This document shows positions 1 through 64,000 of a stretch of DNA of 64,000 bases, piece after piece. The DNA is taken from the NCBI GenBank assembly GCA_016839555.1, contig JAEOUA010000012.1, positions 160,001 to 224,000 on the forward strand. The letters run 5' to 3'. Numbering within the stretch: position 1 is the first letter of the stretch; each line of letters starts with the position of its first letter. Made by a program: the position numbers and the translations under genes. Below the pieces are notes generated by a model. It made no database searches. It was not told where the DNA came from and was given only the letters and a program-made list of their open reading frames with translations. Source of the DNA: Promethearchaeota archaeon (GTDB lineage: Archaea > Asgardarchaeota > Lokiarchaeia > Sigyniarchaeales > SOKP01).

Positions 1-59
1 TTCTTTTATTTATAATTGATTTCCTATATTATAAAATTATAAAATATATAAAAGCACTA

Positions 60-1358
60 TTATTTATTTAGAATTTTAAGTAAATTTTCAATACCTTGAT
101 GGAATCTTCTAAGTATATCTTCTATATCTTCTTTCTTAGTGATTAATGGAGGCATTATAATAAGGGTATTTTTCTTATTCCCGCAATAATTCTGTAATAC
201 TCCTTCATTAATAATGCTAACCATAGCTAATTGAGTATGCATCTCATTATAAAATTCTACTCCCCACATTAACCCCCTGCCTCGTGCTTCTTTAATGAGA
301 TTTGGAAATTGGTTTGCTATTTTCTTGAGACCATTACCAAATATCTCTCCCATCTCTTTTACATGATTTAGGAATTTTGGATCAGATTGAATTTCTAGCA
401 TTTTATAAGCAACTGCGCATCCTAGATCAGAGCCTCCAGTAGTGGAGATGTGAATAAATGGATCTTCTCTAAAAACAGCACTTTCTATAAAAGGTTTATA
501 GCTTGTAGTAGATAAAGGGTAAATCCCTGAGCTCATTCCTTTCCCTAAAACCATAAAATCGGGCACAACTTTTTCATCTGGATATAAACCTCCATAAATG
601 GCCCAAAATTCACCAGTCCTTCCCAGTCCTGCTTGTACCTCATCAATAATCATTAAGGCTCCATTATCATCACAAATTTTCCGAACTGCAGGGAAATAGC
701 CTTTTGGTGCAATTAATACTCCTCCAGTGGCAGGAATTGTTTCCAAAATCACACATGCCGTCTTTTTATCAACAGCATTTTCCATAGCTTCTATATCACC
801 AAAAGGAACTTGTTTAAAACCCGGAGGATTCCATTGAAAAGGCTCTTTAAATTCAGGATCCCCAGTTGCTAAAGCAAGTCCAGTATGACCATGATATCCT
901 CCAATAGCAGAAACACAGCCGCTTCTTTTTGTATATGCAAATGAAAATTTAATCGCTACATCTATAGCTTCACCTCCACTCACTCCGAATGTAGTTTTGG
1001 TAATTCCTGGGGGCATTAGTTCAGCCAATTTTTCTCCCAATAAGGCCCGCCATTCCGACAATAACATATGATCCCCAAGATCTAACCCACCATCTAAAGC
1101 ATCCTTTAACCTCTGTACAATTTCTGGATTATGATGCCCTAAGTTGAACACTCCGCCCGAAGAACGGCAGTTTATAACCTCTAATGGTGGTTCCCCCGCT
1201 TTTGAACCCTCTAACGTTTTAAAACGTATTCCTTCCCTCTCTCCGGGGATCACTCCAAACCCGAACCCTTTAAATGTTCGGACTTTCGGAGCATTCACAT
1301 ATTTGCTATATAATTTTAAAATCTTTTTCTGAGAATATATTCCAATATAATCATTCAT
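60..1358 (-). CDS. Class III PLP-dependent aminotransferase (putrescine/ornithine aminotransferase-like)
   Basis: NLGH, SGGEA, GYHG, IIDEVQAGLGRTG, PDFMVLGKG and HISTTGG motifs. Confidence 0.9.
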   Translation of the reverse strand: MNDYIGIYSQKKILKLYSKYVNAPKVRTFKGFGFGVIPGEREGIRFKTLEGSKAGEPPLEVINCRSSGGVFNLGHHNPEIVQRLKDALDGGLDLGDHMLLSEWRALLGEKLAELMPPGITKTTFGVSGGEAIDVAIKFSFAYTKRSGCVSAIGGYHGHTGLALATGDPEFKEPFQWNPPGFKQVPFGDIEAMENAVDKKTACVILETIPATGGVLIAPKGYFPAVRKICDDNGALMIIDEVQAGLGRTGEFWAIYGGLYPDEKVVPDFMVLGKGMSSGIYPLSTTSYKPFIESAVFREDPFIHISTTGGSDLGCAVAYKMLEIQSDPKFLNHVKEMGEIFGNGLKKIANQFPNLIKEARGRGLMWGVEFYNEMHTQLAMVSIINEGVLQNYCGNKKNTLIIMPPLITKKEDIEDILRRFHQGIENLLKILNK

Positions 1359-1482
1359 ATATTGAATTATACATTAGAAATATAAAAAGATTTAATTTTT
1401 GATAATGGTTAATATAGATTAGTAATCAAAAAACTATTAGAATAATAAAATACTCAAATAAACCTAATAATATAATTACATA

Positions 1483-2436
1483 ATGGTCTTCAATCCATCA
1501 AAAATTTTTCAAGATATTAAAAATAATAAGTTGGATATAGATTTTGGAATTCAATTACTCATATCTATAATTGAAAACAGCTATAAGAAAGAATTAAGAT
1601 TTAAAAGCCTTAAATATCTTAAATTATTAAAAAAGAATTCTCACCGAGTATTTAAACTTCTGGAAAATTTATTAATCTCTGATTGTGATGCCCAGATAAG
1701 ATCATATTGCGCGCGCTATTTGAGGGAACAATTTCTCAAAAAAGCTTTTTCTCCAATGAAATGGGCGATTCATTATGAAAGAGATTACTATTCTCAAATT
1801 GAAATTATTAGAACATTAGCTGAAATAGGTACAAAAGAAAGTAAACAACTTTTATTGAATGAATTAAAAAATTTATTAGCTCAAAAATATGTTGATGACC
1901 AAAATAGATACACTAATCAAAAATTTATTGCTGGAGTGAAAAAATTATTAAATCAAAGGGAATTACGTGAATTATCTACTAATAAAATAACAGAAATTCT
2001 TATTAATCATAAAACAATTTCTCATTTTATAAAAAAATATTACTTTGTTTATTTTAAGTGGGAGAATGGACTAGTCAGTGAATTAGATTTATCAGACTTG
2101 GGATGGAATATCTCTAAATCATGGGATTTTATTTATAGCAAAAGATTAACTGAATTATCAGAGATACCAGAACTAATGAATTTAAAATATTTAAAAAAAT
2201 TAGACCTTTCTAATAATAACATTGAAAATATAAAAGAATTGTGTAATTTTAAAAGTCTTACTAGCTTAATTTTAAAGAATAACCAATTAAAAAATCCCAA
2301 AAATATTACATATCTAAAAAAAATGAAAAATCTAACGCATATAAATTTAAAAGGAAATCCTTTGGCCAAGAAGATACGAAAAGATGATTTCTTAAATGTA
2401 AATTTAATTTTAAAAGATTATCTTATGATACCCTAA
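1483..2436 (+). CDS. HEAT-repeat N-terminus plus leucine-rich repeat protein
   Basis: N-terminal LLENLLISD helical repeat shared with 46958 and 48479; C-terminal LxxLxLxxN repeats (LKKLDLSNN, LTSLILKNN, LTHINLKGN). Confidence 0.85.
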   Translation: MVFNPSKIFQDIKNNKLDIDFGIQLLISIIENSYKKELRFKSLKYLKLLKKNSHRVFKLLENLLISDCDAQIRSYCARYLREQFLKKAFSPMKWAIHYERDYYSQIEIIRTLAEIGTKESKQLLLNELKNLLAQKYVDDQNRYTNQKFIAGVKKLLNQRELRELSTNKITEILINHKTISHFIKKYYFVYFKWENGLVSELDLSDLGWNISKSWDFIYSKRLTELSEIPELMNLKYLKKLDLSNNNIENIKELCNFKSLTSLILKNNQLKNPKNITYLKKMKNLTHINLKGNPLAKKIRKDDFLNVNLILKDYLMIP

Positions 2437-2706
2437 TTTATATGATTATCTTTTTCAAAAGTGTATTTTTTAAGATGTTTTTATATACAAAAAATATAAT
2501 ATGTAAAATCTCTAATAAATTGTCTTAGGGATTGTTGAATATTCAACACCTCCAAGCGTTCTTTATAAATTTCTATGATACATAGTAAATAAATATAAAG
2601 CACCTTTTAACATTTGAACTGGATAATTTATAAATATCTTAAGATATACTATTTTATAACGAAAAATTAAATTTTCGATATAAAAGTTAAAACCTATGAA
2701 AATATA

Positions 2707-4221
2707 ATGTCGGATTTATATCAAAAATTAGAGGATATTGTGTCAGAAAAATTCATTTCAAATAGTGAATATGTTCGACATGCCTATTCAAGAAATGTTG
2801 ATCCTGTCTTACAAGGTATTCCCAGTATAGTCATTCGACCACGAGATGCAAAGGAGATTTCGGAAATCTTAAAAATCGCGAATGAAGATAATATTCCTGT
2901 TTATCCAAGAGGTGGTGGCGATTGTGAATTTGGAGGAAGCAAACCTATCGGAGATGGTGGTATTCTCCTCGACATGAAAAGGATGAATAATATTATAAAT
3001 CTTGATCAAGAAAATCTTATAATCACCGCTGAAGCTGGTATATCGTGGGGGAAATTGAATGAATATTTATCTGATTATGGATTGTATACGGGATGTATGG
3101 GTCCTGGCTCGGGGATGACTGCTTCTATTGGAGGTGGGATTTCTCATCATTCTGTGGGAGGAGGGGGATGTGCGAAATATGGCGCTTGTACTAATCAATT
3201 GGTTTCTTTAGAAGTTGTTTTACCTACCGGGGAAATAATAGAAACAGGTTCACAAGCAAATAAATTTTCTAAAATACCCTTTAATCGTTTCGGGAATGGT
3301 CCGGATTTAGCAGGCTTATTTTGTGGAGATAATGGCATATTAGGAGTAAAAACTAAGGTATCATTACAAATTTTTCCAAAACCACCTTATGCAAATTACA
3401 AAACTTTTGCTCTAAATAGGAAATCCGCTCCAATAAGCTCTGAAATACTTTCGGATATTAGACATAAAGGAATTGACGTGTATGATGCGATGTATATCAT
3501 GGATTTAGTAGTAGGTCTTGGCCTTAAAGAAGGACTTTTTCCTATGTGGGAAAAAAATCTGAAGCGAAAATGTGGAATATTTTTTTATACTATAGAAGCT
3601 AATTCGGAAGCAGAACTTGAGGAAAAAACTAAACAATTAGATAACATTATTTTGGGTAAGAATAAAACACAAGAACTTGGTTCTGAGATTTCTGATGGGA
3701 ATATTGCAAGGTGGCACTATGAAGAACAAGGCCACTGGCAAATGTATCATAATTTATGGGGCTTATATCCTGCATTAGAACCATTAACGGCAGAATGTTT
3801 TACTCCAATTAATACATATCCGGATATTCTATTAGATCTTGATCAATGGGATATGGAACACAATGACGATATTCAAAAAGTTACTAATATTACTGGTCAG
3901 AGACCAATTACAGGAAGTGGACCAGTATTATTAGTCGATGGATGCAATGTAGAGCTTACCTGTGGATTTACCAGTAACCCACCATATTTTGATGGAAAAT
4001 ATTATGATATAATTGATGAAATTAATTTAAAATTATGGAAATCAATATTAGAACGAGTCACTAAGCATGGAGTCCAATGGTATATGATGGGAGACATTCT
4101 AAGTCGACTTTTCGTTGAAATTGGGGCAATCAGACCCGAATATCACTATTTAATGAAGCTAATAAAAGATTCGGTTGATCCAAAACATATATTAAGCAGA
4201 GGCAAATTCAACTTTTGGTAA
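2707..4221 (+). CDS. FAD-linked oxidoreductase, GlcD/D-lactate dehydrogenase family
   Basis: PRGGG FAD loop, LDMKRMN, ASIGG, LEVVLPTGEI, GPDLAGLFCG, C-terminal DPKHIL. Confidence 0.85.
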   Translation: MSDLYQKLEDIVSEKFISNSEYVRHAYSRNVDPVLQGIPSIVIRPRDAKEISEILKIANEDNIPVYPRGGGDCEFGGSKPIGDGGILLDMKRMNNIINLDQENLIITAEAGISWGKLNEYLSDYGLYTGCMGPGSGMTASIGGGISHHSVGGGGCAKYGACTNQLVSLEVVLPTGEIIETGSQANKFSKIPFNRFGNGPDLAGLFCGDNGILGVKTKVSLQIFPKPPYANYKTFALNRKSAPISSEILSDIRHKGIDVYDAMYIMDLVVGLGLKEGLFPMWEKNLKRKCGIFFYTIEANSEAELEEKTKQLDNIILGKNKTQELGSEISDGNIARWHYEEQGHWQMYHNLWGLYPALEPLTAECFTPINTYPDILLDLDQWDMEHNDDIQKVTNITGQRPITGSGPVLLVDGCNVELTCGFTSNPPYFDGKYYDIIDEINLKLWKSILERVTKHGVQWYMMGDILSRLFVEIGAIRPEYHYLMKLIKDSVDPKHILSRGKFNFW

Positions 4222-4484
4222 AGGAAGATTTTTATCTTGGAGATAATGAATAATTAGAAAAAACATTTTAGATATATAAGGATCTTGATTAGTCCGAGAA
4301 GAGAAATTTTTAAGAGAATCTCCTATCCATTCTGGAACAGCCGAGCGATGTGAGGTATTATTTATTGATTTAGGATTCAAAGAATAAAAAAATATTTTTA
4401 AAGAAACAAGAATCTTTAGCATCTCTACCATAACTTATATATGATATAAATGCTTGCAATTCTCACAATTACCAGATAATTATC

Positions 4485-5150
4485 TTAGGGAGAATCATAA
4501 ACTTTGGTGAAAACTCTAACTCCTCGAGCTTTTAAAAATTCAAGGGGCTCTAAATAATCTATAATTTTATTGCCTGCTAAATTCAATTGTTCAAGTGATA
4601 TCAGTTTTGTAATTGAGTAGGGAACGGTCTTAATTTGATTTTCTGTTAAACGCAGATATTTAAGCGATTCCAGATTAGAAATTTCCTCTGGAATAGTCAG
4701 AATTTTGTTATAACTTAAATCTAAAACTTCAAGGGAAGTTAGCTCAGTTATAACATTAGGAAACTCCTTATAATCATTAATTATTAAACTCAATTTTTTA
4801 ATGGATTTCAATTTTCGAATTGAGTCTGGCAAAAAAATAGAAGTATTGACACTTAAGTCTAATTCTATGATAGAAGTAAGGTTTCCTATCCATTCTGGAA
4901 CAATCGAAATCCTTTGGTGACGCATATATAGCTTCTTAAGTGATACGAGGCTTCTTATAGGCTCTGGAATTTCATTTAATTGGAAATGAGAAATGGCAAG
5001 TGCAGTAACCCTCCCCTTTTCCGTAGTGAACCCCATTTTTGTTTTCCATGAAATATCTTCAACCCTTAAAAATCTTTGGCCCACTATAGATTCCAATTCT
5101 TTCAAAACCTCTAAATCTTGCTGCTCAAGTTCGACCCCACGAAATAGCAA
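4485..5150 (-). CDS. Leucine-rich repeat protein (copy A)
   Basis: 23-residue LRRs (IPEPIRSLVSLKKLYM, IPEEISNLESLKYLRLTEN); TTG start after AAGGTGA SD. Confidence 0.9.
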   Translation of the reverse strand: MLFRGVELEQQDLEVLKELESIVGQRFLRVEDISWKTKMGFTTEKGRVTALAISHFQLNEIPEPIRSLVSLKKLYMRHQRISIVPEWIGNLTSIIELDLSVNTSIFLPDSIRKLKSIKKLSLIINDYKEFPNVITELTSLEVLDLSYNKILTIPEEISNLESLKYLRLTENQIKTVPYSITKLISLEQLNLAGNKIIDYLEPLEFLKARGVRVFTKVYDSP

Positions 5151-5390
5151 TACATTTCACCTTGTTATAAATAATACCTTTATTTTTCTTATCTATATAA
5201 CTTTTTAAATATATTAAATTATTCATTCTACTAAATTAAGGTTTTTTAATGATTTTTGTTGAATTATTTATTGGTTTAGGATTTAAAGAATAAAAAAATA
5301 TATTTAAAGAAACAAGAATCTTTAGCATCTCTATCATAACTTATATATGATATAAATGCTTGTAATTCTTACAATTCCCACATAATTATC

Positions 5391-6056
5391 TTAGGGAGAG
5401 TCATAAACTTTAGTGAAAACTCTAACTCCTCGAGCTTTTAAAATTTCAAGGGGCTCTAAATAATCTATAATTTTATTGCCTGCTAAATCCAATTCTTCAA
5501 GGGATATTAACTTAGTAATTGAGTAAGGAACTGTCTTAATTTGATTTTCTGTTAAACGCAGATATTTAAGTGATTCCAGATTAGAAATTTCTTCTGGAAT
5601 GGTCTGAATTTCGTTAAGACCAAGATTTAAATAAATAAGCGATGGTAATTTAGTTATTACTTTTGGAAACTCTTTATAACCGTTAAGTATTAAATTTAAT
5701 TTTTTAAGGTCTTTTAACTTTTGGAGAGATTCTGGTAGCTTTATAGAGTCATTCGTACTTAAATCCAATTCTGCTAGAGAAGTGAGGTCCCCTATCCATT
5801 CTGGAAGGATCGAAAATTTATTATGGGACAAATATAACTTCTTAAGCGAGGTAAGATCTCTTATAGAGTGTGGAATCTCTTTTAATTGGAATTGAGAGAG
5901 CGCAAGCCCAGTAACTCTTCCCTTTTCCGCAATAAATCCCATTTTCGTATCCCATCTAAGATCTATAACCCTTGAAAATTTTTGATAAACCAAAGGTTCC
6001 AACTCTTTCAAAACATTTAAATCTTGCTGAACAAGCTCAGTATCACGAAAGAACAA
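5391..6056 (-). CDS. Leucine-rich repeat protein (copy B)
   Basis: Paralog of 4485-5150, same length (221 aa), TTG start after AAGGTGA SD. Confidence 0.9.
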   Translation of the reverse strand: MFFRDTELVQQDLNVLKELEPLVYQKFSRVIDLRWDTKMGFIAEKGRVTGLALSQFQLKEIPHSIRDLTSLKKLYLSHNKFSILPEWIGDLTSLAELDLSTNDSIKLPESLQKLKDLKKLNLILNGYKEFPKVITKLPSLIYLNLGLNEIQTIPEEISNLESLKYLRLTENQIKTVPYSITKLISLEELDLAGNKIIDYLEPLEILKARGVRVFTKVYDSP

Positions 6057-6406
6057 TACATTTCACCTTATTAAATATAAAATTTTTATTTCTATTATGG
6101 ATATAACTTTATTTTTTTATTTTATGTTTTTATAGCATTTCTTAAAGATTAAAAAAGTATTAATACTTCATTTTTTATAAGTTAATAACTATATTAACAA
6201 ATTTTTTTAAATATTTTTATTATTTAAAATCACATAAGAATATATCTTAATTTTATTTAATTTAATCAGTTTTAATTATTTATAATTATTTTACTAAATA
6301 TCGTTGAAAAATTATGATTTTATATTTCGGATCTGATATAATTTTAAAGATTGATCCCAAATTTATCTTAAGTAGGGGTAAATTTCATTTTGGAGGTGAA
6401 AAATAA

Positions 6407-7642
6407 ATGGCGGAATTAAAAAATTTAAAGAAGCAATGGGAAGCTATAATGTCCTGTATGCTTTGTGGTGATTGTGGCTACGCCATCCGTCCAGCGGTTG
6501 GGAGATATCTTACTTGTCCCGTAAAAGAGGCTTTGGGCGAAGATGCATTTGAAATTTATTTTGCTCGTGGACGTATGAATGTACTTAAAAGTATTTTAGA
6601 AGGAAAACTTCCCTTAAGTAGAGAATTGGCTGAATATGTTTACCAATGTTCAGAATGCGGCAATTGCACGGAGGTATGCCATATGACGCAAAATGAAAAT
6701 ATCGTATTAAACACTTCTAAATGGATCGATCATGTAGAAGTATGGGATGCCTTAAGGAGAGATTTAGTGGAAGCGGGTTATGCACCGTTAGATAAACATG
6801 CACGATTAATCGAATTTATGAACAAGGAAGATATGAGGAACCCCTATGGCGAACCAAAATCTGAAAAATATGCATGGGCAGAAGGTTTTTCGAATATAAA
6901 GGAAAAAGGAGAATTAGCTATCTTTGCAGGATGCACGATGCCTTTAAGAGAATCTGATACATTGAGAAATATGATGAAAATATTCCAAGCAGCGGGAATG
7001 GAAATCGCTTATTCTAAAGATGAATGGTGTTGCGGTTCGATTGCCATGAGAATTGGCGATTATGATTCCGTACAAGAAGAAATGAAACATAATATAGAAA
7101 TGTTTAAAAATATGGGGGCTAAAGTAGTGTTTTCTCCCTGCGCGGGATGTTTTCGAACGTTAAAAAAAGATTATCCCGAGCAAATCGGTGAAGAGCTGCC
7201 ATTTGAAGTAAAGCATATTACCGAATTACTAATTGATATGATTAATAAGGGTCAGATTCCATTTAAAGAGACCGATGCTGAACCTATTAAGGTGACTTAT
7301 CATGATCCTTGCCATTTAGGACGACATATGGACTTATATGAGATACCTCGTGAGGTTATAAAAAAGATTCCCGGAATAGAATTGATTGAGATGAAGAGAA
7401 ATCGAAAAAATGCTTGGTGCTGTGGAGCTGGAGGAGGCGTGAAAAGCCAATTTCCAGATTTAGCGGTAGAAATCTCAAAAGAACGCATTTTAGAAGCTAT
7501 TGAAAGCGGAGCAGAAATCTTATTAACAAGCTGTCCCTTTTGCGTTGGTAATTTGCAAGATGCATATGAGTCAATGGGTTCAGAAGTTCAAGAAAAAATT
7601 AAAGTAGTAGATATCATTGACTTCATTGCCTCTAAAATCTAA
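6407..7642 (+). CDS. Fe-S oxidoreductase, HdrD/GlcF-like (two 4Fe-4S motifs plus two CCG domains)
   Basis: CMLCGDC, CSECGNC, WCCG, PCAGC, YHDPCHLGR, WCCGAGGG, TSCPFC; GGAGGTGA SD upstream. Confidence 0.9.
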   Translation: MAELKNLKKQWEAIMSCMLCGDCGYAIRPAVGRYLTCPVKEALGEDAFEIYFARGRMNVLKSILEGKLPLSRELAEYVYQCSECGNCTEVCHMTQNENIVLNTSKWIDHVEVWDALRRDLVEAGYAPLDKHARLIEFMNKEDMRNPYGEPKSEKYAWAEGFSNIKEKGELAIFAGCTMPLRESDTLRNMMKIFQAAGMEIAYSKDEWCCGSIAMRIGDYDSVQEEMKHNIEMFKNMGAKVVFSPCAGCFRTLKKDYPEQIGEELPFEVKHITELLIDMINKGQIPFKETDAEPIKVTYHDPCHLGRHMDLYEIPREVIKKIPGIELIEMKRNRKNAWCCGAGGGVKSQFPDLAVEISKERILEAIESGAEILLTSCPFCVGNLQDAYESMGSEVQEKIKVVDIIDFIASKI

Positions 7643-7768
7643 TTATTTTATTTTTTTTACATTTTATTTTTTTAAATTTCTATAAAATAGATCTCAAAAA
7701 AAACCATAAACATAATATTTTTACAATAATTTACCTAAATAACATAAAAGTATGATTAATTTAGGTAT

Positions 7769-8422
7769 ATGAATGATTTTCAAGCTTATTTAAAGCCTAC
7801 TGAATTTCTTGATTTTGATAAGAAACGAGTGAAGGAAAAAGCGTTAGATATTACAAAAAACAAACAGACTAACAAAGAAAAGGCAATAGCTCTCTTTTAT
7901 TGGGTGAGGGATCAAATAAAATATAATATGTATACGTATGTTCCCCAATATAGAAGTAATTTAAAAGCCTCTACCACCCTTCGTCGAGGATATGGATTTT
8001 GTATGTCCAAAGCTGTTTTATTATCTACTTTAGCGAGAGCTGTGGGAATTCCTGCCAAAATTCATATGGTTGATATAAAAAATCATAAAGCTCCAGATTG
8101 GGTGGAGGATTTTATGGGCTCCAAAAATTTTCATTGTCATGGATATAGTGAAATGTACTTAGATGGAAAATGGGTAAAAGCTACTCCAGTTTTTGATAAA
8201 CGGACCTGTCAAAAAGGAGGATATCCCTTAGTAGAATTTGATGGAGTTCATGATGCCATGCTGTCGAAATATGATAAGGATGGGAATTTATTTGTTGAAT
8301 ATATAGGAGATTGGGGTAGTTATCAAGATGTTCCGATTAAGAAAATTCAGGAAATATTTAAAGAAAAATATGGAACGATATTCACCGAATTAAAATTTCA
8401 AAGACCTCCGAAAAGATTCTAG
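7769..8422 (+). CDS. Transglutaminase-like superfamily protein
   Basis: FYWVRDQIKY, GFCMSKAVLL (catalytic Cys), RAVGIPA, HGYSEMYLDGKW. Confidence 0.85.
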   Translation: MNDFQAYLKPTEFLDFDKKRVKEKALDITKNKQTNKEKAIALFYWVRDQIKYNMYTYVPQYRSNLKASTTLRRGYGFCMSKAVLLSTLARAVGIPAKIHMVDIKNHKAPDWVEDFMGSKNFHCHGYSEMYLDGKWVKATPVFDKRTCQKGGYPLVEFDGVHDAMLSKYDKDGNLFVEYIGDWGSYQDVPIKKIQEIFKEKYGTIFTELKFQRPPKRF

Positions 8423-8821
8423 ATTAGAAGTATAAACATAAACTATTTTTAGGAGAGGAAAAAACCTAACTCTGAGATACTTTAATAATATATATAATTC
8501 TTTCTGAAATGAATCGAAATAAATCTTTAAAATTTCACTAAATATTTTTTAATTTATTTTGTAAAAAAAATATAGAGTTAGATTAATTCTTAAAAATACA
8601 ATTCTTTACTTGAAAAGGCTTATAATAAGATATGATTTTTTAGAAATTATTATTTTTATTTTGATATTCTTATATATTTTAGCATTAGTTATTCCTAATA
8701 AAAGGAAACCAAATTATTTAAAGATTAAACCTAATTTTATATTATTATGTGAATTCTTTAGTTTTTTAGAAATAATGAATACAGGATCAATTAAAAATTA
8801 AAAGCTGAAATATATTAAGAA

Positions 8822-10417
8822 ATGGAAAATGAGCAATTAGAACAAAAATCGAAAATAAACCTTGAAAAATTTAAAATAATTGCAGATCAAAGCAATAATG
8901 GAATAGCCATTGTCGATTTAAAGGGAGACATTCAATACATTAATTACTATTTTGCAGAAATTCATGGTTATTCACCTAATGAACTCGTAGGAAAAAATTT
9001 AAGTATATTTCATACAGAAGATCAAATGAAGGATGTCCGGGAAATTAACAAAAATTTGATACAAATAGGAAGTTATTCTGCGAAGGAAGTATGGCATAAG
9101 CATAAAGATGGAACACAATTCCTAATGCTTATGAACGCAATCGTAATAAAGGATGATCAAGGAAAACCAGAATATTTGGCAGCAACCGCTATTGATGTAA
9201 CGAAGCAAAAGAGAATACAAAAAAGATATAAATTTTTATTTGAATCCTCTAGAGATGCAATAATGATTTTAGAACCTCCAGAGTGGAAATTTACACGAGG
9301 TAATCCCGCAACCATAGAGATGTTTAAAGCCAAAAACGAAAAAGATTTTTGCTCACGGGCACCCTGGCAATACTCTCCTAAACTGCAACCTGATAATAAA
9401 CCCTCTAAGGAAAAAGCAATGGAAATTATTAACAAGGCTTTAAGAAAGGGTAGTCATTTTTTTGAATGGACTCATAAAAGACTTAATGGAGAGGTGTTTC
9501 CAGCAACAGTGCTCTTAAGCAAAATGGAGATAGGAGAGAGAAAATTTTTGTAAGCGACAGTTAGAGATATAACTAAACGAAAGAAAGCAGAACTGCAATT
9601 AAAACAATCCAGGGAAGAGTTAAGAGAATTAAATAATATTTTGGAACAGAAAGTAAAAGCGCGAACTAAAAAATTAGAAGAATCACAAGAAAAATTACGA
9701 CAACAAAATATTCAATTAAAAGAATTAGACAAAAAGAAAAACGATTTCATTACAATGGCGGCTCATGAATTAAAGACGCCTTTAGTTTCGATCTATGGCT
9801 ATGTGGATTATTTTCTGATGGCATACCAAGATGATTTGAATCCAGATATGAAACGAGATTTGAAAATTGTGCAAAGAAACATTGAGAGACTAAGAAATTA
9901 TATGAATCAACTTTTGGATGTGATGAAAATTGATGAGTCAAAAATGAGATTAAACAAAACTTATACGAATATAAATGAGTTAATTAAAAAATGTGTGAAA
10001 GAATTAGGATATCTTGTGAAAAAAAAGAATCATACGATCTATTTAAATTTGGAAGATAGTATCATATTAAATATTGATTCAGGACGTATATTTCAGGTTA
10101 TTTCAAATCTTTTATCGAATGCAATTAAGTTTACTGCTGAAGGCGGTCAAATTATTATCGAAATAGAAAAAAAGAATTCCCAAATAATTGTAAAAATTAA
10201 AGATAATGGAATAGGTATAAAGAAGGAAAATCTTGAAAATATTTTTGAAAAATTTGAATCATTTGATCCTAATATAGACAATTATCCAAGAGAAAGAGGT
10301 ACAGGACTTGGACTTTATATCTCTAAAGGAATTATAGAAGCACATGGTGGAGAAATAACAGCATTTTCTGAAGGTGAAGGAAAAGGCTCTACTTTTACTT
10401 TTTCTCTCCCTTTATAA
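8822..10417 (+). pseudogene. PAS-PAS sensor histidine kinase interrupted by one in-frame TAA (9551-9553)
   Basis: Both ORF pieces share a frame; reading through gives KFL*ATVRDITKRKKAE (typical PAC end), then AHELKTPL H-box, NLLSNAIKF, DNGIG and GTGLGL boxes. Confidence 0.8.
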
Positions 10418-10489
10418 ATCTATAATATTATTTATTATTAATTCCATTTAATTAAAAGACTTTAAAACAATAAAATTTAGATTTAATGC

Positions 10490-11398
10490 TCAAAAATAAT
10501 GTTCTGGTAAATCTAAATCTTTTAAATATATCTTATATTTTCCCAATTTACCTCCATAATTACCTGCCGATATTTTTATAAGACCATCCATATCTATAAT
10601 TCCCTTAATTACTTTTTCCATAGTTTTTTTAATAATATTAGAATCTAAAGCATTGAAAATGATTTCAGGTATGGATTTTACTCCTTTCGGAACTTTATAT
10701 ATCTCTGGAGATAATCTATCTTTAAGAGTAGGACAAAAGGGATGATTGGTAGTTGGGCCAATTTCGGGAAAATTTGTCTCAGGCTTAGAACCTGCAGAAC
10801 AAACATCAAATGTAGTACATACGTTATTGATCTGCTCTATTATTCTCACTGCTTCTCTTCCAATTATAATGCCTGAATCTATAGAATCGGTAAAGAGCCA
10901 TAAATTTCCTCCCATCACTCCTTTAGCAAATGTAATATTACGTTCAATTAAAAAATCATATCCAAACATAATAGGAACGGAAATCATTTCCCTTTCATAT
11001 TTTTGAATTATTTCCTCATATCCGTCTCCGCAATGTCCCACATTATCCATTACATCGAATTTTATATTGATATTTTTTGGATATGCATTAAAAACGGCTG
11101 TAGTTGGAACGACCAGAATTCCTTGTCGCAACCTTCTCCCGAATTGTATATATAATTTGGATTGTGCTTTTTCATTTGTACCGGTTACCCATAGTTGTAC
11201 AATCGCTCCAACTCTGCCATCCATGGTTTCACTTTCATTTAACCACTTTACGAGTCCTCCTTCAGCATCCCCAAACACAGTTGAAGGTAATGCTGTAAAA
11301 GAATTCACCGCACGCTCTAAAAATTGTCTATCTTTTGCGGTTACTTGTATTTGTACCACTAAACCTTCAAAAGCCTCGCAGAAAGTATCTTCAATCAT
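10490..11398 (-). CDS. ftr: Formylmethanofuran--tetrahydromethanopterin N-formyltransferase
   Basis: IEDTFCEAF start, DGR-G, PTTAVFN, GGNLW, SAGSK, TTNHPFCPTL, SAGNYGGKLG; GGAGGTGA SD. Confidence 0.9.
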   Translation of the reverse strand: MIEDTFCEAFEGLVVQIQVTAKDRQFLERAVNSFTALPSTVFGDAEGGLVKWLNESETMDGRVGAIVQLWVTGTNEKAQSKLYIQFGRRLRQGILVVPTTAVFNAYPKNINIKFDVMDNVGHCGDGYEEIIQKYEREMISVPIMFGYDFLIERNITFAKGVMGGNLWLFTDSIDSGIIIGREAVRIIEQINNVCTTFDVCSAGSKPETNFPEIGPTTNHPFCPTLKDRLSPEIYKVPKGVKSIPEIIFNALDSNIIKKTMEKVIKGIIDMDGLIKISAGNYGGKLGKYKIYLKDLDLPEHYF

Positions 11399-11546
11399 CT
11401 AATCACCTCCTCATTCTCCTAACAATTTACTAAATAATTTAATGAACATAAATTATTTAATAATTATTTCTTAAATTTTAATATTAAATTTCATGTATAA
11501 ATTTAAAAAAGTAATTAATAAAATAAAAATAAATAATTAGAGATTC

Positions 11547-12458
11547 ATGCCTATTGGAATTTTTCTTTATGAAATTAATTCGTCATCTACCCCCAATATT
11601 ATAATTGATTATTATCTTGGAGAAGAAAAAGTATCCTCTTCAATATTAAAACAATTATATGAAAAACATAAGAAAGGCATTATAGATGCAACCATTCAAG
11701 AAGAAGAAATTATCTTTTATTCCAGCATGGTCGAGGAAAAAAAAGATTTATTTTTAGGATTTATTTTAAAAAAAAATGAGGACTTAATTTCTCTAAAAAG
11801 TATTTTCAAAGAGATCCAAGAAAAAATTACTGAAAATTATGAATCCCTTGATAAAACTAAAATGAAAGAGTTTTTAAAAGAAACCTTAGACTCTATATCA
11901 GATTTGATGGAAAAACTCAAAAATCCAGAAATGATAAAAGAACAATTGAATAAAAGAACAAAAGAATTACTCGATGAGAATAATCTCGAAGTGGCAAAAA
12001 AATTGATTGATCTTGGAGAAACAATACCAAATGAATTATCAAAATTGGTAGAAAAAGCAGAAGAATATTTCAAAGGGGAAAAATTTCGAAAAGCAAAAAA
12101 AAAATTGTTAAAGGCAGCAGAGCGTGCTGAATTGATTCAAGAAAATCGAATCGTTACTTTTTTAAGGAATAAAGCAAATAAGGTAGGAAGTTATCCTCAA
12201 CTTCTGGAAGAGCGAGAAGATCTTCAAAAGCAAATATTAAATCATTATGATAAATTGGAAGATATTCAAGATTTATTACATGAATATAGTGAGTTAATGC
12301 CTATTATAAAACGATTAATGGAAATAGCTAATATTTTTAGCCAAAGTGAAAGATATATACTTTTATCTAATTTGCTGAATGAGATTAAGCAAGCGGTAAG
12401 ATTAGCAAAAAAATTACAAGACATTAATAAAAAACTTTTGAAAGAGGATTTATTTTAA
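11547..12458 (+). CDS. Hypothetical protein: longin-like N-terminus plus helical/TPR-like repeats
   Basis: MPIGIFLYE beta-strand start; paralogous blocks shared with 15238; the fold call is an inference. Confidence 0.5.
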   Translation: MPIGIFLYEINSSSTPNIIIDYYLGEEKVSSSILKQLYEKHKKGIIDATIQEEEIIFYSSMVEEKKDLFLGFILKKNEDLISLKSIFKEIQEKITENYESLDKTKMKEFLKETLDSISDLMEKLKNPEMIKEQLNKRTKELLDENNLEVAKKLIDLGETIPNELSKLVEKAEEYFKGEKFRKAKKKLLKAAERAELIQENRIVTFLRNKANKVGSYPQLLEEREDLQKQILNHYDKLEDIQDLLHEYSELMPIIKRLMEIANIFSQSERYILLSNLLNEIKQAVRLAKKLQDINKKLLKEDLF

Positions 12459-12530
12459 ATAAGTAGATTTGAATAGCTTTTTTTAAGATTTCATTCCCTT
12501 TCTTCAAAATATTTATCACATTAAATAAAT

Positions 12531-14336
12531 TTATTCTTCCTCTTCTATTTGAGGTTCAGGTGGACTATATTCTCCGATATCTCCCCAAATTATTTTCACA
12601 ATTTCCCATGCCTCTTTTGAAGGAGTATTCAATGCACTTTCAATCAATTTCCTTCCGAGATCTTCATTAATCTCAATCTTATATAAATTTTCATTATTCT
12701 CTAAAATGCGCGAATATTTAACTCCTCCTGTTTTTTCGGGAACTATAACAATTCCCGCATCATAGATACCCGCTTCAATTCCATCATGGATTCGTTTAAC
12801 GGCATAATAGCCCGCTACACCTGCTGATCTGTTAAAGGTTTTTATTGAAGGGATCTCAATGCCCCATTTCTTTCCTTCGGTTTCCACAATCGCCGCAATG
12901 GTTTGATTCCTATCCTCTATTTTATATTTATATTCCAATTTTGTATTAAATTCTTTGCCATTCTGTTCCCCAATTTTCATTATACATTTCAAAGTTGCGC
13001 TCGCGATTGATGAAGGATTGACTTCAATTGTATATTCTTCTTCAGCCAAAATCGCATCAATTTCTTTCCTTATTTTTTCTCTCGGTGAAGAAAAATCGAT
13101 TTCCGCTTCAGGGATTTCTGGTGCTCTTGCAACTGCTTCTATATCTGGAGCCTCTTTAATTAATTCATCAACACTCATTTCTTCCAAAATTATTTTATCA
13201 ATAAATCGTTTGCATAATTTAATCGAATTTCGAGGGTTTCCTCCAGTTTTTTCATAAATAATATCCAAAATTTTTTCGTTTAACGGAAAGAGAGGATATA
13301 ATGGAGAATTGAGGTTATTTTTATCCCAGAAATCTTCCATTGTTTTAGAATAAAAGATCTTCAAATCATTTAAGCTAAAAGGTTTTAATTCTTGCGCAGG
13401 TTCCATTCTTGACCTTAATGGTGGATCCGCAATCTCTAAAATTCGTGGCCAAATTTCTTTTAATACCGCAATTACGATAACCAAACCTTTTACTTCATTA
13501 TATAACCTTTTAAGCACTTCAAGAAATTGTTTCTCTCCCTCTTCGCCGAACATACGATACGGTGATTCTATTTCATCAAAATAAAGAATAAGAACCCGAT
13601 CCAAATTTTCGGTAATTATTTTTATCATGGCAAGGCAAATGTCATCATCTTCCAGCACAGAATTAATTCCAAGCTTATCTAACTCTTGGGTATCTAGATC
13701 TTCTCCCAATAACCACCTTTCTGCAAGCGCTTTTTTATCTTTATCTAATTGATAAAGAACTAAAGCCTTTACACAATCGGCAAATACTCCGGGAAATTCT
13801 CTTAGTCCAGTCTGTATAACTTCATCAACTTTAGGTCTCTGAAAAAAAGCGGTTTTTTTACCCCCCCATTTTTTTATTAATCTTTCAGATACAATTTCTA
13901 GCATTTCTGGTCCAATTTCTTCTATTATACATGTATATACATGAAGAATTACTCGAACACTTCCTGGTGGACTAGGAACGTACACAATTGACCAATTTAC
14001 AGGTTCTAATTGACTAGATTCAACCTCTTCTCCTTGCTCTATTTTTTTTAATTTCTTACGGTTTTCTAACTCTTTATCTTTAAAACTATGATATGCGTGA
14101 GTCTTTCCACTGCCTGCAGATCCCAAAATAGGCAAGAACCTTGAACCTCTATCTCGATATGTCTGCCTCACAAGTCTGAACACTTCTCTATCGATATAAC
14201 TTCTCGGGCGTGCAACGTCAACAGGATCTCGAATGTCCCCTCTAGACACATAATTGCTAAAGGGCATCATAGGGCTTTCCCTAAGTACATCCAAATAGAG
14301 TTGTTTTTCATCCTCGTCTAACTCTAAATCTGCCAT
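12531..14336 (-). CDS. P-loop AAA+-type ATPase of unknown function
   Basis: Walker A GSAGSGKT, Walker B LILYFDEIE, LRSR (possible Arg finger), TGGNPR. Confidence 0.8.
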   Translation of the reverse strand: MADLELDEDEKQLYLDVLRESPMMPFSNYVSRGDIRDPVDVARPRSYIDREVFRLVRQTYRDRGSRFLPILGSAGSGKTHAYHSFKDKELENRKKLKKIEQGEEVESSQLEPVNWSIVYVPSPPGSVRVILHVYTCIIEEIGPEMLEIVSERLIKKWGGKKTAFFQRPKVDEVIQTGLREFPGVFADCVKALVLYQLDKDKKALAERWLLGEDLDTQELDKLGINSVLEDDDICLAMIKIITENLDRVLILYFDEIESPYRMFGEEGEKQFLEVLKRLYNEVKGLVIVIAVLKEIWPRILEIADPPLRSRMEPAQELKPFSLNDLKIFYSKTMEDFWDKNNLNSPLYPLFPLNEKILDIIYEKTGGNPRNSIKLCKRFIDKIILEEMSVDELIKEAPDIEAVARAPEIPEAEIDFSSPREKIRKEIDAILAEEEYTIEVNPSSIASATLKCIMKIGEQNGKEFNTKLEYKYKIEDRNQTIAAIVETEGKKWGIEIPSIKTFNRSAGVAGYYAVKRIHDGIEAGIYDAGIVIVPEKTGGVKYSRILENNENLYKIEINEDLGRKLIESALNTPSKEAWEIVKIIWGDIGEYSPPEPQIEEEE

Positions 14337-14484
14337 TTTTCTACGCTATCATTAATTTATTGGAATAAATTTATTTTTTTTTAATTGTTTTATTTATTGG
14401 AATAAAACCTATTAGAAATGGGTTCTTTATTTATTTAATGAAATTAAATTTAATTAATTTAATTAATTTTAAAGTGATCCTATT

Positions 14485-15141
14485 ATGAAAGATAAAGATG
14501 AGAAAGAAGATAAAGAAGAGCCGAACGATGATGAAGATGATGAATTTCAAGAACCTTTTAATTTCTTTAATTTTCTTCAAAATCCCGAGAAATTATTCAA
14601 ATCGAAACAATTTAAGAATATGTTTCAGAAAGTATTTAAAAATGTTATGGAAAACATAGATAAACTACCTTCAGATCTTAAAGATCTCTCTTCAGAAGAT
14701 TTTCAAAAAGAATTAATGAAAAATATGGAAAAGCTTGGTATAAAAGGACCCTTCATGGCGGGATTTAATGTAAATTTTGACTCAGAAGGAAGACCGATCA
14801 TTAATTCATTCGGTAATATTAAGCAAAAACCCGATGGAAAAACAGAGGTTGATAAAACCAGAGAACCCTTAGTAGAGCTGAATGAGGAAGAAGATCAAAT
14901 TATAGTGATTGCAGAGATGCCGGGAGTAAGGAAAGAAGATATCGCATTAAAAGCAACCAGTCATTCTTTAACAATTTCAACCGAAGAAAAATCGTCTTTA
15001 GGTCACCACTATTATAAAGAAATAGAATTGCCCTCAGCTATCAATTCTGATTATGCGAAGGCCCGATATGCCAATGGAATTCTTGAAGTTAAATTGAAAA
15101 AAGAAAAAGCAGAAGAACAAAAAGATATAAAAATAGATTAA
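14485..15141 (+). CDS. hsp20: Small heat shock protein (archaeal Hsp20)
   Basis: FGN, REPLVE, VIAEMPGV, YYKEIELP, ARYANGILEV, C-terminal IKID (IxI). Confidence 0.92.
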   Translation: MKDKDEKEDKEEPNDDEDDEFQEPFNFFNFLQNPEKLFKSKQFKNMFQKVFKNVMENIDKLPSDLKDLSSEDFQKELMKNMEKLGIKGPFMAGFNVNFDSEGRPIINSFGNIKQKPDGKTEVDKTREPLVELNEEEDQIIVIAEMPGVRKEDIALKATSHSLTISTEEKSSLGHHYYKEIELPSAINSDYAKARYANGILEVKLKKEKAEEQKDIKID

Positions 15142-15237
15142 TTTGATTTTTGATTCATAATTTTAATATATTAAAAAAAAGTTTGTAAGAATTAAAAGCG
15201 AAAATTAATTAATTAATAAGTATAAGTGATAATTTAA

Positions 15238-16131
15238 ATGCTAAAAGGTGGCTTTTGCATTCTCCTGCCTCTGCATTCTGATTACCAAATTCTTGGTCAA
15301 TATATTGAGGGCGGTGGTGAATTTCAAATTACAAGTAATATATTTCTACGCCTCAAGCTGGGGCTTGATCGTGATGAATTTAATTTCTTAAAAACAAATA
15401 CTTATGATATTTTTTCGTATTTTCATGAATTCACAGGCAAAAAAAAATTAAAGGCTTCTGGGCTTATTCTGGGATTATATTTAGAAGCTGAAGAAGATCC
15501 TGAAAAATTTAGATCCTCTCTAAAAGATGCTGCAAAAAGTCTGGAACAGTTAGACTTAATGAATATGGAACAAAAAGAGTTTGAGAGAGACTTAAAAAAG
15601 ACGATCCAAAATGTTGTTGAGCCCTTATCAGATATTCTCAATCCAGAAATTATGAAAAAAAAAATCATTGATAGAACAAAAGCCTTATTATCAGGAGGAA
15701 AAACTCAAAGAAGTTTAGCTCATGAATTATTGGAAAAAATTGAAGATAAAGAACATGTAAAAATCTCTAAATACTGCGAAGCAGCAGAAAAAGAGATTGA
15801 AAAGAAAAATTATAAAAAAGCAGCAAAAAAATTTCAAAAGGCAAAACAATTATCTGAAGAATTATGTGGAAAAGACTCTCGAATAACTAAAGAATTGCAA
15901 GAGAGAGTAGCGATCTCAGAGAATATACCGGAAATAATTAAGGAACGTGATGAAACTGCATCTGAAGCTAGAGAAGCCCTAAAAAATGAAAAATTTCACG
16001 AGGCATATTTATTATATCATAAAGCAAGCAAATTATCAAAAGATTTGGCTCAATTTGATAAAGAAGAGGAATATCGCATGAAATCTAAAGCTCTGAATGA
16101 ATTTGCTAAAGTCGATGAGAAATTTAAATAA
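15238..16131 (+). CDS. Hypothetical protein, paralog of 11547 (longin-like plus TPR-like helices)
   Basis: NPEIMKKKIIDRTKALL versus NPEMIKEQLNKRTKELL; AxxxFxKA helical repeats. Confidence 0.5.
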   Translation: MLKGGFCILLPLHSDYQILGQYIEGGGEFQITSNIFLRLKLGLDRDEFNFLKTNTYDIFSYFHEFTGKKKLKASGLILGLYLEAEEDPEKFRSSLKDAAKSLEQLDLMNMEQKEFERDLKKTIQNVVEPLSDILNPEIMKKKIIDRTKALLSGGKTQRSLAHELLEKIEDKEHVKISKYCEAAEKEIEKKNYKKAAKKFQKAKQLSEELCGKDSRITKELQERVAISENIPEIIKERDETASEAREALKNEKFHEAYLLYHKASKLSKDLAQFDKEEEYRMKSKALNEFAKVDEKFK

Positions 16132-16255
16132 AGATAAACTATTTCTTCCAGAGTTAATATCGCTTCTTTTTATAATATTTTTTAAAAGATTTATTGGTAA
16201 GAATAAGATTTATTAATTAGTTTAATGAATATTTTCTATATAGGTCTTTTAAGAG

Positions 16256-17266
16256 ATGATTAAAATGTCAAATAAAAATTCTGAAAAACAAATTCCCCGG
16301 AATTTTTTACTGATTCAAATAGTTCTTATTATTCTTGGGATCATTGGATTCATTTTCTCAATATGGATTGATGTAATATATATAGAAATTGATTTGATAC
16401 AGATTATCTTTAACATAATTACTTATCTTGGCGATACCTTAGTTTTTATCGTTATTATTGCTGTAATATATATTGTATATGATAAACGATTTGCGAAGAA
16501 TCTTACATTGGCATTATTAACAACAGTTTACATTAATAGCTTTTTAAAGGATATTTTCCAAGACCCAAGACCTGTTCAAAATGAATTAAGAGAAATTGGC
16601 TATGGTTTCCCTTCTGGTCATTCGCAGAGTGCGGCGACCTTTTGGGGATATATCGGTTATGAATTCAAGGATACCTTAAAAGATAATATTGTACCAATAA
16701 TATTCTCTGCTCTTATCCTTATTGTAGCATTATCAAGAATTATTATTGCCGTTCACGATTTACAAGATATAAGTGGTGGGATCATTTTAGGCGTCCTTGT
16801 ATTATTAGCATTCATTTATTTAGAACCAATAGTAGCTGAGAAACTCAATTCTTATAAGTTCGTCATCAGAATTGTTATAGGTATAATCGTATCATTCGCT
16901 CTCTTTCTCTTTGGAACATTATTATTTCCAACATCAGGGGAACAATTATTAGGAGATAAAGCGGTACCCTTCTCTGATACAGGATCATATGCACTGGTTG
17001 GTGGCGTTATATTAGGTTTAACTATTGGATATGAATTAGAAAATCAATATGTGCATTATGAACCCTCTAGAATTCAGTTAAAATATAGGATCCTTAACCT
17101 TGTAATCGGCCTCGTTATTGTCTTTATATTATATTTCGGATTGGAATTTCTCAAGGATATATTTAATACTGTAATTTATAGATTTATCCGTTATGCCCTA
17201 ATAGCTTTTATCCTTGTTTTCGTTACACCTTGGATTTTTACAAAAATTAATCCTAAAAAGGAATAA
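16256..17266 (+). CDS. PAP2-family membrane phosphatase
   Basis: KDIFQDPRP, FPSGH and SRIIIAVH catalytic motifs; multiple transmembrane helices. Confidence 0.9.
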   Translation: MIKMSNKNSEKQIPRNFLLIQIVLIILGIIGFIFSIWIDVIYIEIDLIQIIFNIITYLGDTLVFIVIIAVIYIVYDKRFAKNLTLALLTTVYINSFLKDIFQDPRPVQNELREIGYGFPSGHSQSAATFWGYIGYEFKDTLKDNIVPIIFSALILIVALSRIIIAVHDLQDISGGIILGVLVLLAFIYLEPIVAEKLNSYKFVIRIVIGIIVSFALFLFGTLLFPTSGEQLLGDKAVPFSDTGSYALVGGVILGLTIGYELENQYVHYEPSRIQLKYRILNLVIGLVIVFILYFGLEFLKDIFNTVIYRFIRYALIAFILVFVTPWIFTKINPKKE

Positions 17267-17401
17267 AGTTTCCAAGATTTTCCCTTTTTATTTTTTTTAA
17301 TATTTATTTTCTCTTGTTTTTTATTTTTTACCAAAATAAAGTTAAAAACAAAATCTCTATATGAAATAAATATTCGCGAAATAAATTATTTTTGAAAAGG
17401 G

Positions 17402-17584
17402 TTAATATTCCACGATGTGCGTCTCAGCATAAAATGCTAAAGAATGAGAATAGTCGATTTCTTTTAATAAAATCTTTTTAATAGTTCTTTTCTCTTCTTG
17501 AGAGATTTCTTCTGGAGGAGTAATGTCATAATCTAAATAAATTTCTTCTCGATCAGGGTGGGGTAAAACGCGCTCTAGCAACAT
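17402..17584 (-). CDS. Small hypothetical protein
   Basis: 60-aa ATG ORF with protein-like composition filling an intergenic gap, co-oriented with its upstream neighbour. Confidence 0.45.
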   Translation of the reverse strand: MLLERVLPHPDREEIYLDYDITPPEEISQEEKRTIKKILLKEIDYSHSLAFYAETHIVEY

Positions 17585-17674
17585 TGTCTTTTCCTCTTAC
17601 GAAAGATATTATATAATACTATTAAAGGTTTTTCCTTTTTTTCAATTTATTAAGAGGAAAAAGCATCTCTTACA

Positions 17675-18130
17675 TTAAAATAATTCTAATAATGCGTTAA
17701 TATGTTTATTATCTTGAGAATCCTTTACATATTCTAGAATTCTCTTTGCCAATTCTTTTTTCTTTTTAAAATAAAGTTTCATTATTTCTTGTAGTTCTAA
17801 ATTGGGATATCTTCTCTTTAATGAAAGATCACGCCTTTCACACCCTCCACTTCTCATACAACAATAAGCCATTGATCCAAAACAGACTTTATCAGAATCC
17901 CATCTATTTTCTTTAGAAAATTCTTCTTTTATTTTTATGAAATCCTCTTGAGAGAGTCCTAATTCTGCTAATGTTTGGTCTCTTTTACATTTAAACCCGA
18001 ATGTCAGACTATAACCCGGTTTACAGCAAAATGTTAATGCTCTATAATCTCCCCCCATACAGATGGGAACGGGTGCATTTTTCTCCCAGCCGGGTAAATC
18101 TCGAAGTTTATCCTCTTTTAAGTTAAGTAT
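17675..18130 (-). CDS. Cys-rich protein resembling the methanogenesis marker 9 domain; N-terminus extends upstream of the listed ATG
   Basis: Frame is open upstream of 18058 giving WEKNAPVPICMGGDYRALTFCC; also CFGSMAYCC and CERRD. An in-frame TAA just before ATC-ATA (ATA at 18130) bounds it. Confidence 0.65.
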   Translation of the reverse strand: MLNLKEDKLRDLPGWEKNAPVPICMGGDYRALTFCCKPGYSLTFGFKCKRDQTLAELGLSQEDFIKIKEEFSKENRWDSDKVCFGSMAYCCMRSGGCERRDLSLKRRYPNLELQEIMKLYFKKKKELAKRILEYVKDSQDNKHINALLELF

Positions 18131-18193
18131 GATTTATTTTATAATTTTCTTTCTTTGTAAGAAACGAATGAAAAATATTTTAAAATAAAGGAG

Positions 18194-18328
18194 GGCCCGG
18201 AGCGGGAATCTCGGATAAAGGGAAATCCTTAGATCTATCGAACCCGCGCCTAAGAATCACTGCCTATAAGGATTGAAAAACCCATACAGATCACAGTCCC
18301 CAATACTAACCACTATACTATCCGGGCC
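18194..18328 (-). tRNA. tRNA-His(GTG) with two introns (18258-18290, 33 nt, at 37/38; 18208-18236, 29 nt, at 59/60)
   Basis: Acceptor stem GCCCGGA/TCCGGGC with encoded G-1 and C73; D-loop AGTGGTTA; GTG anticodon at 18294-18292; T-stem GCGGG/CCCGC; both inserts fold as BHB; CCA not encoded. Confidence 0.9.
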
Positions 18329-18463
18329 ATACCTACTTTTATATTAATGAATAATTTATAACATAAAATTTTAATGAATTGGTTTAAAAAATTATTAAAA
18401 TTGAGCTAGATTACCATCAATAGTAATAATTAATTAAAAATAATAAAAAATAGTGACAGATCA

Positions 18464-19510
18464 ATGAGAATAATCGATCTAAGATCTGATACTTTTACAA
18501 AACCAAATGATAAAATGTGGAAACAGTTAAGGTCTTTAGATAATTCAAATATTGGAGATGATGTCTTTGGGGAAGATCCCACAGTTAATGCATTGGAAGA
18601 GAAAGCAGCGAAGGTAATAGGTAAAGAAGCCGCATTATATGTTACTTCTGGCACTCAAGGTAATCTTGTTTCTCTATTATCGCATACTAATCGAGGTGAT
18701 ACAATTTTGGTTGAAGAATTAAGTCATATCTATCAAAATGAGTTAAGTGGTGCGACTCAAATTGCGGGATTAGAAGTTAAAACATATTCATCTAATAAGG
18801 GAGTTCCTAATTTCGAGGAACTTTCAGATTTAATCGAAAATGATAAAAAAAGGGATTCCTCTATAAAAGTTATTTGTTCAGAAAACACACATAATTATCA
18901 TGGAGGAGCAATTATAAGACCTAATGTCCTAAAAGATCTTCATAAATTTGTCGAAAAATATGAATTGAAATTACATTTAGATGGAGCAAGAATATTTAAC
19001 GCGGCTGTCGGTCTTAATATCCCAGTAACTAAATTTTCAAAAGAAGTTGATAGTGTTATGTTTTGCTTATCAAAAGGACTTTCTTGTCCTGTTGGATCCT
19101 TAGTAGCAGGCTCAAAAAATTTTATTTCTAAAGCGAGGAAATACAGAAAAATGGTTGGAGGGGGAATGAGGCAAGCAGGAATCATTGCGTCATTTGGTTT
19201 GGTTGCGTTGGAGATAAATTGGATACAGAGATTAGAAGAGGATCATAAAAATGCAAAATTATTGGCTAAAGGACTTAAAAATTTAAATCTTCCTATAGAA
19301 GTGAATAACCCAGAAACAAATATTGTGATAATTTCTATACCAAAAGAAATCAGAATTGGAAAAATAGTAAGAAAGCTAAGTGATGCAGGAATCTTAGCTT
19401 TCAATATTGATAAACAAAGAATTAGATTTGTTACTCATTTTGGGATATATAAAGACGATATTGAATATGCTTTAGAAAAAATGGAAATGCTCTTACCAGA
19501 TCTCTTTTAA
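18464..19510 (+). CDS. ltaE: Low-specificity L-threonine aldolase
   Basis: IDLRSDT, GDDVFGEDPTV, SGTQGN, ENTHN, HLDGARIFNA, CLSKGL, GGGMRQAG. Confidence 0.93.
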   Translation: MRIIDLRSDTFTKPNDKMWKQLRSLDNSNIGDDVFGEDPTVNALEEKAAKVIGKEAALYVTSGTQGNLVSLLSHTNRGDTILVEELSHIYQNELSGATQIAGLEVKTYSSNKGVPNFEELSDLIENDKKRDSSIKVICSENTHNYHGGAIIRPNVLKDLHKFVEKYELKLHLDGARIFNAAVGLNIPVTKFSKEVDSVMFCLSKGLSCPVGSLVAGSKNFISKARKYRKMVGGGMRQAGIIASFGLVALEINWIQRLEEDHKNAKLLAKGLKNLNLPIEVNNPETNIVIISIPKEIRIGKIVRKLSDAGILAFNIDKQRIRFVTHFGIYKDDIEYALEKMEMLLPDLF

Positions 19511-19563
19511 TTCTCTTCTTATCAAAATTCCGTGATTCTTATCATTAGATTAAATTTATATTC

Positions 19564-19839
19564 TTAAATTATCTCCATATTTTCTAATACAAATTGTTTT
19601 CCATAAGCTCCTTGGCTAATAGCACCATTATTATCGATTTGAGGATCTTGAATCAACTTTATTTTTTTTAAATGTCCCTTTATAGTTATTTCCGTATCTA
19701 ATAACTTATCTGACCATTCTAACAAACCCTTGATATATATAACCTTATTATCTTCAGTTATTAATACAGCCCAGCCTTTAGCATTTTTAGCCATTCCTTT
19801 TAAAACAACATGCTGACCCAATAAATTATTTAAATCCAT
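19564..19839 (-). CDS. Small hypothetical protein (possible OB-fold)
   Basis: 91-aa ATG ORF, beta-rich, downstream of and co-oriented with phnN. Confidence 0.55.
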   Translation of the reverse strand: MDLNNLLGQHVVLKGMAKNAKGWAVLITEDNKVIYIKGLLEWSDKLLDTEITIKGHLKKIKLIQDPQIDNNGAISQGAYGKQFVLENMEII

Positions 19840-19917
19840 TAATTATTTCACTTTATTAGTTTTTTATTTTCTTAATTTTCACCAAAATATTAGAAAAACC
19901 TTTGTCTAAAATGTTTA

Positions 19918-20487
19918 TTAGCTATTTGATTTCACGGTTTTGATTATATAATCCAAACATTTTGAAATTGCCTCATCTAAATTACCTGAGTTATTAATTT
20001 GAATATCTGCTTCAGGAAATTTTTGATGGGTTTTGGCTCTGTTAATTCTTTCCTCCAAATGTTTACCTTTTTCTCTTCCCCTCTCTCTTAATCGTTTTAT
20101 TGTTATCTCAATGGGAACCGAAATAAAAATGACTTTTAGATTTTTATATTTTTTTCTTGCATCCTTTACAATTGTTCTGCTTACATTGATTAGCACTGGA
20201 TGTCCTTTTTTTAAGAAAATATCAATATTAATGGGAATACCGTAGTCTAATCCATAAATATGCCATTTTAATGCAAATTTTCCCTTCCTTTCTAACTTTT
20301 TAAACTCTTCGGGACTCACAGATATGCTATTTTCAGTATCAGAGGCTTCTCTTGTAATATATCTATGAGGACTATCTATCTCTTTTAAATTTTGCGGGTA
20401 ATTGGCTATAACACCAGTAATAATTGAATCTTTTCCAGCTCCTGAATTTCCTATAATCAGAAAGAGTGTTCCGGGATAATTTTTTAT
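19918..20487 (-). CDS. phnN: Ribose 1,5-bisphosphokinase (PhnN, guanylate-kinase-like); apparent ATA start
   Basis: Frame is open upstream of the listed start and contains P-loop GNSGAGKDS and RYITR; WHIYGLDYGIP, NVSR and RLRERGRE follow. An in-frame TGA-TAA precedes AAA-ATA (ATA at 20487). Confidence 0.85.
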   Translation of the reverse strand: MKNYPGTLFLIIGNSGAGKDSIITGVIANYPQNLKEIDSPHRYITREASDTENSISVSPEEFKKLERKGKFALKWHIYGLDYGIPINIDIFLKKGHPVLINVSRTIVKDARKKYKNLKVIFISVPIEITIKRLRERGREKGKHLEERINRAKTHQKFPEADIQINNSGNLDEAISKCLDYIIKTVKSNS

Positions 20488-20639
20488 TTTTTATCACTTT
20501 ATAGAATAAATTATCGAAAATAATGCTTATTAAAAGTTAAAATAAAATTAATTTCTTACTTACTATAAATGTATTTAAAAATCTAAATTATTATTTAAAT
20601 CTAAAATATATTATTTTTATAGAGGAAGAGAAAAATAAT

Positions 20640-21038
20640 ATGAAGCTCTCAGATATACCTGAATCATATCAATCTTATCTTGATGAGATTTATACAATAG
20701 CTATCAAAAAAAAAGGAGGGTGGGTCACTAATAAGGAAATAGCAGAAAGTTTGAATGTTGAACCAGCAAGCGTTTCAGGTATGTTAGAAAAATTAAAGGA
20801 ACAAGGATTGATTCAATGGGAACCGAGAAAAGCTATACGAATGACTAAGAAAGGAAAAGAATTAGCGAAAGAATTAACTGAGATTCATAAATTATTAAAT
20901 ATATTCTTTGAAAAAGTCTTAAAGCTCGAAAATAAAGAGACTATAAATAAACTCTCGTGTGAAATTGAACATCATATTTCTTCCAAGGTAAAGAATTCCC
21001 TAAAACAGTTTTTGAATCAGTATTTAGATCAAAAATAA
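20640..21038 (+). CDS. DtxR/MntR-family metal-dependent transcriptional regulator
   Basis: YLDEIY, EIAESLNVEPASVSGMLEKL HTH, CEIEHHIS metal site. Confidence 0.9.
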   Translation: MKLSDIPESYQSYLDEIYTIAIKKKGGWVTNKEIAESLNVEPASVSGMLEKLKEQGLIQWEPRKAIRMTKKGKELAKELTEIHKLLNIFFEKVLKLENKETINKLSCEIEHHISSKVKNSLKQFLNQYLDQK

Positions 21039-21247
21039 CCTTATGGAATCAATTAGTTTTAACCATGAATTCTGAATGATATTATGACATCTAATATATA
21101 TTAAGGCGATAAAATAAAGGGCTTTTAACTCGATACTCTATTTTAAAGATATAATAATATAATCCATTTAATTTTTATAGTTAAATTAATTAATTCAATC
21201 ACCTTTAGATTTTGATTCTAAACTAAAAGATAGATTTAAAAATAAAA

Positions 21248-22006
21248 ATGATGCAAGAATTCAAAAAAAAAATAGCTATTGCTCGCAAAAATTTTGAAAA
21301 CTTTAAAAATTATATTGAATTAGAAAATTTCCGAGATTTTTTATTATTTGTGTTAAATAGCCAAGTATCTTCAAATATTTTACAACAACTAGGAATCGGA
21401 GGAGGGAAAGATGTTATAAATTTACCATATAACCCTTTATTTAAAATATATTATCAAAAAATTAATTTGATTTCTGCCGGATCATTGATTATTTATGTAA
21501 AGAGTGAGCCTATATCAGATGAATTTATTCTTGATAAAGATGATCCGATTTTCAAAGAATACCTACGACAAAATGAGAGGGAATTGGCATTTCGGGGTAA
21601 AGAAAAGTTTTTAACTCCAAAAATTACTGATTGTACATTCCTTACTGAAATAGATACTAATCCTATCACCTTAAAATTTGATGATCTTTATTATGATTTG
21701 AAAAGTTTTATGGCGGTCGCAGAACCAAATATTTTATTTGTTCGGGATGCTCCCTCTGAATCTGAACCAGATCTGATATTTGCTTTCAATCTTATGCCAG
21801 AAATACCAGGAAAATCGGATGAGAAGGTTCTGAAGTTAGATATCTTATTTGATTCTGAGCACAAAACAAGAAACATTAAATATATTAAACGAGAAGAGGA
21901 TTATGAATTGAAGTATTTAGAAAATCTCACTAGTATAAGTCATTCCGATATTTTTAAGTCAGCCTTCTCATTAATACTTCACATTAAGTCGTTTGAAAAA
22001 CCTTAA
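21248..22006 (+). CDS. Hypothetical protein
   Basis: 252-aa ORF, no recognised motif. Confidence 0.7.
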   Translation: MMQEFKKKIAIARKNFENFKNYIELENFRDFLLFVLNSQVSSNILQQLGIGGGKDVINLPYNPLFKIYYQKINLISAGSLIIYVKSEPISDEFILDKDDPIFKEYLRQNERELAFRGKEKFLTPKITDCTFLTEIDTNPITLKFDDLYYDLKSFMAVAEPNILFVRDAPSESEPDLIFAFNLMPEIPGKSDEKVLKLDILFDSEHKTRNIKYIKREEDYELKYLENLTSISHSDIFKSAFSLILHIKSFEKP

Positions 22007-22240
22007 ATTCAAGAAAGAGCTATTTATTCACTCTTAATTTCTATTGCCTTCTTAAATTGAATATTTTCTTAATATATATTAGTTTATCCACTTGATCCAA
22101 AAATTCTCTCTCCAAATTATTTTAAAATCCTCTAATTAAGCAGTTAATAAATCAAGGGATTAATATTCTCTATTTATAAGCAATCCGACAAATTATGTTA
22201 AGTATAATTATTAAAAATAAATTAAGGTAGTAAAAGTAAA

Positions 22241-22441
22241 ATGAAAATAATTACAATTAATTTACCAGAAAAATATTTAGAAGCGATACAAATTTTAAAT
22301 GATCTTAATATCTATCCTTCTCGAAGCGATGCCATTCGAAATGCTCTTCATAATTTTTTATCAGATGAATTAAAAATGTTTGAAGATTTGGATAAAGAAA
22401 GTTTTGAAATGCTTATTAAACATAATCATGAAAAGAAGTAA
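22241..22441 (+). CDS. Ribbon-helix-helix (CopG/NikR-like) regulator
   Basis: MKIITINLP beta-ribbon and YPSRSDAIRNAL. Confidence 0.85.
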   Translation: MKIITINLPEKYLEAIQILNDLNIYPSRSDAIRNALHNFLSDELKMFEDLDKESFEMLIKHNHEKK

Positions 22442-22669
22442 TGATTATTCTTCTTATTTTTTCCTTTTTTTAAAATCATAGCAATTATTTCGGTTATATT
22501 TTAATCTTAATCTCTAATATAAATGCTCTTTGCTTGAAAAAGGGATATATTATGCAATAAGATAAAAGTTCAAAAATATGAAAAATAACATTAATTCTAA
22601 AAATTACAAAAAGAAAGAAATAAATGGAAAAAAAAACAATATAAACTTTTTAATTTTTAGTATTAATTA

Positions 22670-23764
22670 TTATGCTAAAGTTATTTCTTTATTTAGATAC
22701 ACATCTTGGACGGCACGAATGATTTTTAAACCTTGCTCCATCGGCCGCTGAAAAGATTTTCTTCCCATAATTAATCCCCATCCTCCAGCGCGTTTATTGA
22801 TAATAGCTGCTTTTACTGCTTCTTGTATATCATTTTCTCCAGAAGGACCACCAGAATTAATAAGGCCTACTCTCCCCATATAACAATTAGCGACTTGGAA
22901 TCTATTCCATTCTAACATTTTACACGCTTCGGACAAACCTTCTGTGGGTGCTAACTTTTCATACACAAGCTTATTTGTCTTACCAAAACCTAATTCCAGA
23001 AAACCTCTATTTTTAGTAGATATCTTTTGTTTTATAATATCCGCTTCAATAGTAGCTCCTAAGTGATCTGCTTGGGAGCACATATCATTTGAATCATGAT
23101 AATCCACTCCATCCTTTATAAATTCATCAGGATTTCTAAGATATGCCCATAATACGGCAACCATACCTAGATCATGAGCATAATCAAATGCATCACTGAT
23201 TTCCTTAATTTGACGACGAGATTCCTGAGAACCAAAATAAATTGTAGCCCCTACCGCAACAGCCCCCATTTTATAAGCTTGATCAACGTTTGCAAATAAG
23301 GTTTGGTCGTAAAAATTAGGCTTTGAAAGTAATTCGTTATGATTTATTTTAAGAATAAATGGAATTTTTCTCGCATATCGACGAGAAAGAGATCCTAACA
23401 CTCCTAAAGTTGATGCAACACCACTACAGCCTCCTTTTATTGCTAATTCGATAATTTTTTTAGGATCCATATAGATAGGATTTGGGGCAAAGTCAGCTCC
23501 CGCCCCATGTTCTACTCCGTGATCCACTGGTAAGATGGATAGATATCCAGTATTTGCTAACCTCCCCGATTCAAATAGTCGTTGCATGTTGTTTAAAACT
23601 CTATTATTTCTATCAGATTGTTCTACTATGCGTTCAATAAAATCTGGACCAGGAGGATACAAATTTTCTTTAGGGATTCCTCTGCATGTATAGTTTAAAA
23701 AATCGTCTGCTTCATTTCCTAAAATTTGTCGGATTTCATTTAATGATTGCGACATATTTATCAT
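22670..23764 (-). CDS. fbaB: Class I fructose-bisphosphate aldolase (FbaB/DhnA type)
   Basis: GRLANTGYLSILPVDHGVEH, KINHNELL, VGATIYFGS, ADIIKQK, INKRAGG, GRKSFQRP. Confidence 0.92.
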   Translation of the reverse strand: MINMSQSLNEIRQILGNEADDFLNYTCRGIPKENLYPPGPDFIERIVEQSDRNNRVLNNMQRLFESGRLANTGYLSILPVDHGVEHGAGADFAPNPIYMDPKKIIELAIKGGCSGVASTLGVLGSLSRRYARKIPFILKINHNELLSKPNFYDQTLFANVDQAYKMGAVAVGATIYFGSQESRRQIKEISDAFDYAHDLGMVAVLWAYLRNPDEFIKDGVDYHDSNDMCSQADHLGATIEADIIKQKISTKNRGFLELGFGKTNKLVYEKLAPTEGLSEACKMLEWNRFQVANCYMGRVGLINSGGPSGENDIQEAVKAAIINKRAGGWGLIMGRKSFQRPMEQGLKIIRAVQDVYLNKEITLA

Positions 23765-23917
23765 TTACAATTAAAATTTCTTAACTTTTTAATTTTTCAT
23801 TAAAAAAATAAAAAATATATTTATATGGAAATCAAGTTGTATAAAATCATTATTAAAATAAAATTTTTATTTTTAAAAATTATAAGATTGATAAAGAATT
23901 AAGAAGTTGCGAAAAAT

Positions 23918-24958
23918 TTGAAAGTCGCGAGATATTTCAGTAATGATGATGTGAGAGTTGATGAGATTCCAAAACCTTCTATCAATGCTGATGAATTTTT
24001 AGTTAAGGTCAAAAAATCGGGTATCTGTGGAAGTGATATCTTGGAATATTATCGCTTTGCCAAAATGAAAAAATTAGGGGTTGATTCCTTGATATTAGGG
24101 CATGAAATTGCAGGAGATATTGTTGAAATAGGTGAAAATATTAAGAACTATCAAAAAGGGGATAAAGTATTTGTATCTCATCATGTCCCTTGCTTTGAAT
24201 GTCATTATTGCAAAGAAGATCATCATACAGCTTGTCATCTTTTACATAATACAAATTTTGATCCTGGTGGATTTTCTGAATATATAAGGATTCCCCATAT
24301 TAATATCGAAAAGAAAGGAGTATATGTCTTAGATAAGGAAGTAAGCTATGAAGAGGGAGTATTTATTGAGCCTTTGGGATGTGTCTGCAGAGCTCAAAGA
24401 CTAGCCGATATACATGAAGGACAAACAATCTTAATTTTAGGAAGTGGCGTCTCGGGGTTATTGCATCTTAAATTAGCAAAAGCCAAAGGTGTTCAGAAAA
24501 TTATCACAACGGATATTAGTGGATATCGAATGAACAAGGCTAAAGAAATGGGGGCATCATTTGTTTTAAATGCGAACGAGGATATAGCAACTAAAGTAAA
24601 AGAATTTAATGAGAATCGTGCTCCAGATATTATTATTGTATGTACAGGTGCGGTTTCAGCAGTAAAACAAGCTTTAGATTGCATTGGCCCTGGAACTATT
24701 ATAATCTTTTTTGCAGTTCCCAAACCAGGGATTAACCTTGAAATTCCTATCAATAATTATTGGAGAAATGAAGTGAAATTAATGACATCCTATGGTGCTG
24801 CTCCTCCCGATTTGGATGAATCTTATGAATGGATAAAATCGAAAAAAATCGAAGTGACAGACCTCATAACTCATCGATTTCCCTTAGATAATATAGCAGA
24901 AGCTTTTAACATTGTTTGTCAAGCAGATGAGTCCCTAAAAGTCATAATTGAACCCTAA
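23918..24958 (+). CDS. Zinc-dependent alcohol/polyol dehydrogenase (MDR family)
   Basis: GICGSD, GHEIAG, CFECHYC...C structural zinc site, EPLGC, GSGVSG. Confidence 0.9.
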   Translation: MKVARYFSNDDVRVDEIPKPSINADEFLVKVKKSGICGSDILEYYRFAKMKKLGVDSLILGHEIAGDIVEIGENIKNYQKGDKVFVSHHVPCFECHYCKEDHHTACHLLHNTNFDPGGFSEYIRIPHINIEKKGVYVLDKEVSYEEGVFIEPLGCVCRAQRLADIHEGQTILILGSGVSGLLHLKLAKAKGVQKIITTDISGYRMNKAKEMGASFVLNANEDIATKVKEFNENRAPDIIIVCTGAVSAVKQALDCIGPGTIIIFFAVPKPGINLEIPINNYWRNEVKLMTSYGAAPPDLDESYEWIKSKKIEVTDLITHRFPLDNIAEAFNIVCQADESLKVIIEP

Positions 24959-25051
24959 GACGGAACTTATTTTATTCAATTTTCCGTAAAAAAAAATTAT
25001 GAACTAGTTAAAATACATAAAATTGGAAAAAATAAAAAATTATAGAAAAAA

Positions 25052-25843
25052 TTATAGCCCTTTCGGTCCTTGCTTATAAATTTCGTATGCCTCATCAACA
25101 GAAGCATTATTATGCACTATCTCTCTCACTGCTTTAATCATTCCAATAGGACTATCGCTTAGAAAAATGTTTCTTCCCATATCCACGCCAACGGCTCCTT
25201 CATTTATTGCATTCTTTGCCATTTGTAGAGCATCTCGCTCAGGAATCTTTTTACCGCCCGCAATGACGACTGGTATAGGAGTGACTCGTATCACTTCTTC
25301 GAAATTTTCACAATAATACGTCTTAACAAAATGCGTCCCCATTTCAGCCGCTAATCGACTCGCCATACCTAAATATCGAGCATCTCTCGCCATTTCCCTT
25401 CCCACCGCAGTAACAGCTAATACTGGAATTCCGTATTGTTCTCCAAAATTAATCAGTTTCGATAAGTTCATAATGGTCTGTTTTTCATATTCACTTCCAA
25501 CAAATATAGAACATGTTATTGCTGATACATTTAAACGTATAGCGTCATCAATCGCGACATTTATCTCTTCGTTTGAGAGCTCTTTTAGCATGCTTGCTCC
25601 CGCAGAAACACGTAATACTATTGGTTTATCAATTTCTGCAGAAACACAGCTCCTTAACATACCTCTTGTCAGCATTAACGCATCAGCATATTCAAATAAG
25701 GGCTTCAAATCATCAAAACATTTTAATGTTCCGGGAATATTCCCAAAATATCCATGATCCATCGCTAACATTACACAATGACCAGTTTTAGGACTTATAA
25801 TTCGAGAAAGTCTATTCTGCATACCCCATTGCATATTTATCAC
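25052..25843 (-). CDS. lsrF: LsrF-like thiolase/aldolase (DhnA family)
   Basis: WGMQNRLSRI, MLAMDHGYF, VTAVGREMARDARY, VKTYYC, VIAGGKK, GVDMGRNIF. Confidence 0.85.
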   Translation of the reverse strand: MINMQWGMQNRLSRIISPKTGHCVMLAMDHGYFGNIPGTLKCFDDLKPLFEYADALMLTRGMLRSCVSAEIDKPIVLRVSAGASMLKELSNEEINVAIDDAIRLNVSAITCSIFVGSEYEKQTIMNLSKLINFGEQYGIPVLAVTAVGREMARDARYLGMASRLAAEMGTHFVKTYYCENFEEVIRVTPIPVVIAGGKKIPERDALQMAKNAINEGAVGVDMGRNIFLSDSPIGMIKAVREIVHNNASVDEAYEIYKQGPKGL

Positions 25844-26039
25844 TTTTTTACTTAATATAATTCATTTGTTTTATTAATATGCTATAAAATTATTCAAATG
25901 TTTTATATTTTAAGTTTAAGATTTTTTGGGTTAAGAGTTCATCTTTTTTAAAATTATCTAGATTAGATAAAGAATAAAAAAAGAGTAAATTAAACAAAAA
26001 AATTAATTAAATAAAACAAAATAAAAAAAAGAATTTAAA

Positions 26040-28040
26040 TTAGTAGGTTAATTGAGCCTTGCTGGGATGATATTCGCCTTGGCCAGTAATGGTATATGTG
26101 ATTTCAATATCTTGTTCAGGTTCTAACAACTCAATCTCCCATTTCAAGGTATCTTCTCCATACTCATCAATTATTTCTGGTTTTATTGAAAATTCACCGT
26201 ATTTGAAGTTATCCGGAACTTTATCTATGATAGTAAAGTTTTGAATTTCATTCTCCTTTGCATCGCCGAGGTTTGTAACGAAGAGTATAATTTTATATTT
26301 CCCTTCTGCTTTCATAGGAATAATTTCTTTTCCAACTCTGAACTTACGACGAACATGTACAATGGAAATAATGGGAATTTCCTCCGGAACTGGCACGGCT
26401 TCTAATTCTTCCCCTAAAGGATAGGTATTGGCATTATAAATGACATCCGCTTCAAATTCTCCTTCTCTAGGCTGGATAGCATGAATAGGATATCGTAATT
26501 CTACCTTAGAATCAGCTTCTATCATTCCTATTGATGTATTTCTCAAGTTGAATTTACTAACTTGAATCATATCTTTGGTTACTCGAATATCTCCTCGATC
26601 TAAGTCAACAGGCTCTCCATCAACAAGTAATTCCATCCGCTCAAAATCTTCCGGATCATCGGGATTGGGTGGACTAAAATCAGGATAATCTGAAAATCCT
26701 CTCTGAGTTAATTTGATCTCATCTAAAGGTGCAGAGCCATTGTTTTCAAGCGTTAAGATTGCAATAACATCATTATCTTCATAAGAAGGTAGTGTATTTT
26801 CAGGGAACCTTTTTGCAACCTCTTCTGGAAATTCATATGTTAATATACCTGTTATACTGGCTAGTACTAATTGTTCTTCTGCGAGAGAAGTTTCACCCAC
26901 CACTTCTGCCTCAAACTCTGGCAGTATTCGAAAGCTTAATTCTCTTCTAAATGCCGGATAATCCTCACTTTCATATTCCCACATTGGAGATCTCCACATC
27001 GCATTTGGAGGTAATAAGAGAGGATAGTCTGGGTCAATAGTAATATAACTTTTATCGGGATTTTCTGGGGCATATACATTCGCATCATAGAATTCAATAT
27101 CAAATTCTGAAGGATTTTCAAATACTAATTCGCATTCCCACATATCAGGCTCTTCGTCCCTTTCTACTAAATCCATATAATGCTTATTAGTTGTATAACC
27201 TTCAAATGTTTCAATTTCTAATCCTCCGGTGAATGAGGAAGCACCATTATAGCTTACTTTAATTGTTCCAGTGCTAACCGCATCCTTTGTTTGGACTGTA
27301 ATATCTGCCTTTATCTTTAAAACCGCTAATCTCTCTGGTTCTAATTCTTCTATAGTCCATTCAACTTCATCACCTTCAACCTCAGCATATCCTTCTGAAG
27401 AATCTGTAATTTTAATATTTTCGAATTCAGATGGAACACTTTTAATTACTTTTAGGTTTGTTATAGGTTTTTCAAATAAATTATAAACACTAATGGCAAA
27501 TGTAACAGTATTTAGTTGTCCAATACCTATTCCAAATGATTCTAGACTCTTTTCCTCACCACGTCTCTCACTTTCAGGTTCTTTTAAAGTTAATATATTA
27601 TCTTCAATATTCCTATATCTTAAAATTTCATCAGCATTCGAAAGAGTATTTATATATTCTTTAATTAAAAGGAGATTTTGAACTTTTTCTGCTAATTTAA
27701 ATTCCTCAGTATAAGTATTATTATCCTCCTCAGTACCCAATTCTTTTATTTCAATTTCTGGAGACTTTAAATTAGTTGCTCCAACATTTTCGAATTTTAA
27801 GACAATATCCCATAATCGATTATTAGTACTAGGATTTATTACTTCTAATTGACCAGAGAAATTAATGTCTTCTATGTTTCCATAATGATCTTGCTCTACA
27901 TTAACGCTTTCAGCTAATTTAATTATAGCACTTAATCCTTTTCTTCGTTCATCGGGATAGATAATCTCTCCAGTAGTAACTCTACGAGGTTTTTTTTCTT
28001 CTTTTTTCTTTTCTTTTTCGCCAGCACCAAATAATGGCAT
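26040..28040 (-). CDS. Large acidic multi-beta-sandwich hypothetical protein (DUF11/Ig-like repeats)
   Basis: Repeated pattern (N..I.D/K.VP..F...W.I..LEP) at two sites; no signal peptide or transmembrane helix seen. Confidence 0.6.
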   Translation of the reverse strand: MPLFGAGEKEKKKEEKKPRRVTTGEIIYPDERRKGLSAIIKLAESVNVEQDHYGNIEDINFSGQLEVINPSTNNRLWDIVLKFENVGATNLKSPEIEIKELGTEEDNNTYTEEFKLAEKVQNLLLIKEYINTLSNADEILRYRNIEDNILTLKEPESERRGEEKSLESFGIGIGQLNTVTFAISVYNLFEKPITNLKVIKSVPSEFENIKITDSSEGYAEVEGDEVEWTIEELEPERLAVLKIKADITVQTKDAVSTGTIKVSYNGASSFTGGLEIETFEGYTTNKHYMDLVERDEEPDMWECELVFENPSEFDIEFYDANVYAPENPDKSYITIDPDYPLLLPPNAMWRSPMWEYESEDYPAFRRELSFRILPEFEAEVVGETSLAEEQLVLASITGILTYEFPEEVAKRFPENTLPSYEDNDVIAILTLENNGSAPLDEIKLTQRGFSDYPDFSPPNPDDPEDFERMELLVDGEPVDLDRGDIRVTKDMIQVSKFNLRNTSIGMIEADSKVELRYPIHAIQPREGEFEADVIYNANTYPLGEELEAVPVPEEIPIISIVHVRRKFRVGKEIIPMKAEGKYKIILFVTNLGDAKENEIQNFTIIDKVPDNFKYGEFSIKPEIIDEYGEDTLKWEIELLEPEQDIEITYTITGQGEYHPSKAQLTY

Positions 28041-28425
28041 TTTTTATCACTTTTTATAAGTTTTTTTAGACTTAATTTTTTTTTAAAAAATTAATTGATT
28101 TTTATTAAAGAGTTATTTTAAATATTAAGATTTAAAAATATAAATCTTTTATGTTGATCTGAAAATAACTAGTTTTATGATTTCTTCCTTTAAAAAATAA
28201 AATTAATATATAGCTTTCTTAAAATCCATACAATCTGGTTCACTTCCTCTTAAAACCTAGGTTTATGTGGCCTTAGGGCATCGAATAGAAGTTATCATGC
28301 TTAATTTTAATTACGGAAGGAAAAAAAAGTCTAATGAAGTAAAGATCTATCTTCATTCAACGAAATAAAACAAAAAAGGTTGATTCCGCTATACTTAATA
28401 ATAGAAAGACCCAATTGTTGGGGAT

Positions 28426-29280
28426 TTAAAGAGAACTGAGGAATTCCTGAACCTTATTTTGAATTTTATTCCCTAAGTCTTCTGAAATATTTCTCATGAT
28501 AAAGTTTCTTATGAGATTTAATCGAGTTTTTCCTATTTTAGAAATCTTTAAATCGTGCTGCATTGAATCAATTAAATCTGTATCGTAAATTTCCTTTACA
28601 TCTTCCAAAATTTTTACCGTATAATTTACTTCTTTTAAAAAATTGTTAATATCTTGTTGTATTAAAACAATTTGTTCCTCAGGATTGAAAATTTCTAAGG
28701 CTTTTTTAACTAAAAGCTCCTCGAATGAAAGTTTCTCTTCCCATGGAGTTTGCATAATATTATTATGGGCATCTATTAAGAGAGCATTTGTATTTTTTAA
28801 AGTAATTTGATTATAATCAGTTTCTGCAATGAATTCAATATTTTTAGCAGTATTATATTGATTTTGCGTTATTCTATTTAAAAAGTTATTAATTTGATTC
28901 TTAAATTCTTCAGAAATATTTTCTCTTATTATATATGCATGATATCCGAAAAATTTTGAATGAACCAAACTAAAAACTCCATATAATCCAAAAATATTAA
29001 TCAATTGATTAAGATTTAGTTTTCCCTTAAATATTTTTTCTCTTTCCCCTTTTTCAGTGGGAGCCCCCATAAGAATGTCAATTTTTTCATATCCTCTTAC
29101 TAAACCTTTTGTATCTAAAAATACAATAAATTGATGATCAGGACAAACGGCTCCCGGAGGTACTTGAATTTTAATGCTCCCAAATTGCTTCTGTGCGAAT
29201 ATTTTCTCGGGAATTTCTATCGTACTTTTAGCTTGACATACAGGACAAGTTAAATCTATCTTCCTTTTTGTAATTTCCAT
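28426..29280 (-). CDS. Hypothetical protein with N-terminal zinc ribbon
   Basis: CPVC ... CPDH motif followed by a helical region. Confidence 0.7.
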   Translation of the reverse strand: MEITKRKIDLTCPVCQAKSTIEIPEKIFAQKQFGSIKIQVPPGAVCPDHQFIVFLDTKGLVRGYEKIDILMGAPTEKGEREKIFKGKLNLNQLINIFGLYGVFSLVHSKFFGYHAYIIRENISEEFKNQINNFLNRITQNQYNTAKNIEFIAETDYNQITLKNTNALLIDAHNNIMQTPWEEKLSFEELLVKKALEIFNPEEQIVLIQQDINNFLKEVNYTVKILEDVKEIYDTDLIDSMQHDLKISKIGKTRLNLIRNFIMRNISEDLGNKIQNKVQEFLSSL

Positions 29281-29536
29281 TTTGTAATACCTTAAGATCT
29301 AATAATGTTAATAGCAACTAATCTCTAATATTCAGCTACATTAAAAATAAAAATAGATCTATATTAATATATGGTTTTTTAGATTGTGTGAAAATATAAT
29401 ATTTTAGGAATAAAATAATTAAACTATTAGAATTTATTTCTTTAATTTTATAGAAATATTATTTCAATTATAATTTTTCATTCTTTCTTTATTCGCCTAA
29501 TGATCTTTGATTTGCTGAAAAAGGAGGAATAAGTGA

Positions 29537-30382
29537 TTGTCAAAAAAAAATGATAAAGACTTAATGTATAAGATTACTAAAAAATTAATCGAAATAAAAA
29601 ATCTTATTAAAAATAATAATTTAGGAGAAATCTTAAAAAAACCCGAAACTATACGGCTAATCGAATTTAGTGTATTAAATTTAAGTTGTTTAATTGAATA
29701 TTTATCAGAGAAATTGAAAGAAAAATATCTGGCAAAAGAATGGGGCAAAATATATAATCTTGGACATTTGATTAGTAGAAATGAGATTGATTTTGATGGT
29801 GTTTGGTATATAATTAACAAGAATTTTACTAAATTTGAATTATTAATTGATTCAATTATAAAAACGGAAAACTATGATTTCACAGAGCAAGAAAGATTAG
29901 AAGAGATAAAAAGAATTTATGATTTAAACGATAAATTCAATACAAATAATTTAAACGCATGTCAAGAAGAACCACTAAAAGACAAGGAGATTCCTGAAAT
30001 TAATCCAGAAGAAAGTAGAAAGTATGGAAGATTTAAAATTGAAACCATAAACTATGGTAATGAAGAGGATGGGGGAGAGTATTCTATTGTTGAATATCTA
30101 TGTTTAAAGGAAGAAGATAAATGGAAACAACTTTTATATAATATAATTAAAGGAAGAGATATTGATTATGAACATGGTAAAATAAGTGAATACTTAGATT
30201 ATCCTCTTCAACGAGTAATTTATATTGACATAGAAGATTTGATATATTATATCGAAAATGAAATTGGGATGTTATATTGTTCTATAGATAAATTCCGTTG
30301 GTATAGATATAATGTGGAACTTAAAGAGAGACCCTATTATAATAGAATTGAAAAATTACGAAAATTTAAAATACCGAATTAG
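29537..30382 (+). CDS. Hypothetical protein
   Basis: 281-aa ORF with TTG start, no recognised motif. Confidence 0.6.
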   Translation: MSKKNDKDLMYKITKKLIEIKNLIKNNNLGEILKKPETIRLIEFSVLNLSCLIEYLSEKLKEKYLAKEWGKIYNLGHLISRNEIDFDGVWYIINKNFTKFELLIDSIIKTENYDFTEQERLEEIKRIYDLNDKFNTNNLNACQEEPLKDKEIPEINPEESRKYGRFKIETINYGNEEDGGEYSIVEYLCLKEEDKWKQLLYNIIKGRDIDYEHGKISEYLDYPLQRVIYIDIEDLIYYIENEIGMLYCSIDKFRWYRYNVELKERPYYNRIEKLRKFKIPN

Positions 30383-30453
30383 CTAAAATGCTCAAATTTA
30401 TAAATTACTTAATTCTACCATAATTATTCGAATTATTAGTCTTTCTTAGAATT

Positions 30454-31344
30454 ATGATTATTACTGGTATAGATGACGAAAAATGTATTAAATGTTTAGA
30501 ATGTGTTAAAGAATGTCCATCTGGACTTTTTTATAAACCCCCTACTCAAATTGGTGAAAAACGAGTAGTAAAATTTAAAGGACAAGAGGGATGCATTGAA
30601 TGTGGTCATTGCATTGCTGTGTGTCCAACAGATGCGATCTTATATGAGGAGGCGGAAAAACCACTGAAATTTGAAAATATTAAAGATCCTGCTTCATTAA
30701 TCAATTATGATATTTTATTAAAAGCTTTCCAAGCGAGACGATCTATTAGAAGATATAAAAAACAAACGGTTTCTAAATCTGATATTGAAACAATTCTTAA
30801 GGCAATGAGGTACTCTCCGACTGCTCAGAATTCTCGCTCATGGAAATATATTGTCATTCAAGATGAGGAAAAAAGGGATCCAATAAGAAATAAAGTTATT
30901 AAAATGTTAGGATTACTCAAAAAACTTGTTGATCATAAAAGAATTTTAAAATACTTTATGCCCAAAGGAATTAAGGAATTAATAACAGATCCAAAAGAAG
31001 AAATAGTGTTAGAAGATTTTTTTGAAAGAATTGAAAATGGTGAGGATCCGGTTTTTTATAACGCACCAGTTCTTTTAATTACATATAATTCAAAATATAA
31101 TGGATTTGCCGATATTGATGCAGGTATAGCATTTACTCATGGAATGTTTGCAGCTCAATCATTAGGATTAGGAACCTGCTGCATTGGATTTGCTCAAGAG
31201 GCAATAAATAGATATAAAAATTTAAAAAAAACTCTTAATATTCCAAAAGATATGAGAATAAATGGAGTCATGATTATAGGACATTCTGAGGTAAAATTCT
31301 ATAATATTCCTCCCAGAGATCCGTTAGATGTAACTTGGGTATAA
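30454..31344 (+). CDS. Nitroreductase family protein with N-terminal 2x[4Fe-4S] ferredoxin domain
   Basis: CIKCLECVKECP, CIECGHCIAVCP, RRSIRRY, SPTAQN, AQSLGLGTC. Confidence 0.92.
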   Translation: MIITGIDDEKCIKCLECVKECPSGLFYKPPTQIGEKRVVKFKGQEGCIECGHCIAVCPTDAILYEEAEKPLKFENIKDPASLINYDILLKAFQARRSIRRYKKQTVSKSDIETILKAMRYSPTAQNSRSWKYIVIQDEEKRDPIRNKVIKMLGLLKKLVDHKRILKYFMPKGIKELITDPKEEIVLEDFFERIENGEDPVFYNAPVLLITYNSKYNGFADIDAGIAFTHGMFAAQSLGLGTCCIGFAQEAINRYKNLKKTLNIPKDMRINGVMIIGHSEVKFYNIPPRDPLDVTWV

Positions 31345-31796
31345 AACCTAAAAAGTTAGTTTTAAAAAGAAAGTTTTAGCCTATTTTATAGACTTTTTCC
31401 TGTTTTTGCTTTTAAATTAAGACCCATTTCTATGATAATATAAATCTAGCTAATTTATTTGAACTTTCAAGTAAGTGAGAGAGAATGAAATAACCTTTAC
31501 TATAAATTGAATTAAACTGAATAATTTTTATAGATTCTTATTAATTATGACATTGGCATTAAATATGACTTATTAAATCAAAATTATTTCAAAACTGATA
31601 ATAATGAACAGATATGATCATTTACTAAATTAATCCTCACAAATTAATCCTAACTTTCAAAAAGCTATAAAAATTATTCAAGAATTGAAATGATACAAAG
31701 TTTAAAATATTTTGATTTCTCCACCCATTATGTTAATAGATATTCAACTATAAATAATTAATAAGATACTAAATTTAAAAAATAAAAAAATAGATA

Positions 31797-32009
31797 TTAA
31801 TCTTTTGCTATCATGACGCTAGTAGCTTTTATAACCGCGTAGGCTTTTACTCCCTCTTTTAGCCCTAATCGCTCTGCAGAGTTCTTTGTAATTATTGAGG
31901 TAATTTCTATTCCTCCAGGGAGTTCAATTGTTATCTCTGAATTGACCGCTCCATGAATTACTTTTTTAATTGTACCTTTTAATTGATTTCGAGCACTCCA
32001 TTCTTTCAT
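31797..32009 (-). CDS. Molybdenum-binding TOBE/Mop (molbindin) protein
   Basis: SARNQLKG, GAVNSE, TSIIT and AVIKATSV signature. Confidence 0.92.
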   Translation of the reverse strand: MKEWSARNQLKGTIKKVIHGAVNSEITIELPGGIEITSIITKNSAERLGLKEGVKAYAVIKATSVMIAKD

Positions 32010-32097
32010 ATTAATTAGAAAGTTATATGCACTTTTAACAATTTTGATTAGAATTTATAAATTTTTAAGAGCTTTTAGTTATAATTCTTTTTATTAT

Positions 32098-32508
32098 CTA
32101 TGTTCTGAGAATTTCAGGTACTATTGCATTATTCGGGCAATTCTTAAAACATTTTAAGCAATTAAAGCAATTTTTTAAATCTTTATCATCAAAGATTATT
32201 TTCTTCTTTTCTTTTTCAAAAAAATATCGGTTTTGAAAACAAAAATCTTCTTTAGTACATTCTAAGCATAAAGTGCACTTTTCAATATCTATTGTAAATC
32301 CCGTTAATTCTCCTTCCTCTAAGGATATTACCTCAATTGCTCCGTGTTCACATACTTCAACACATTTCAAACATCCTTGACATTTATTATAATCTACATA
32401 TCGCATGGAATTTCGCCAAAATATTGCCTTTGGTGGACAAGAATATTGACATTTTTGGCAGCGTTTACAGAGTTGAGGATTAATGCTGATAGGAAAAAGT
32501 TTTTCCAT
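32098..32508 (-). CDS. Polyferredoxin (four 4Fe-4S motifs)
   Basis: Four CxxCxxC(x3-5)C motifs. Confidence 0.88.
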   Translation of the reverse strand: MEKLFPISINPQLCKRCQKCQYSCPPKAIFWRNSMRYVDYNKCQGCLKCVEVCEHGAIEVISLEEGELTGFTIDIEKCTLCLECTKEDFCFQNRYFFEKEKKKIIFDDKDLKNCFNCLKCFKNCPNNAIVPEILRT

Positions 32509-32598
32509 ATTTTAGAAATAGAATTCAAATTATTTTCTAAGAATTATTATTCAAAAAAATAAGCAAAATAAAAAGATAATTCTTTTACAATGAAAGAT

Positions 32599-35223
32599 TT
32601 AATCAAATTTTGTTTTATTTTTAGTGGCAAAATAGACGAATAAAGAAATACAAAACATTGGAAGCACTCCAACAAATAGTAGTAAATAAAGTATTGCGAA
32701 TAGTTCTTCCGTAAACCAGACATTTAAAAATAATTGACCAACAGAATCCACTAAATAATGAAGTATGATGGAAGGATACAAGCTTTGAGTCCTTAAAAAC
32801 ATATATGCAAAAGCAAATCCTAAACAAGCGGCATAAAATAATTGTAATAAAGTATATAAAGGATTTCCTCCAAATAATACGATAATAAAATTGGCAGAAT
32901 GAGCTAATCCGAAGGCGATACCACTAATTAGGATAATGCTTCTTTTTGTATATTTTCGTTCCAGATTTGGAATAATTACTCCACGAAAGGCAACTTCTTC
33001 CCAAATTCCGGGAACAAGCATCGTTATAAACAAAAACCACCCTAAAGTAAAATAACTAGGATTGCTAAATAATATTTCTGGAACAAATTCAAAATTCCCT
33101 AATAAAATTCCTCCTAATAATATAATTCCGCTAAATATAATAAAAGAGACAACCCCAATTAATACATTTTTTACAATCTTTTTACCTCTTCCTAGACCAA
33201 TATTATTCAAATATTCAGAAAATTTTTGATTTTTGAAAGGTAGGTTTAATCCAAAAGGAACAATATAAAACAAGAGAAACGCTAAAAATCCAAACAAAAA
33301 AGCAAAATCGATGAATAAAATTGCTATGTATGGCAATTTTTCAAGAAATGGAATTAATATCAACAATTCGGGGAATTCCGGTATAAATAGAAATATCACA
33401 TATAATACTAACATAACTATTACTCCTAATATAGGAGTTTCCCTTAAAGCCCCTCCAGTTTTGTATTCACGCATTTTTTCTGGTTTTGGGAACATTCTAT
33501 TGAAAGTATACCAGCAAATCAATGTTCCAAATATTCCAACAATAAGCGTGATCAGCATTATTAGCGAGAGATCTCCTAAAATAAATGCCAATATAATCAT
33601 AAAAAAGAAGAAAATCACAAATAATCCTGCTTCAATTCCAACAATTAAAGCCCATTTTAAGATTTTTTTCTGTTTGTAAACTTCTTCAACGACATATTTA
33701 TATTTCATTTTTCCAAACAATCTAACCTTCAATATAAATATTAATAGCAGAAAAAACCATGAAAAAGGAATAGATGCTAATAGTAGCAGGAAAATAAACC
33801 ACTCCTGTGTAATGAAAACAATAATTAGCGGGGCGATGAGAAAGGATAGCGTTTGAATTATCACCATCAAAATTAATTTTGCTTTTGCCTGTTCTCTCGG
33901 TATTAAAGGTAAAGATGCGAGTATAGTTGCTCCACTCTCTTCCATATTAAGAAGTCCTGATGTAATAATGAAAGGAACATAAGTACATGTCGTCATGGAA
34001 AAAGTCCAAATCATTATTATTTCGAACTGTCCTATATTTGCTAAATCTATTCCTGCTAAAGTAGAGATAATTGTGATAACTGGTAAAACAATGGGCATTA
34101 ATAAAAACATGAAAGTCTGAATATCTCGCGAAGCTGTCGCCAAATCTTTACGGATAAATGAATTTATTGGGCTTTTTGTTTCGATTACCACCTCCATCTT
34201 TTCCTTCCTTTTTATCTCCTCTTCTTCGATTTTTTTTGTTGCTGATTCCGATGCAACCACAGATTTAAGAGATTTTTTTGCGATTTTATAAATCCCCCAA
34301 GAGAGCACTATAAATAAACTAAACCCAATTAAAGTTGTAATCCATAGTTCTAACGGAACTTGTTCTGAAGCAGACATGATTGAAACTAAAAAGGAGGGGG
34401 CAAAGGGATAGGGAATCAAACTAAAAATATAATTTAGTATAGAAATGTTTTCAAAAGAACTAAGTTGTTCAAAAAGAAACCAAATAGAACTAAATGCAAT
34501 TTGAATGATAAAACCTAATGAAAAAGCCATTATAAAATAACCTAACATCGTAAGCATTCTAATAATTGACTTTTTTTTAGACATCCTTTTTTGACCATAT
34601 AAGATCCTCGCCATTTGTTCACTTAAGAAAATAAGAATACTAAAGCTAAATATTACGTTTGGAATGGAAGTTGCCGCGCATACGAGTGCTAATATAATGT
34701 TTTGAGTAGCTATTCCCATTATTAATGGAAATGCAACTGCCAATGCTATTAATGGAAAATCTAAACTTTTAAATACTGTCATAAATCCTAATTTTTTTAA
34801 TTTCTCTTCAGAAATGGGAAGAGTTTGGAGCCATTGAAAAGAACTACCTGACATATACGAACTTACATTAAGAATGCCTAATAACAGGAGATATAAAAAC
34901 ATTAATCCAAAATATATTGAAAATAAGATAGACCCCGTAAAGATTATTGGTTCAATAGGGGGGCTATTCCCTAAATAAGAACCTGCTAAGATATTCCTAA
35001 TTTCAAAATAAGTTAAAAGCGGAAATATTGGAAGAAAAGAAAATACAAACGCATAGACCACTTTCATTGCAACGACACTATATTTAATATTTTTACTATG
35101 TTTTTCTAAGCTCTCTAAATATCTTTCTTGTCTAGAACCTGCCGATTGAATCTGTCCCTCTAAAAATACTTCATAATTTATTATCTTAGCAATAGAATAT
35201 AATTTTAAACTTTCCTTCAACAT
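32599..35223 (-). CDS. ABC exporter permease fused to a C-terminal CPBP (Abi/CAAX) intramembrane protease
   Basis: Two permease-like halves (LQTLPIS; RKDL..ASRD; LASLPL) followed by WEEVAFRG, FGLAH and HYLVD CPBP motifs. Confidence 0.8.
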   Translation of the reverse strand: MLKESLKLYSIAKIINYEVFLEGQIQSAGSRQERYLESLEKHSKNIKYSVVAMKVVYAFVFSFLPIFPLLTYFEIRNILAGSYLGNSPPIEPIIFTGSILFSIYFGLMFLYLLLLGILNVSSYMSGSSFQWLQTLPISEEKLKKLGFMTVFKSLDFPLIALAVAFPLIMGIATQNIILALVCAATSIPNVIFSFSILIFLSEQMARILYGQKRMSKKKSIIRMLTMLGYFIMAFSLGFIIQIAFSSIWFLFEQLSSFENISILNYIFSLIPYPFAPSFLVSIMSASEQVPLELWITTLIGFSLFIVLSWGIYKIAKKSLKSVVASESATKKIEEEEIKRKEKMEVVIETKSPINSFIRKDLATASRDIQTFMFLLMPIVLPVITIISTLAGIDLANIGQFEIIMIWTFSMTTCTYVPFIITSGLLNMEESGATILASLPLIPREQAKAKLILMVIIQTLSFLIAPLIIVFITQEWFIFLLLLASIPFSWFFLLLIFILKVRLFGKMKYKYVVEEVYKQKKILKWALIVGIEAGLFVIFFFFMIILAFILGDLSLIMLITLIVGIFGTLICWYTFNRMFPKPEKMREYKTGGALRETPILGVIVMLVLYVIFLFIPEFPELLILIPFLEKLPYIAILFIDFAFLFGFLAFLLFYIVPFGLNLPFKNQKFSEYLNNIGLGRGKKIVKNVLIGVVSFIIFSGIILLGGILLGNFEFVPEILFSNPSYFTLGWFLFITMLVPGIWEEVAFRGVIIPNLERKYTKRSIILISGIAFGLAHSANFIIVLFGGNPLYTLLQLFYAACLGFAFAYMFLRTQSLYPSIILHYLVDSVGQLFLNVWFTEELFAILYLLLFVGVLPMFCISLFVYFATKNKTKFD

Positions 35224-35230
35224 TCCTTTC

Positions 35231-36043
35231 TCACATCAGCTTCTTTTTATTTTTAAAGCTATCCCTTAATTTCTTTACAATTTCATTCACAGAAGTATCT
35301 TGTTCAGTTAAGCGTAAAAATACATCTTCTAAACTGGCCCCAAGTTTATTTGCTTGCTGTCTTAACTCATCTAACCTTCCTATACCCACCATTTTTCCTT
35401 TATTTATTATACCTATTCTATCACACATATCCTCTGCGATTTCCATGATATGAGTTGAAAATAATACAGATCCCCCATTTTCTAAATGTAATTCTATAAT
35501 TTCTCTCATCACTCTTACTGATTTTGCATCCAATCCAGCCAGAGGCTCATCAAGAATTAATAATTGAGGATCATGGAGTATAGCAGCAATAATTTGCAAT
35601 TTTTGTTTATTTCCATGAGACAATGTCGCAATCATTTGATCATAATATTCAAGTGCCTCAAAACTTTCGAGATATTCTTTTGCTCTTGCTTGTATTACAT
35701 CTTCATCTAATTCTCTAATAGAGGCAATAAAATTAAATAAATCTTGGGGGGTCAAAGACTTATAAATAAGTGGGTCCTCTGCTACATATCCTACTCTCTC
35801 TTTAATTTGAACATCTTGGCGTTCAGGATTCAATCCAAATATTTCCATTTCTCCGTCATTTGGTTCTAAGAGTCCAAGTAGTAATTTTATGGTGGTTGTT
35901 TTTCCAGCACCATTAGGTCCCAATAGACCGAATACTTCTCCTTCTCTTACATCGAAGGATATTCCATCCACAGCCTTAACCGTTTCAAAATATTTTTTTA
36001 AATTTCTAACCTTAATGACTACTTTATCTGTTTTATTTGACAT
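35231..36043 (-). CDS. ABC transporter ATP-binding protein
   Basis: GPNGAGKTT, LSHGNKQK signature, LLILDEP, STH. Confidence 0.95.
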   Translation of the reverse strand: MSNKTDKVVIKVRNLKKYFETVKAVDGISFDVREGEVFGLLGPNGAGKTTTIKLLLGLLEPNDGEMEIFGLNPERQDVQIKERVGYVAEDPLIYKSLTPQDLFNFIASIRELDEDVIQARAKEYLESFEALEYYDQMIATLSHGNKQKLQIIAAILHDPQLLILDEPLAGLDAKSVRVMREIIELHLENGGSVLFSTHIMEIAEDMCDRIGIINKGKMVGIGRLDELRQQANKLGASLEDVFLRLTEQDTSVNEIVKKLRDSFKNKKKLM

Positions 36044-36341
36044 GTTTATACTTTTATCATTTTTTTTATATTGTTGTTTAAATATTACATGTAAAATATA
36101 TTCAACATTATTATTTAAATCTTTGGATTTTATATAAATTAATAATTATTCAATTGATTTGATATTTAATATAAATTTTACATTACAAGAGTGTTTAATA
36201 AAAAATTAAAATATATTCTATATTATGACTTTGTATAGTTTATTTTACAAGCAATAATTATACTAAATTCTATTAAAATAATAATTTTTTACATAATATA
36301 AAAAATTTATTTTTTAATTAGGGCATCAAGAATTAAAGAAC

Positions 36342-37283
36342 TTACTTTTGTCTCATAATTAAAATAATTGATACGATTACAATAATTGTTCCAATAAAAT
36401 GAAAAATTGTAAATAATTCTCCTAGAATTAATGTTGCAAAAATAGCAGTTACGATTGGTGTTGGGGATACAATGATACTCGCCTTCGAAACATTCAAATA
36501 TTTTAATGTATTATACCAAAAATATAAGCCCACTCCATAGGTGGCTCCCATTAAAAAACCCCAGAAAATGACAACGGGATTACTAAGTAAACCAATTACT
36601 TCTAAGGGAAAAATAACAATAAATATCACAAATAAAATAATTGCTCCAATTATATTTCTTATAAATACAATTTGGGACGGAAAACCTTCATTTTTATCAA
36701 AAATAGGTTTTGTAAGAGTATGTGCTAACATCCAGATGGACGCTAATATGAATAAAATGATCACACCTATATTTAATTCTAATAAATTAAAAGTACCTTC
36801 CGTGACAGCTAAAATGAGCCCAAAAAATAGGGTTATAGAAAAAATTATTTGAATTTTCGTAATTTTTTCTTTTAAGATAAGAAAACCGAATAGCAATGAA
36901 AAAAAAATGGTAGATTTTTGAGCTAAGGAACCATTTATTGATCCTGCTAAACTATAACCTAAAAAGAATAGAATTTGACCGGCCCCGAAAGTAATTCCTA
37001 CATATAATAGACGCAATTTATTCTTTTTATACCCATATATATATGAATCAAGTTCATTTTGAGTAATGAGATTTCTCTCATATCTGGTTTTATACTTTTT
37101 TCTCTGAAGCAACATAATTGGAAAAAAAATGAGAGCTTCGAAAAATAGAGTTAAAATCGAATAAATATAGGGATCTATAAATTCAGGTCGAGCATTGGCA
37201 ACTATAGGTTGTAATCCAATTAAAAGCGTTGCAATAATTCCGAAGATCAATCCTTTGCGTAAATTTTCCTTTTTCTTCTCCAA
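36342..37283 (-). CDS. DMT/EamA family transporter
   Basis: About 10 transmembrane helices, LILKEKI and ILGELFT repeat ends. Confidence 0.88.
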   Translation of the reverse strand: MEKKKENLRKGLIFGIIATLLIGLQPIVANARPEFIDPYIYSILTLFFEALIFFPIMLLQRKKYKTRYERNLITQNELDSYIYGYKKNKLRLLYVGITFGAGQILFFLGYSLAGSINGSLAQKSTIFFSLLFGFLILKEKITKIQIIFSITLFFGLILAVTEGTFNLLELNIGVIILFILASIWMLAHTLTKPIFDKNEGFPSQIVFIRNIIGAIILFVIFIVIFPLEVIGLLSNPVVIFWGFLMGATYGVGLYFWYNTLKYLNVSKASIIVSPTPIVTAIFATLILGELFTIFHFIGTIIVIVSIILIMRQK

Positions 37284-37372
37284 GATATAAATGAAAATTC
37301 TAAAAGAATTAAAAAGATTTAGAAAAAACTAAAAAAAAAGAATAATTTAATATTTTTCAATTTGTTCCAGTA

Positions 37373-37558
37373 TTAAATTCCAGTTATCAGCGCACCTAAA
37401 AATATTAAAAGCCAGGCAATTATTATTAAAATTAAACCAATAATAGTCAAATATGAGTCCCCAACTCCCAAAAATGGCATAACTGCAAGAATAATTCCCA
37501 CGATGACTAAAACAATGGAGATAATTACGGTTATACTTTTTGGGGCCTGTGTTTGCAC
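37373..37558 (-). CDS. Small two-helix membrane protein
   Basis: Two hydrophobic helices; GTG start with AGGGTGA SD. Confidence 0.65.
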   Translation of the reverse strand: MQTQAPKSITVIISIVLVIVGIILAVMPFLGVGDSYLTIIGLILIIIAWLLIFLGALITGI

Positions 37559-38039
37559 GATTTATTCACCCTTATAATATATTTTTTTATTATATAAATT
37601 GGTTATATTATCAATTATTTTATTGTTATTTAAATATTTCTTTAAATGAGTTATTCTCTGTTCTAATAAGTGTTGTATCTTAAAGAAATAAAATTTTCAT
37701 TGAATGAATAGAAGAAACAAAAATTTTAAACATATTTATCATTTTTAATCAGATAATTTTATCTAAATTCGGTTATTTATCCGTAGATGGAAACGGATAA
37801 TATTTAAATCAATATCATGCTCAGAATCCTTTACTAAAAATTATCGTTTATTTAATTATTTCATGATTTTATTAGCAATGATTTCACATTATAATTTAAA
37901 AAATATATAATTCAATATTTTTAGGATTAGATAAAGAATACAATAATTGTATAATTTTTTTCAAAAATCATTCAATTCATAAAAAATATTTGAAAGCAAT
38001 CTTTTTTATAGGTAATACTATTACCCGAGATAACTTAGT

Positions 38040-39380
38040 ATGCCTAATAAGTTTTCAAGAGATCCGATAAAAGGTATGGATGATTTTTTCCCTTCGGATT
38101 TGCGAGTGGTTAATTATATATGCGATACATTAAGAAAAATTTCAGAATTATATTCTTATGAAGAATATGATGTCCCTTTGCTCGAACCTATCGAAATTTA
38201 TGAAGCGAAAACTTCAACGGAACTTGTGAATGAACAATCGTTTATAATTAAAAGAAAACAAGGAGAAAAGCTAATTTTAAGACCTGAAATTACACCCTCC
38301 ATGGCACGAATGATCGCTAAAAAAAATCAGGAATTAAAAAAACCAATACGCTGGTATTCTATACCGAAATGCTATAGGCGTGAAGAGCCCCAAAAAGGGA
38401 GAAGGAGGGAGTTCCTTCAATATAACGTAGATATCTTGGGAGAGGACTCACTTTATGCAGAATTAGAGATATTTAATATTATTGTGGATATATTGAGCAG
38501 TTTTGGGGCTACTTCTGATCAATTTCAGATTTACTATAATAATAGAAGATTTATTGACGCATTCTGCAATATTATTCTTGAGCTTCCAGAAGAGAAAAAC
38601 CCCCTAATATATAAGGTTTTAGATAAGTCAGATAAAATGGAGGATTCAGAATTCGAAAAATATGTGATTGATACGTTTCAAAATGAAGTTGCAATTCAAG
38701 GGATATTCAATTTAAAAGATGCCAATGATTTAGAAGAACTTCTTGAAAAATTTGATAACATCCCCGATAAATTTTATGAGAGTCGAGGTTATCAAGAATT
38801 AATACAATTAGAGGGCTTGATTGAAAAGTCTTCGTTCTCAGAATACTGTTCCTTCTCATCAGGAATTGTAAGAGGGCTGGATTATTATACGGGTACCGTT
38901 TTTGAAGTTTTTGACACTGGCAGAGAGAATATTAGGGCAATTTTTGGAGGTGGAAGGTATGATGATCTTCTTTCTATTTTTTCTGATGAACAACTGTCTG
39001 GTATAGGATTTGGAATGGGCGTGTTGATGTTAGAACTTTTCCTTCGAACCTATGATTTAATACCTCAAGAAATAAGTGAAGCAGACTATTCTGAGGTCAT
39101 TTATCTTGCTACAATCGGTGATGAGGTTGCTCCATATGTATTTAAAGTTGCGAACATAATTAGAAATGCAGGCTATTCGTGTATAATAGATTATAGATTT
39201 GACAATTTGGGTAATCAATTAAGTAAGGCAAACGATTTAGGAAATAAAATTAGTTTAATTATCGGCCCTAATGAAATGGAACAAAATAAAATCACTATCA
39301 AAAATATGATTTCGGAGGAACAAGAAACCATAGGACTTGATACACTGGTTAATATTCTTGATGATCTTTTAAAAAGTTAA
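38040..39380 (+). CDS. hisS: Histidine--tRNA ligase
   Basis: KGMDDF, LRPEIT, RREEPQKGRRREF, VRGLDYYTG, GGGRYD, GFGMG. Confidence 0.97.
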   Translation: MPNKFSRDPIKGMDDFFPSDLRVVNYICDTLRKISELYSYEEYDVPLLEPIEIYEAKTSTELVNEQSFIIKRKQGEKLILRPEITPSMARMIAKKNQELKKPIRWYSIPKCYRREEPQKGRRREFLQYNVDILGEDSLYAELEIFNIIVDILSSFGATSDQFQIYYNNRRFIDAFCNIILELPEEKNPLIYKVLDKSDKMEDSEFEKYVIDTFQNEVAIQGIFNLKDANDLEELLEKFDNIPDKFYESRGYQELIQLEGLIEKSSFSEYCSFSSGIVRGLDYYTGTVFEVFDTGRENIRAIFGGGRYDDLLSIFSDEQLSGIGFGMGVLMLELFLRTYDLIPQEISEADYSEVIYLATIGDEVAPYVFKVANIIRNAGYSCIIDYRFDNLGNQLSKANDLGNKISLIIGPNEMEQNKITIKNMISEEQETIGLDTLVNILDDLLKS

Positions 39381-39435
39381 AAGAAAAGACTAGATAATAA
39401 AATATATTAGAATTTAATCAAAAGAAGTAGAAAAG

Positions 39436-39984
39436 ATGGATTTTGTCCCAAAAAAAGTTTTTTTCGTCCAAGGAACTGGTTATCATAAATCAGAATTAGG
39501 ATCGTTCGAACAAGCCTTAAGAGATGCGGGAATCGAAAGATTTAATTTAGTTAGAGTATCCTCTATTCTCCCTCCTAATTGTTTAGAAATTCCCAAAACG
39601 GATGGGTTAGCTCAACTTAAAGCAGGCCAAATTGTCCACACTGTGATGAGTAAGATAAGTAGTAATGAATTCAATTGTTTTTTGTATGCTTCAATAGGAA
39701 TTGCAAAACAAAAAGATAAGAAAGCTTATGGATATCTAAGCGAATATCGTTTCTCTGGAGTAAATGAGAAAAGGTCTGGTGAAATTGCTGAGGATTTAGC
39801 GACTGAGATGTTAGCATCCACATTAGGGATTCAATTTGGCCTTGGAGTGGATTATGATAAAAATAAAGAAATGTATAAATTAGAGGGGAAAATAATAGAA
39901 ACTAAAAATATTACAGAAACAGCCACTGTTAAAAAAGATGGAGAATGGTGCACAGTCTTGGCGGCAGCTGTTTTTATTTTATAA
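39436..39984 (+). CDS. pdaD: Pyruvoyl-dependent arginine decarboxylase
   Basis: SFEQALRDAGI, NLVRVSSILP (Ser-Ser autocleavage site), YGYLSE, AAAVF. Confidence 0.92.
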   Translation: MDFVPKKVFFVQGTGYHKSELGSFEQALRDAGIERFNLVRVSSILPPNCLEIPKTDGLAQLKAGQIVHTVMSKISSNEFNCFLYASIGIAKQKDKKAYGYLSEYRFSGVNEKRSGEIAEDLATEMLASTLGIQFGLGVDYDKNKEMYKLEGKIIETKNITETATVKKDGEWCTVLAAAVFIL

Positions 39985-40051
39985 GTCGCCGAAAAAGTTT
40001 TATAAACGTGCTTCCATTATATTAAAAAATAACTTTCATTTTTTAATTAAT

Positions 40052-40978
40052 ATGCTTTTTGTCAAAAAATTAATCGAATCTATTAAGGATAAAAAAAGTA
40101 CTATTTGCATGGGGCTCGACCCTCGTATGGATAGGGAACTATATATCCCTAAATTTGTTATTGATCAATATAATAATCCTAATGATATCATATTTGAATT
40201 TAATAAAAGATTAATTGATATAGCAAGCGAAATTATTCCGATAATTAAACCTAATATTGCATTTTACGAAAAATATGATGCTTTAAATGCATTAAAAAAC
40301 ACAATAAAATACGCTCACAAAAAAGACTTATTAGTCCTTTTAGATGCAAAAAGAAATGATATTAGTTCCACTTCTGAGGCTTATGCATACGCCAATTTTG
40401 AAGTGTATGGTGCTGATGCGTGTACGGTGAATGCATATTTTGGTATTGATGGGATAAACCCTTTTCTTCAGTATAAAAATAAAGGTACATTTATTTTAGT
40501 GAAGACATCCAATCCCAGCAGCATAGAATTCCAAGATCTATTCAGTTTTAAGTTCGAAACTAAACAAAAATCAAAAATTCGAAAGGATGATATTCCAAAT
40601 TCTATGATATTTAAAAGAAATTACATAAGAATGGCAGAATTGGTTAAAAAATGGGGCGAGGATTTAGAAATATTTCAAAATTATCATAATTTAGGAGTGG
40701 TTGTAGGCGCAACATATCCCAATGAATTAAAGAAAATAAGAACCATTGTAAAAAATTCATATATATTAATTCCTGGTTATGGGGCACAGAGAGCAACGGT
40801 AAAAGATATAAAATATGGATTTGATGAAAATGGATTAGGTGCGATTGTTAATAGTTCAAGAAATATTATTTATGCTTATACACAGAAAAAAGATTACCCC
40901 CCAGAAAAATTTGATGAAGCTGCTAAAGAAAAAATCCAGCAAATGAATATTCTAATAAACAAAGAAATCAAACTTTGA
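40052..40978 (+). CDS. pyrF: Orotidine 5'-phosphate decarboxylase
   Basis: CMGLDP, KPNIAFYE, DAKRNDI, VKTSNP, VVGAT, PGYGAQ, NSSR; start moved to the ATG at 40052 to avoid overlap with pdaD. Confidence 0.93.
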   Translation: MLFVKKLIESIKDKKSTICMGLDPRMDRELYIPKFVIDQYNNPNDIIFEFNKRLIDIASEIIPIIKPNIAFYEKYDALNALKNTIKYAHKKDLLVLLDAKRNDISSTSEAYAYANFEVYGADACTVNAYFGIDGINPFLQYKNKGTFILVKTSNPSSIEFQDLFSFKFETKQKSKIRKDDIPNSMIFKRNYIRMAELVKKWGEDLEIFQNYHNLGVVVGATYPNELKKIRTIVKNSYILIPGYGAQRATVKDIKYGFDENGLGAIVNSSRNIIYAYTQKKDYPPEKFDEAAKEKIQQMNILINKEIKL

Positions 40979-41181
40979 AGATTTTATTAAAAATTTGAAT
41001 TTGGCAAGTAAGCATTTAAAATATATCTTATTATAAACAAATAACAAATCTAAACTAATTGTTTTATTTAATTATAATAAAGATTATTTTGAATATGACA
41101 TATACAAAAATAAATATAATTAAGAACATCTTAGCAAGATAATAATATGATTAGGGTGATATAAGCAAAAAAGTGATAAAT

Positions 41182-43149
41182 ATGTCTGAAGAAAAACAGA
41201 CCAATGAAGAACCTAAGATATTTGTTGCTGTCTGTCGCTGAGGGATTAATATCTCTGAAATCATTGACTGCGGAGCACTTGCAGAATTTGCGAAAACATT
41301 GCCGAACGTTGTCGCCGCAGATGAGTATATTTCCATGTGTACAGAAGGTGGGGCGGATTTTATTAAAGAAAATATGAATAAATATAATGCAAATAGATTA
41401 ATAGTTGCGGCTTGAACTCCAATAACTCATGAACCGGTTTTCGAAAATGTTTTAAAATCAATTGATATGGATCCATCCTATTTGCAATTTGTTAATATTC
41501 GGGAACATTCTAGCTTTGTTCATAGAAATGATAGAGAGGGAGCACAAAGAGTAGCTGAAGATCAAATTAAAGCAGGAGTAGCTCGAGCGCTATTATTGGA
41601 AACCATATCTATAAAAGAAGTGGATATCCAAAAAACGGTCTTAATTATTGGTGGTGGTGTTGCCGGATTAACCGCTGGAATTGATCTAGCAGAAGAGGGA
41701 TATGATGTGCATTTAGTTGAAAAAACCCCTACCATTGGCGGAAAAATGGCACAACTTGATCGGACATTTCCTACTGATGATTGTTCAATATGAATTTTAG
41801 GACCTGTAATGCTGGAAGCAGCAAGAACAGAAGGACTCAATATTTATACATATAGCGAAATTGAAGACCTTGATGGATTCATTGGAAATTTTAACGTTAA
41901 AATCAGGAAAAAGGCGAGGTATACCACTAATGATTGCAATGGATGTGGAGCATGTGAAGAAATTTGTCCAACAATCGGTCCTAATGAGTTTGATAAAGGA
42001 ATGAGTGCTCGCACTGCTATATATACGGTTTTCAATCAAGCTGTTCCATTAGTTGCTCAAATAGATATGGATAGATGCATACGATGTGGGTTATGTGAAG
42101 AAGTATGCGAAGTCGATGCGATTGATTTCGATCAAGAAGATGAAATTATAGATTTAAAAGTAGGATCAGTTATCGTTGCAACGGGATGGGATGAATATGA
42201 GCCGCCAGAAGGATATCTCGGGTATAATAAATATCCTAATGTAATCACGCAATTACAATTGGAAAGAATATTAAATCCAAATGGTCCTACTGTGAGTCAT
42301 CTTGTACGTCCTTCTGATGGAAAAGTACCAAAGCGGATATTATTTATTCAATGTGTGGGATCACGAGACTTAAATAAAAATACATATTGTAGTTCAGGGG
42401 TATGTTGTATGACAACCATAAAGAATTCAAAACTAATCAAGCAACATGACCCTAATATAGAAATAGAGGTAGCATATATGGACATCCGAGCTGCCGGAAA
42501 GGATTATGAAGAATACTTTACCGCTTCTAGAAAACAAGGAATTAAGTATATTAGAACTAATATAAGTAAAGTTGAAGAGGATCCACAAACCCATAATCTA
42601 AAAGTAATAATGCAGAATACACTACGCGATTCTTTAGGTCTCCAAGAAAAAGAATATGATTTAATTGTCCTCTCATGTGCAATGGTTCCTCCGAAAGGCA
42701 TTGATAAGATAACGAATATGTTAAAATTAGAAACAAGTCAAGATGGTTTCTATAAAGAATTTCATTCACGATTAAATCCTATTGATACCAAAATTCCTGG
42801 AATGGTGTTAGCAGGGGCCAGTCAAGGACCGAAGTCTATTGCGGAGTCCATAGCCCAAGGAAGAGCTGCAGCCTCTTCGTTAGCACGACTCATGAGCAAG
42901 GATAAATATCAAATTAAGCTTATTCGAGCTAAAGTTGATGAAGAACGATGTTCTAATTGTGGATTATGTGAATTAAATTGCGCATATAACGCCATTACTC
43001 TTAATGAGGATGGAGCGGAAGTAAATGAAATTTTATGTAGAGGATGTGGTTCATGTCTATCTAATTGTCCTTCCGAGGCAATCACTCTAAGATATTATCG
43101 AGAACCTCAATATGAAACTCAAATAGATGCTATTTTAGAAGAGATATAG
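41182..43149 (+). CDS. hdrA: Heterodisulfide reductase subunit A, selenoprotein with three UGA (41239, 41413, 41791); 655 aa
   Basis: Single frame from ATG 41182: VCR-U-GIN, VAA-U-TP and DDCSI-U-IL, each at a conserved Cys position; GGGVAG FAD motif, four ferredoxin motifs, QCVGSR, QGPK. Confidence 0.93.
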
Positions 43150-43163
43150 AGGAGATAAATTAA

Positions 43164-43631
43164 ATGGAAAATGGAAATCTAAAAATAATCGCCTTCCTCT
43201 GCCTAAAATGAGGTTATGGAGCTTGTGACATGGCTGGCACCATGCGAGCACAATATCCGGCTTCCATACGCCCTATTAGAATGAATTGTACTGGTAGAGT
43301 GACTCCAAGTTTAATGATGAGAGCTTTGGGTAAAGGAGCAGATGGAATTATTTTAGCAGGTTGATATCCCGGCGAGTGTGATTTTGAAACGGGTAATCTT
43401 GTTGCCAGGAAAAATGTTAACTATGTAAGAGAAATTTTGGCAAGTATAGGGATATCGCCAAAACGAGTCCAAATGTTTTATTGTTCCGCAGCGGAAGGGA
43501 AGAGATTTCAAGAAGAAGTAACCCGAATAACGGAAGATATAGAAAAACTCGGTAAAAATCCCTTTAAGCAAACTGCAACAAATGAAAATTCAAAAGATTC
43601 TAAATCTAAAAGCAAGAAAAATGCCAAATAA
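43164..43631 (+). CDS. mvhD: Hydrogenase Fe-S subunit MvhD/VhuD, selenoprotein with two UGA (43209, 43362); 155 aa
   Basis: MENGNLKIIAFLCLK-U-GYGACD ... CTGRV ... GADGIILAG-U-YPGECDF ... SAAEG; GAGGAGA SD. Confidence 0.93.
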
Positions 43632-43690
43632 GAATGACTCTTATAAGTAAATGGTTGTTATAAGATGACAATCCTTGCGTGGATATTTGG
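43624..43690 (+). promoter_or_regulatory. Eukaryote-like SECIS element in the 3' UTR of hdrA-mvhD
   Basis: AUGAC (43634-43638), stem UCUUAUAA/UUAUAAGA, loop containing AAA, UGAC (43666-43669); possible outer helix CCAAAUA/UAUUUGG. Confidence 0.82.
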
Positions 43691-43770
43691 TTAAAGTTTT
43701 AAGAATTAAGGAAAAGAATTAATATAAAATATATATATTTGAAGTATAAAAAAATAAAAAATCATATAAA

Positions 43771-45087
43771 ATGTTTTTTGGAAAATCTCCTAAAGAAAAA
43801 GCAGAAAACGATTTCAATAAAGCAGAACACCTTTTTGAAGCCCTCCAATATAAAAAAGCGGGAAAATATTATGAATCTGCGGGAGATACTTTTTATGAAA
43901 TAAAAGATTTTAGCTCTGCAGAGTTATCTTTTTTAAATGCAGCGAAGTCCTATATAAAAGAAGAACGACACATTAATGTGTTAAATTCACTAAGAAAAGC
44001 CAGTAATTGTTCTCTTCAATTGAATAATTACGCCTATTCTCAAAAAGTGTTTGAAAAGGCTCTAATATATACTAAAAAATTAAGTAAAGGGAAAGAAAAG
44101 CATAGTTTTTATATTATTTTTTCTGTTTTGTATTACTTATGCGCATTAATAAAAGGAGAACCAGAAAAAGGGGTAAATTTAATAAAAAAAATTCAAAAGA
44201 GAATTAATAAGGATTATTTTAAGGTTCATAGCTTAATCCATTTTATAACCAATTTAACGATTGCGATTAGGGATAAAAATGAATCGTATTTAGAAAAAAT
44301 AATAAATGATTTTAATGAAATAGAATTGAATCAAGTAGAGAGAGAATTAGCCCAGATTGCAATTTTATTAGTTTATATGCAAGTTTCTATATCGCCAGAG
44401 GTGGTACTAGACCAAGAGCAATGGACTATCAAAGATTTAATTGGATTACGCATTAAAGTAGATGAAACTTCCTTTAACTCAATTAAACAAAATTTGTTTT
44501 TTGAATTTCAAATTAAAGAATTTAAGATTTTAAAAGTGTCTATAGGTCATTCTGATAATCTTACAATAAAAAATAAACCTGAATTTCCATTAGATATCTC
44601 ACTTCAAAAAGGGTTTGATATGGATTTTGAATTAAAGCCTCAATTTCAAAAGGATATTTCATTCATAGGCCCTATCAAAATACAATATGAGATTAATGGC
44701 AAATATATAGGATATTTTGAAAATAGAAATGAATTTAATTTAACACTCTTATCCCCTCCCACTCATTTAGATGTCTCTATAAAAAATTTAAAACCACCAC
44801 TCATTGATAAAACTTTTCCGCTTGAAATTCTTATTGAAAATCATAGTGATAGCGAAGCACGTAATTTAGAAATTACCCTAACGCTACCGGAACCTCTCAA
44901 GTTGATGAGAGGCACTCTGGAAAAACAAATCTATTCTCTTGGAACTAATGAAAGTATTAACTGGAAAATCAGTGCAAAACCAATTGAGGCCGGAGATTTT
45001 GAAATTATTGGAGATATAAAATATAGTGACCCGGATCAAAATATTCTTAAGGAGCGAAAAATTTTTCCAATTTCAATTAAAATGTAA
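43771..45087 (+). CDS. TPR/alpha-SNAP-like helical repeat protein with C-terminal Ig-like domains
   Basis: AGKYYESAG and AELSFLNAA repeats; beta-sandwich C-terminus (IENHS..ARNLEI..LP...W.I). Confidence 0.6.
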   Translation: MFFGKSPKEKAENDFNKAEHLFEALQYKKAGKYYESAGDTFYEIKDFSSAELSFLNAAKSYIKEERHINVLNSLRKASNCSLQLNNYAYSQKVFEKALIYTKKLSKGKEKHSFYIIFSVLYYLCALIKGEPEKGVNLIKKIQKRINKDYFKVHSLIHFITNLTIAIRDKNESYLEKIINDFNEIELNQVERELAQIAILLVYMQVSISPEVVLDQEQWTIKDLIGLRIKVDETSFNSIKQNLFFEFQIKEFKILKVSIGHSDNLTIKNKPEFPLDISLQKGFDMDFELKPQFQKDISFIGPIKIQYEINGKYIGYFENRNEFNLTLLSPPTHLDVSIKNLKPPLIDKTFPLEILIENHSDSEARNLEITLTLPEPLKLMRGTLEKQIYSLGTNESINWKISAKPIEAGDFEIIGDIKYSDPDQNILKERKIFPISIKM

Positions 45088-45150
45088 CTTTCTTAAGTTT
45101 CCTTTTATATTTATATAATAATCCTAAAAAACCTATAGGAAGAAATAATT

Positions 45151-46720
45151 ATGAGATTAAAAGTAAAAAAAATTAATTTTGAAACAGGCCACATGAAAGA
45201 TGTAGTTTTAAATTATCTAGATGCTGCTAAACTGGATAAAAAAGCTGGCGAACGAGTCATAATCAAAAATGTTGAATCAAAAAATTTGGATGAGAAATAT
45301 TGGGTTGCAATTATTCAAATATCACATTCTGATAATATAGTTGCACCTGGAGAATTAGGTGTTTTCGTAGATACATTAAATGATATAAAAAATCTCAGAG
45401 CTGAAAGTGAAGTTTCCGTAAAACCTGCAAACCCTCCAGATTCATATCAATATATTAAAGAAAAAATAGCTGGGAAAAAATTAAGGACTGAAGATATCAA
45501 CGATATTGTTAACGATGCAGTCTCTGGGCTTCTTTCACGAATCGAATTATCCTCTTTTATCACTAGTGTATCCATTCATGGTATGAGCAATAGAGAAATG
45601 AAGGCCTTAACCCTTGCTGAAGCAAAAAGTGGGGAGGCATTCGATTTTGGTCCGAATGTCTATGATAAGCATAGTACATAAATTTACATATCAGTAAATT
45701 TAGCTAAAAGGAGGCGTCCCGGGTAATAAGGTCTCATTAATTATCGTTCCTATTATTGCAGCAGAAGGATTAACCATTCCCAAAACGAGCACGAGAGCCA
45801 TTACTTCCCCTTCAGGTACAGCAGACTCGATGGAAGTTTTAGCTCCAATTGAATTTAACTCGGAAGAAGTAAAAAGAATCATTTCAGAAATAGGAGCTTG
45901 TATTATTTGGGGGGGTGCATTAGATATTGCTCCAGCTGATAATGTGTTAATTGAAGTAGAGAGACCTTTACATTTAGATCCATGGGGACTGATGATTCCA
46001 TCAATATTGGCAAAGAAAAAATCGATGGGGGTGAAGCAATTGGTATTGGACATCCCTGTGGGAGGCGGAACTAAATTCAGCACTCCTGATGATGGAAAGA
46101 AATTTGCTCATATATTTAAACAAATAGCAAGTAGTGTAGGAATTGAATCAGAATGCGCACTTACTTTAGCTCATCAACCCATAGGGCATAATATTGGACC
46201 TGCCTTAGAGGCGAAAGAAGCGTTAACTCTATTACGAGATTATTCTGCTGGTCCAAATTCCCTTATTGAAAAATCTACTTCATTAGCGGGAATAATTTTT
46301 GAAATGGCAGGAAAAGCATCTAAAGGAGAAGGTCAGAAATTGGCTAAGGATATATTGAAATCAGGCAAAGCCTATCAAAAAATGCAAAAAATTATCGAAA
46401 TTCAAGGTGGCAATCCGGATATTACTCCAGAAGAAATAAATTTAGGTCCCTATAAAAAGGACTTTTATTCAACTAAATCAGGATTTATTACTGAGGTTGA
46501 TAATGCGATAATTAATCAAATTTCAAAAACAGCAGGATGTCCTTTTTCTAAAACCTCTGGTGTAATTGTTTATAAGAAGCAAGGGGCAAAAATCGAAGAG
46601 GGTCAAAAAATTCTTACTGTATATTCTAACAGCAAAACTAAACTCAGAAGAGCAATGAAGTTTTATAATATTAGTGGAGGCCCAGTAATTCTAGGGGGTA
46701 TGTTGATTGAGAGAATATAA
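45151..46720 (+). CDS. AMP phosphorylase (thymidine phosphorylase family), two exons: 45151-45677 and 45709-46720; 512 aa after splicing
   Basis: N-terminal barrel extension; DKHST|GGVPGNK, PKTSTRAITSPSGTADSMEVLAP, WGGALDIAPAD, SILAKK, DIPVG and GPALEA motifs. Confidence 0.9.
45678..45708 (+). other. Candidate 31-nt BHB-type mRNA intron
   Basis: 9-bp stem UAAAUUUAC/GUAAAUUUA, 4-bp helix UAGU/GCUA, 3-nt bulges ACA and AAA; removal restores both the frame and the motif. Confidence 0.8.
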
Positions 46721-46957
46721 ATTCTAATAAGTCTACTCCTCGAATCCTAAGATATACTTTGAGTATCCCTTTAACTTTTATTAAAAAAGTTATTACTCAA
46801 GAAAAAATTAAATAGAAATGGAGATATTTGTATAAAACTTATAAAGGATAAAGAGAAAAAATATAAAATTTATAATTTTTTTTTTTTTTTACCACTTAAG
46901 TAATATTAAAAAAACTACGATTTTTAACCATTTAAAGAAATATATATAAAACCAAGA

Positions 46958-48463
46958 ATGAACAAAATAGAAGAATTACCAAATAATATAATTGAAAGGT
47001 ATAATTCTAAGAAAATCGATAAAACCTCTACTTTCCAACAACTTATCGCTATTATAGAAAATAGCAATAATATAACTCATCGAATAGAAAGTATTAAATA
47101 TCTAATGAGGCTTGGAATCAAAAAAGAGGCATTTTTCGAATTACTAGAAAATTTATTAATTTCAGATTCTAATCCCAAAATTAGGACCATCGCTGTAAAA
47201 ATTATTAAAAATAATTTTATAGATAAAGCTTTCGAGCTCATGAATTGGGCGTATAATCATGAAGCCTCAATCGAATGTGTCTTAAATATTATTTCAACAA
47301 TGGGAGAAATAGATACCTATGAGGCAAAAAAATTTTTAATTGATAAATTAAGAAATATCAAGTCTGATAAATATAAGTCCCATTTAAAAAATATTTTTGA
47401 AGATAATAAAATAAATGATTATTCAACACACCAATTAGCAAATATCTTAAATAATTATCATGTAATAAAGTTTTTAGAGAAAAAATTTAAGAAAATTAAT
47501 TATAATCTTAAATTAGGGGTTGTTAAAACATTAGATTTATCAAATGCAAGTAATTACCATGTATTTGAATGGAACATTTTAAATAAATTACCAGATGTTA
47601 TTTGTACTTTAAATTTTTTGAATAAATTAGATATGAAATTCAATAGAATAAAGATTGTTTCAAATGCTATCAAAAATCTTCAATATTTAAAATATTTAGA
47701 TTTAAGTTATAACAAAATTAAAAACCTTCCGAATTCAATAGGGCAACTTCATTCTTTGACCTATTTAAATTTAAAGCATAATAATTTGACGAATATTCCC
47801 GACATGATTGGGGATTTAACAAATCTCAATATTTTAGATTTGCGTGCTAATAATTTAAAATTTCTTCCCAAATCGCTTAATAAATTAATAAAATTAGAAG
47901 AATTAATATTACATGGAAATAAACTTGATGATTTAGCTTTATCTTTTCATAATTCTTCATTAAAAATCTTAGAGTTAGGATTAAATAATTTAAAATATAT
48001 ACCAGATGGGTTAAAATATTTAACATCATTAAAAAGATTGGGATTAGGATCTAATAAGATTGTTGAAATCCCCTTTTGGATTGAAAATCTAATTTCTTTA
48101 GAAGAACTACATCTATATAATAATAATATAAGTAAATTACCATCTTCTATTGGAAATTTATCTAATTTAAAAGAACTAACCTTATGGAATAATAATTTAC
48201 GCACATTACCCCCAACATTTAAATCATTAACAAATTTAAAAAGGCTTAATTTAAGTTGGAATAAATTTGAGTCGATCCCAGATGTTCTCCCAAATTCTTT
48301 AGAAATATTAAGCTTATGGGGAAATAATCTGAAGGTTATCGATGAATCTACTAAAAACTTAAAAAATTTAAGAATATTAGATTTAAATTTTAATAAAAAT
48401 TTGGAAATAACTGAAAAAATTAGAAAAAAATTAGAAAAAGACGGATTAACGATATATAAATAA
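46958..48463 (+). CDS. HEAT-repeat plus LRR protein
   Basis: LLENLLISD N-terminal domain; about 12 LRRs of the LPxxIGxLxxLxxLxLxxN type. Confidence 0.9.
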   Translation: MNKIEELPNNIIERYNSKKIDKTSTFQQLIAIIENSNNITHRIESIKYLMRLGIKKEAFFELLENLLISDSNPKIRTIAVKIIKNNFIDKAFELMNWAYNHEASIECVLNIISTMGEIDTYEAKKFLIDKLRNIKSDKYKSHLKNIFEDNKINDYSTHQLANILNNYHVIKFLEKKFKKINYNLKLGVVKTLDLSNASNYHVFEWNILNKLPDVICTLNFLNKLDMKFNRIKIVSNAIKNLQYLKYLDLSYNKIKNLPNSIGQLHSLTYLNLKHNNLTNIPDMIGDLTNLNILDLRANNLKFLPKSLNKLIKLEELILHGNKLDDLALSFHNSSLKILELGLNNLKYIPDGLKYLTSLKRLGLGSNKIVEIPFWIENLISLEELHLYNNNISKLPSSIGNLSNLKELTLWNNNLRTLPPTFKSLTNLKRLNLSWNKFESIPDVLPNSLEILSLWGNNLKVIDESTKNLKNLRILDLNFNKNLEITEKIRKKLEKDGLTIYK

Positions 48464-48478
48464 TTAAATAAAAGCGAT

Positions 48479-49837
48479 ATGAAACTAACACCTAAACAGA
48501 TTTTTACAGAGTTAATGGATAAGTCTATTAATAAGCCAACAGGGATAGAAAAATTAATCTCTATTGTCGAAAAAAGTAATGATCATGACGAGCGAATGGA
48601 GGCGCTTAATATTTTTAAGATTTTACATTTTAATGACAATGGTGTTTTTAATCTATTAGAAAATCTTTTAATTTCAGATTCTAGTGAAAAAATTAGAAAA
48701 ATCTCAGCCGAAATAATAAGAGATGATTTTCTAGACCTTTCTTACATACCTATGGAATGGACACTTAAACATGAACCCTCTCCTCAATGTTTAAAAGTAA
48801 TTTATGACACTCTAATTCTTGCTTTAAAAAAATTAGAGAATCAAGAAAACATATTTTCTAAAAAGGTATTAATTTCCTTAATAAATAAAATAGAAAAAAA
48901 AGATTTTTTAGTAGATTTAACGATATTAAAAAAACAAAAAATATTAAGTAAACTTGCTAATAAGGAATTAATTGAGATTCTAATCAATTATTATACTATT
49001 ATATATTTCGAAAAGGTATATTGGCGTATAAGATATGATATAGAAAATTTTCGAATTACTAAATTAAATTTTATTTTCAAAGGATTAATAAATCTCCCAG
49101 TAGAACTTCAGAACCTCCATTCCTTAAAATCACTCGTTTTTCGATATAATCAAATATCCTCTATTCCAGATTGGATTGGATCTTTAAAATCTCTGGAAGT
49201 ATTAAATTTTAATGTAAATGAAATCGATAAGCTCCCAGCATCAATAAGACATTTACAATCCTTAAAAGAATTATATTTATGGAAAAATAATCTTGAAGAA
49301 CTTCCCAATACTATAGGTTCTTTAAAATCATTACAAATTTTAAATTTAAGATTAAATTTTTTAAGTACATTACCATCAACAATTAAGTATTTAAAATCTT
49401 TGAGAAATTTAAACCTTCATGATAATAGATTGATCTTATTACCTGATTCAATAGGTGAATTAATAAATTTAAGAAAAATTAATTTAAGTTGGAATAAGCT
49501 TAAGGCAATTCCTCCTTCAATTGGGAGATTACGATTCCTAAAAACTCTTGATATAGGGAGAAATGAATTAAAAAATTTACCTAATTCTCTTGGAAATCTC
49601 CAATCATTAGAAATTCTTAATTTAAGTGAGAATAAATTAACCTCTTTGCCTAACAAAATAAAAAATTTGAAAAATTTGAAGCAATTAAATATATTTAGAA
49701 ATAAATTAACTGAATTACCAGAAGAAATAGAAAATTTAACGAATTTAGAAGAGCTTTATATAGGAGAGAATTATATAGATAATTTTTCAAAACTATTAAA
49801 AGTTTTAGAATCAAGGGGTGTTAAAATCTTTTTTTAA
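48479..49837 (+). CDS. HEAT-repeat plus LRR protein (tandem paralog)
   Basis: LLENLLISD N-terminal domain; about 10 LRRs; C-terminal cap LESRGVKIF. Confidence 0.9.
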   Translation: MKLTPKQIFTELMDKSINKPTGIEKLISIVEKSNDHDERMEALNIFKILHFNDNGVFNLLENLLISDSSEKIRKISAEIIRDDFLDLSYIPMEWTLKHEPSPQCLKVIYDTLILALKKLENQENIFSKKVLISLINKIEKKDFLVDLTILKKQKILSKLANKELIEILINYYTIIYFEKVYWRIRYDIENFRITKLNFIFKGLINLPVELQNLHSLKSLVFRYNQISSIPDWIGSLKSLEVLNFNVNEIDKLPASIRHLQSLKELYLWKNNLEELPNTIGSLKSLQILNLRLNFLSTLPSTIKYLKSLRNLNLHDNRLILLPDSIGELINLRKINLSWNKLKAIPPSIGRLRFLKTLDIGRNELKNLPNSLGNLQSLEILNLSENKLTSLPNKIKNLKNLKQLNIFRNKLTELPEEIENLTNLEELYIGENYIDNFSKLLKVLESRGVKIFF

Positions 49838-49902
49838 AAGGTTAAAATTTAAATAAAATCGGAATAATTTTTTAACTATCCTTAAAAATTAATAAAAATC
49901 AT

Positions 49903-50343
49903 GTGATTTTTATGAGAAAAGTAGCGGGCAAAATTAAAGCTTTTATATGTTGCCTTTTAGCTGGGCTGATTTATCTTTATGTAGCCATTGAAAGCGTAAC
50001 TGGTCTTGGAGTCACTATTTTAGAATATATTCAAGAATTTTTCCCGGATTTATTGCCAATTGAACCGATTTTAAGCATTTTACTCCAAATATCCAACTGG
50101 GTTGGTATTATCGCTATAGTATGCGGGTTTTTATTCCTCGCAGGGCAAAGGAAAGCAGCTAATATTATCTTAATAATTACCATGTCTTCTGGTATTTTCG
50201 GATTTCTATTGCCTGTGATATTAGCGATTCCAGAGGGATTAGGGGCACTTGAGATTGCAATTAATGGTATCGCAACGAAATATGCTGTCCCAGTTCTATT
50301 CTTAGCTCTCGCCAGGGCTTATGCTAAAGAAGCAGAAACTTAA
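49903..50343 (+). CDS. Hypothetical membrane protein (about four helices)
   Basis: Hydrophobic segments throughout. Confidence 0.7.
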   Translation: MIFMRKVAGKIKAFICCLLAGLIYLYVAIESVTGLGVTILEYIQEFFPDLLPIEPILSILLQISNWVGIIAIVCGFLFLAGQRKAANIILIITMSSGIFGFLLPVILAIPEGLGALEIAINGIATKYAVPVLFLALARAYAKEAET

Positions 50344-50404
50344 AATAATTTTGTTTAATATCTTTTTTTTTCTTTTTATATTTATAAAAAAAAACTTTTT
50401 AGTA

Positions 50405-52168
50405 TTATTGTGTTTTATATAATTGAATAATTTCTTCTACAGTAGTTATATCTCTAATTCCTTTATCTGGTCGGAATCGCTGAAATACGGGAAACCTCAT
50501 GCTATAACCCAGCGTGGAAAATTTCTCACTTATTGTAATCTCATCACCAATAATTTCAATTATTATCTCAGGTATAAGCCAGATATCGGGTTTATCTTCA
50601 CATATTACATTTTGAGGCTTAGTAGATTGTTCATAAGGTTTAACTTTCTCCATTAAATCTTCCATAATTGAATCTGTCCATCCAGAGGCAATCCGTGTAA
50701 AAGCGATGAATTGATCATTTTCTTGATTATATACTGCCCCTAAATAGGTTCCATACACTCCACTTCTTCGTCCTCTTCCATAAAACGCCCCAATGAGAAC
50801 TACATCGACCGTATCTTTTAATTTTCCTCCTTCCAATCCCTTTAATTTTATCCATAAAAAGCCTCTATTTCCTGCTTTATAGATAGAATTCTTTTGAATA
50901 GATTTTGCAATAATTCCTTCAGTTCCATCTTCTCTAGCCTGATAGAAAAAGTCTAGTAATTCTTCGGTGGTCTGTATCAATTTTGATTGGACTAACTTTA
51001 ATTCATCTCGTTGATTTACAATTTTTTCTAATTTTTCCCTTCGTTTTGGAAATGTTTTTTCGATATATTGCTCATCTTGTAACATTAATAGATCAAAAAG
51101 AAAAAGACATACTGGGATCTCTTCGATGGTCTCTTCCACATCATATTTCCTCCTCCTTTTACTTAATACTTGAAAAGGCAGCATTTTCTCATAGAATGGA
51201 TCCATCGCAACAACTTCACCTTCTAAGATTGCATTCTCTGCATCGATATTCTCTCTTATGACCTGACATACATCTGGATATTGTTCAGACACCTCCAGTA
51301 ATCTCCTCGAAAAAAGAATAACTTCCTCACCTTTTTTATGGATTTGGAGCCTTTCACCATCTAATTTATACTCTGCCATGAATGGACTTTCCAATCGTGT
51401 GATAATTTCTGTATATGGAACACGAGAAGCTAACATCATTCTTATAGGAATGCCATATGATATTTTTATTTTCTTTACCTCCTCTAATCCTTTTTCTGCC
51501 AAAATTTTGGTAATATCGCCTAAATCAGGATGCAAATTATATGCATATTCGATGATATCTCTGTTTTTTTCTTTAACTCCGGTAAAGCCTAATGCGAGAC
51601 CATCTATTATTGTCTGTGTGGAGACTCCAACCCGCAATGTGGATGTTATGATTCGTAATAGATATTTTGTTTCTAAAGGGGTGATTTTACTGATTAATCC
51701 CCTTAAGATCCCCAATTTTAGGTCATGTGAGCCGCTTCCTTCAGTTTTGGCAATTTTTTCCAACTCAGAATAAAGTTCTAATATTTCTATCGAAATTTGA
51801 CCGCCTTCTTTAGTTGTATTAAAATCAAGTAATGATTTTTGTTTTTTCCTTTTTTCAAGTATGATCTCTGCCGTGCTCCCGATATCCCCTTTTTTAACTA
51901 AAATGTCTTTGATATTTTTTTTATTTATTCCAGAGTGAAGTGAAAGCGCCTCGATAATCATTTTCTCAGCAATCCCCATCTTTGGAAAATCAGCTTTAAT
52001 ATTTGAGGCCAATTGTCCCTGCAAAAGATGCATTATTTTACCTAAATCTTCAAAATTATGACTTTCCTTAATTTTATTGAAGAAATCCGAAAGTAAATCA
52101 ATCATTTCCAAACGTTTGGGCGTGCTTTCCAAATCAGATAGCAATTTAGCTAATTTATTGAATTTCAT
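50405..52168 (-). CDS. lig: ATP-dependent DNA ligase (archaeal/eukaryal Lig1 type)
   Basis: EYKLDGERLQIHK (motif I), LEGEVV, FLFDLL, EGIIAK, WIKLK, RFPVF-RFRPDK. Confidence 0.97.
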   Translation of the reverse strand: MKFNKLAKLLSDLESTPKRLEMIDLLSDFFNKIKESHNFEDLGKIMHLLQGQLASNIKADFPKMGIAEKMIIEALSLHSGINKKNIKDILVKKGDIGSTAEIILEKRKKQKSLLDFNTTKEGGQISIEILELYSELEKIAKTEGSGSHDLKLGILRGLISKITPLETKYLLRIITSTLRVGVSTQTIIDGLALGFTGVKEKNRDIIEYAYNLHPDLGDITKILAEKGLEEVKKIKISYGIPIRMMLASRVPYTEIITRLESPFMAEYKLDGERLQIHKKGEEVILFSRRLLEVSEQYPDVCQVIRENIDAENAILEGEVVAMDPFYEKMLPFQVLSKRRRKYDVEETIEEIPVCLFLFDLLMLQDEQYIEKTFPKRREKLEKIVNQRDELKLVQSKLIQTTEELLDFFYQAREDGTEGIIAKSIQKNSIYKAGNRGFLWIKLKGLEGGKLKDTVDVVLIGAFYGRGRRSGVYGTYLGAVYNQENDQFIAFTRIASGWTDSIMEDLMEKVKPYEQSTKPQNVICEDKPDIWLIPEIIIEIIGDEITISEKFSTLGYSMRFPVFQRFRPDKGIRDITTVEEIIQLYKTQ

Positions 52169-52251
52169 AGATATATTATTAAATATGTTATATAAAAAAT
52201 CTATTTATATTCAATTTCAATTAATAAGAAATAAAGAAAAAATAAAAAAAT

Positions 52252-53064
52252 TTATTTCAAAAGATTATTTAATTCCACAAATTTCTTCTGCACAGATATT
52301 TTTATATCTGGTGAGATTCCCGAGAATGAATTTTTAGTAAATTTAATCCTTCCCTCAACAATTGAAAATGTACAGATAGGACCATCCATCATTTCTACTG
52401 AAAATTGTTGATCCACCTTCCGCGATACCCAGATATCATCAAAGCTGTCAAGAAGGGATATTAACACGAAAGCTACTTTTGCTCTGGTTTTAAGATCCAT
52501 TTTTAATTTTGTTTGTGCTTCAGATTGCGGAGAGGATATTGGTATTACTTTTGGTGGTTCCAATTTTGAGACTTTTGGTTTTGATTCAGATTTTTCTATT
52601 GGTTGAGGTTTAGGAGTTGGTTTTGAAATAAGTCCAGTTTTAGGTTTTGCTTTACTTTTTGTAGAAGATACTTTTGTTACACTCCTATCAAAAGTTATTA
52701 TATTATTTTCGAGTTTTTTATGCTTTCTATGAAGAAGTTCTTGAAATTCCTCGTTCAATTCGGTTTCATGGGGGACTCTTCCTACTTTTCGCTGGTCTAT
52801 CTCCTTAATTTCCTTAATATCCCTTCCTATGATACTTTGATCAATACTATATCCATGACCCTTTAAACTATCCGCCTGTCGATGAGCCGTCCTTCGAGCA
52901 ACAAGACCCTGGGATTTTCCATGCCACAGATATAGATTCATCGATGATTCATCAAGCACAATAATCGAGCGATCGGGCTGAAGCTGATCTGGACTCCATT
53001 CGATAGGCTCGATCACCCCTCCCTCCTTGCAATTAAACATTATAGCAAAATCATGCGCTGTCAT
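52252..53064 (-). CDS. Gelsolin-like domain protein with Pro/Lys/Ser-rich linker and C-terminal domain
   Basis: L..DRSIIVLD....LYLWHG...LVARRTA.RQA pattern of the gelsolin fold, then ETELNEEF. Confidence 0.7.
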   Translation of the reverse strand: MTAHDFAIMFNCKEGGVIEPIEWSPDQLQPDRSIIVLDESSMNLYLWHGKSQGLVARRTAHRQADSLKGHGYSIDQSIIGRDIKEIKEIDQRKVGRVPHETELNEEFQELLHRKHKKLENNIITFDRSVTKVSSTKSKAKPKTGLISKPTPKPQPIEKSESKPKVSKLEPPKVIPISSPQSEAQTKLKMDLKTRAKVAFVLISLLDSFDDIWVSRKVDQQFSVEMMDGPICTFSIVEGRIKFTKNSFSGISPDIKISVQKKFVELNNLLK

Positions 53065-53444
53065 TTCACATCAATACTTCTAATTTTCGTTTTCTTATAC
53101 TCTAAATATTATACTTTATATAATAATAAAAAAATTTAAAGTTGAGCATAATTTTTCAAAAAATCTCTTAGATAGGTTATATAACCTCGATGATATATTT
53201 TTATTGTTTAAGATAATATAAAGGAATTCTAGATCTCGAATAATCTACATTTCAAAAATAATAAAGCTATTAATCAATCATTAAAAGAAAAAAAATATAA
53301 TGTATGATAGATATGTTTAATTGATATAGCTTTCGCAAAAACAAACTTTCTTATTTATTTTTGCTTATTAAAAAATACCTTTCATATTTCCATTTCAATT
53401 AAAAATTAAGATAATAAATCTTTTAAATTTGGAGGATCTTTTAG

Positions 53445-54521
53445 ATGAATATTAAACCACGAGAAGAAGTTCTTAAAATGCCAAAATATGATCCACCTTT
53501 AGAGGGTCGTAGGGGAAAGCTTAGATTAGATTTTAATGAGAATCCCATTGGGTGTTCCCCAAAAGTTATTGAAATGCTTAAATCATTGACAAGAGAGGAT
53601 ATTGCAATTTATCCAGAGTATAATAAAATAAATGAAAAAATAGCGAATTATTTTAATGTAAGTCAAAATGAATTTTTATTAACTAATGGAACCGATGAGG
53701 GGATTAAATTAATTATAGATACTTATATCTCACCCCAAGATGAGATGCTCCTCCCAGTACCTATATTTTCCATGTTTGAAATTTATGCATCAATTATCGG
53801 ATGCCAAATATCTAAAATTTTATATAATCCCGATTTAAGTTTTCCAACGAACAATCTTCTTAAAGCTATTTCAGCTCGAACTAAAATAATAATTCTTGCT
53901 AATCCAAATAATCCCACTGGGACTGATATTAATGAAAACGATATTTTGAAAATTTTAAAAATTACTAATAAAAAAGGTATAGTAGTACTTTTAGATGAGG
54001 CTTATTACGACTTTTATGGAGAAACATTTTTACCGTCCATAAATAAATATATGAATCTAATAATAACTCGAACTTTTTCAAAAGCTTATGGCCTGGCAGG
54101 ATTAAGGCTAGGAATAGTATTTAGTAATTCTCAAAATATTAAATTTCTAAGAAGGGTTCTCTCTCCTTACAGCGTTAATATTATTGCCGTTATGGCAGCT
54201 ATGGTTGCACTTGATGATGAAGAATATATTAAAAAATTCTCAAATATGATTAAAATTAATAGAAATATTGTTAAAAGAGAATTAGAAAAACTAGATCTAA
54301 AAGTATATCCTTCCCATACTAATTTTTTAATTACCGATTTTGGAAATGCTTGTGAATATGTTGAAAAAGAATTAAAGAAAAGAGGGATCTTAGTTCGTAA
54401 TAGAAGCAATTATCCTCTTTTGAAAAATTGTCTAAGGATTGGCATTGGCACTGAAGATCAATGTGAAAAATTACTACAAGCAATTAAAGATATCATAATT
54501 AAATGGAGAAAAAATCATTAA
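53445..54521 (+). CDS. hisC: Histidinol-phosphate aminotransferase
   Basis: LDFNENP, NGTDE, NPNNPTG, DEAY, RTFSKAYGLAGLRLG. Confidence 0.92.
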   Translation: MNIKPREEVLKMPKYDPPLEGRRGKLRLDFNENPIGCSPKVIEMLKSLTREDIAIYPEYNKINEKIANYFNVSQNEFLLTNGTDEGIKLIIDTYISPQDEMLLPVPIFSMFEIYASIIGCQISKILYNPDLSFPTNNLLKAISARTKIIILANPNNPTGTDINENDILKILKITNKKGIVVLLDEAYYDFYGETFLPSINKYMNLIITRTFSKAYGLAGLRLGIVFSNSQNIKFLRRVLSPYSVNIIAVMAAMVALDDEEYIKKFSNMIKINRNIVKRELEKLDLKVYPSHTNFLITDFGNACEYVEKELKKRGILVRNRSNYPLLKNCLRIGIGTEDQCEKLLQAIKDIIIKWRKNH

Positions 54522-54673
54522 AACCAATTAAAATCAAAATCTGCTCTTTAAAGTATTTAAATATTTTTAAGAAAGAGGGGAGTCATTTCTAAACAAAAAT
54601 AATAAATCTTTAAAATCTTCTAAAAATTAATATACTGAATTACACATATCAAAATATATTAATTTTATGGAAA

Positions 54674-57160
54674 ATGCTGACTATTCTTCAAAATGATGAA
54701 AGAGTTTTCGAATTAAAAGATAGTATTATTGAATTCAAATTTTTCACATCTGGTGAACATAAAGGAAGATTTAATATTGCATTTAAGGACTTTCAAGGTA
54801 ATAAAAGTGGTTTAAGAAAATGTTATACTTCCATTAATTATTATAACCATAATTATAAATTAAAAGAATATCCCTCATTTAATTATACTTATAAAGCAGC
54901 AGATGTCGAACAAATAGAAGATGCTTTAGGAAGCGGCCTAATTGTATTATTTTCCAGAACCACATCCGATAAAGATAAGTTTGATTTTCAAATTCTTTTT
55001 AGATTTTATGATGATACTGATTTTTTTTTAATAGAATTAATAAGCATCAAAGACCTTACGAATCAAAATTATGGAATTCATAGTATATCCCCTTTCACTA
55101 TAAAGGATACTAAATTATGGTTAACTGGAAATAAAGAACCTACAAATTTAAAAGATATAACGTGGTTTAAAAATGGTTGGCAAAGTTGGTCTCCTTGCAA
55201 AATTTTCTTTGGAAAAGAAAAGGATAGAAAAGGTCCCCCATTAAAAATTTTTAAAAGAACTCTTGATAATCAAGATTATGAAATTGAAGGGCGGTTTTAT
55301 TCTGAATATAACACAGTTATCACTGATCTCATCTCGAAAAACTCCTTAATTATCGGATTTACCACATTAAAAGACCAATTTTCAAGAATTATTATGGATT
55401 ATAAAAAAACTTATAGATTAAAAATATTAACTGCTTTTGGGTGTATGGATGGAAGAACATTCCAAGACTCCTTTATTAATTCTTCTGAAGAACTTTTTAT
55501 CGGTTTCAAAACAGAAAATAAGGGTTGTTATGGTTTAATTGATTATGCAAAGATTGTGAAAGAAAATGCGGAAGAGGAGCATCCTAATGACGTTCCCATT
55601 GGCTGGGCTTCTTGGTATTATTATTTTACAAAAGTTACTGAAAGTGATATAATTAAAAATCTAAACTTTTTTAAAAAAAATGAAGAAAAGGTTCCTATAG
55701 ATTTTATTCAGCTTGATGATGGTTATTTTGAGAAAATTGGCGATTATCAAAATATTAATAATAAATTCTCTCATGGAATATCATGGTTATTTGAAAAAAT
55801 TAAAAATACAGGATTCATAGGCGGTATCTGGACAGCTCCCTTTTTCGCAGAAAAAAATTCAAATCTTTTTCAAGAACATCCACAATGGTTTTTAAAGAAA
55901 GCGGGAAAAAATAAGTTCTTAAAAACTCATTTTAACTGGGGAACCTTTCAATATGGTCTTGATTTAACTCAACACGAAATTCTTGTTTATATTAAGAATT
56001 ATTTCAAAAAATTCCGATTTGCATTAAAGGAAAAACAAATTGAAGAGGAAAGTTTGATAGAATTTTTTAAAATTGACTTTCTCTTTGCTGCTGCTCCTTA
56101 TGATGCAGATTATGAAAATAAAAAGCTTACTAGAGCTCAATTATATTATAATGGTGTGAAAGCTATACGAGAAGGGATCTCAGAGGATTCTTTTCTACTT
56201 GGCTGCGGTGCCCCCTTAGGGCCTTGTGCGGGTTTAGTGGATGCTATGAGAATTGGCACGGATACGGCTCCTGAATGGACAAAATGGGATTGGATTGGAA
56301 ATAAATTGGGATTTGCCTTACCAAATCTTAAGCGTGCCTTAATCAATACACTCTATCGTTCATTTATGCATAAATATTTCTGGATAAATGATCCAGATTG
56401 TCTTATGATACGCAGAACTGATACAAATTTAAATCTGAATGAAATTAGACTTCAATTAACTCTATTTGGGATTTCAGGAGGGCAAATTTTAATCTCTGAT
56501 GATATGACAAAATTAACTGAAGAGGAGATTCGAGATGCTTCTCTTATGCTCCCAGTTTATAATCCAGAAGATTTTGATCCCGTTGTTCCCGATGCCTTTA
56601 TTTCAGAATTGCCTACAATTTATTTTCTCGAAACGCAAGAAACTATCGGTAAACGATATTTGGTTGCGATAATAAATTGGGATAAAAAGCCACATAATAG
56701 AAGCATTAAAATTTCACAAATTTTACCTAATCTCCCGAAAGATGAGAAAAATTTCTTTGTATTTGATTTTTGGAATAATAAATTTCTAGGGGAATATAAT
56801 AGAGATACAGCAATCTATTTAAACAAAATCCCACCTCATGGATGTAGCTATTTATCACTTATTTTTATTGATAAATTCTTAAAAAAGGAACCCATATTTT
56901 TATCGTCAGACTTACATATAACACAAGGATGCTGCGAAATAACTAATTTCGACTATAACGAAGAGGAAATGATAATTTCATTAATTCTAGATTTAATCGG
57001 AGAACGAGAGGGAAAACTATTATTAAAATTGCCTTCCCATCTGAAAATAAAGGAATGTCAATATAACTACTCTATTTTTGATAAAGAACGAAATATCTTT
57101 GAGATTGAGGTTGCTTTTATAGATCATACTTCATTTACGATTTTTTTGACCAATAAATAA
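54674..57160 (+). CDS. Alpha-galactosidase-like glycoside hydrolase (GH36/clan D)
   Basis: NGWQSWS, GWASWY, QLDDGY, KIDF nucleophile, GCGAP, MRIGTD, NDPDC. Confidence 0.88.
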   Translation: MLTILQNDERVFELKDSIIEFKFFTSGEHKGRFNIAFKDFQGNKSGLRKCYTSINYYNHNYKLKEYPSFNYTYKAADVEQIEDALGSGLIVLFSRTTSDKDKFDFQILFRFYDDTDFFLIELISIKDLTNQNYGIHSISPFTIKDTKLWLTGNKEPTNLKDITWFKNGWQSWSPCKIFFGKEKDRKGPPLKIFKRTLDNQDYEIEGRFYSEYNTVITDLISKNSLIIGFTTLKDQFSRIIMDYKKTYRLKILTAFGCMDGRTFQDSFINSSEELFIGFKTENKGCYGLIDYAKIVKENAEEEHPNDVPIGWASWYYYFTKVTESDIIKNLNFFKKNEEKVPIDFIQLDDGYFEKIGDYQNINNKFSHGISWLFEKIKNTGFIGGIWTAPFFAEKNSNLFQEHPQWFLKKAGKNKFLKTHFNWGTFQYGLDLTQHEILVYIKNYFKKFRFALKEKQIEEESLIEFFKIDFLFAAAPYDADYENKKLTRAQLYYNGVKAIREGISEDSFLLGCGAPLGPCAGLVDAMRIGTDTAPEWTKWDWIGNKLGFALPNLKRALINTLYRSFMHKYFWINDPDCLMIRRTDTNLNLNEIRLQLTLFGISGGQILISDDMTKLTEEEIRDASLMLPVYNPEDFDPVVPDAFISELPTIYFLETQETIGKRYLVAIINWDKKPHNRSIKISQILPNLPKDEKNFFVFDFWNNKFLGEYNRDTAIYLNKIPPHGCSYLSLIFIDKFLKKEPIFLSSDLHITQGCCEITNFDYNEEEMIISLILDLIGEREGKLLLKLPSHLKIKECQYNYSIFDKERNIFEIEVAFIDHTSFTIFLTNK

Positions 57161-57239
57161 ATCAAAATACTCAGAGATAAATTAGAAATAGAAACTGAAA
57201 AATAAAAATAAAAATAATGAAACATTTTATCGATTACAC

Positions 57240-58715
57240 ATGGCTCATTTTTTAGAAGAGTTTTTAACTCCAGAAAGTATTGCTGTTTATGGCGCAAATA
57301 ATAAAGGAGCAGGAATTGGATCTCTTCAATTAATGGGACTCATAATTTCCGGTTTTAAAGGAAATATTTATCCTATTCACCTTAAATTGGATTCTGTTAT
57401 GGGCTTTAAAGCTTATCAAACAATTTCCGAAGTTCCTGAAATACCAGATCTAGTTTTGATTGTATTGCCTCCAAACATAGTTCCACAGATCTTTAGAGAA
57501 TGTGGTGAGAAAGGGGTCAAGAGAATAATTTTAATATCTGGAGGATTTAGAGAATTATGCGGAGAAAGAGCTAATACTTTAACAGAAGAAATTCAAGAGA
57601 TAGCAGATAAATATGGAATAAGATTTATTGGACCAAATTGTTTGGGAATTTATAATAGTTGGCTCTATCCAGATGATGAAGGGAGTGCTTTAAATACTGC
57701 TATTTGGGAACAACAACAAAGAGGATATTTTTCTATTGCTTCTCAAAGTGGAACACTTGCATCTCATATTTTTTTTGACCCCGAAAACTTAGATTTAGGT
57801 ATAAGCAGGTCCCTATCCTTAGGAAATGAAGCAAATATAGATATTGTAGATTGTCTCGAATACTATAAGAAAGATGAAAAAACGAAAGTAATAGGATTAT
57901 ACATAGAAGAATTAAAACGAGCAAAGAAATTTCTAAGGTTAACTAAAGAAATTACTCCAAAAAAACCTATAATAACAATTTATGTTGGCGGATCAAATGC
58001 AGCAAAAAGAGCTGTAAAAAGTCATACGGGCTCACTAGCGGGAAATGCTAAAATATATGAAGCTGCCTTTAAAGAAACAGGAATTATTAAAACCGAATTG
58101 GTAGAAGAATTTCTTGATTTAGCCAGAATATGTGAAAAAGGAATTTTTCCAAAAGGAAAAAGATTAGGAATTATTACCAATTCTGGAGGTCCAGGAGTTA
58201 TGATAGCATACCAAGCAGAGCAAAAAGGTTTAACTGTTCCCAAATTTTCTGAAGAATTAAGAAATGATCTGAAGCAATACGTTATAAAAACGGCTTCAGT
58301 TGAGAATCCTGTCGATACTACTTTTGATATAAATCTTAATAATTTTTATATAAATATTCCAAAGACGCTTATGAAGTCAGGGGAGGTGGATGCAATAATT
58401 ATGTATGGGGTATTCGGATTTCAAGATGTTTTAAATGAATTATTGCAATATGAAAGAATTGCTAAATATCAGAATTTTCCGGAACAACCAAATGTTCCAT
58501 TAGAGAAAATTTTTATTTCTCCCATCTTAAAAACTTCAAAAAGATATTCAATACCGATCTTTTATATTAATCCACAGAATTACAATAACCCTTGGTCCAA
58601 AAAAATAAGAAGCACAGGTGCTCTTTTATTTAAATTGTGGGATAGCCCAGTAAGATGTTTAGCAAAATTGTCGGAATATGCTTCATATAGGAAAAGGATG
58701 CAATCAAAAGAGTAA
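57240..58715 (+). CDS. Acyl-CoA synthetase (NDP-forming), alpha subunit
   Basis: PESIAVYGA, GPNCLG, SQSG, GNEA, SHTGSLAG phospho-His, TNSGGPG, NPVD. Confidence 0.92.
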   Translation: MAHFLEEFLTPESIAVYGANNKGAGIGSLQLMGLIISGFKGNIYPIHLKLDSVMGFKAYQTISEVPEIPDLVLIVLPPNIVPQIFRECGEKGVKRIILISGGFRELCGERANTLTEEIQEIADKYGIRFIGPNCLGIYNSWLYPDDEGSALNTAIWEQQQRGYFSIASQSGTLASHIFFDPENLDLGISRSLSLGNEANIDIVDCLEYYKKDEKTKVIGLYIEELKRAKKFLRLTKEITPKKPIITIYVGGSNAAKRAVKSHTGSLAGNAKIYEAAFKETGIIKTELVEEFLDLARICEKGIFPKGKRLGIITNSGGPGVMIAYQAEQKGLTVPKFSEELRNDLKQYVIKTASVENPVDTTFDINLNNFYINIPKTLMKSGEVDAIIMYGVFGFQDVLNELLQYERIAKYQNFPEQPNVPLEKIFISPILKTSKRYSIPIFYINPQNYNNPWSKKIRSTGALLFKLWDSPVRCLAKLSEYASYRKRMQSKE

Positions 58716-58735
58716 AAATTATTGATAAATGGCAG

Positions 58736-59164
58736 TTATTCATAACATTTTTTATTTAAATCTTTCTTATTAGTTGTCTTCCCACTGAGAATGCAATTTT
58801 TAAGGGTTAAATTATTGAAATTGAATTCACTGTCTTTATCAACAATGCAATAATCCAATTTGAATATCTCACCTAATCTAACATTATTAAATATTATAGA
58901 ATTTGAGATCTCATCATAATCTCCAATTACAGAATTATCTCCAATATATACATTTGGGCCCAATAAAACATCATCTCCTATAGTTACATTATCTCCAATA
59001 AAGACTGGTTCTATGATCGAAGGAAAATCCCCAATATATTCTTTAATACGATTTTTTGTGATATTATTATTTAAAAAATGTTTCAAACTTCTCTTAAACT
59101 CTTCAATTGTGAGATTTTCTTTATTAACTATTAAATCTTTTATTGATTCAAGTATATCCTTCAT
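58736..59164 (-). CDS. Hexapeptide-repeat (left-handed beta-helix) protein
   Basis: PVFIGDNVTIGDDVLLGPNVYIGDNSVIG. Confidence 0.8.
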   Translation of the reverse strand: MKDILESIKDLIVNKENLTIEEFKRSLKHFLNNNITKNRIKEYIGDFPSIIEPVFIGDNVTIGDDVLLGPNVYIGDNSVIGDYDEISNSIIFNNVRLGEIFKLDYCIVDKDSEFNFNNLTLKNCILSGKTTNKKDLNKKCYE

Positions 59165-59244
59165 TTTTTCACTTCTTGTATTTTTTTGCTTTTTTAATTT
59201 ATTATTTCAAAAATTTTTAAAATGAATCCTAAAATCTTATAATT

Positions 59245-59961
59245 TTATAATAATCCCATCGCATTCATTAACTTCTCTATTCCCTCCCCTGTACGCGCAC
59301 TTGTTTGAATAACTTTTATATTTGGATTAATCTTTTTTGCATCTTTCACCATTTTATTAATATCTGTATTCAATCTCTCAACCAGATCGATTTTATTAAT
59401 AATTGCTATTTCAGACATTTTGAATAATAAGGGATGCTTTTCAATCACCCATTCTCCCTCAGTCACTGATACTACCGTAATTCTCATATCCATCCCTAGG
59501 ATAAATTCTGAAGGGCAAATTAAATTTCCCACATTCTCAACAAAAATAATATCATATTTTTCAAGTTCGATATTTTGTGTTATTTTATTAATATGATAGG
59601 CATTTAAAGCACATTCACGCCCGGTGTTGATCTGTATAGTATCCACATGTTTTTTTTGAATCCGATCGGCATCTAATCGGGTAGTAACATCTCCACAGAT
59701 GACTAATATTTTCTTTTTTGGTCCTAACTTTTCTGCTAATTTTTCCAATATAGCAGTTTTTCCTGAACCGATTGCTCCCACAATATCAAAGGATTTAATA
59801 TCATAATGATTTAATTTTTGTTTTATATTGAGAGCGATTATATCATTATTTTTTCCCACTTCTTTTTGCATTCTTACAATCTCTTCTCTATTTATTTCAT
59901 TTGCTAATTTTCTGCTTTCTAATTCCATCACTCTTTCAAAATCTTTTTCTTGCTTAGCCAT
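59245..59961 (-). CDS. hypB: Hydrogenase nickel incorporation GTPase HypB
   Basis: GAIGSGKT, QINTG, ENVGNLICP, SVTEG, KHP, NKID, TSARTGEG. Confidence 0.93.
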   Translation of the reverse strand: MAKQEKDFERVMELESRKLANEINREEIVRMQKEVGKNNDIIALNIKQKLNHYDIKSFDIVGAIGSGKTAILEKLAEKLGPKKKILVICGDVTTRLDADRIQKKHVDTIQINTGRECALNAYHINKITQNIELEKYDIIFVENVGNLICPSEFILGMDMRITVVSVTEGEWVIEKHPLLFKMSEIAIINKIDLVERLNTDINKMVKDAKKINPNIKVIQTSARTGEGIEKLMNAMGLL

Positions 59962-60186
59962 TCTTTTATAAACCGATTTTTACCTTACTTTTATACTATA
60001 TTTCTAATAATAATAAATTACATTAAAAATTACTTCTAAGAAAATAAAATTAAGATATAGCTGAAAAATTGTTAAAAACCATAAGTGGTTTCAGAAAATA
60101 GAAAAAAATGAAAAGAGAAAATAAAAAATTAATAAAAATAAAAATTAATTATTAATAGGGTTTCCAGGTATACGGAAAGATCATAT

Positions 60187-61551
60187 TCAAACAGAAGTAA
60201 ATTCGGTTTTTTTTGGTGGAAATAAGTTTAAGGATACACCTAATTCATGTGCCTCTTCTTGTTTGGCGTATTGTTTAACTGATATTCCTTGCATTGCAGC
60301 ATCTATAGCTTGTCGAAAGGCTCTAGCCCCTGCAATTGGTCCCTCCGGATGAGCATGTATTGCTCCTCCACTCCCAATCATAATATTTGGACCTAAATCC
60401 TCCACAATCTTTTCAACTAATCCTTGTGTAATACCACCACTGGGCATTGGCATTGTACGTTTAATATGAGGCGCATTGCGCATCGGCATAACCATTTGAC
60501 GAGCAGTTTCCAAAAACTTGTCTTTACTTGTAGGTGCTTTTCCATAAGGAGCAGGATGGACAATTGTATCACAGCCAGCTAATCTTCCGAATTTTCCAAG
60601 TATTAAGGGGCTACTAACGCCTCCCCATGGATCTTGATATATAGCTCCAGCAAAATCCATATGTCCTAAGATGGGAACTTTCACGGAAGGATCTTCTGCC
60701 AATTTTCTCATTGCAGAATATCCAACTGAGATGTGATTAACCATTAATGCATTTGCTCCATGTTCTTGGGCTATGTCTGCAAGCTCGAACATCCGATCTA
60801 CTCTATCTGTGATATTGACGGTATATAATGTTTTTTCTCCTTTTTCCTCATCTGCCCTATCAAGCGCTTCCATAAATTTGGTAAGCCTTTCGGTTAAAGG
60901 ATTAAAATCAACATCAGCAATTAATTCATCGTCTTTGATCACATCGCAGCCTCCTACAGCCGCTTGATAAGCTAATTCTGCAGCTGGTGTTTCTGAAAGC
61001 GTATAGACACAAGGTTTTATCATATTATTTAATAAAGGTCTCTCAGGTACTCCTAAGATTTTTCTAATCCCTATATCTCCAAATTTTGGCCCTTTAAATT
61101 CCTTCAAGAATGCTTTTGGAAAACGCACGTCCACCATTTTAAGAGGTCCACCCATAGAAATATTACCGAAAATAGTGGTAAATAGCATAGGAAATTGCGG
61201 TCTGAAATTTAATGGATAAGCGACTTGTACTATCCAATCTCTATATTTAGGATTATCAAAAAAGTCTTCGACACCTTCATATTCATAATCGGGAACTGAC
61301 CATAACCCAATAACTTTTGCAACGTGTTTTCTCCTTGTTTCGGGTGTTTCCGCAGGAACAGCAACAAATGTCCCTGTGCTCTGCTCTATACATAAACTCT
61401 GTGTCATATAAAACGCATCCATTTTCCTATGGAGTTTGGCAATATAAGTTGCGATGATATGAGTCTCATAATCAATATCTTCTGGTAAGGCATTAGGTCT
61501 ACTTAATCTATCTAAATCAAATTTATCAAATTCTTCCGGCAATTTTGACAT
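60187..61551 (-). CDS. RuBisCO-like protein (form IV)
   Basis: EQSTGT, GPKFG, NMIKPC, IKDDEL, PSGG and HAHP present; has HMDFAG and PAPYGK in place of the form I-III HRAMH and loop-6 motifs. Confidence 0.88.
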   Translation of the reverse strand: MSKLPEEFDKFDLDRLSRPNALPEDIDYETHIIATYIAKLHRKMDAFYMTQSLCIEQSTGTFVAVPAETPETRRKHVAKVIGLWSVPDYEYEGVEDFFDNPKYRDWIVQVAYPLNFRPQFPMLFTTIFGNISMGGPLKMVDVRFPKAFLKEFKGPKFGDIGIRKILGVPERPLLNNMIKPCVYTLSETPAAELAYQAAVGGCDVIKDDELIADVDFNPLTERLTKFMEALDRADEEKGEKTLYTVNITDRVDRMFELADIAQEHGANALMVNHISVGYSAMRKLAEDPSVKVPILGHMDFAGAIYQDPWGGVSSPLILGKFGRLAGCDTIVHPAPYGKAPTSKDKFLETARQMVMPMRNAPHIKRTMPMPSGGITQGLVEKIVEDLGPNIMIGSGGAIHAHPEGPIAGARAFRQAIDAAMQGISVKQYAKQEEAHELGVSLNLFPPKKTEFTSV

Positions 61552-61858
61552 TTTTATTCTTTTATTTTAGTTTTTTTTTATATTAATTTAATAAATTTTT
61601 TCATTAAAATAAAAGTGAAGAAGATTTTTCAATTTTATTGAAGAAAAGAAAAAATACTCATTTTTAAAACCCAAAACTAAAATTTTAAATATATTTAATA
61701 TGATTAGCACAAGTATGTTTAAATCCTTGAATTTAGTAGAAATAGAAAAAATAAATAAATTAACAATTAGATACGAATAAAAATTATATAAACAAAAAAT
61801 TTCTAAAAAAAATAATATAATATTATAAAAAAAAAAAAAAATTAAAGTATTTAAATTC

Positions 61859-62977
61859 TTATTCTGCAGTTTCTATTTCTTCTGCCTCGGTTTCTTCTTT
61901 AAGTGTTAAACATGTATCTTCTAACACATTCAGATATTCTATTAAAACATCGTTGGTTTTTGATTTCTGGAAATATTGTTTCTTAATGATATTTAAGAGA
62001 TAATTCGGAAACACCTTTTCAATGGTAAAGTCTGATAAAAGCCCGTAATATTCATTTCCTTTATCATCTTGAAATACTTGAATCATTTTATTCTCCCATA
62101 GAAGTCGTAAAACTTCATCGAGATTATCAACACCTTTCTTCTTCAGCTTTTCTAATTCATTTTTAGTAACTATAGAAGTACGCAGCAATTTCAAGGTTTC
62201 ATATGTCTGAGGGTTTGTAAACAATTTAACTAAGCTAATATTATCATACTCTTCTAACTTATATTCCGAAAAGAATTTTCTACATTCTGCGCGATAATCA
62301 TCTGCTAATCGAGCTGGCAAACCATGATCAGCAGGATTCTTTAATAGATTTACTGGAGGACGACGAAGAATCAACAAATCATTAATAAAGAAGATCAAAG
62401 GTGATGGCATTCCTTTTACTGACGCTTCCTTGACCAATCCTCTTCTTATTAATTCAATAAAGATACTTTCTAAATCTATAAAACCTTGCTTATACTGATC
62501 CTTTAGCCACACTGCTAATTCTGACCTCGAAACTACTCCTTCATCACGTAATCGATTAATAATCATTCGTTTAATCTCATCCTCATAAGTCATTGCTAAC
62601 CTCTGCTCTTCATTTAAAGTTGGATATACAGATAATCTCTGAAATAATGAAGGAATCATATCTTTATAGGCATCATCTTCTAGATTTTGTAATATTGTGA
62701 GTGCAACATTAGATAAACCACCTTCGTACGCATCTGGATCATCATCCACATTCAATAATAGAAGGATATAATAGCCAGAGTCTGGTCCCGTATAATAGGA
62801 GGCAATATTGAGTGAGCCAACCATTAAACTAATCATTCCAGCCTCTCCACTATATTCATGAGTGCTATATACCTGCATTAGAGTTTTATCCGTTATGTTA
62901 ATTTCTTCCGGATATTTAGCGAGAATCTCTGTACCAACTCTTTCATTCCATCTCATTATGACTAATCCAACTGGCAT
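61859..62977 (-). CDS. Asgard-type hypothetical protein with longin/uDENN-like N-terminus
   Basis: GLVIMRWNERVGTEILAKYP resembles the uDENN start (F/W...G......YP); the fold is inferred. Confidence 0.6.
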   Translation of the reverse strand: MPVGLVIMRWNERVGTEILAKYPEEINITDKTLMQVYSTHEYSGEAGMISLMVGSLNIASYYTGPDSGYYILLLLNVDDDPDAYEGGLSNVALTILQNLEDDAYKDMIPSLFQRLSVYPTLNEEQRLAMTYEDEIKRMIINRLRDEGVVSRSELAVWLKDQYKQGFIDLESIFIELIRRGLVKEASVKGMPSPLIFFINDLLILRRPPVNLLKNPADHGLPARLADDYRAECRKFFSEYKLEEYDNISLVKLFTNPQTYETLKLLRTSIVTKNELEKLKKKGVDNLDEVLRLLWENKMIQVFQDDKGNEYYGLLSDFTIEKVFPNYLLNIIKKQYFQKSKTNDVLIEYLNVLEDTCLTLKEETEAEEIETAE

Positions 62978-62980
62978 GAT

Positions 62981-64000
62981 TTATTGAGCACCTCCTTCTT
63001 TAAATGATTTATTGGATAATTTTTTTCCACCTTTTTTTTCTAATCCTAAAGAATCATCTATGGATAATCCTAACTCCTTCCACTCATCTCCGTATTGTTC
63101 TGCGATGAATTGTTCTTTAATCGGGTAGAGATATTCTTCTGAGATGGCTTCTTTCGCCTTAATCTGCTTTTTAATGTTCCTTGCTTTCTTTACAAATTCA
63201 GGTATCTTTGCTAACTGAACGTATCGATAAATCGCAACAGCAGCTATAACAGTGGCAGTGATAGCAACACCCAATATGAAATAAAAGAGTGGCACGCCCT
63301 CAAAAATTTCTTGCATGTTTACAACAATATTAAAGTCTTGATTTATTGATACGTAATTATCTTTTGTAATGCTTAATTTACAAGATAACGTTTTATCTGC
63401 AAAGAAGGCATCCATATCACTTGTTGGGATACTTACTTGATAAAGTCCATCTCCAATTTCTATAAAGGGGTATAAAGCTCCATCCAGAGTTAATATAACA
63501 CTAGCATCATTTAATGGCAAATTACTGAAACCATCAGACAGTTGAATCGAAAATTGAATATTTTCTCCATAATCTACATCAACTTGGAATTTTAAGGGAA
63601 TAATTGAAATTGGTCGTTCTAGAATTGTTAGAGAGAAATATACAGTCTGTTCTTCATAATTTTCTTTTCTAATATGAGCGGCAATTTCATATTTTCCCAC
63701 TGGTTTATTGGCAGTATCAAAATTTAATACATATAATGAGTCTACAGTTTCAGTTATATTATTGACAGCAAGTCCGTAATTGCCTTCGCTAGTTAATCTA
63801 TTTCCATCTGCGTCTAATTTCCACCAGTTATAATATAATATTTCACAATCGCTAACTCTTGTAGCAACTCGAGTATCCTTATATTCAAGAGTGAAGTTCT
63901 TAGCTTGCCAGACATAAACTTGAAGGGTAAAAGAAGCATCTATAGAATCGTTCACGGAGGTTGGTCTGGATAATATTTGAAGATCCAAGCCTCGAGTACC
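62981..64000 (-). CDS. C-terminal part of a large membrane-anchored surface protein (5' end outside the window)
   Basis: Frame open to the window edge; beta-rich Ig-like repeats, one C-terminal transmembrane helix and a basic tail KIPEFVKKAR. Confidence 0.8.
   Translation of the reverse strand, partial: GTRGLDLQILSRPTSVNDSIDASFTLQVYVWQAKNFTLEYKDTRVATRVSDCEILYYNWWKLDADGNRLTSEGNYGLAVNNITETVDSLYVLNFDTANKPVGKYEIAAHIRKENYEEQTVYFSLTILERPISIIPLKFQVDVDYGENIQFSIQLSDGFSNLPLNDASVILTLDGALYPFIEIGDGLYQVSIPTSDMDAFFADKTLSCKLSITKDNYVSINQDFNIVVNMQEIFEGVPLFYFILGVAITATVIAAVAIYRYVQLAKIPEFVKKARNIKKQIKAKEAISEEYLYPIKEQFIAEQYGDEWKELGLSIDDSLGLEKKGGKKLSNKSFKEGGAQ

Follow-up and report, generated by a model that had tools for sequence, protein, structure and literature searches.

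The locus at positions 18194..18328 (minus strand) of the window, that is, of the whole 64,000-nucleotide stretch of DNA analyzed here, raises a question that standard annotation does not answer: is it a working tRNA-His gene interrupted by two BHB introns, or do the two inserts mark something else? In the raw window, no tRNA was reported either by ARAGORN or by Rfam at the gathering score. At a loose threshold, Rfam forced only a tRNA-Sec fit, with 22 bits, spanning exactly 18194..18328. When both inserts were removed in silico, ARAGORN recognized a 73-nt tRNA-His(GTG); when only one of them was removed, it gave nothing or a mis-parse. The original prediction, a tRNA-His with one intron in the anticodon loop and another in the T-loop, holds to the base in its coordinates, strand, helices, bulges, insertion sites, and intron sizes.

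Structure of the tRNA-His gene

The complete pre-tRNA-His(GTG) gene (18194..18328, minus strand) is 135 nt long and extends from G-1 (18328) to the discriminator base C73 (18194), with no CCA encoded at its 3' end. Exon 1 (18328..18291, minus) comprises G-1, the 5' strand of the acceptor stem, the D-arm, the 5' strand of the anticodon stem, and the loop bases C32-A37, including the anticodon GUG (18294..18292, minus). It is followed by intron 1 (18290..18258, minus), a strict hBHBh' intron of 33 nt at the canonical position 37/38. Exon 2 (18257..18237, minus) contains A38, the 3' strand of the anticodon stem, a 4-nt variable loop, the 5' strand of the T-stem, and U54-U59. Intron 2 (18236..18208, minus), also of the strict hBHBh' type and 29 nt in length, occupies the T-loop position 59/60 and separates exon 2 from exon 3 (18207..18194, minus), which supplies U60, the 3' strands of the T-stem and of the acceptor stem, and C73.

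The acceptor stem is formed by GCCCGGA and UCCGGGC, and GUAU-AGUGGUUA-GUAU makes up the D-arm. In the anticodon arm, GGGGA-CUGUGA...AUUCUU, an insert comes after A37, and in the T-arm, GCGGG-UUCGAU...U-CCCGC, the other comes after U59. An extra G-1 opposite C73 is a hallmark of tRNA-His. Here such a G-1 is encoded opposite C73 in a class I body with a GUG anticodon. The spliced anticodon stem includes three G-U pairs, one of which, G30-U40, is unique among 14 orthologues. With 57.5% GC in the exons versus 29.5% in the genome, the gene stands out as a GC island.

A TATA-like sequence TTATAAAT (18354..18361, minus), centred approximately 29 nt upstream of G-1, is a possible archaeal promoter element, though it is not discriminating in a spacer that is very AT-rich throughout. 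The T-rich tract TTTATTTT (18182..18189, minus), beginning 4 nt past C73, is a likely archaeal oligo-T terminator. A scan of the region for sigma-70 promoters and bacterial terminators is not applicable to an archaeal host. Just downstream, on the same strand, lies a cysteine-rich ORF of 127 aa (17675-18058, minus) that belongs to no Pfam family. In the same part of the window, a guanylate-kinase/PhnN-like ORF (19918-20490, minus) has the P-loop N-terminus GNSGAGKDS and no in-frame ATG, GTG, or TTG; the GTG found at 20497, beyond an A-rich run, is in another frame. The anomaly could stem from a frameshift, from a start codon of non-standard type, or from an indel in the assembly.

Splicing motifs of the two introns

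The BHB motifs were scored on a 4-bp central helix (H), two bulges of 3 nt in which the cut falls behind the second base, and one helix on the exon side (h) and another on the intron side (h'). Assignment to the hBHBh' type requires h and h' of at least 2 bp each, and both introns of the tRNA-His gene have them. In intron 1, the central helix is formed by C32-U35 (CUGU) with GCAG (4/4 pairs), the bulges are GA|U and UG|A, h has 7 bp, and h' has 5 bp, resuming past one mismatch. In intron 2, U54-G57 (UUCG) pairs with CGAG (4/4 pairs), with AU|A and AU|U as bulges; the exon-side helix is the T-stem (5 bp), and h' measures 3 bp. In 200,000 shuffles of the intron letters with the exons fixed, the chance of a motif at least as good at the same boundaries was 2.4e-4 for intron 1 and 9.6e-4 for intron 2.

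The repeated GAU makes the boundary of intron 2 ambiguous on sequence alone, between 56/57 and 59/60. All these boundaries lead to an identical product, and BHB geometry alone selects 59/60. The T-loop left after removal of intron 2 is UUCGAUU, so that the loop originally predicted is the one found in the spliced sequence.

Intron 1 resembles the anticodon arm by eye and might have been a local copy of it, but this reading was rejected, as the local alignment of the intron to the mature tRNA is no better than that of shuffled sequences. The p-values of such alignments are 0.67 and 0.77 for the two introns of this gene and fall below 0.05 in only 3 of the 24 orthologue introns.

Folding of the entire precursor yields z = -1.41, a weak and uninformative signal. 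The conformer that combines the cloverleaf and the two BHB motifs is about 4 kcal/mol less stable than the minimum free energy fold (-41.2 versus -45.3), in which the ends of intron 2 are paired otherwise than in the BHB conformer. In the ViennaRNA centroid, the central helix of intron 1 and its 5' bulge are recovered, with the anticodon stem shifted by one pair. This shift agrees with a second BHB register of intron 1 (i=37/j=72), in which cutting one base upstream at both sites would take out 35 nt; all four of its central pairs are Watson-Crick, and h and h' are both 6. Cleavage in this register would give a non-functional product or would at least rival the correct excision. The resulting tRNA would lose A37 and A38 and be left with an anticodon loop of 5 nt, whereas the loop CUGUGAA is conserved in the relatives. 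In the canonical register, the anticodon stem is the normal one (h 7), and we consider use of the shifted register very improbable.

Orthologous genes and copy number

The comparison covered 40 related genomes, and split-aware alignment recovered a tRNA-His orthologue in 20 of these relatives. Exon 1 is 92-97% identical to the tRNA-His of several of them over all 38 nt, and the matches end exactly at 37/38. In three relatives the gene is an intron-less 73-mer, scored at 55-59 bits by Rfam and identified as tRNA-His by ARAGORN; in the MAFFT alignment with these three orthologues from the same locus, both inserts appear as clean gaps. The 127-aa ORF adjoins tRNA-His in at least 15 relatives, with 61-82% identity. 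Since this neighbor is common to them, the tRNA-His genes of the relatives are positional orthologues, and the differences in intron content arose in place.

Across 14 spliced orthologues of 73 nt, not a single non-pair occurs in the 22 stem positions, G-1:C73 is invariant, and double compensatory changes are observed at eight pairs (2:71, 3:70, 4:69, 5:68, 6:67, 7:66, 49:65, and 50:64).

No second tRNA-His-like locus was detected by a split-aware scan of the 3.74-Mb assembly (score 132 for this locus versus 53 for the next best one), which is a MAG with 92% completeness and about 6% contamination, so that a second tRNA-His may lie on the missing sequence. An unexpressed locus alongside a further tRNA-His was among the findings that, according to the original prediction, would have spoken against it, and no such further gene turned up in this 92%-complete assembly. 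The incompleteness of the MAG gives some room to the reading of the locus as a decaying or silent tRNA pseudogene with junk inserts, whose working counterpart is encoded elsewhere, for instance, in the unassembled 8%; an anticodon stem weakened by G30-U40 would also fit it. However, besides the lack of any other His-like locus in the assembly, the gene retains every conserved tRNA position and all 22 stem pairs, exact splicing motifs have been kept in both inserts, and in relatives the tRNA-His gene, interrupted or not, occupies the same syntenic locus. There is thus little likelihood that the gene is a pseudogene.

The weakest alternative, one 17-nt anticodon-loop intron with the rest of intron 1 forming a long class-II-like extra arm, is offered by ARAGORN when only intron 2 is removed and resembles the forced tRNA-Sec fit of Rfam (22 bits), but it is most improbable, as the 17-nt boundaries form no BHB motif (one or two of four central pairs), the 33-nt parse has a full one, tRNA-His is a class I tRNA, and, among the 18 spliced orthologues, 14 have a length of exactly 73 nt and a variable loop of 4 nt, the remaining four measuring 72 or 75 nt.

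Intron turnover at the tRNA-His locus

The orthologues of the tRNA-His gene display a variety of intron layouts. In the relatives, tRNA-His introns were found at 15/16, 20a/21, 22/23, 31/32 or 32/33, 37/38, 45/46, 57/58, and 58/59. These include at least seven sites other than those of this gene, and across the family introns occupy at least eight different positions at the syntenic locus.

Even within the genus, the six congeneric genomes in which tRNA-His was recovered have five layouts. The gene has no introns in G006, a single intron at 22/23 in G001 and G005, introns at 22/23 and 59/60 in G002, a single intron at 37/38 in G004, and introns at 37/38 and 59/60 in the genome studied here. 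The last layout is shared by another relative, G014, whose introns measure 39 nt and 29 nt; at 59/60, G002 too has an intron of 29 nt. A central pair of the 59/60 motif is G57-C in our genome versus A57-U in G014, which constitutes a compensatory change. The 24 tRNA-His introns have lengths of 28-39 nt, with a median of 30.

The intron cores of relatives at the same site have no significant similarity, the best case being the 37/38 intron of this gene against that of G004 (p = 0.03, uncorrected). Because the cores are not significantly similar, inheritance of an intron and its independent gain at the same site are inseparable. The fast turnover of intron positions at one orthologous locus fits the repeated gain of introns published for Asgard tRNAs.

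Other tRNA genes of the genome

ARAGORN with introns allowed found 28 tRNA genes genome-wide, and Rfam found 23 above its cut-off. A SPLITS-like census, in which 155,816 strict BHB candidates were removed in silico before ARAGORN was applied, confirmed in its first round T-loop introns in four further genes: tRNA-Pro(CGG) and tRNA-Cys(GCA), both at 58/59 with BHB introns of 30 nt and 31 nt, respectively, and tRNA-Lys(CUU) and tRNA-Lys(UUU), both at 59/60 with BHB introns of 20 nt and 31 nt. These four loci are situated on contigs C10 (approximately 462333-462438) and C12 (approximately 5067-5188, plus strand, and two minus-strand loci). With four such tRNAs besides tRNA-His, the T-loop is a recurrent insertion site in this genome. 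The second round of the census, which removed pairs and triples of candidates in GC-rich flanks, recovered tRNA-His only.

Many of the approximately 46 expected tRNAs were still not found after ARAGORN, Rfam, and the removal of strict BHB candidates, and it is probable that relaxed or D-arm introns conceal many of the tRNA genes.

The insert in the AMP phosphorylase gene

A BHB-type insert of 31 nt also interrupts the AMP phosphorylase gene in the same window (45678..45708, plus strand). Its removal restores DKHSTGGVPGNK in a single open frame, and the two halves of the gene carry the expected Pfam domains, Glycos_trans_3N in one and Glycos_transf_3 with PYNP_C in the other. The original prediction had matched this insert with the tRNA introns in size and architecture, and had taken the match as support for an mRNA intron and for the spread of introns beyond tRNAs. 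The likeness stands as regards size, the 4-bp central helix, and the 3-nt bulges, but does not extend to the exon-side helix: with h of 0 and h' of 9 bp, the insert has a relaxed HBh' motif. Nor did the comparison of sequences bear out the proposed relationship, as no similarity was found between the insert and the tRNA introns of this genome (p = 0.89). Given the relaxed motif and the lack of sequence similarity, the spread of introns from tRNAs stays only an idea.

We tentatively suggest, while considering it doubtful, that the BHB introns of about 30 nt in tRNA-His, in other tRNAs, and in protein-coding genes are one actively inserting class. If this is true, the recent gains and losses at the tRNA-His locus would form a natural series that could help to elucidate the insertion mechanism. 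The strict BHB introns of the tRNA-His gene, which are of about 30 nt and thus in the size class of the mRNA inserts of this genome, are predicted to be processed in the same cell.

Splicing enzymes and the proposed pathway

On other contigs, the genome encodes two paralogues of EndA, and both Pfam domains are present in either protein. The 198-aa EndA (contig C3) keeps the Tyr/His/Lys triad and aligns end to end with the catalytic subunit of Aeropyrum pernix, 3P1Z_B (E = 5e-40). It also contains the Crenarchaea-specific (L1) loop, in which, by sequence alignment, the lysine of GISKPK corresponds to APE Lys44; the aligned loops are GAPLGISKPK here, GQPLDVEKPR in 3P1Z_B, and GKPIGISKPK in 2CV8. 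The 208-aa EndA (contig C4, L060:1417-2043, minus strand) has Thr in place of the catalytic His. It is closer to the EndA of M. jannaschii (homotetramer-type) and of M. kandleri than to any crenarchaeal chain, and its PDB matches include no structural-subunit chain from Crenarchaeota. With two separate paralogues, one having the triad and the other lacking the His, the subunit composition is that of a predicted (alpha-beta)2 EndA. The RtcB ligase is likewise encoded outside the contig of the tRNA-His gene (564 bits).

The broad-specificity endonuclease originally proposed for this genome is therefore supported by the sequences of the catalytic subunit, with its loop lysine, and of the His-less paralogue. 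The likeness to Thermoproteales did not extend to the host: the catalytic EndA has its homologues at 70-87% identity in Promethearchaeota MAGs, and thus the host is an uncultured member of Promethearchaeota (Loki-type Asgard). To our knowledge, a strict hBHBh' motif is recognized by any archaeal EndA, at whatever position. Since both motifs of the tRNA-His gene are strict, this gene alone does not require an enzyme of relaxed specificity. It is the AMP phosphorylase insert that, with h = 0, would need a relaxed-specificity, loop-bearing EndA.

With a probability of roughly 90%, we interpret the locus as a functional, apparently single-copy tRNA-His(GTG) gene with two BHB introns that are removed by EndA and exons that are joined by RtcB. 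The gene would be transcribed as a 135-nt precursor, which would fold with one BHB motif on the anticodon arm (37/38) and another on the T-arm (59/60). In each 3-nt bulge, the (alpha-beta)2 EndA would then cut between the second and the third base, the two excisions following a presumed order. RtcB would ligate all three exons, and the resulting tRNA of 73 nt, with its encoded G-1:C73 pair, would receive CCA after ligation. The excision of both introns itself we infer from the gene sequence.

Comparison with known systems

In Thermoproteales and other Crenarchaeota, tRNA genes that combine several introns, including BHB introns at non-canonical sites, were reportedly described by Marck and Grosjean in 2003 and by Sugahara in 2007 and 2008. 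The tRNA-His gene resembles these in the combination of an intron at 37/38 with a second one elsewhere, in the strict hBHBh' motifs, and in the use of 59/60, which is among the listed non-canonical sites of archaeal tRNA introns (PMC4090602). The predicted (alpha-beta)2 EndA with the Crenarchaea-specific loop is a further crenarchaeal trait. Unlike the thermoproteal and other crenarchaeal cases, the host is a mesophile-like Asgard archaeon with 29.5% GC, the sizes of the tRNA-His introns are tightly clustered (28-39 nt, median 30, n = 24), and no similarity between introns was detected here, in contrast to the intron families of Thermoproteales. With the BHB intron of the crenarchaeal cbf5 pre-mRNA, the tRNA-His introns share the 4-bp central helix, the 3-nt bulges, the length of about 30 nt, and the presumed processing by EndA and RtcB, whereas they differ from this type by their location in a tRNA and by a strong exon-side helix.

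The closest parallels are found in Asgard archaea. In Atabeyarchaeia and Freyarchaeia, 92-95% of tRNA genes have introns, often several of them and in non-canonical positions (PMC11291895). A study of 90 Asgard genomes described repeated gains of tRNA introns that annotation programs miss, with mostly canonical BHB motifs at the T-arm inserts (Goswami 2026, bioRxiv 10.64898/2026.10.13.758758), and (alpha-beta)2 EndA with the L1 loop was reported throughout Asgard archaea by Kaneta et al. 2018 (PMC5829648). The tRNA-His gene and its host agree with these observations in several respects: multiple and partly non-canonical introns overlooked by annotators, a canonical BHB motif in the T-arm, gains at different positions in relatives, and the same enzyme architecture. 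The published studies are centred on Atabeyarchaeia, Freyrarchaeaceae, and Jordiarchaeaceae, whereas the MAG considered here is from Promethearchaeota (Loki-type), and the median intron length is 22-23 nt in those studies versus about 30 nt in tRNA-His here. There is no match to tRNA-His in the main text of Goswami 2026 (bioRxiv 10.64898/2026.10.13.758758), and this gene and its within-genus polymorphism are named neither there nor in Kaneta 2018 (PMC5829648).

The immediate gain is the correct annotation of a gene missed by ARAGORN and Rfam, which helps to complete the tRNA complement known for this Asgard MAG. From the proposed pathway it also follows that an essential, single-copy tRNA would depend on the splicing machinery of this lineage. 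In itself, the twice-interrupted tRNA-His is an ordinary, well-supported example of a phenomenon already described in Asgard archaea.

What the first reader, a model, noticed from the sequence alone, without database searches (positions are those of the whole stretch)
45672..45712. Candidate endonuclease-spliced (BHB) intron in a protein-coding gene: AMP phosphorylase
Seen in sequence: the conserved DKHSTGGVPGNK motif is interrupted by 31 nt that add an immediate TAA and shift the frame. The RNA folds as UAGU (45672-75), bulge ACA (45676-78), a perfect 9-bp stem UAAAUUUAC/GUAAAUUUA with loop AUAUCA, GCUA (45703-06, pairing with UAGU), then bulge AAA (45707-09). Established: archaeal splicing endonuclease cuts after the second nucleotide of each 3-nt bulge flanking a 4-bp helix. 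Applying that rule removes 45678-45708 and joins AGT AC|A GGA GGC = S-T-G-G, giving an intact 512-aa protein. Both exons show no other lesions, and exon 2 has no in-frame ATG/GTG/TTG until 45830. The exon-exon helix is weak, so this is a relaxed BHB or bulge-helix-loop. Archaeal mRNA introns are known mainly from crenarchaeal cbf5 and a few other genes; I do not know of one in an Asgard metabolic gene. Inference: tRNA-type splicing is needed to express this enzyme, possibly as a regulatory switch, conceptually like HAC1/XBP1 non-spliceosomal splicing.
Basis: partly seen in the sequence, partly recalled or inferred. Interest (0 to 1): 0.95.

Follow-up and report, generated by a model that had tools for sequence, protein, structure and literature searches.

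The report
tRNA-type mini-intron in AMP phosphorylase
The only AMP phosphorylase gene of this Asgard (Promethearchaeia) archaeon is broken inside its active-site motif by a 31-base hairpin shaped like an archaeal tRNA intron. Because 34 related species keep the hairpin with compensating mutations, the mRNA very probably has to be cut and rejoined by the tRNA-splicing enzymes, which has been confirmed in archaea for only one other protein gene.

Summary
Window 45678-45708 (31 nt) splits DKHS|T|GGVPGNK of an AMP phosphorylase (TIGR03327). It brings an immediate TAA and a frameshift. It folds as a 4-bp helix, a 3-nt bulge, a 9-bp stem-loop and a second 3-nt bulge.

- 34 of 118 orthologues in the same family carry a 29-31 nt insert at exactly this site. 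None of 22 in other families of the class do.
- The structure is 98% paired, and 10 of 13 pairs show compensatory changes. The exon His wobble base covaries with the intron (UA 25, CG 9, none unpaired).
- Both exons are intact in all 34 carriers, with dN/dS of 0.12 and 0.08, the same as in intron-less genes.
- Independent metagenome contigs hold the insert.
- The genome encodes two EndA paralogues (one catalytic-like, closest to the Aeropyrum alpha subunit) and RtcB.

The motif is relaxed: no exon-exon outer helix forms here. No RNA run was available, so splicing itself is not shown. The patchy distribution (at least 12 gains or losses on the gene tree) argues against an indispensable regulatory switch.

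This scan had already noted the same intron in at least 14 other genomes, and other mRNA mini-introns in this genome. I re-checked argG myself.

Verdict: a real feature and a new member of a known kind.

The parts
45151..45677 (+). Exon 1 of AMP phosphorylase (175 codons plus the first 2 nt of the Thr codon)
   Evidence: ORF from ATG 45151. TIGR03327 positions 1-165, 108 bits. Intact in all 34 intron-bearing orthologues. dN/dS 0.12.
45672..45675 (+). 5' strand of the central 4-bp helix H (UAGU; exon 1: His wobble base plus the Ser codon)
   Evidence: Pairs with 45703-06. 100% paired in 34 sequences, with UA/CG covariation at the His wobble. The Ser codon is AGY in 34/34 carriers, against TCN in 23/54 intron-less genes.
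45676..45678 (+). 5' bulge ACA; inferred 5' cut after 45677
   Evidence: 3 unpaired nt between H and the intron stem in all 34 sequences. The cut position is inferred from the canonical rule and from the frame.
45678..45708 (+). 31-nt intron (equally 45679-45709)
   Evidence: Interrupts profile positions 165/167. Homologous 29-31 nt inserts lie at the same site in 33 other species. Present in DNA contigs of runs X1, X2 and X4.
45679..45702 (+). Intron hairpin h': 9-bp stem 45679-87/45694-45702 with 6-nt loop 45688-93
   Evidence: 97% paired across 34 sequences; 8 of 9 pairs have compensatory changes. Also predicted by RNAalifold and, as an 8-bp stem, by the single-sequence fold.
45703..45706 (+). 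3' strand of helix H (GCUA; intron)
   Evidence: Covaries with the exon His and Ser codons.
45707..45709 (+). 3' bulge AAA; inferred 3' cut after 45708; not closed by an outer helix in this sequence
   Evidence: The third bulge base varies among orthologues (A, U, G, C) and always completes a Thr codon ACN. An outer helix is limited to C-G plus a pair absent here.
45709..46720 (+). Exon 2 of AMP phosphorylase (last nt of the Thr codon, 336 codons, stop)
   Evidence: TIGR03327 positions 167-500, 456 bits. No start codon before 45830. dN/dS 0.08.

Best explanation
The 31 nt at 45678-45708 are a tRNA-type intron inside the AMP phosphorylase pre-mRNA, with a relaxed bulge-helix-bulge motif of the HBh' kind. 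In the transcript, the last base of the His codon and the Ser codon (UAGU) pair with GCUA near the 3' end of the insert to form the 4-bp central helix. A 9-bp intron hairpin closes the 5' bulge (ACA), and the 3' bulge (AAA) is open towards exon 2. The heterotetramer-type splicing endonuclease (two EndA paralogues in this genome) is inferred to cut after the second base of each bulge. RtcB is inferred to join the exons to ...CAU AGU AC|A GGA GGC..., restoring DKHSTGGVPGNK and a 512-aa enzyme, while the intron is released (probably circularised). Shown here: the insert, its conservation, its covarying structure, selection on both exons, and the presence of the enzymes. Inferred: the cleavage, the exact cut sites and the ligation. 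The intron looks like an old, tolerated passenger of one Promethearchaeia family that has been lost precisely many times, rather than a required regulator.
For: Sequence and frame. Family match is split exactly at one residue. Single copy in the genome. The same-site insert occurs in 34 of 118 family orthologues, in 0 of 22 in other families of the class, and a pattern scan of 185,579 species genomes found true matches only in Promethearchaeota-type MAGs. Covariation: 98% of cells paired against 29-49% for slid controls, 10/13 pairs with double changes, 0/500 shuffles. RNAalifold gives the same structure. The competing exon hairpin has no compensatory change. The exon is constrained by the helix: Ser is AGY in 34/34 carriers against 31/54 intron-less genes. 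Exons are intact in all carriers. dN/dS is 0.12 and 0.08 with saturated dS. The insert is present in DNA contigs of three runs from two studies. EndA has two paralogues, one with Tyr/His/Lys and best PDB match to the 186-aa chain B of the Aeropyrum entry 3p1z, aligned without a gap through the loop region; the other lacks the His. RtcB is present. Pathway partners RuBisCO and an e2b2-family isomerase are intact. Asgard archaea are reported to carry the (alpha-beta)2 EndA with the L1 loop that allows relaxed motifs (PMC5829648).
Against: There is no RNA evidence: no RNA run holds the gene, so the spliced junction and the circular intron are unobserved. The motif is not canonical, because the exon-exon outer helix is absent in this sequence. 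The single-sequence minimum-energy fold prefers an alternative pairing of the 5' helix strand. Per base pair the number of independent evolutionary events is small: 3-5 for the His-wobble pair and 1 for the first stem pair. The cut sites cannot be told apart from a register 1 nt to the right.
Confidence: 0.85

Rival explanations
1. Split gene: the insert is a short spacer, and the enzyme is made as two polypeptides (176 aa and about 296-336 aa) that assemble, without any RNA splicing.
For: Both halves are intact and under selection. GGAGG lies at the start of exon 2 in this genome. Public annotations call the second half as a separate 338-339 aa protein.
Against: There is no start codon in the exon 2 frame until 45830, 40 codons downstream. 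The GGAGG is just the Gly-Gly codons and is GGTGGA or GGTGGC in most carriers. The break falls inside the DKHSTGG motif and would delete the Thr. This reading does not explain a helix that pairs exon with insert and covaries, or the AGY constraint.
Confidence: 0.05
2. Programmed translational bypassing: the ribosome hops over the 30-nt hairpin, as in phage T4 gene 60.
For: A stop codon directly follows the Thr codon and a stable hairpin follows it, which resembles the gene 60 take-off site.
Against: Bypassing needs matching take-off and landing codons. The 3 nt before GGN are AAA, AAU, AAG, AUU, ACU or AAC and match the take-off ACA or ACU in only 1 of 34 sequences. The helix between the His and Ser codons and the 3' end of the insert has no role in hopping, yet it covaries.
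Confidence: 0.04
3. Pseudogene or assembly artefact: the gene is dead, or the insert is not in the real DNA.
For: A stop plus a frameshift in the only copy.
Against: The insert is in 34 independent assemblies and in contigs of three runs from two studies. Both exons are free of lesions in all carriers. dN/dS is 0.08-0.12, equal to that of intron-less genes, although synonymous sites are saturated.
Confidence: 0.02
4. Spliced as in the main explanation, but kept as a regulatory switch that couples enzyme production to the tRNA-splicing machinery.
For: The structure has been maintained over a long time. Other metabolic genes of this genome carry similar inserts (earlier notes).
Against: 84 of 118 family orthologues lack the intron, including the two nearest relatives on the gene tree. 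At least 12 state changes are needed. No conserved sequence lies outside what the helices need. There are no expression data.
Confidence: 0.1

Closest known systems
BHB intron of the cbf5 (aCBF5 pseudouridine synthase) pre-mRNA in Crenarchaeota (Watanabe 2002; Yoshinari 2006; Yokobori 2009, PMC2738675)
   Same: [quoted passage not shown] The host has a hetero-oligomeric EndA. Distribution among relatives is patchy, with gain and loss.
   Different: A different gene (a metabolic enzyme, not an RNA-modification enzyme) and a different lineage (an Asgard Promethearchaeia family). Splicing of cbf5 was shown by RT-PCR and in vitro cleavage, whereas here it is inferred. PMC2738675 states that no archaeal pre-mRNA splicing had been confirmed for genes other than cbf5.
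Non-canonical tRNA introns of Asgard archaea (PMC11291895; bioRxiv 10.64898/2026.10.13.758758)
   Same: The same size class: ARAGORN finds 17 intron-bearing tRNAs here with introns of 8-43 nt. The motif logic and presumably the enzymes are the same.
   Different: [quoted passage not shown] The preprint holds no occurrence of 'mRNA', and its one mention of protein-coding genes concerns neighbouring genes used for locus matching.
HAC1/XBP1 unconventional mRNA splicing (IRE1 plus tRNA ligase or RtcB)
   Same: Non-spliceosomal removal of a short mRNA intron that changes the reading frame, with ligation by a tRNA ligase.
   Different: The endonuclease here would be EndA recognising a BHB, not IRE1 recognising twin stem-loops. 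There is no evidence of stress regulation.
Translational bypassing in phage T4 gene 60
   Same: A stop codon and a hairpin directly after the interrupted codon, with the coding sequence resuming about 30-50 nt later.
   Different: There are no matching take-off and landing codons, and the exon-insert helix is unexplained.

Membership tests
Archaeal bulge-helix-bulge (EndA-spliced) intron | 4-bp central helix between the two cut sites | tested here: met
   45672-75 pairs with 45703-06. 100% paired in 34 orthologues, with UA/CG and CG/UG/UA variation.
Archaeal bulge-helix-bulge (EndA-spliced) intron | Two 3-nt bulges on opposite strands, each closed by a flanking helix (strict hBHBh') | tested here: not met
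   The 5' bulge ACA is closed by H and the 9-bp intron stem. The 3' bulge AAA has no closing exon-exon helix in this sequence: only C-G, and the next pair is G/A here, although it pairs in 28/34 relatives. This is therefore the relaxed HBh' form, not the strict motif.
Archaeal bulge-helix-bulge (EndA-spliced) intron | Cuts after the second bulge base give a correct mature RNA | tested here: met
   The rule removes 45678-45708 and restores HSTGG with profile positions 165, 166 and 167 contiguous. In all 34 orthologues the junction reads AC|N = Thr.
Archaeal bulge-helix-bulge (EndA-spliced) intron | Host has a splicing endonuclease able to cut relaxed motifs, (alpha-beta)2 or epsilon2 type, and an RtcB ligase | tested here: met
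   Two PF01974 genes are present. The 198-aa one has Tyr/His/Lys and matches chain B of the Aeropyrum entry 3p1z at E = 5e-40 through the loop region. The 208-aa one lacks the His. RtcB scores 564 bits. The subunit roles are inferred from sequence.
Archaeal bulge-helix-bulge (EndA-spliced) intron | Observed cleavage and exon ligation in RNA | not testable with these tools
   No RNA run is listed for this gene.
AMP phosphorylase (TIGR03327, DeoA type) | Full-length match above the curated cut-off (535 bits) | tested here: inconclusive
   The exons score 108.4 and 455.9 bits on contiguous profile parts. The rough sum of 564 exceeds the cut-off, but the joined protein was not scored as one sequence.
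Programmed translational bypassing (gene 60 type) | Identical take-off and landing codons flanking the gap | tested here: not met
   Matched in 1 of 34 sequences.
Pseudogene | Relaxed selection or further lesions | tested here: not met
   There are no further stops or frameshifts in 34 carriers. dN/dS is 0.08-0.12.

The most novel reading that the evidence does not exclude
This intron is one visible member of a genome-wide population of EndA-spliced mini-introns in protein-coding genes of a Promethearchaeia (Asgard) family. They are gained or precisely lost many times (at least 12 state changes at this one site). On this reading, the closest prokaryotic relatives of eukaryotes routinely express interrupted protein genes through a spliceosome-independent mRNA splicing pathway.
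Probability: 0.6. Interest if true: 0.9.

Novelty: new member of a known kind. Interest (0 to 1): 0.75.

Why it matters
Archaeal pre-mRNA splicing by the tRNA endonuclease has been confirmed for one gene only, cbf5 in Crenarchaeota. Here a central metabolic enzyme of an Asgard archaeon appears to depend on it. The intron is old, structurally conserved and repeatedly lost, and other genes of the same genome look alike.

If RNA data confirm it, three things follow. Gene callers are systematically mis-annotating such genes: public records call the second half 'hypothetical protein' or 'thymidine phosphorylase'. Completeness and metabolic reconstructions of Asgard MAGs need correction. And interrupted protein genes with a dedicated removal pathway existed in the lineage nearest to eukaryotes, which bears on ideas about how introns were first tolerated.

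Tried and rejected
1. RNA evidence. The look-up of sequencing runs listed no RNA holder, so expression and splicing could not be tested. This says nothing for or against splicing.

2. Spliced transcripts hidden in the protein database. The best full-length hit (P0002, 96% identical to exon 2) lies on a syntenic multi-gene JGI contig that is 85-87% identical in DNA and uses a TCA Ser codon. It is an intron-less relative, not a cDNA.

3. Genome-wide census of mRNA introns by structure plus open-frame tests. Counts with the true cut sites were no higher than with cut sites shifted by 1-2 nt (338 against 355-388). AT-rich hairpins at operon junctions swamp the signal, so no census is claimed. The scan did recover this intron and argG.

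4. The insert as a repeat family. blastn-short found no other copy longer than 15 nt in the genome.

5. Known RNA family. There was no Rfam match at E <= 1.

6. The same intron outside the family. The two non-Promethearchaeota pattern hits (Methanoperedens and a Bacteroidetes MAG) were chance matches; Methanoperedens has an uninterrupted DKHSIGG.

7. The phylogenetically independent contrast test on single base pairs had too few events to reach significance (3/3 or 5/5 in the same direction, p = 0.25).

Full report
OBSERVATION. The sequence is exactly as described. The frame from ATG 45151 reads ...NVYDKHST and stops at TAA 45679-81. The next long frame has no ATG/GTG/TTG before 45830. Translated separately, 45151-45677 matches NCBIfam TIGR03327 (AMP phosphorylase) positions 1-165 (108 bits), and 45710-46720 matches positions 167-500 (456 bits). 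The break therefore costs exactly one residue of the DKHS-T-GGVPGNK motif. Removing 45678-45708 gives AGU AC|A GGA and a 512-codon gene. The register one base to the right gives the same product. The genome is 3.74 Mb in 12 contigs at about 30% G+C, with the window at C12:160001-224000. It has only this one copy of the gene.

IS IT CHANCE OR AN ARTEFACT? In a scan of both strands of the whole genome, 34,106 of about 1.65e8 (position, length 24-45) combinations met comparable rules: 4 paired bases, a 3-nt bulge, and a stem with at most one mismatch. That is about 2e-4 per combination, and the one at C12:205677 is exactly where the frame requires it. Logan contigs of three DNA runs span the insert with no differences: X1, the possible source; X2, another sample of the same study; and X4, a marsh metagenome of another study. 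A fourth run holds an intron-less relative. The insert is not a repeat and matches no Rfam family.

COMPARATIVE EVIDENCE. Searching the exon 2 protein in related genomes showed many orthologues whose open frame begins only 2-4 codons before the GG, just as here. I fetched all of them. 34 of 118 orthologues in the family carry a 29-31 nt insert at precisely this site, and every 30-nt (frame-preserving) version contains an in-frame stop. None of 22 orthologues in six other families of the class has it. The two outliers were chance matches.

On the 34-sequence alignment (A2, column 1 = window 45655), the proposed structure is 98% paired, against 29-49% when the 3' partners are slid by 1-3 columns. 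10 of 13 pairs have changes on both sides, and 0 of 500 shuffles reach any of the measures. The central helix is 100% paired, and its outermost pair joins the wobble base of the exon His codon to the intron: U-A 25 times, C-G 9 times, never unpaired. RNAalifold, run without my structure, returns the same helices. The alternative hairpin that the single-sequence fold prefers has no compensatory change and breaks in a third of sequences. The helix also constrains the exon: Ser is AGY in 34/34 carriers but TCN in 23 of 54 intron-less genes. A caveat on independence: on the gene tree the His-wobble switch happened only 3-5 separate times (all compensated), and the first stem pair switched once. 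The strength of the case lies in the number of pairs, not in any one pair.

THE GENE IS ALIVE. All 34 carriers have an intact exon 1, with 172-210 open codons including any in-frame leader and the conserved M(K/R)LKVK start, and a 336-codon exon 2. Nei-Gojobori dN/dS among carriers is 0.12 for exon 1 and 0.08 for exon 2, with dS about 1.5-1.7. Values for intron-less genes are 0.14 and 0.085. The partner genes of the archaeal AMP pathway are present: a RuBisCO large-subunit gene next to an e2b2-family isomerase gene on C1.

MACHINERY. The genome has two PF01974 genes. The 198-aa product keeps Tyr, His and Lys in the expected blocks. It aligns over its whole length, without a gap through the loop region, to the 186-aa chain B of the Aeropyrum pernix endonuclease entry 3p1z (E = 5e-40). 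The 208-aa product lacks the His and matches endonucleases more weakly. This fits an (alpha-beta)2 enzyme, the type reported for Asgard archaea with the L1 loop that permits relaxed motifs (PMC5829648). RtcB is present. ARAGORN finds only 28 tRNA genes, 17 with anticodon-loop introns of 8-43 nt. This is in line with the heavily interrupted tRNA genes reported for Asgard archaea (PMC11291895; bioRxiv 10.64898/2026.10.13.758758).

MECHANISM. Shown here: the insert, its conserved geometry, the selection on both exons, and the enzymes. Inferred: EndA cuts after 45677 and 45708, RtcB joins the exons, and the intron is released.

The motif is relaxed (HBh'). The 5' bulge is closed on both sides. The 3' bulge has no exon-exon helix in this sequence: only C45670-G45711 could pair, and the next pair, present in 28/34 relatives, is G/A here.

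EVOLUTION. On a maximum-likelihood tree of 84 orthologues (all 34 carriers plus 50 of the intron-less genes), presence or absence needs 19 changes, and at least 12 are forced by well-supported branches. This genome's nearest neighbours on that tree (L006, L009; 99% support) are intron-less and keep AGC ACA at the junction. A syntenic JGI contig that is 85-87% identical in DNA is also intron-less. The inserts are alignable across genera, so one old gain followed by many precise losses (or allele replacement by recombination) is the simplest history. That pattern speaks against an indispensable regulatory role.

RIVALS.
- A two-polypeptide split gene fails on three counts: there is no start codon, the break deletes a motif residue, and the covarying exon-insert helix goes unexplained.
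- Gene-60-type ribosome hopping fails because take-off and landing codons match in only 1 of 34 sequences.
- Pseudogene and assembly error are contradicted.

CONTEXT AND NOVELTY. Papers I could search confirm archaeal pre-mRNA splicing only for cbf5 of Crenarchaeota. PMC2738675 says so explicitly, and five full-text searches found no report for Asgard protein genes. The library is incomplete.

Earlier notes of this scan describe the same intron in at least 14 other genomes. They also describe similar inserts in other genes of this genome: RNase HII, a MoxR ATPase, top6B, argG, porB and cdhB. I re-checked argG myself: a 30-nt insert at C12:324996-325025 (minus strand), with the same helix-bulge-hairpin layout, restores YSGGLD|TS. 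For RNase HII I read the sequence only by eye.

I could not produce a reliable census. I file this as a new member of a known kind, of high interest because of the lineage and the likely multiplicity. Direct RNA evidence is still missing.

Noticed in passing
G000:C12:324996-325025, minus strand (outside the window): A 30-nt insert in argG with the same layout: GGUU / bulge / 9-bp AU hairpin / GAUU / bulge. Removing it restores the ATP-binding motif YSGGLD|TS.
   Followed up: partly
G000:C10 near 447294, minus strand: A structural candidate of 30 nt (an alternative of 24 nt exists). Its removal joins ...ILDFDLHTG|DGN..., which reads like a deacetylase-type D-x-H-x-GDG motif. Not checked by homology.
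   Followed up: no
G000:C12 about 69950-70000, plus strand: The RNase HII gene reads GLDEAG then, after about 28 nt, KGPVLGPM in another register. The structure was not analysed here.
   Followed up: partly
L047-L050 (genus g8 orthologues): The AMP phosphorylase open frame is only about 420 codons: about 83-95 codons lie before the junction, against about 175 elsewhere. Either the N-terminal domain is missing or it is interrupted further upstream.
   Followed up: no
window 60250-61065, minus strand: A second, weaker RuBisCO-large-family match (145 bits, 459-codon open frame) lies in this window. The stronger one (310 bits) is on C1 next to an e2b2-family isomerase.
   Followed up: no
public protein records: Exon 2 of intron-bearing orthologues is deposited as separate 334-341 aa proteins named 'hypothetical protein' or 'thymidine phosphorylase'. 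Intron-less ones of 509-512 aa are named AMP phosphorylase. The intron causes systematic mis-annotation.
   Followed up: partly
G103 contigs C103 and C128: One MAG (9% contamination) holds both an intron-less and an intron-bearing copy on different contigs. This is either a strain mixture or a presence/absence polymorphism.
   Followed up: no
whole genome G000: ARAGORN detects only 28 tRNA genes, 17 of them with introns. Many tRNA genes are probably hidden by non-canonical or multiple introns.
   Followed up: no
window 45656-45679: In this sequence alone the minimum-energy fold pairs CUAUG (Tyr/Asp codons) with CAUAG (His/Ser codons), competing with the central helix. The pairing is not conserved but could slow folding of the splice motif.
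   Followed up: yes
L094, L097, L098, L110, L117 (record titles): Several MAGs carrying this intron are titled Hermodarchaeota or Odinarchaeota.
   Followed up: no
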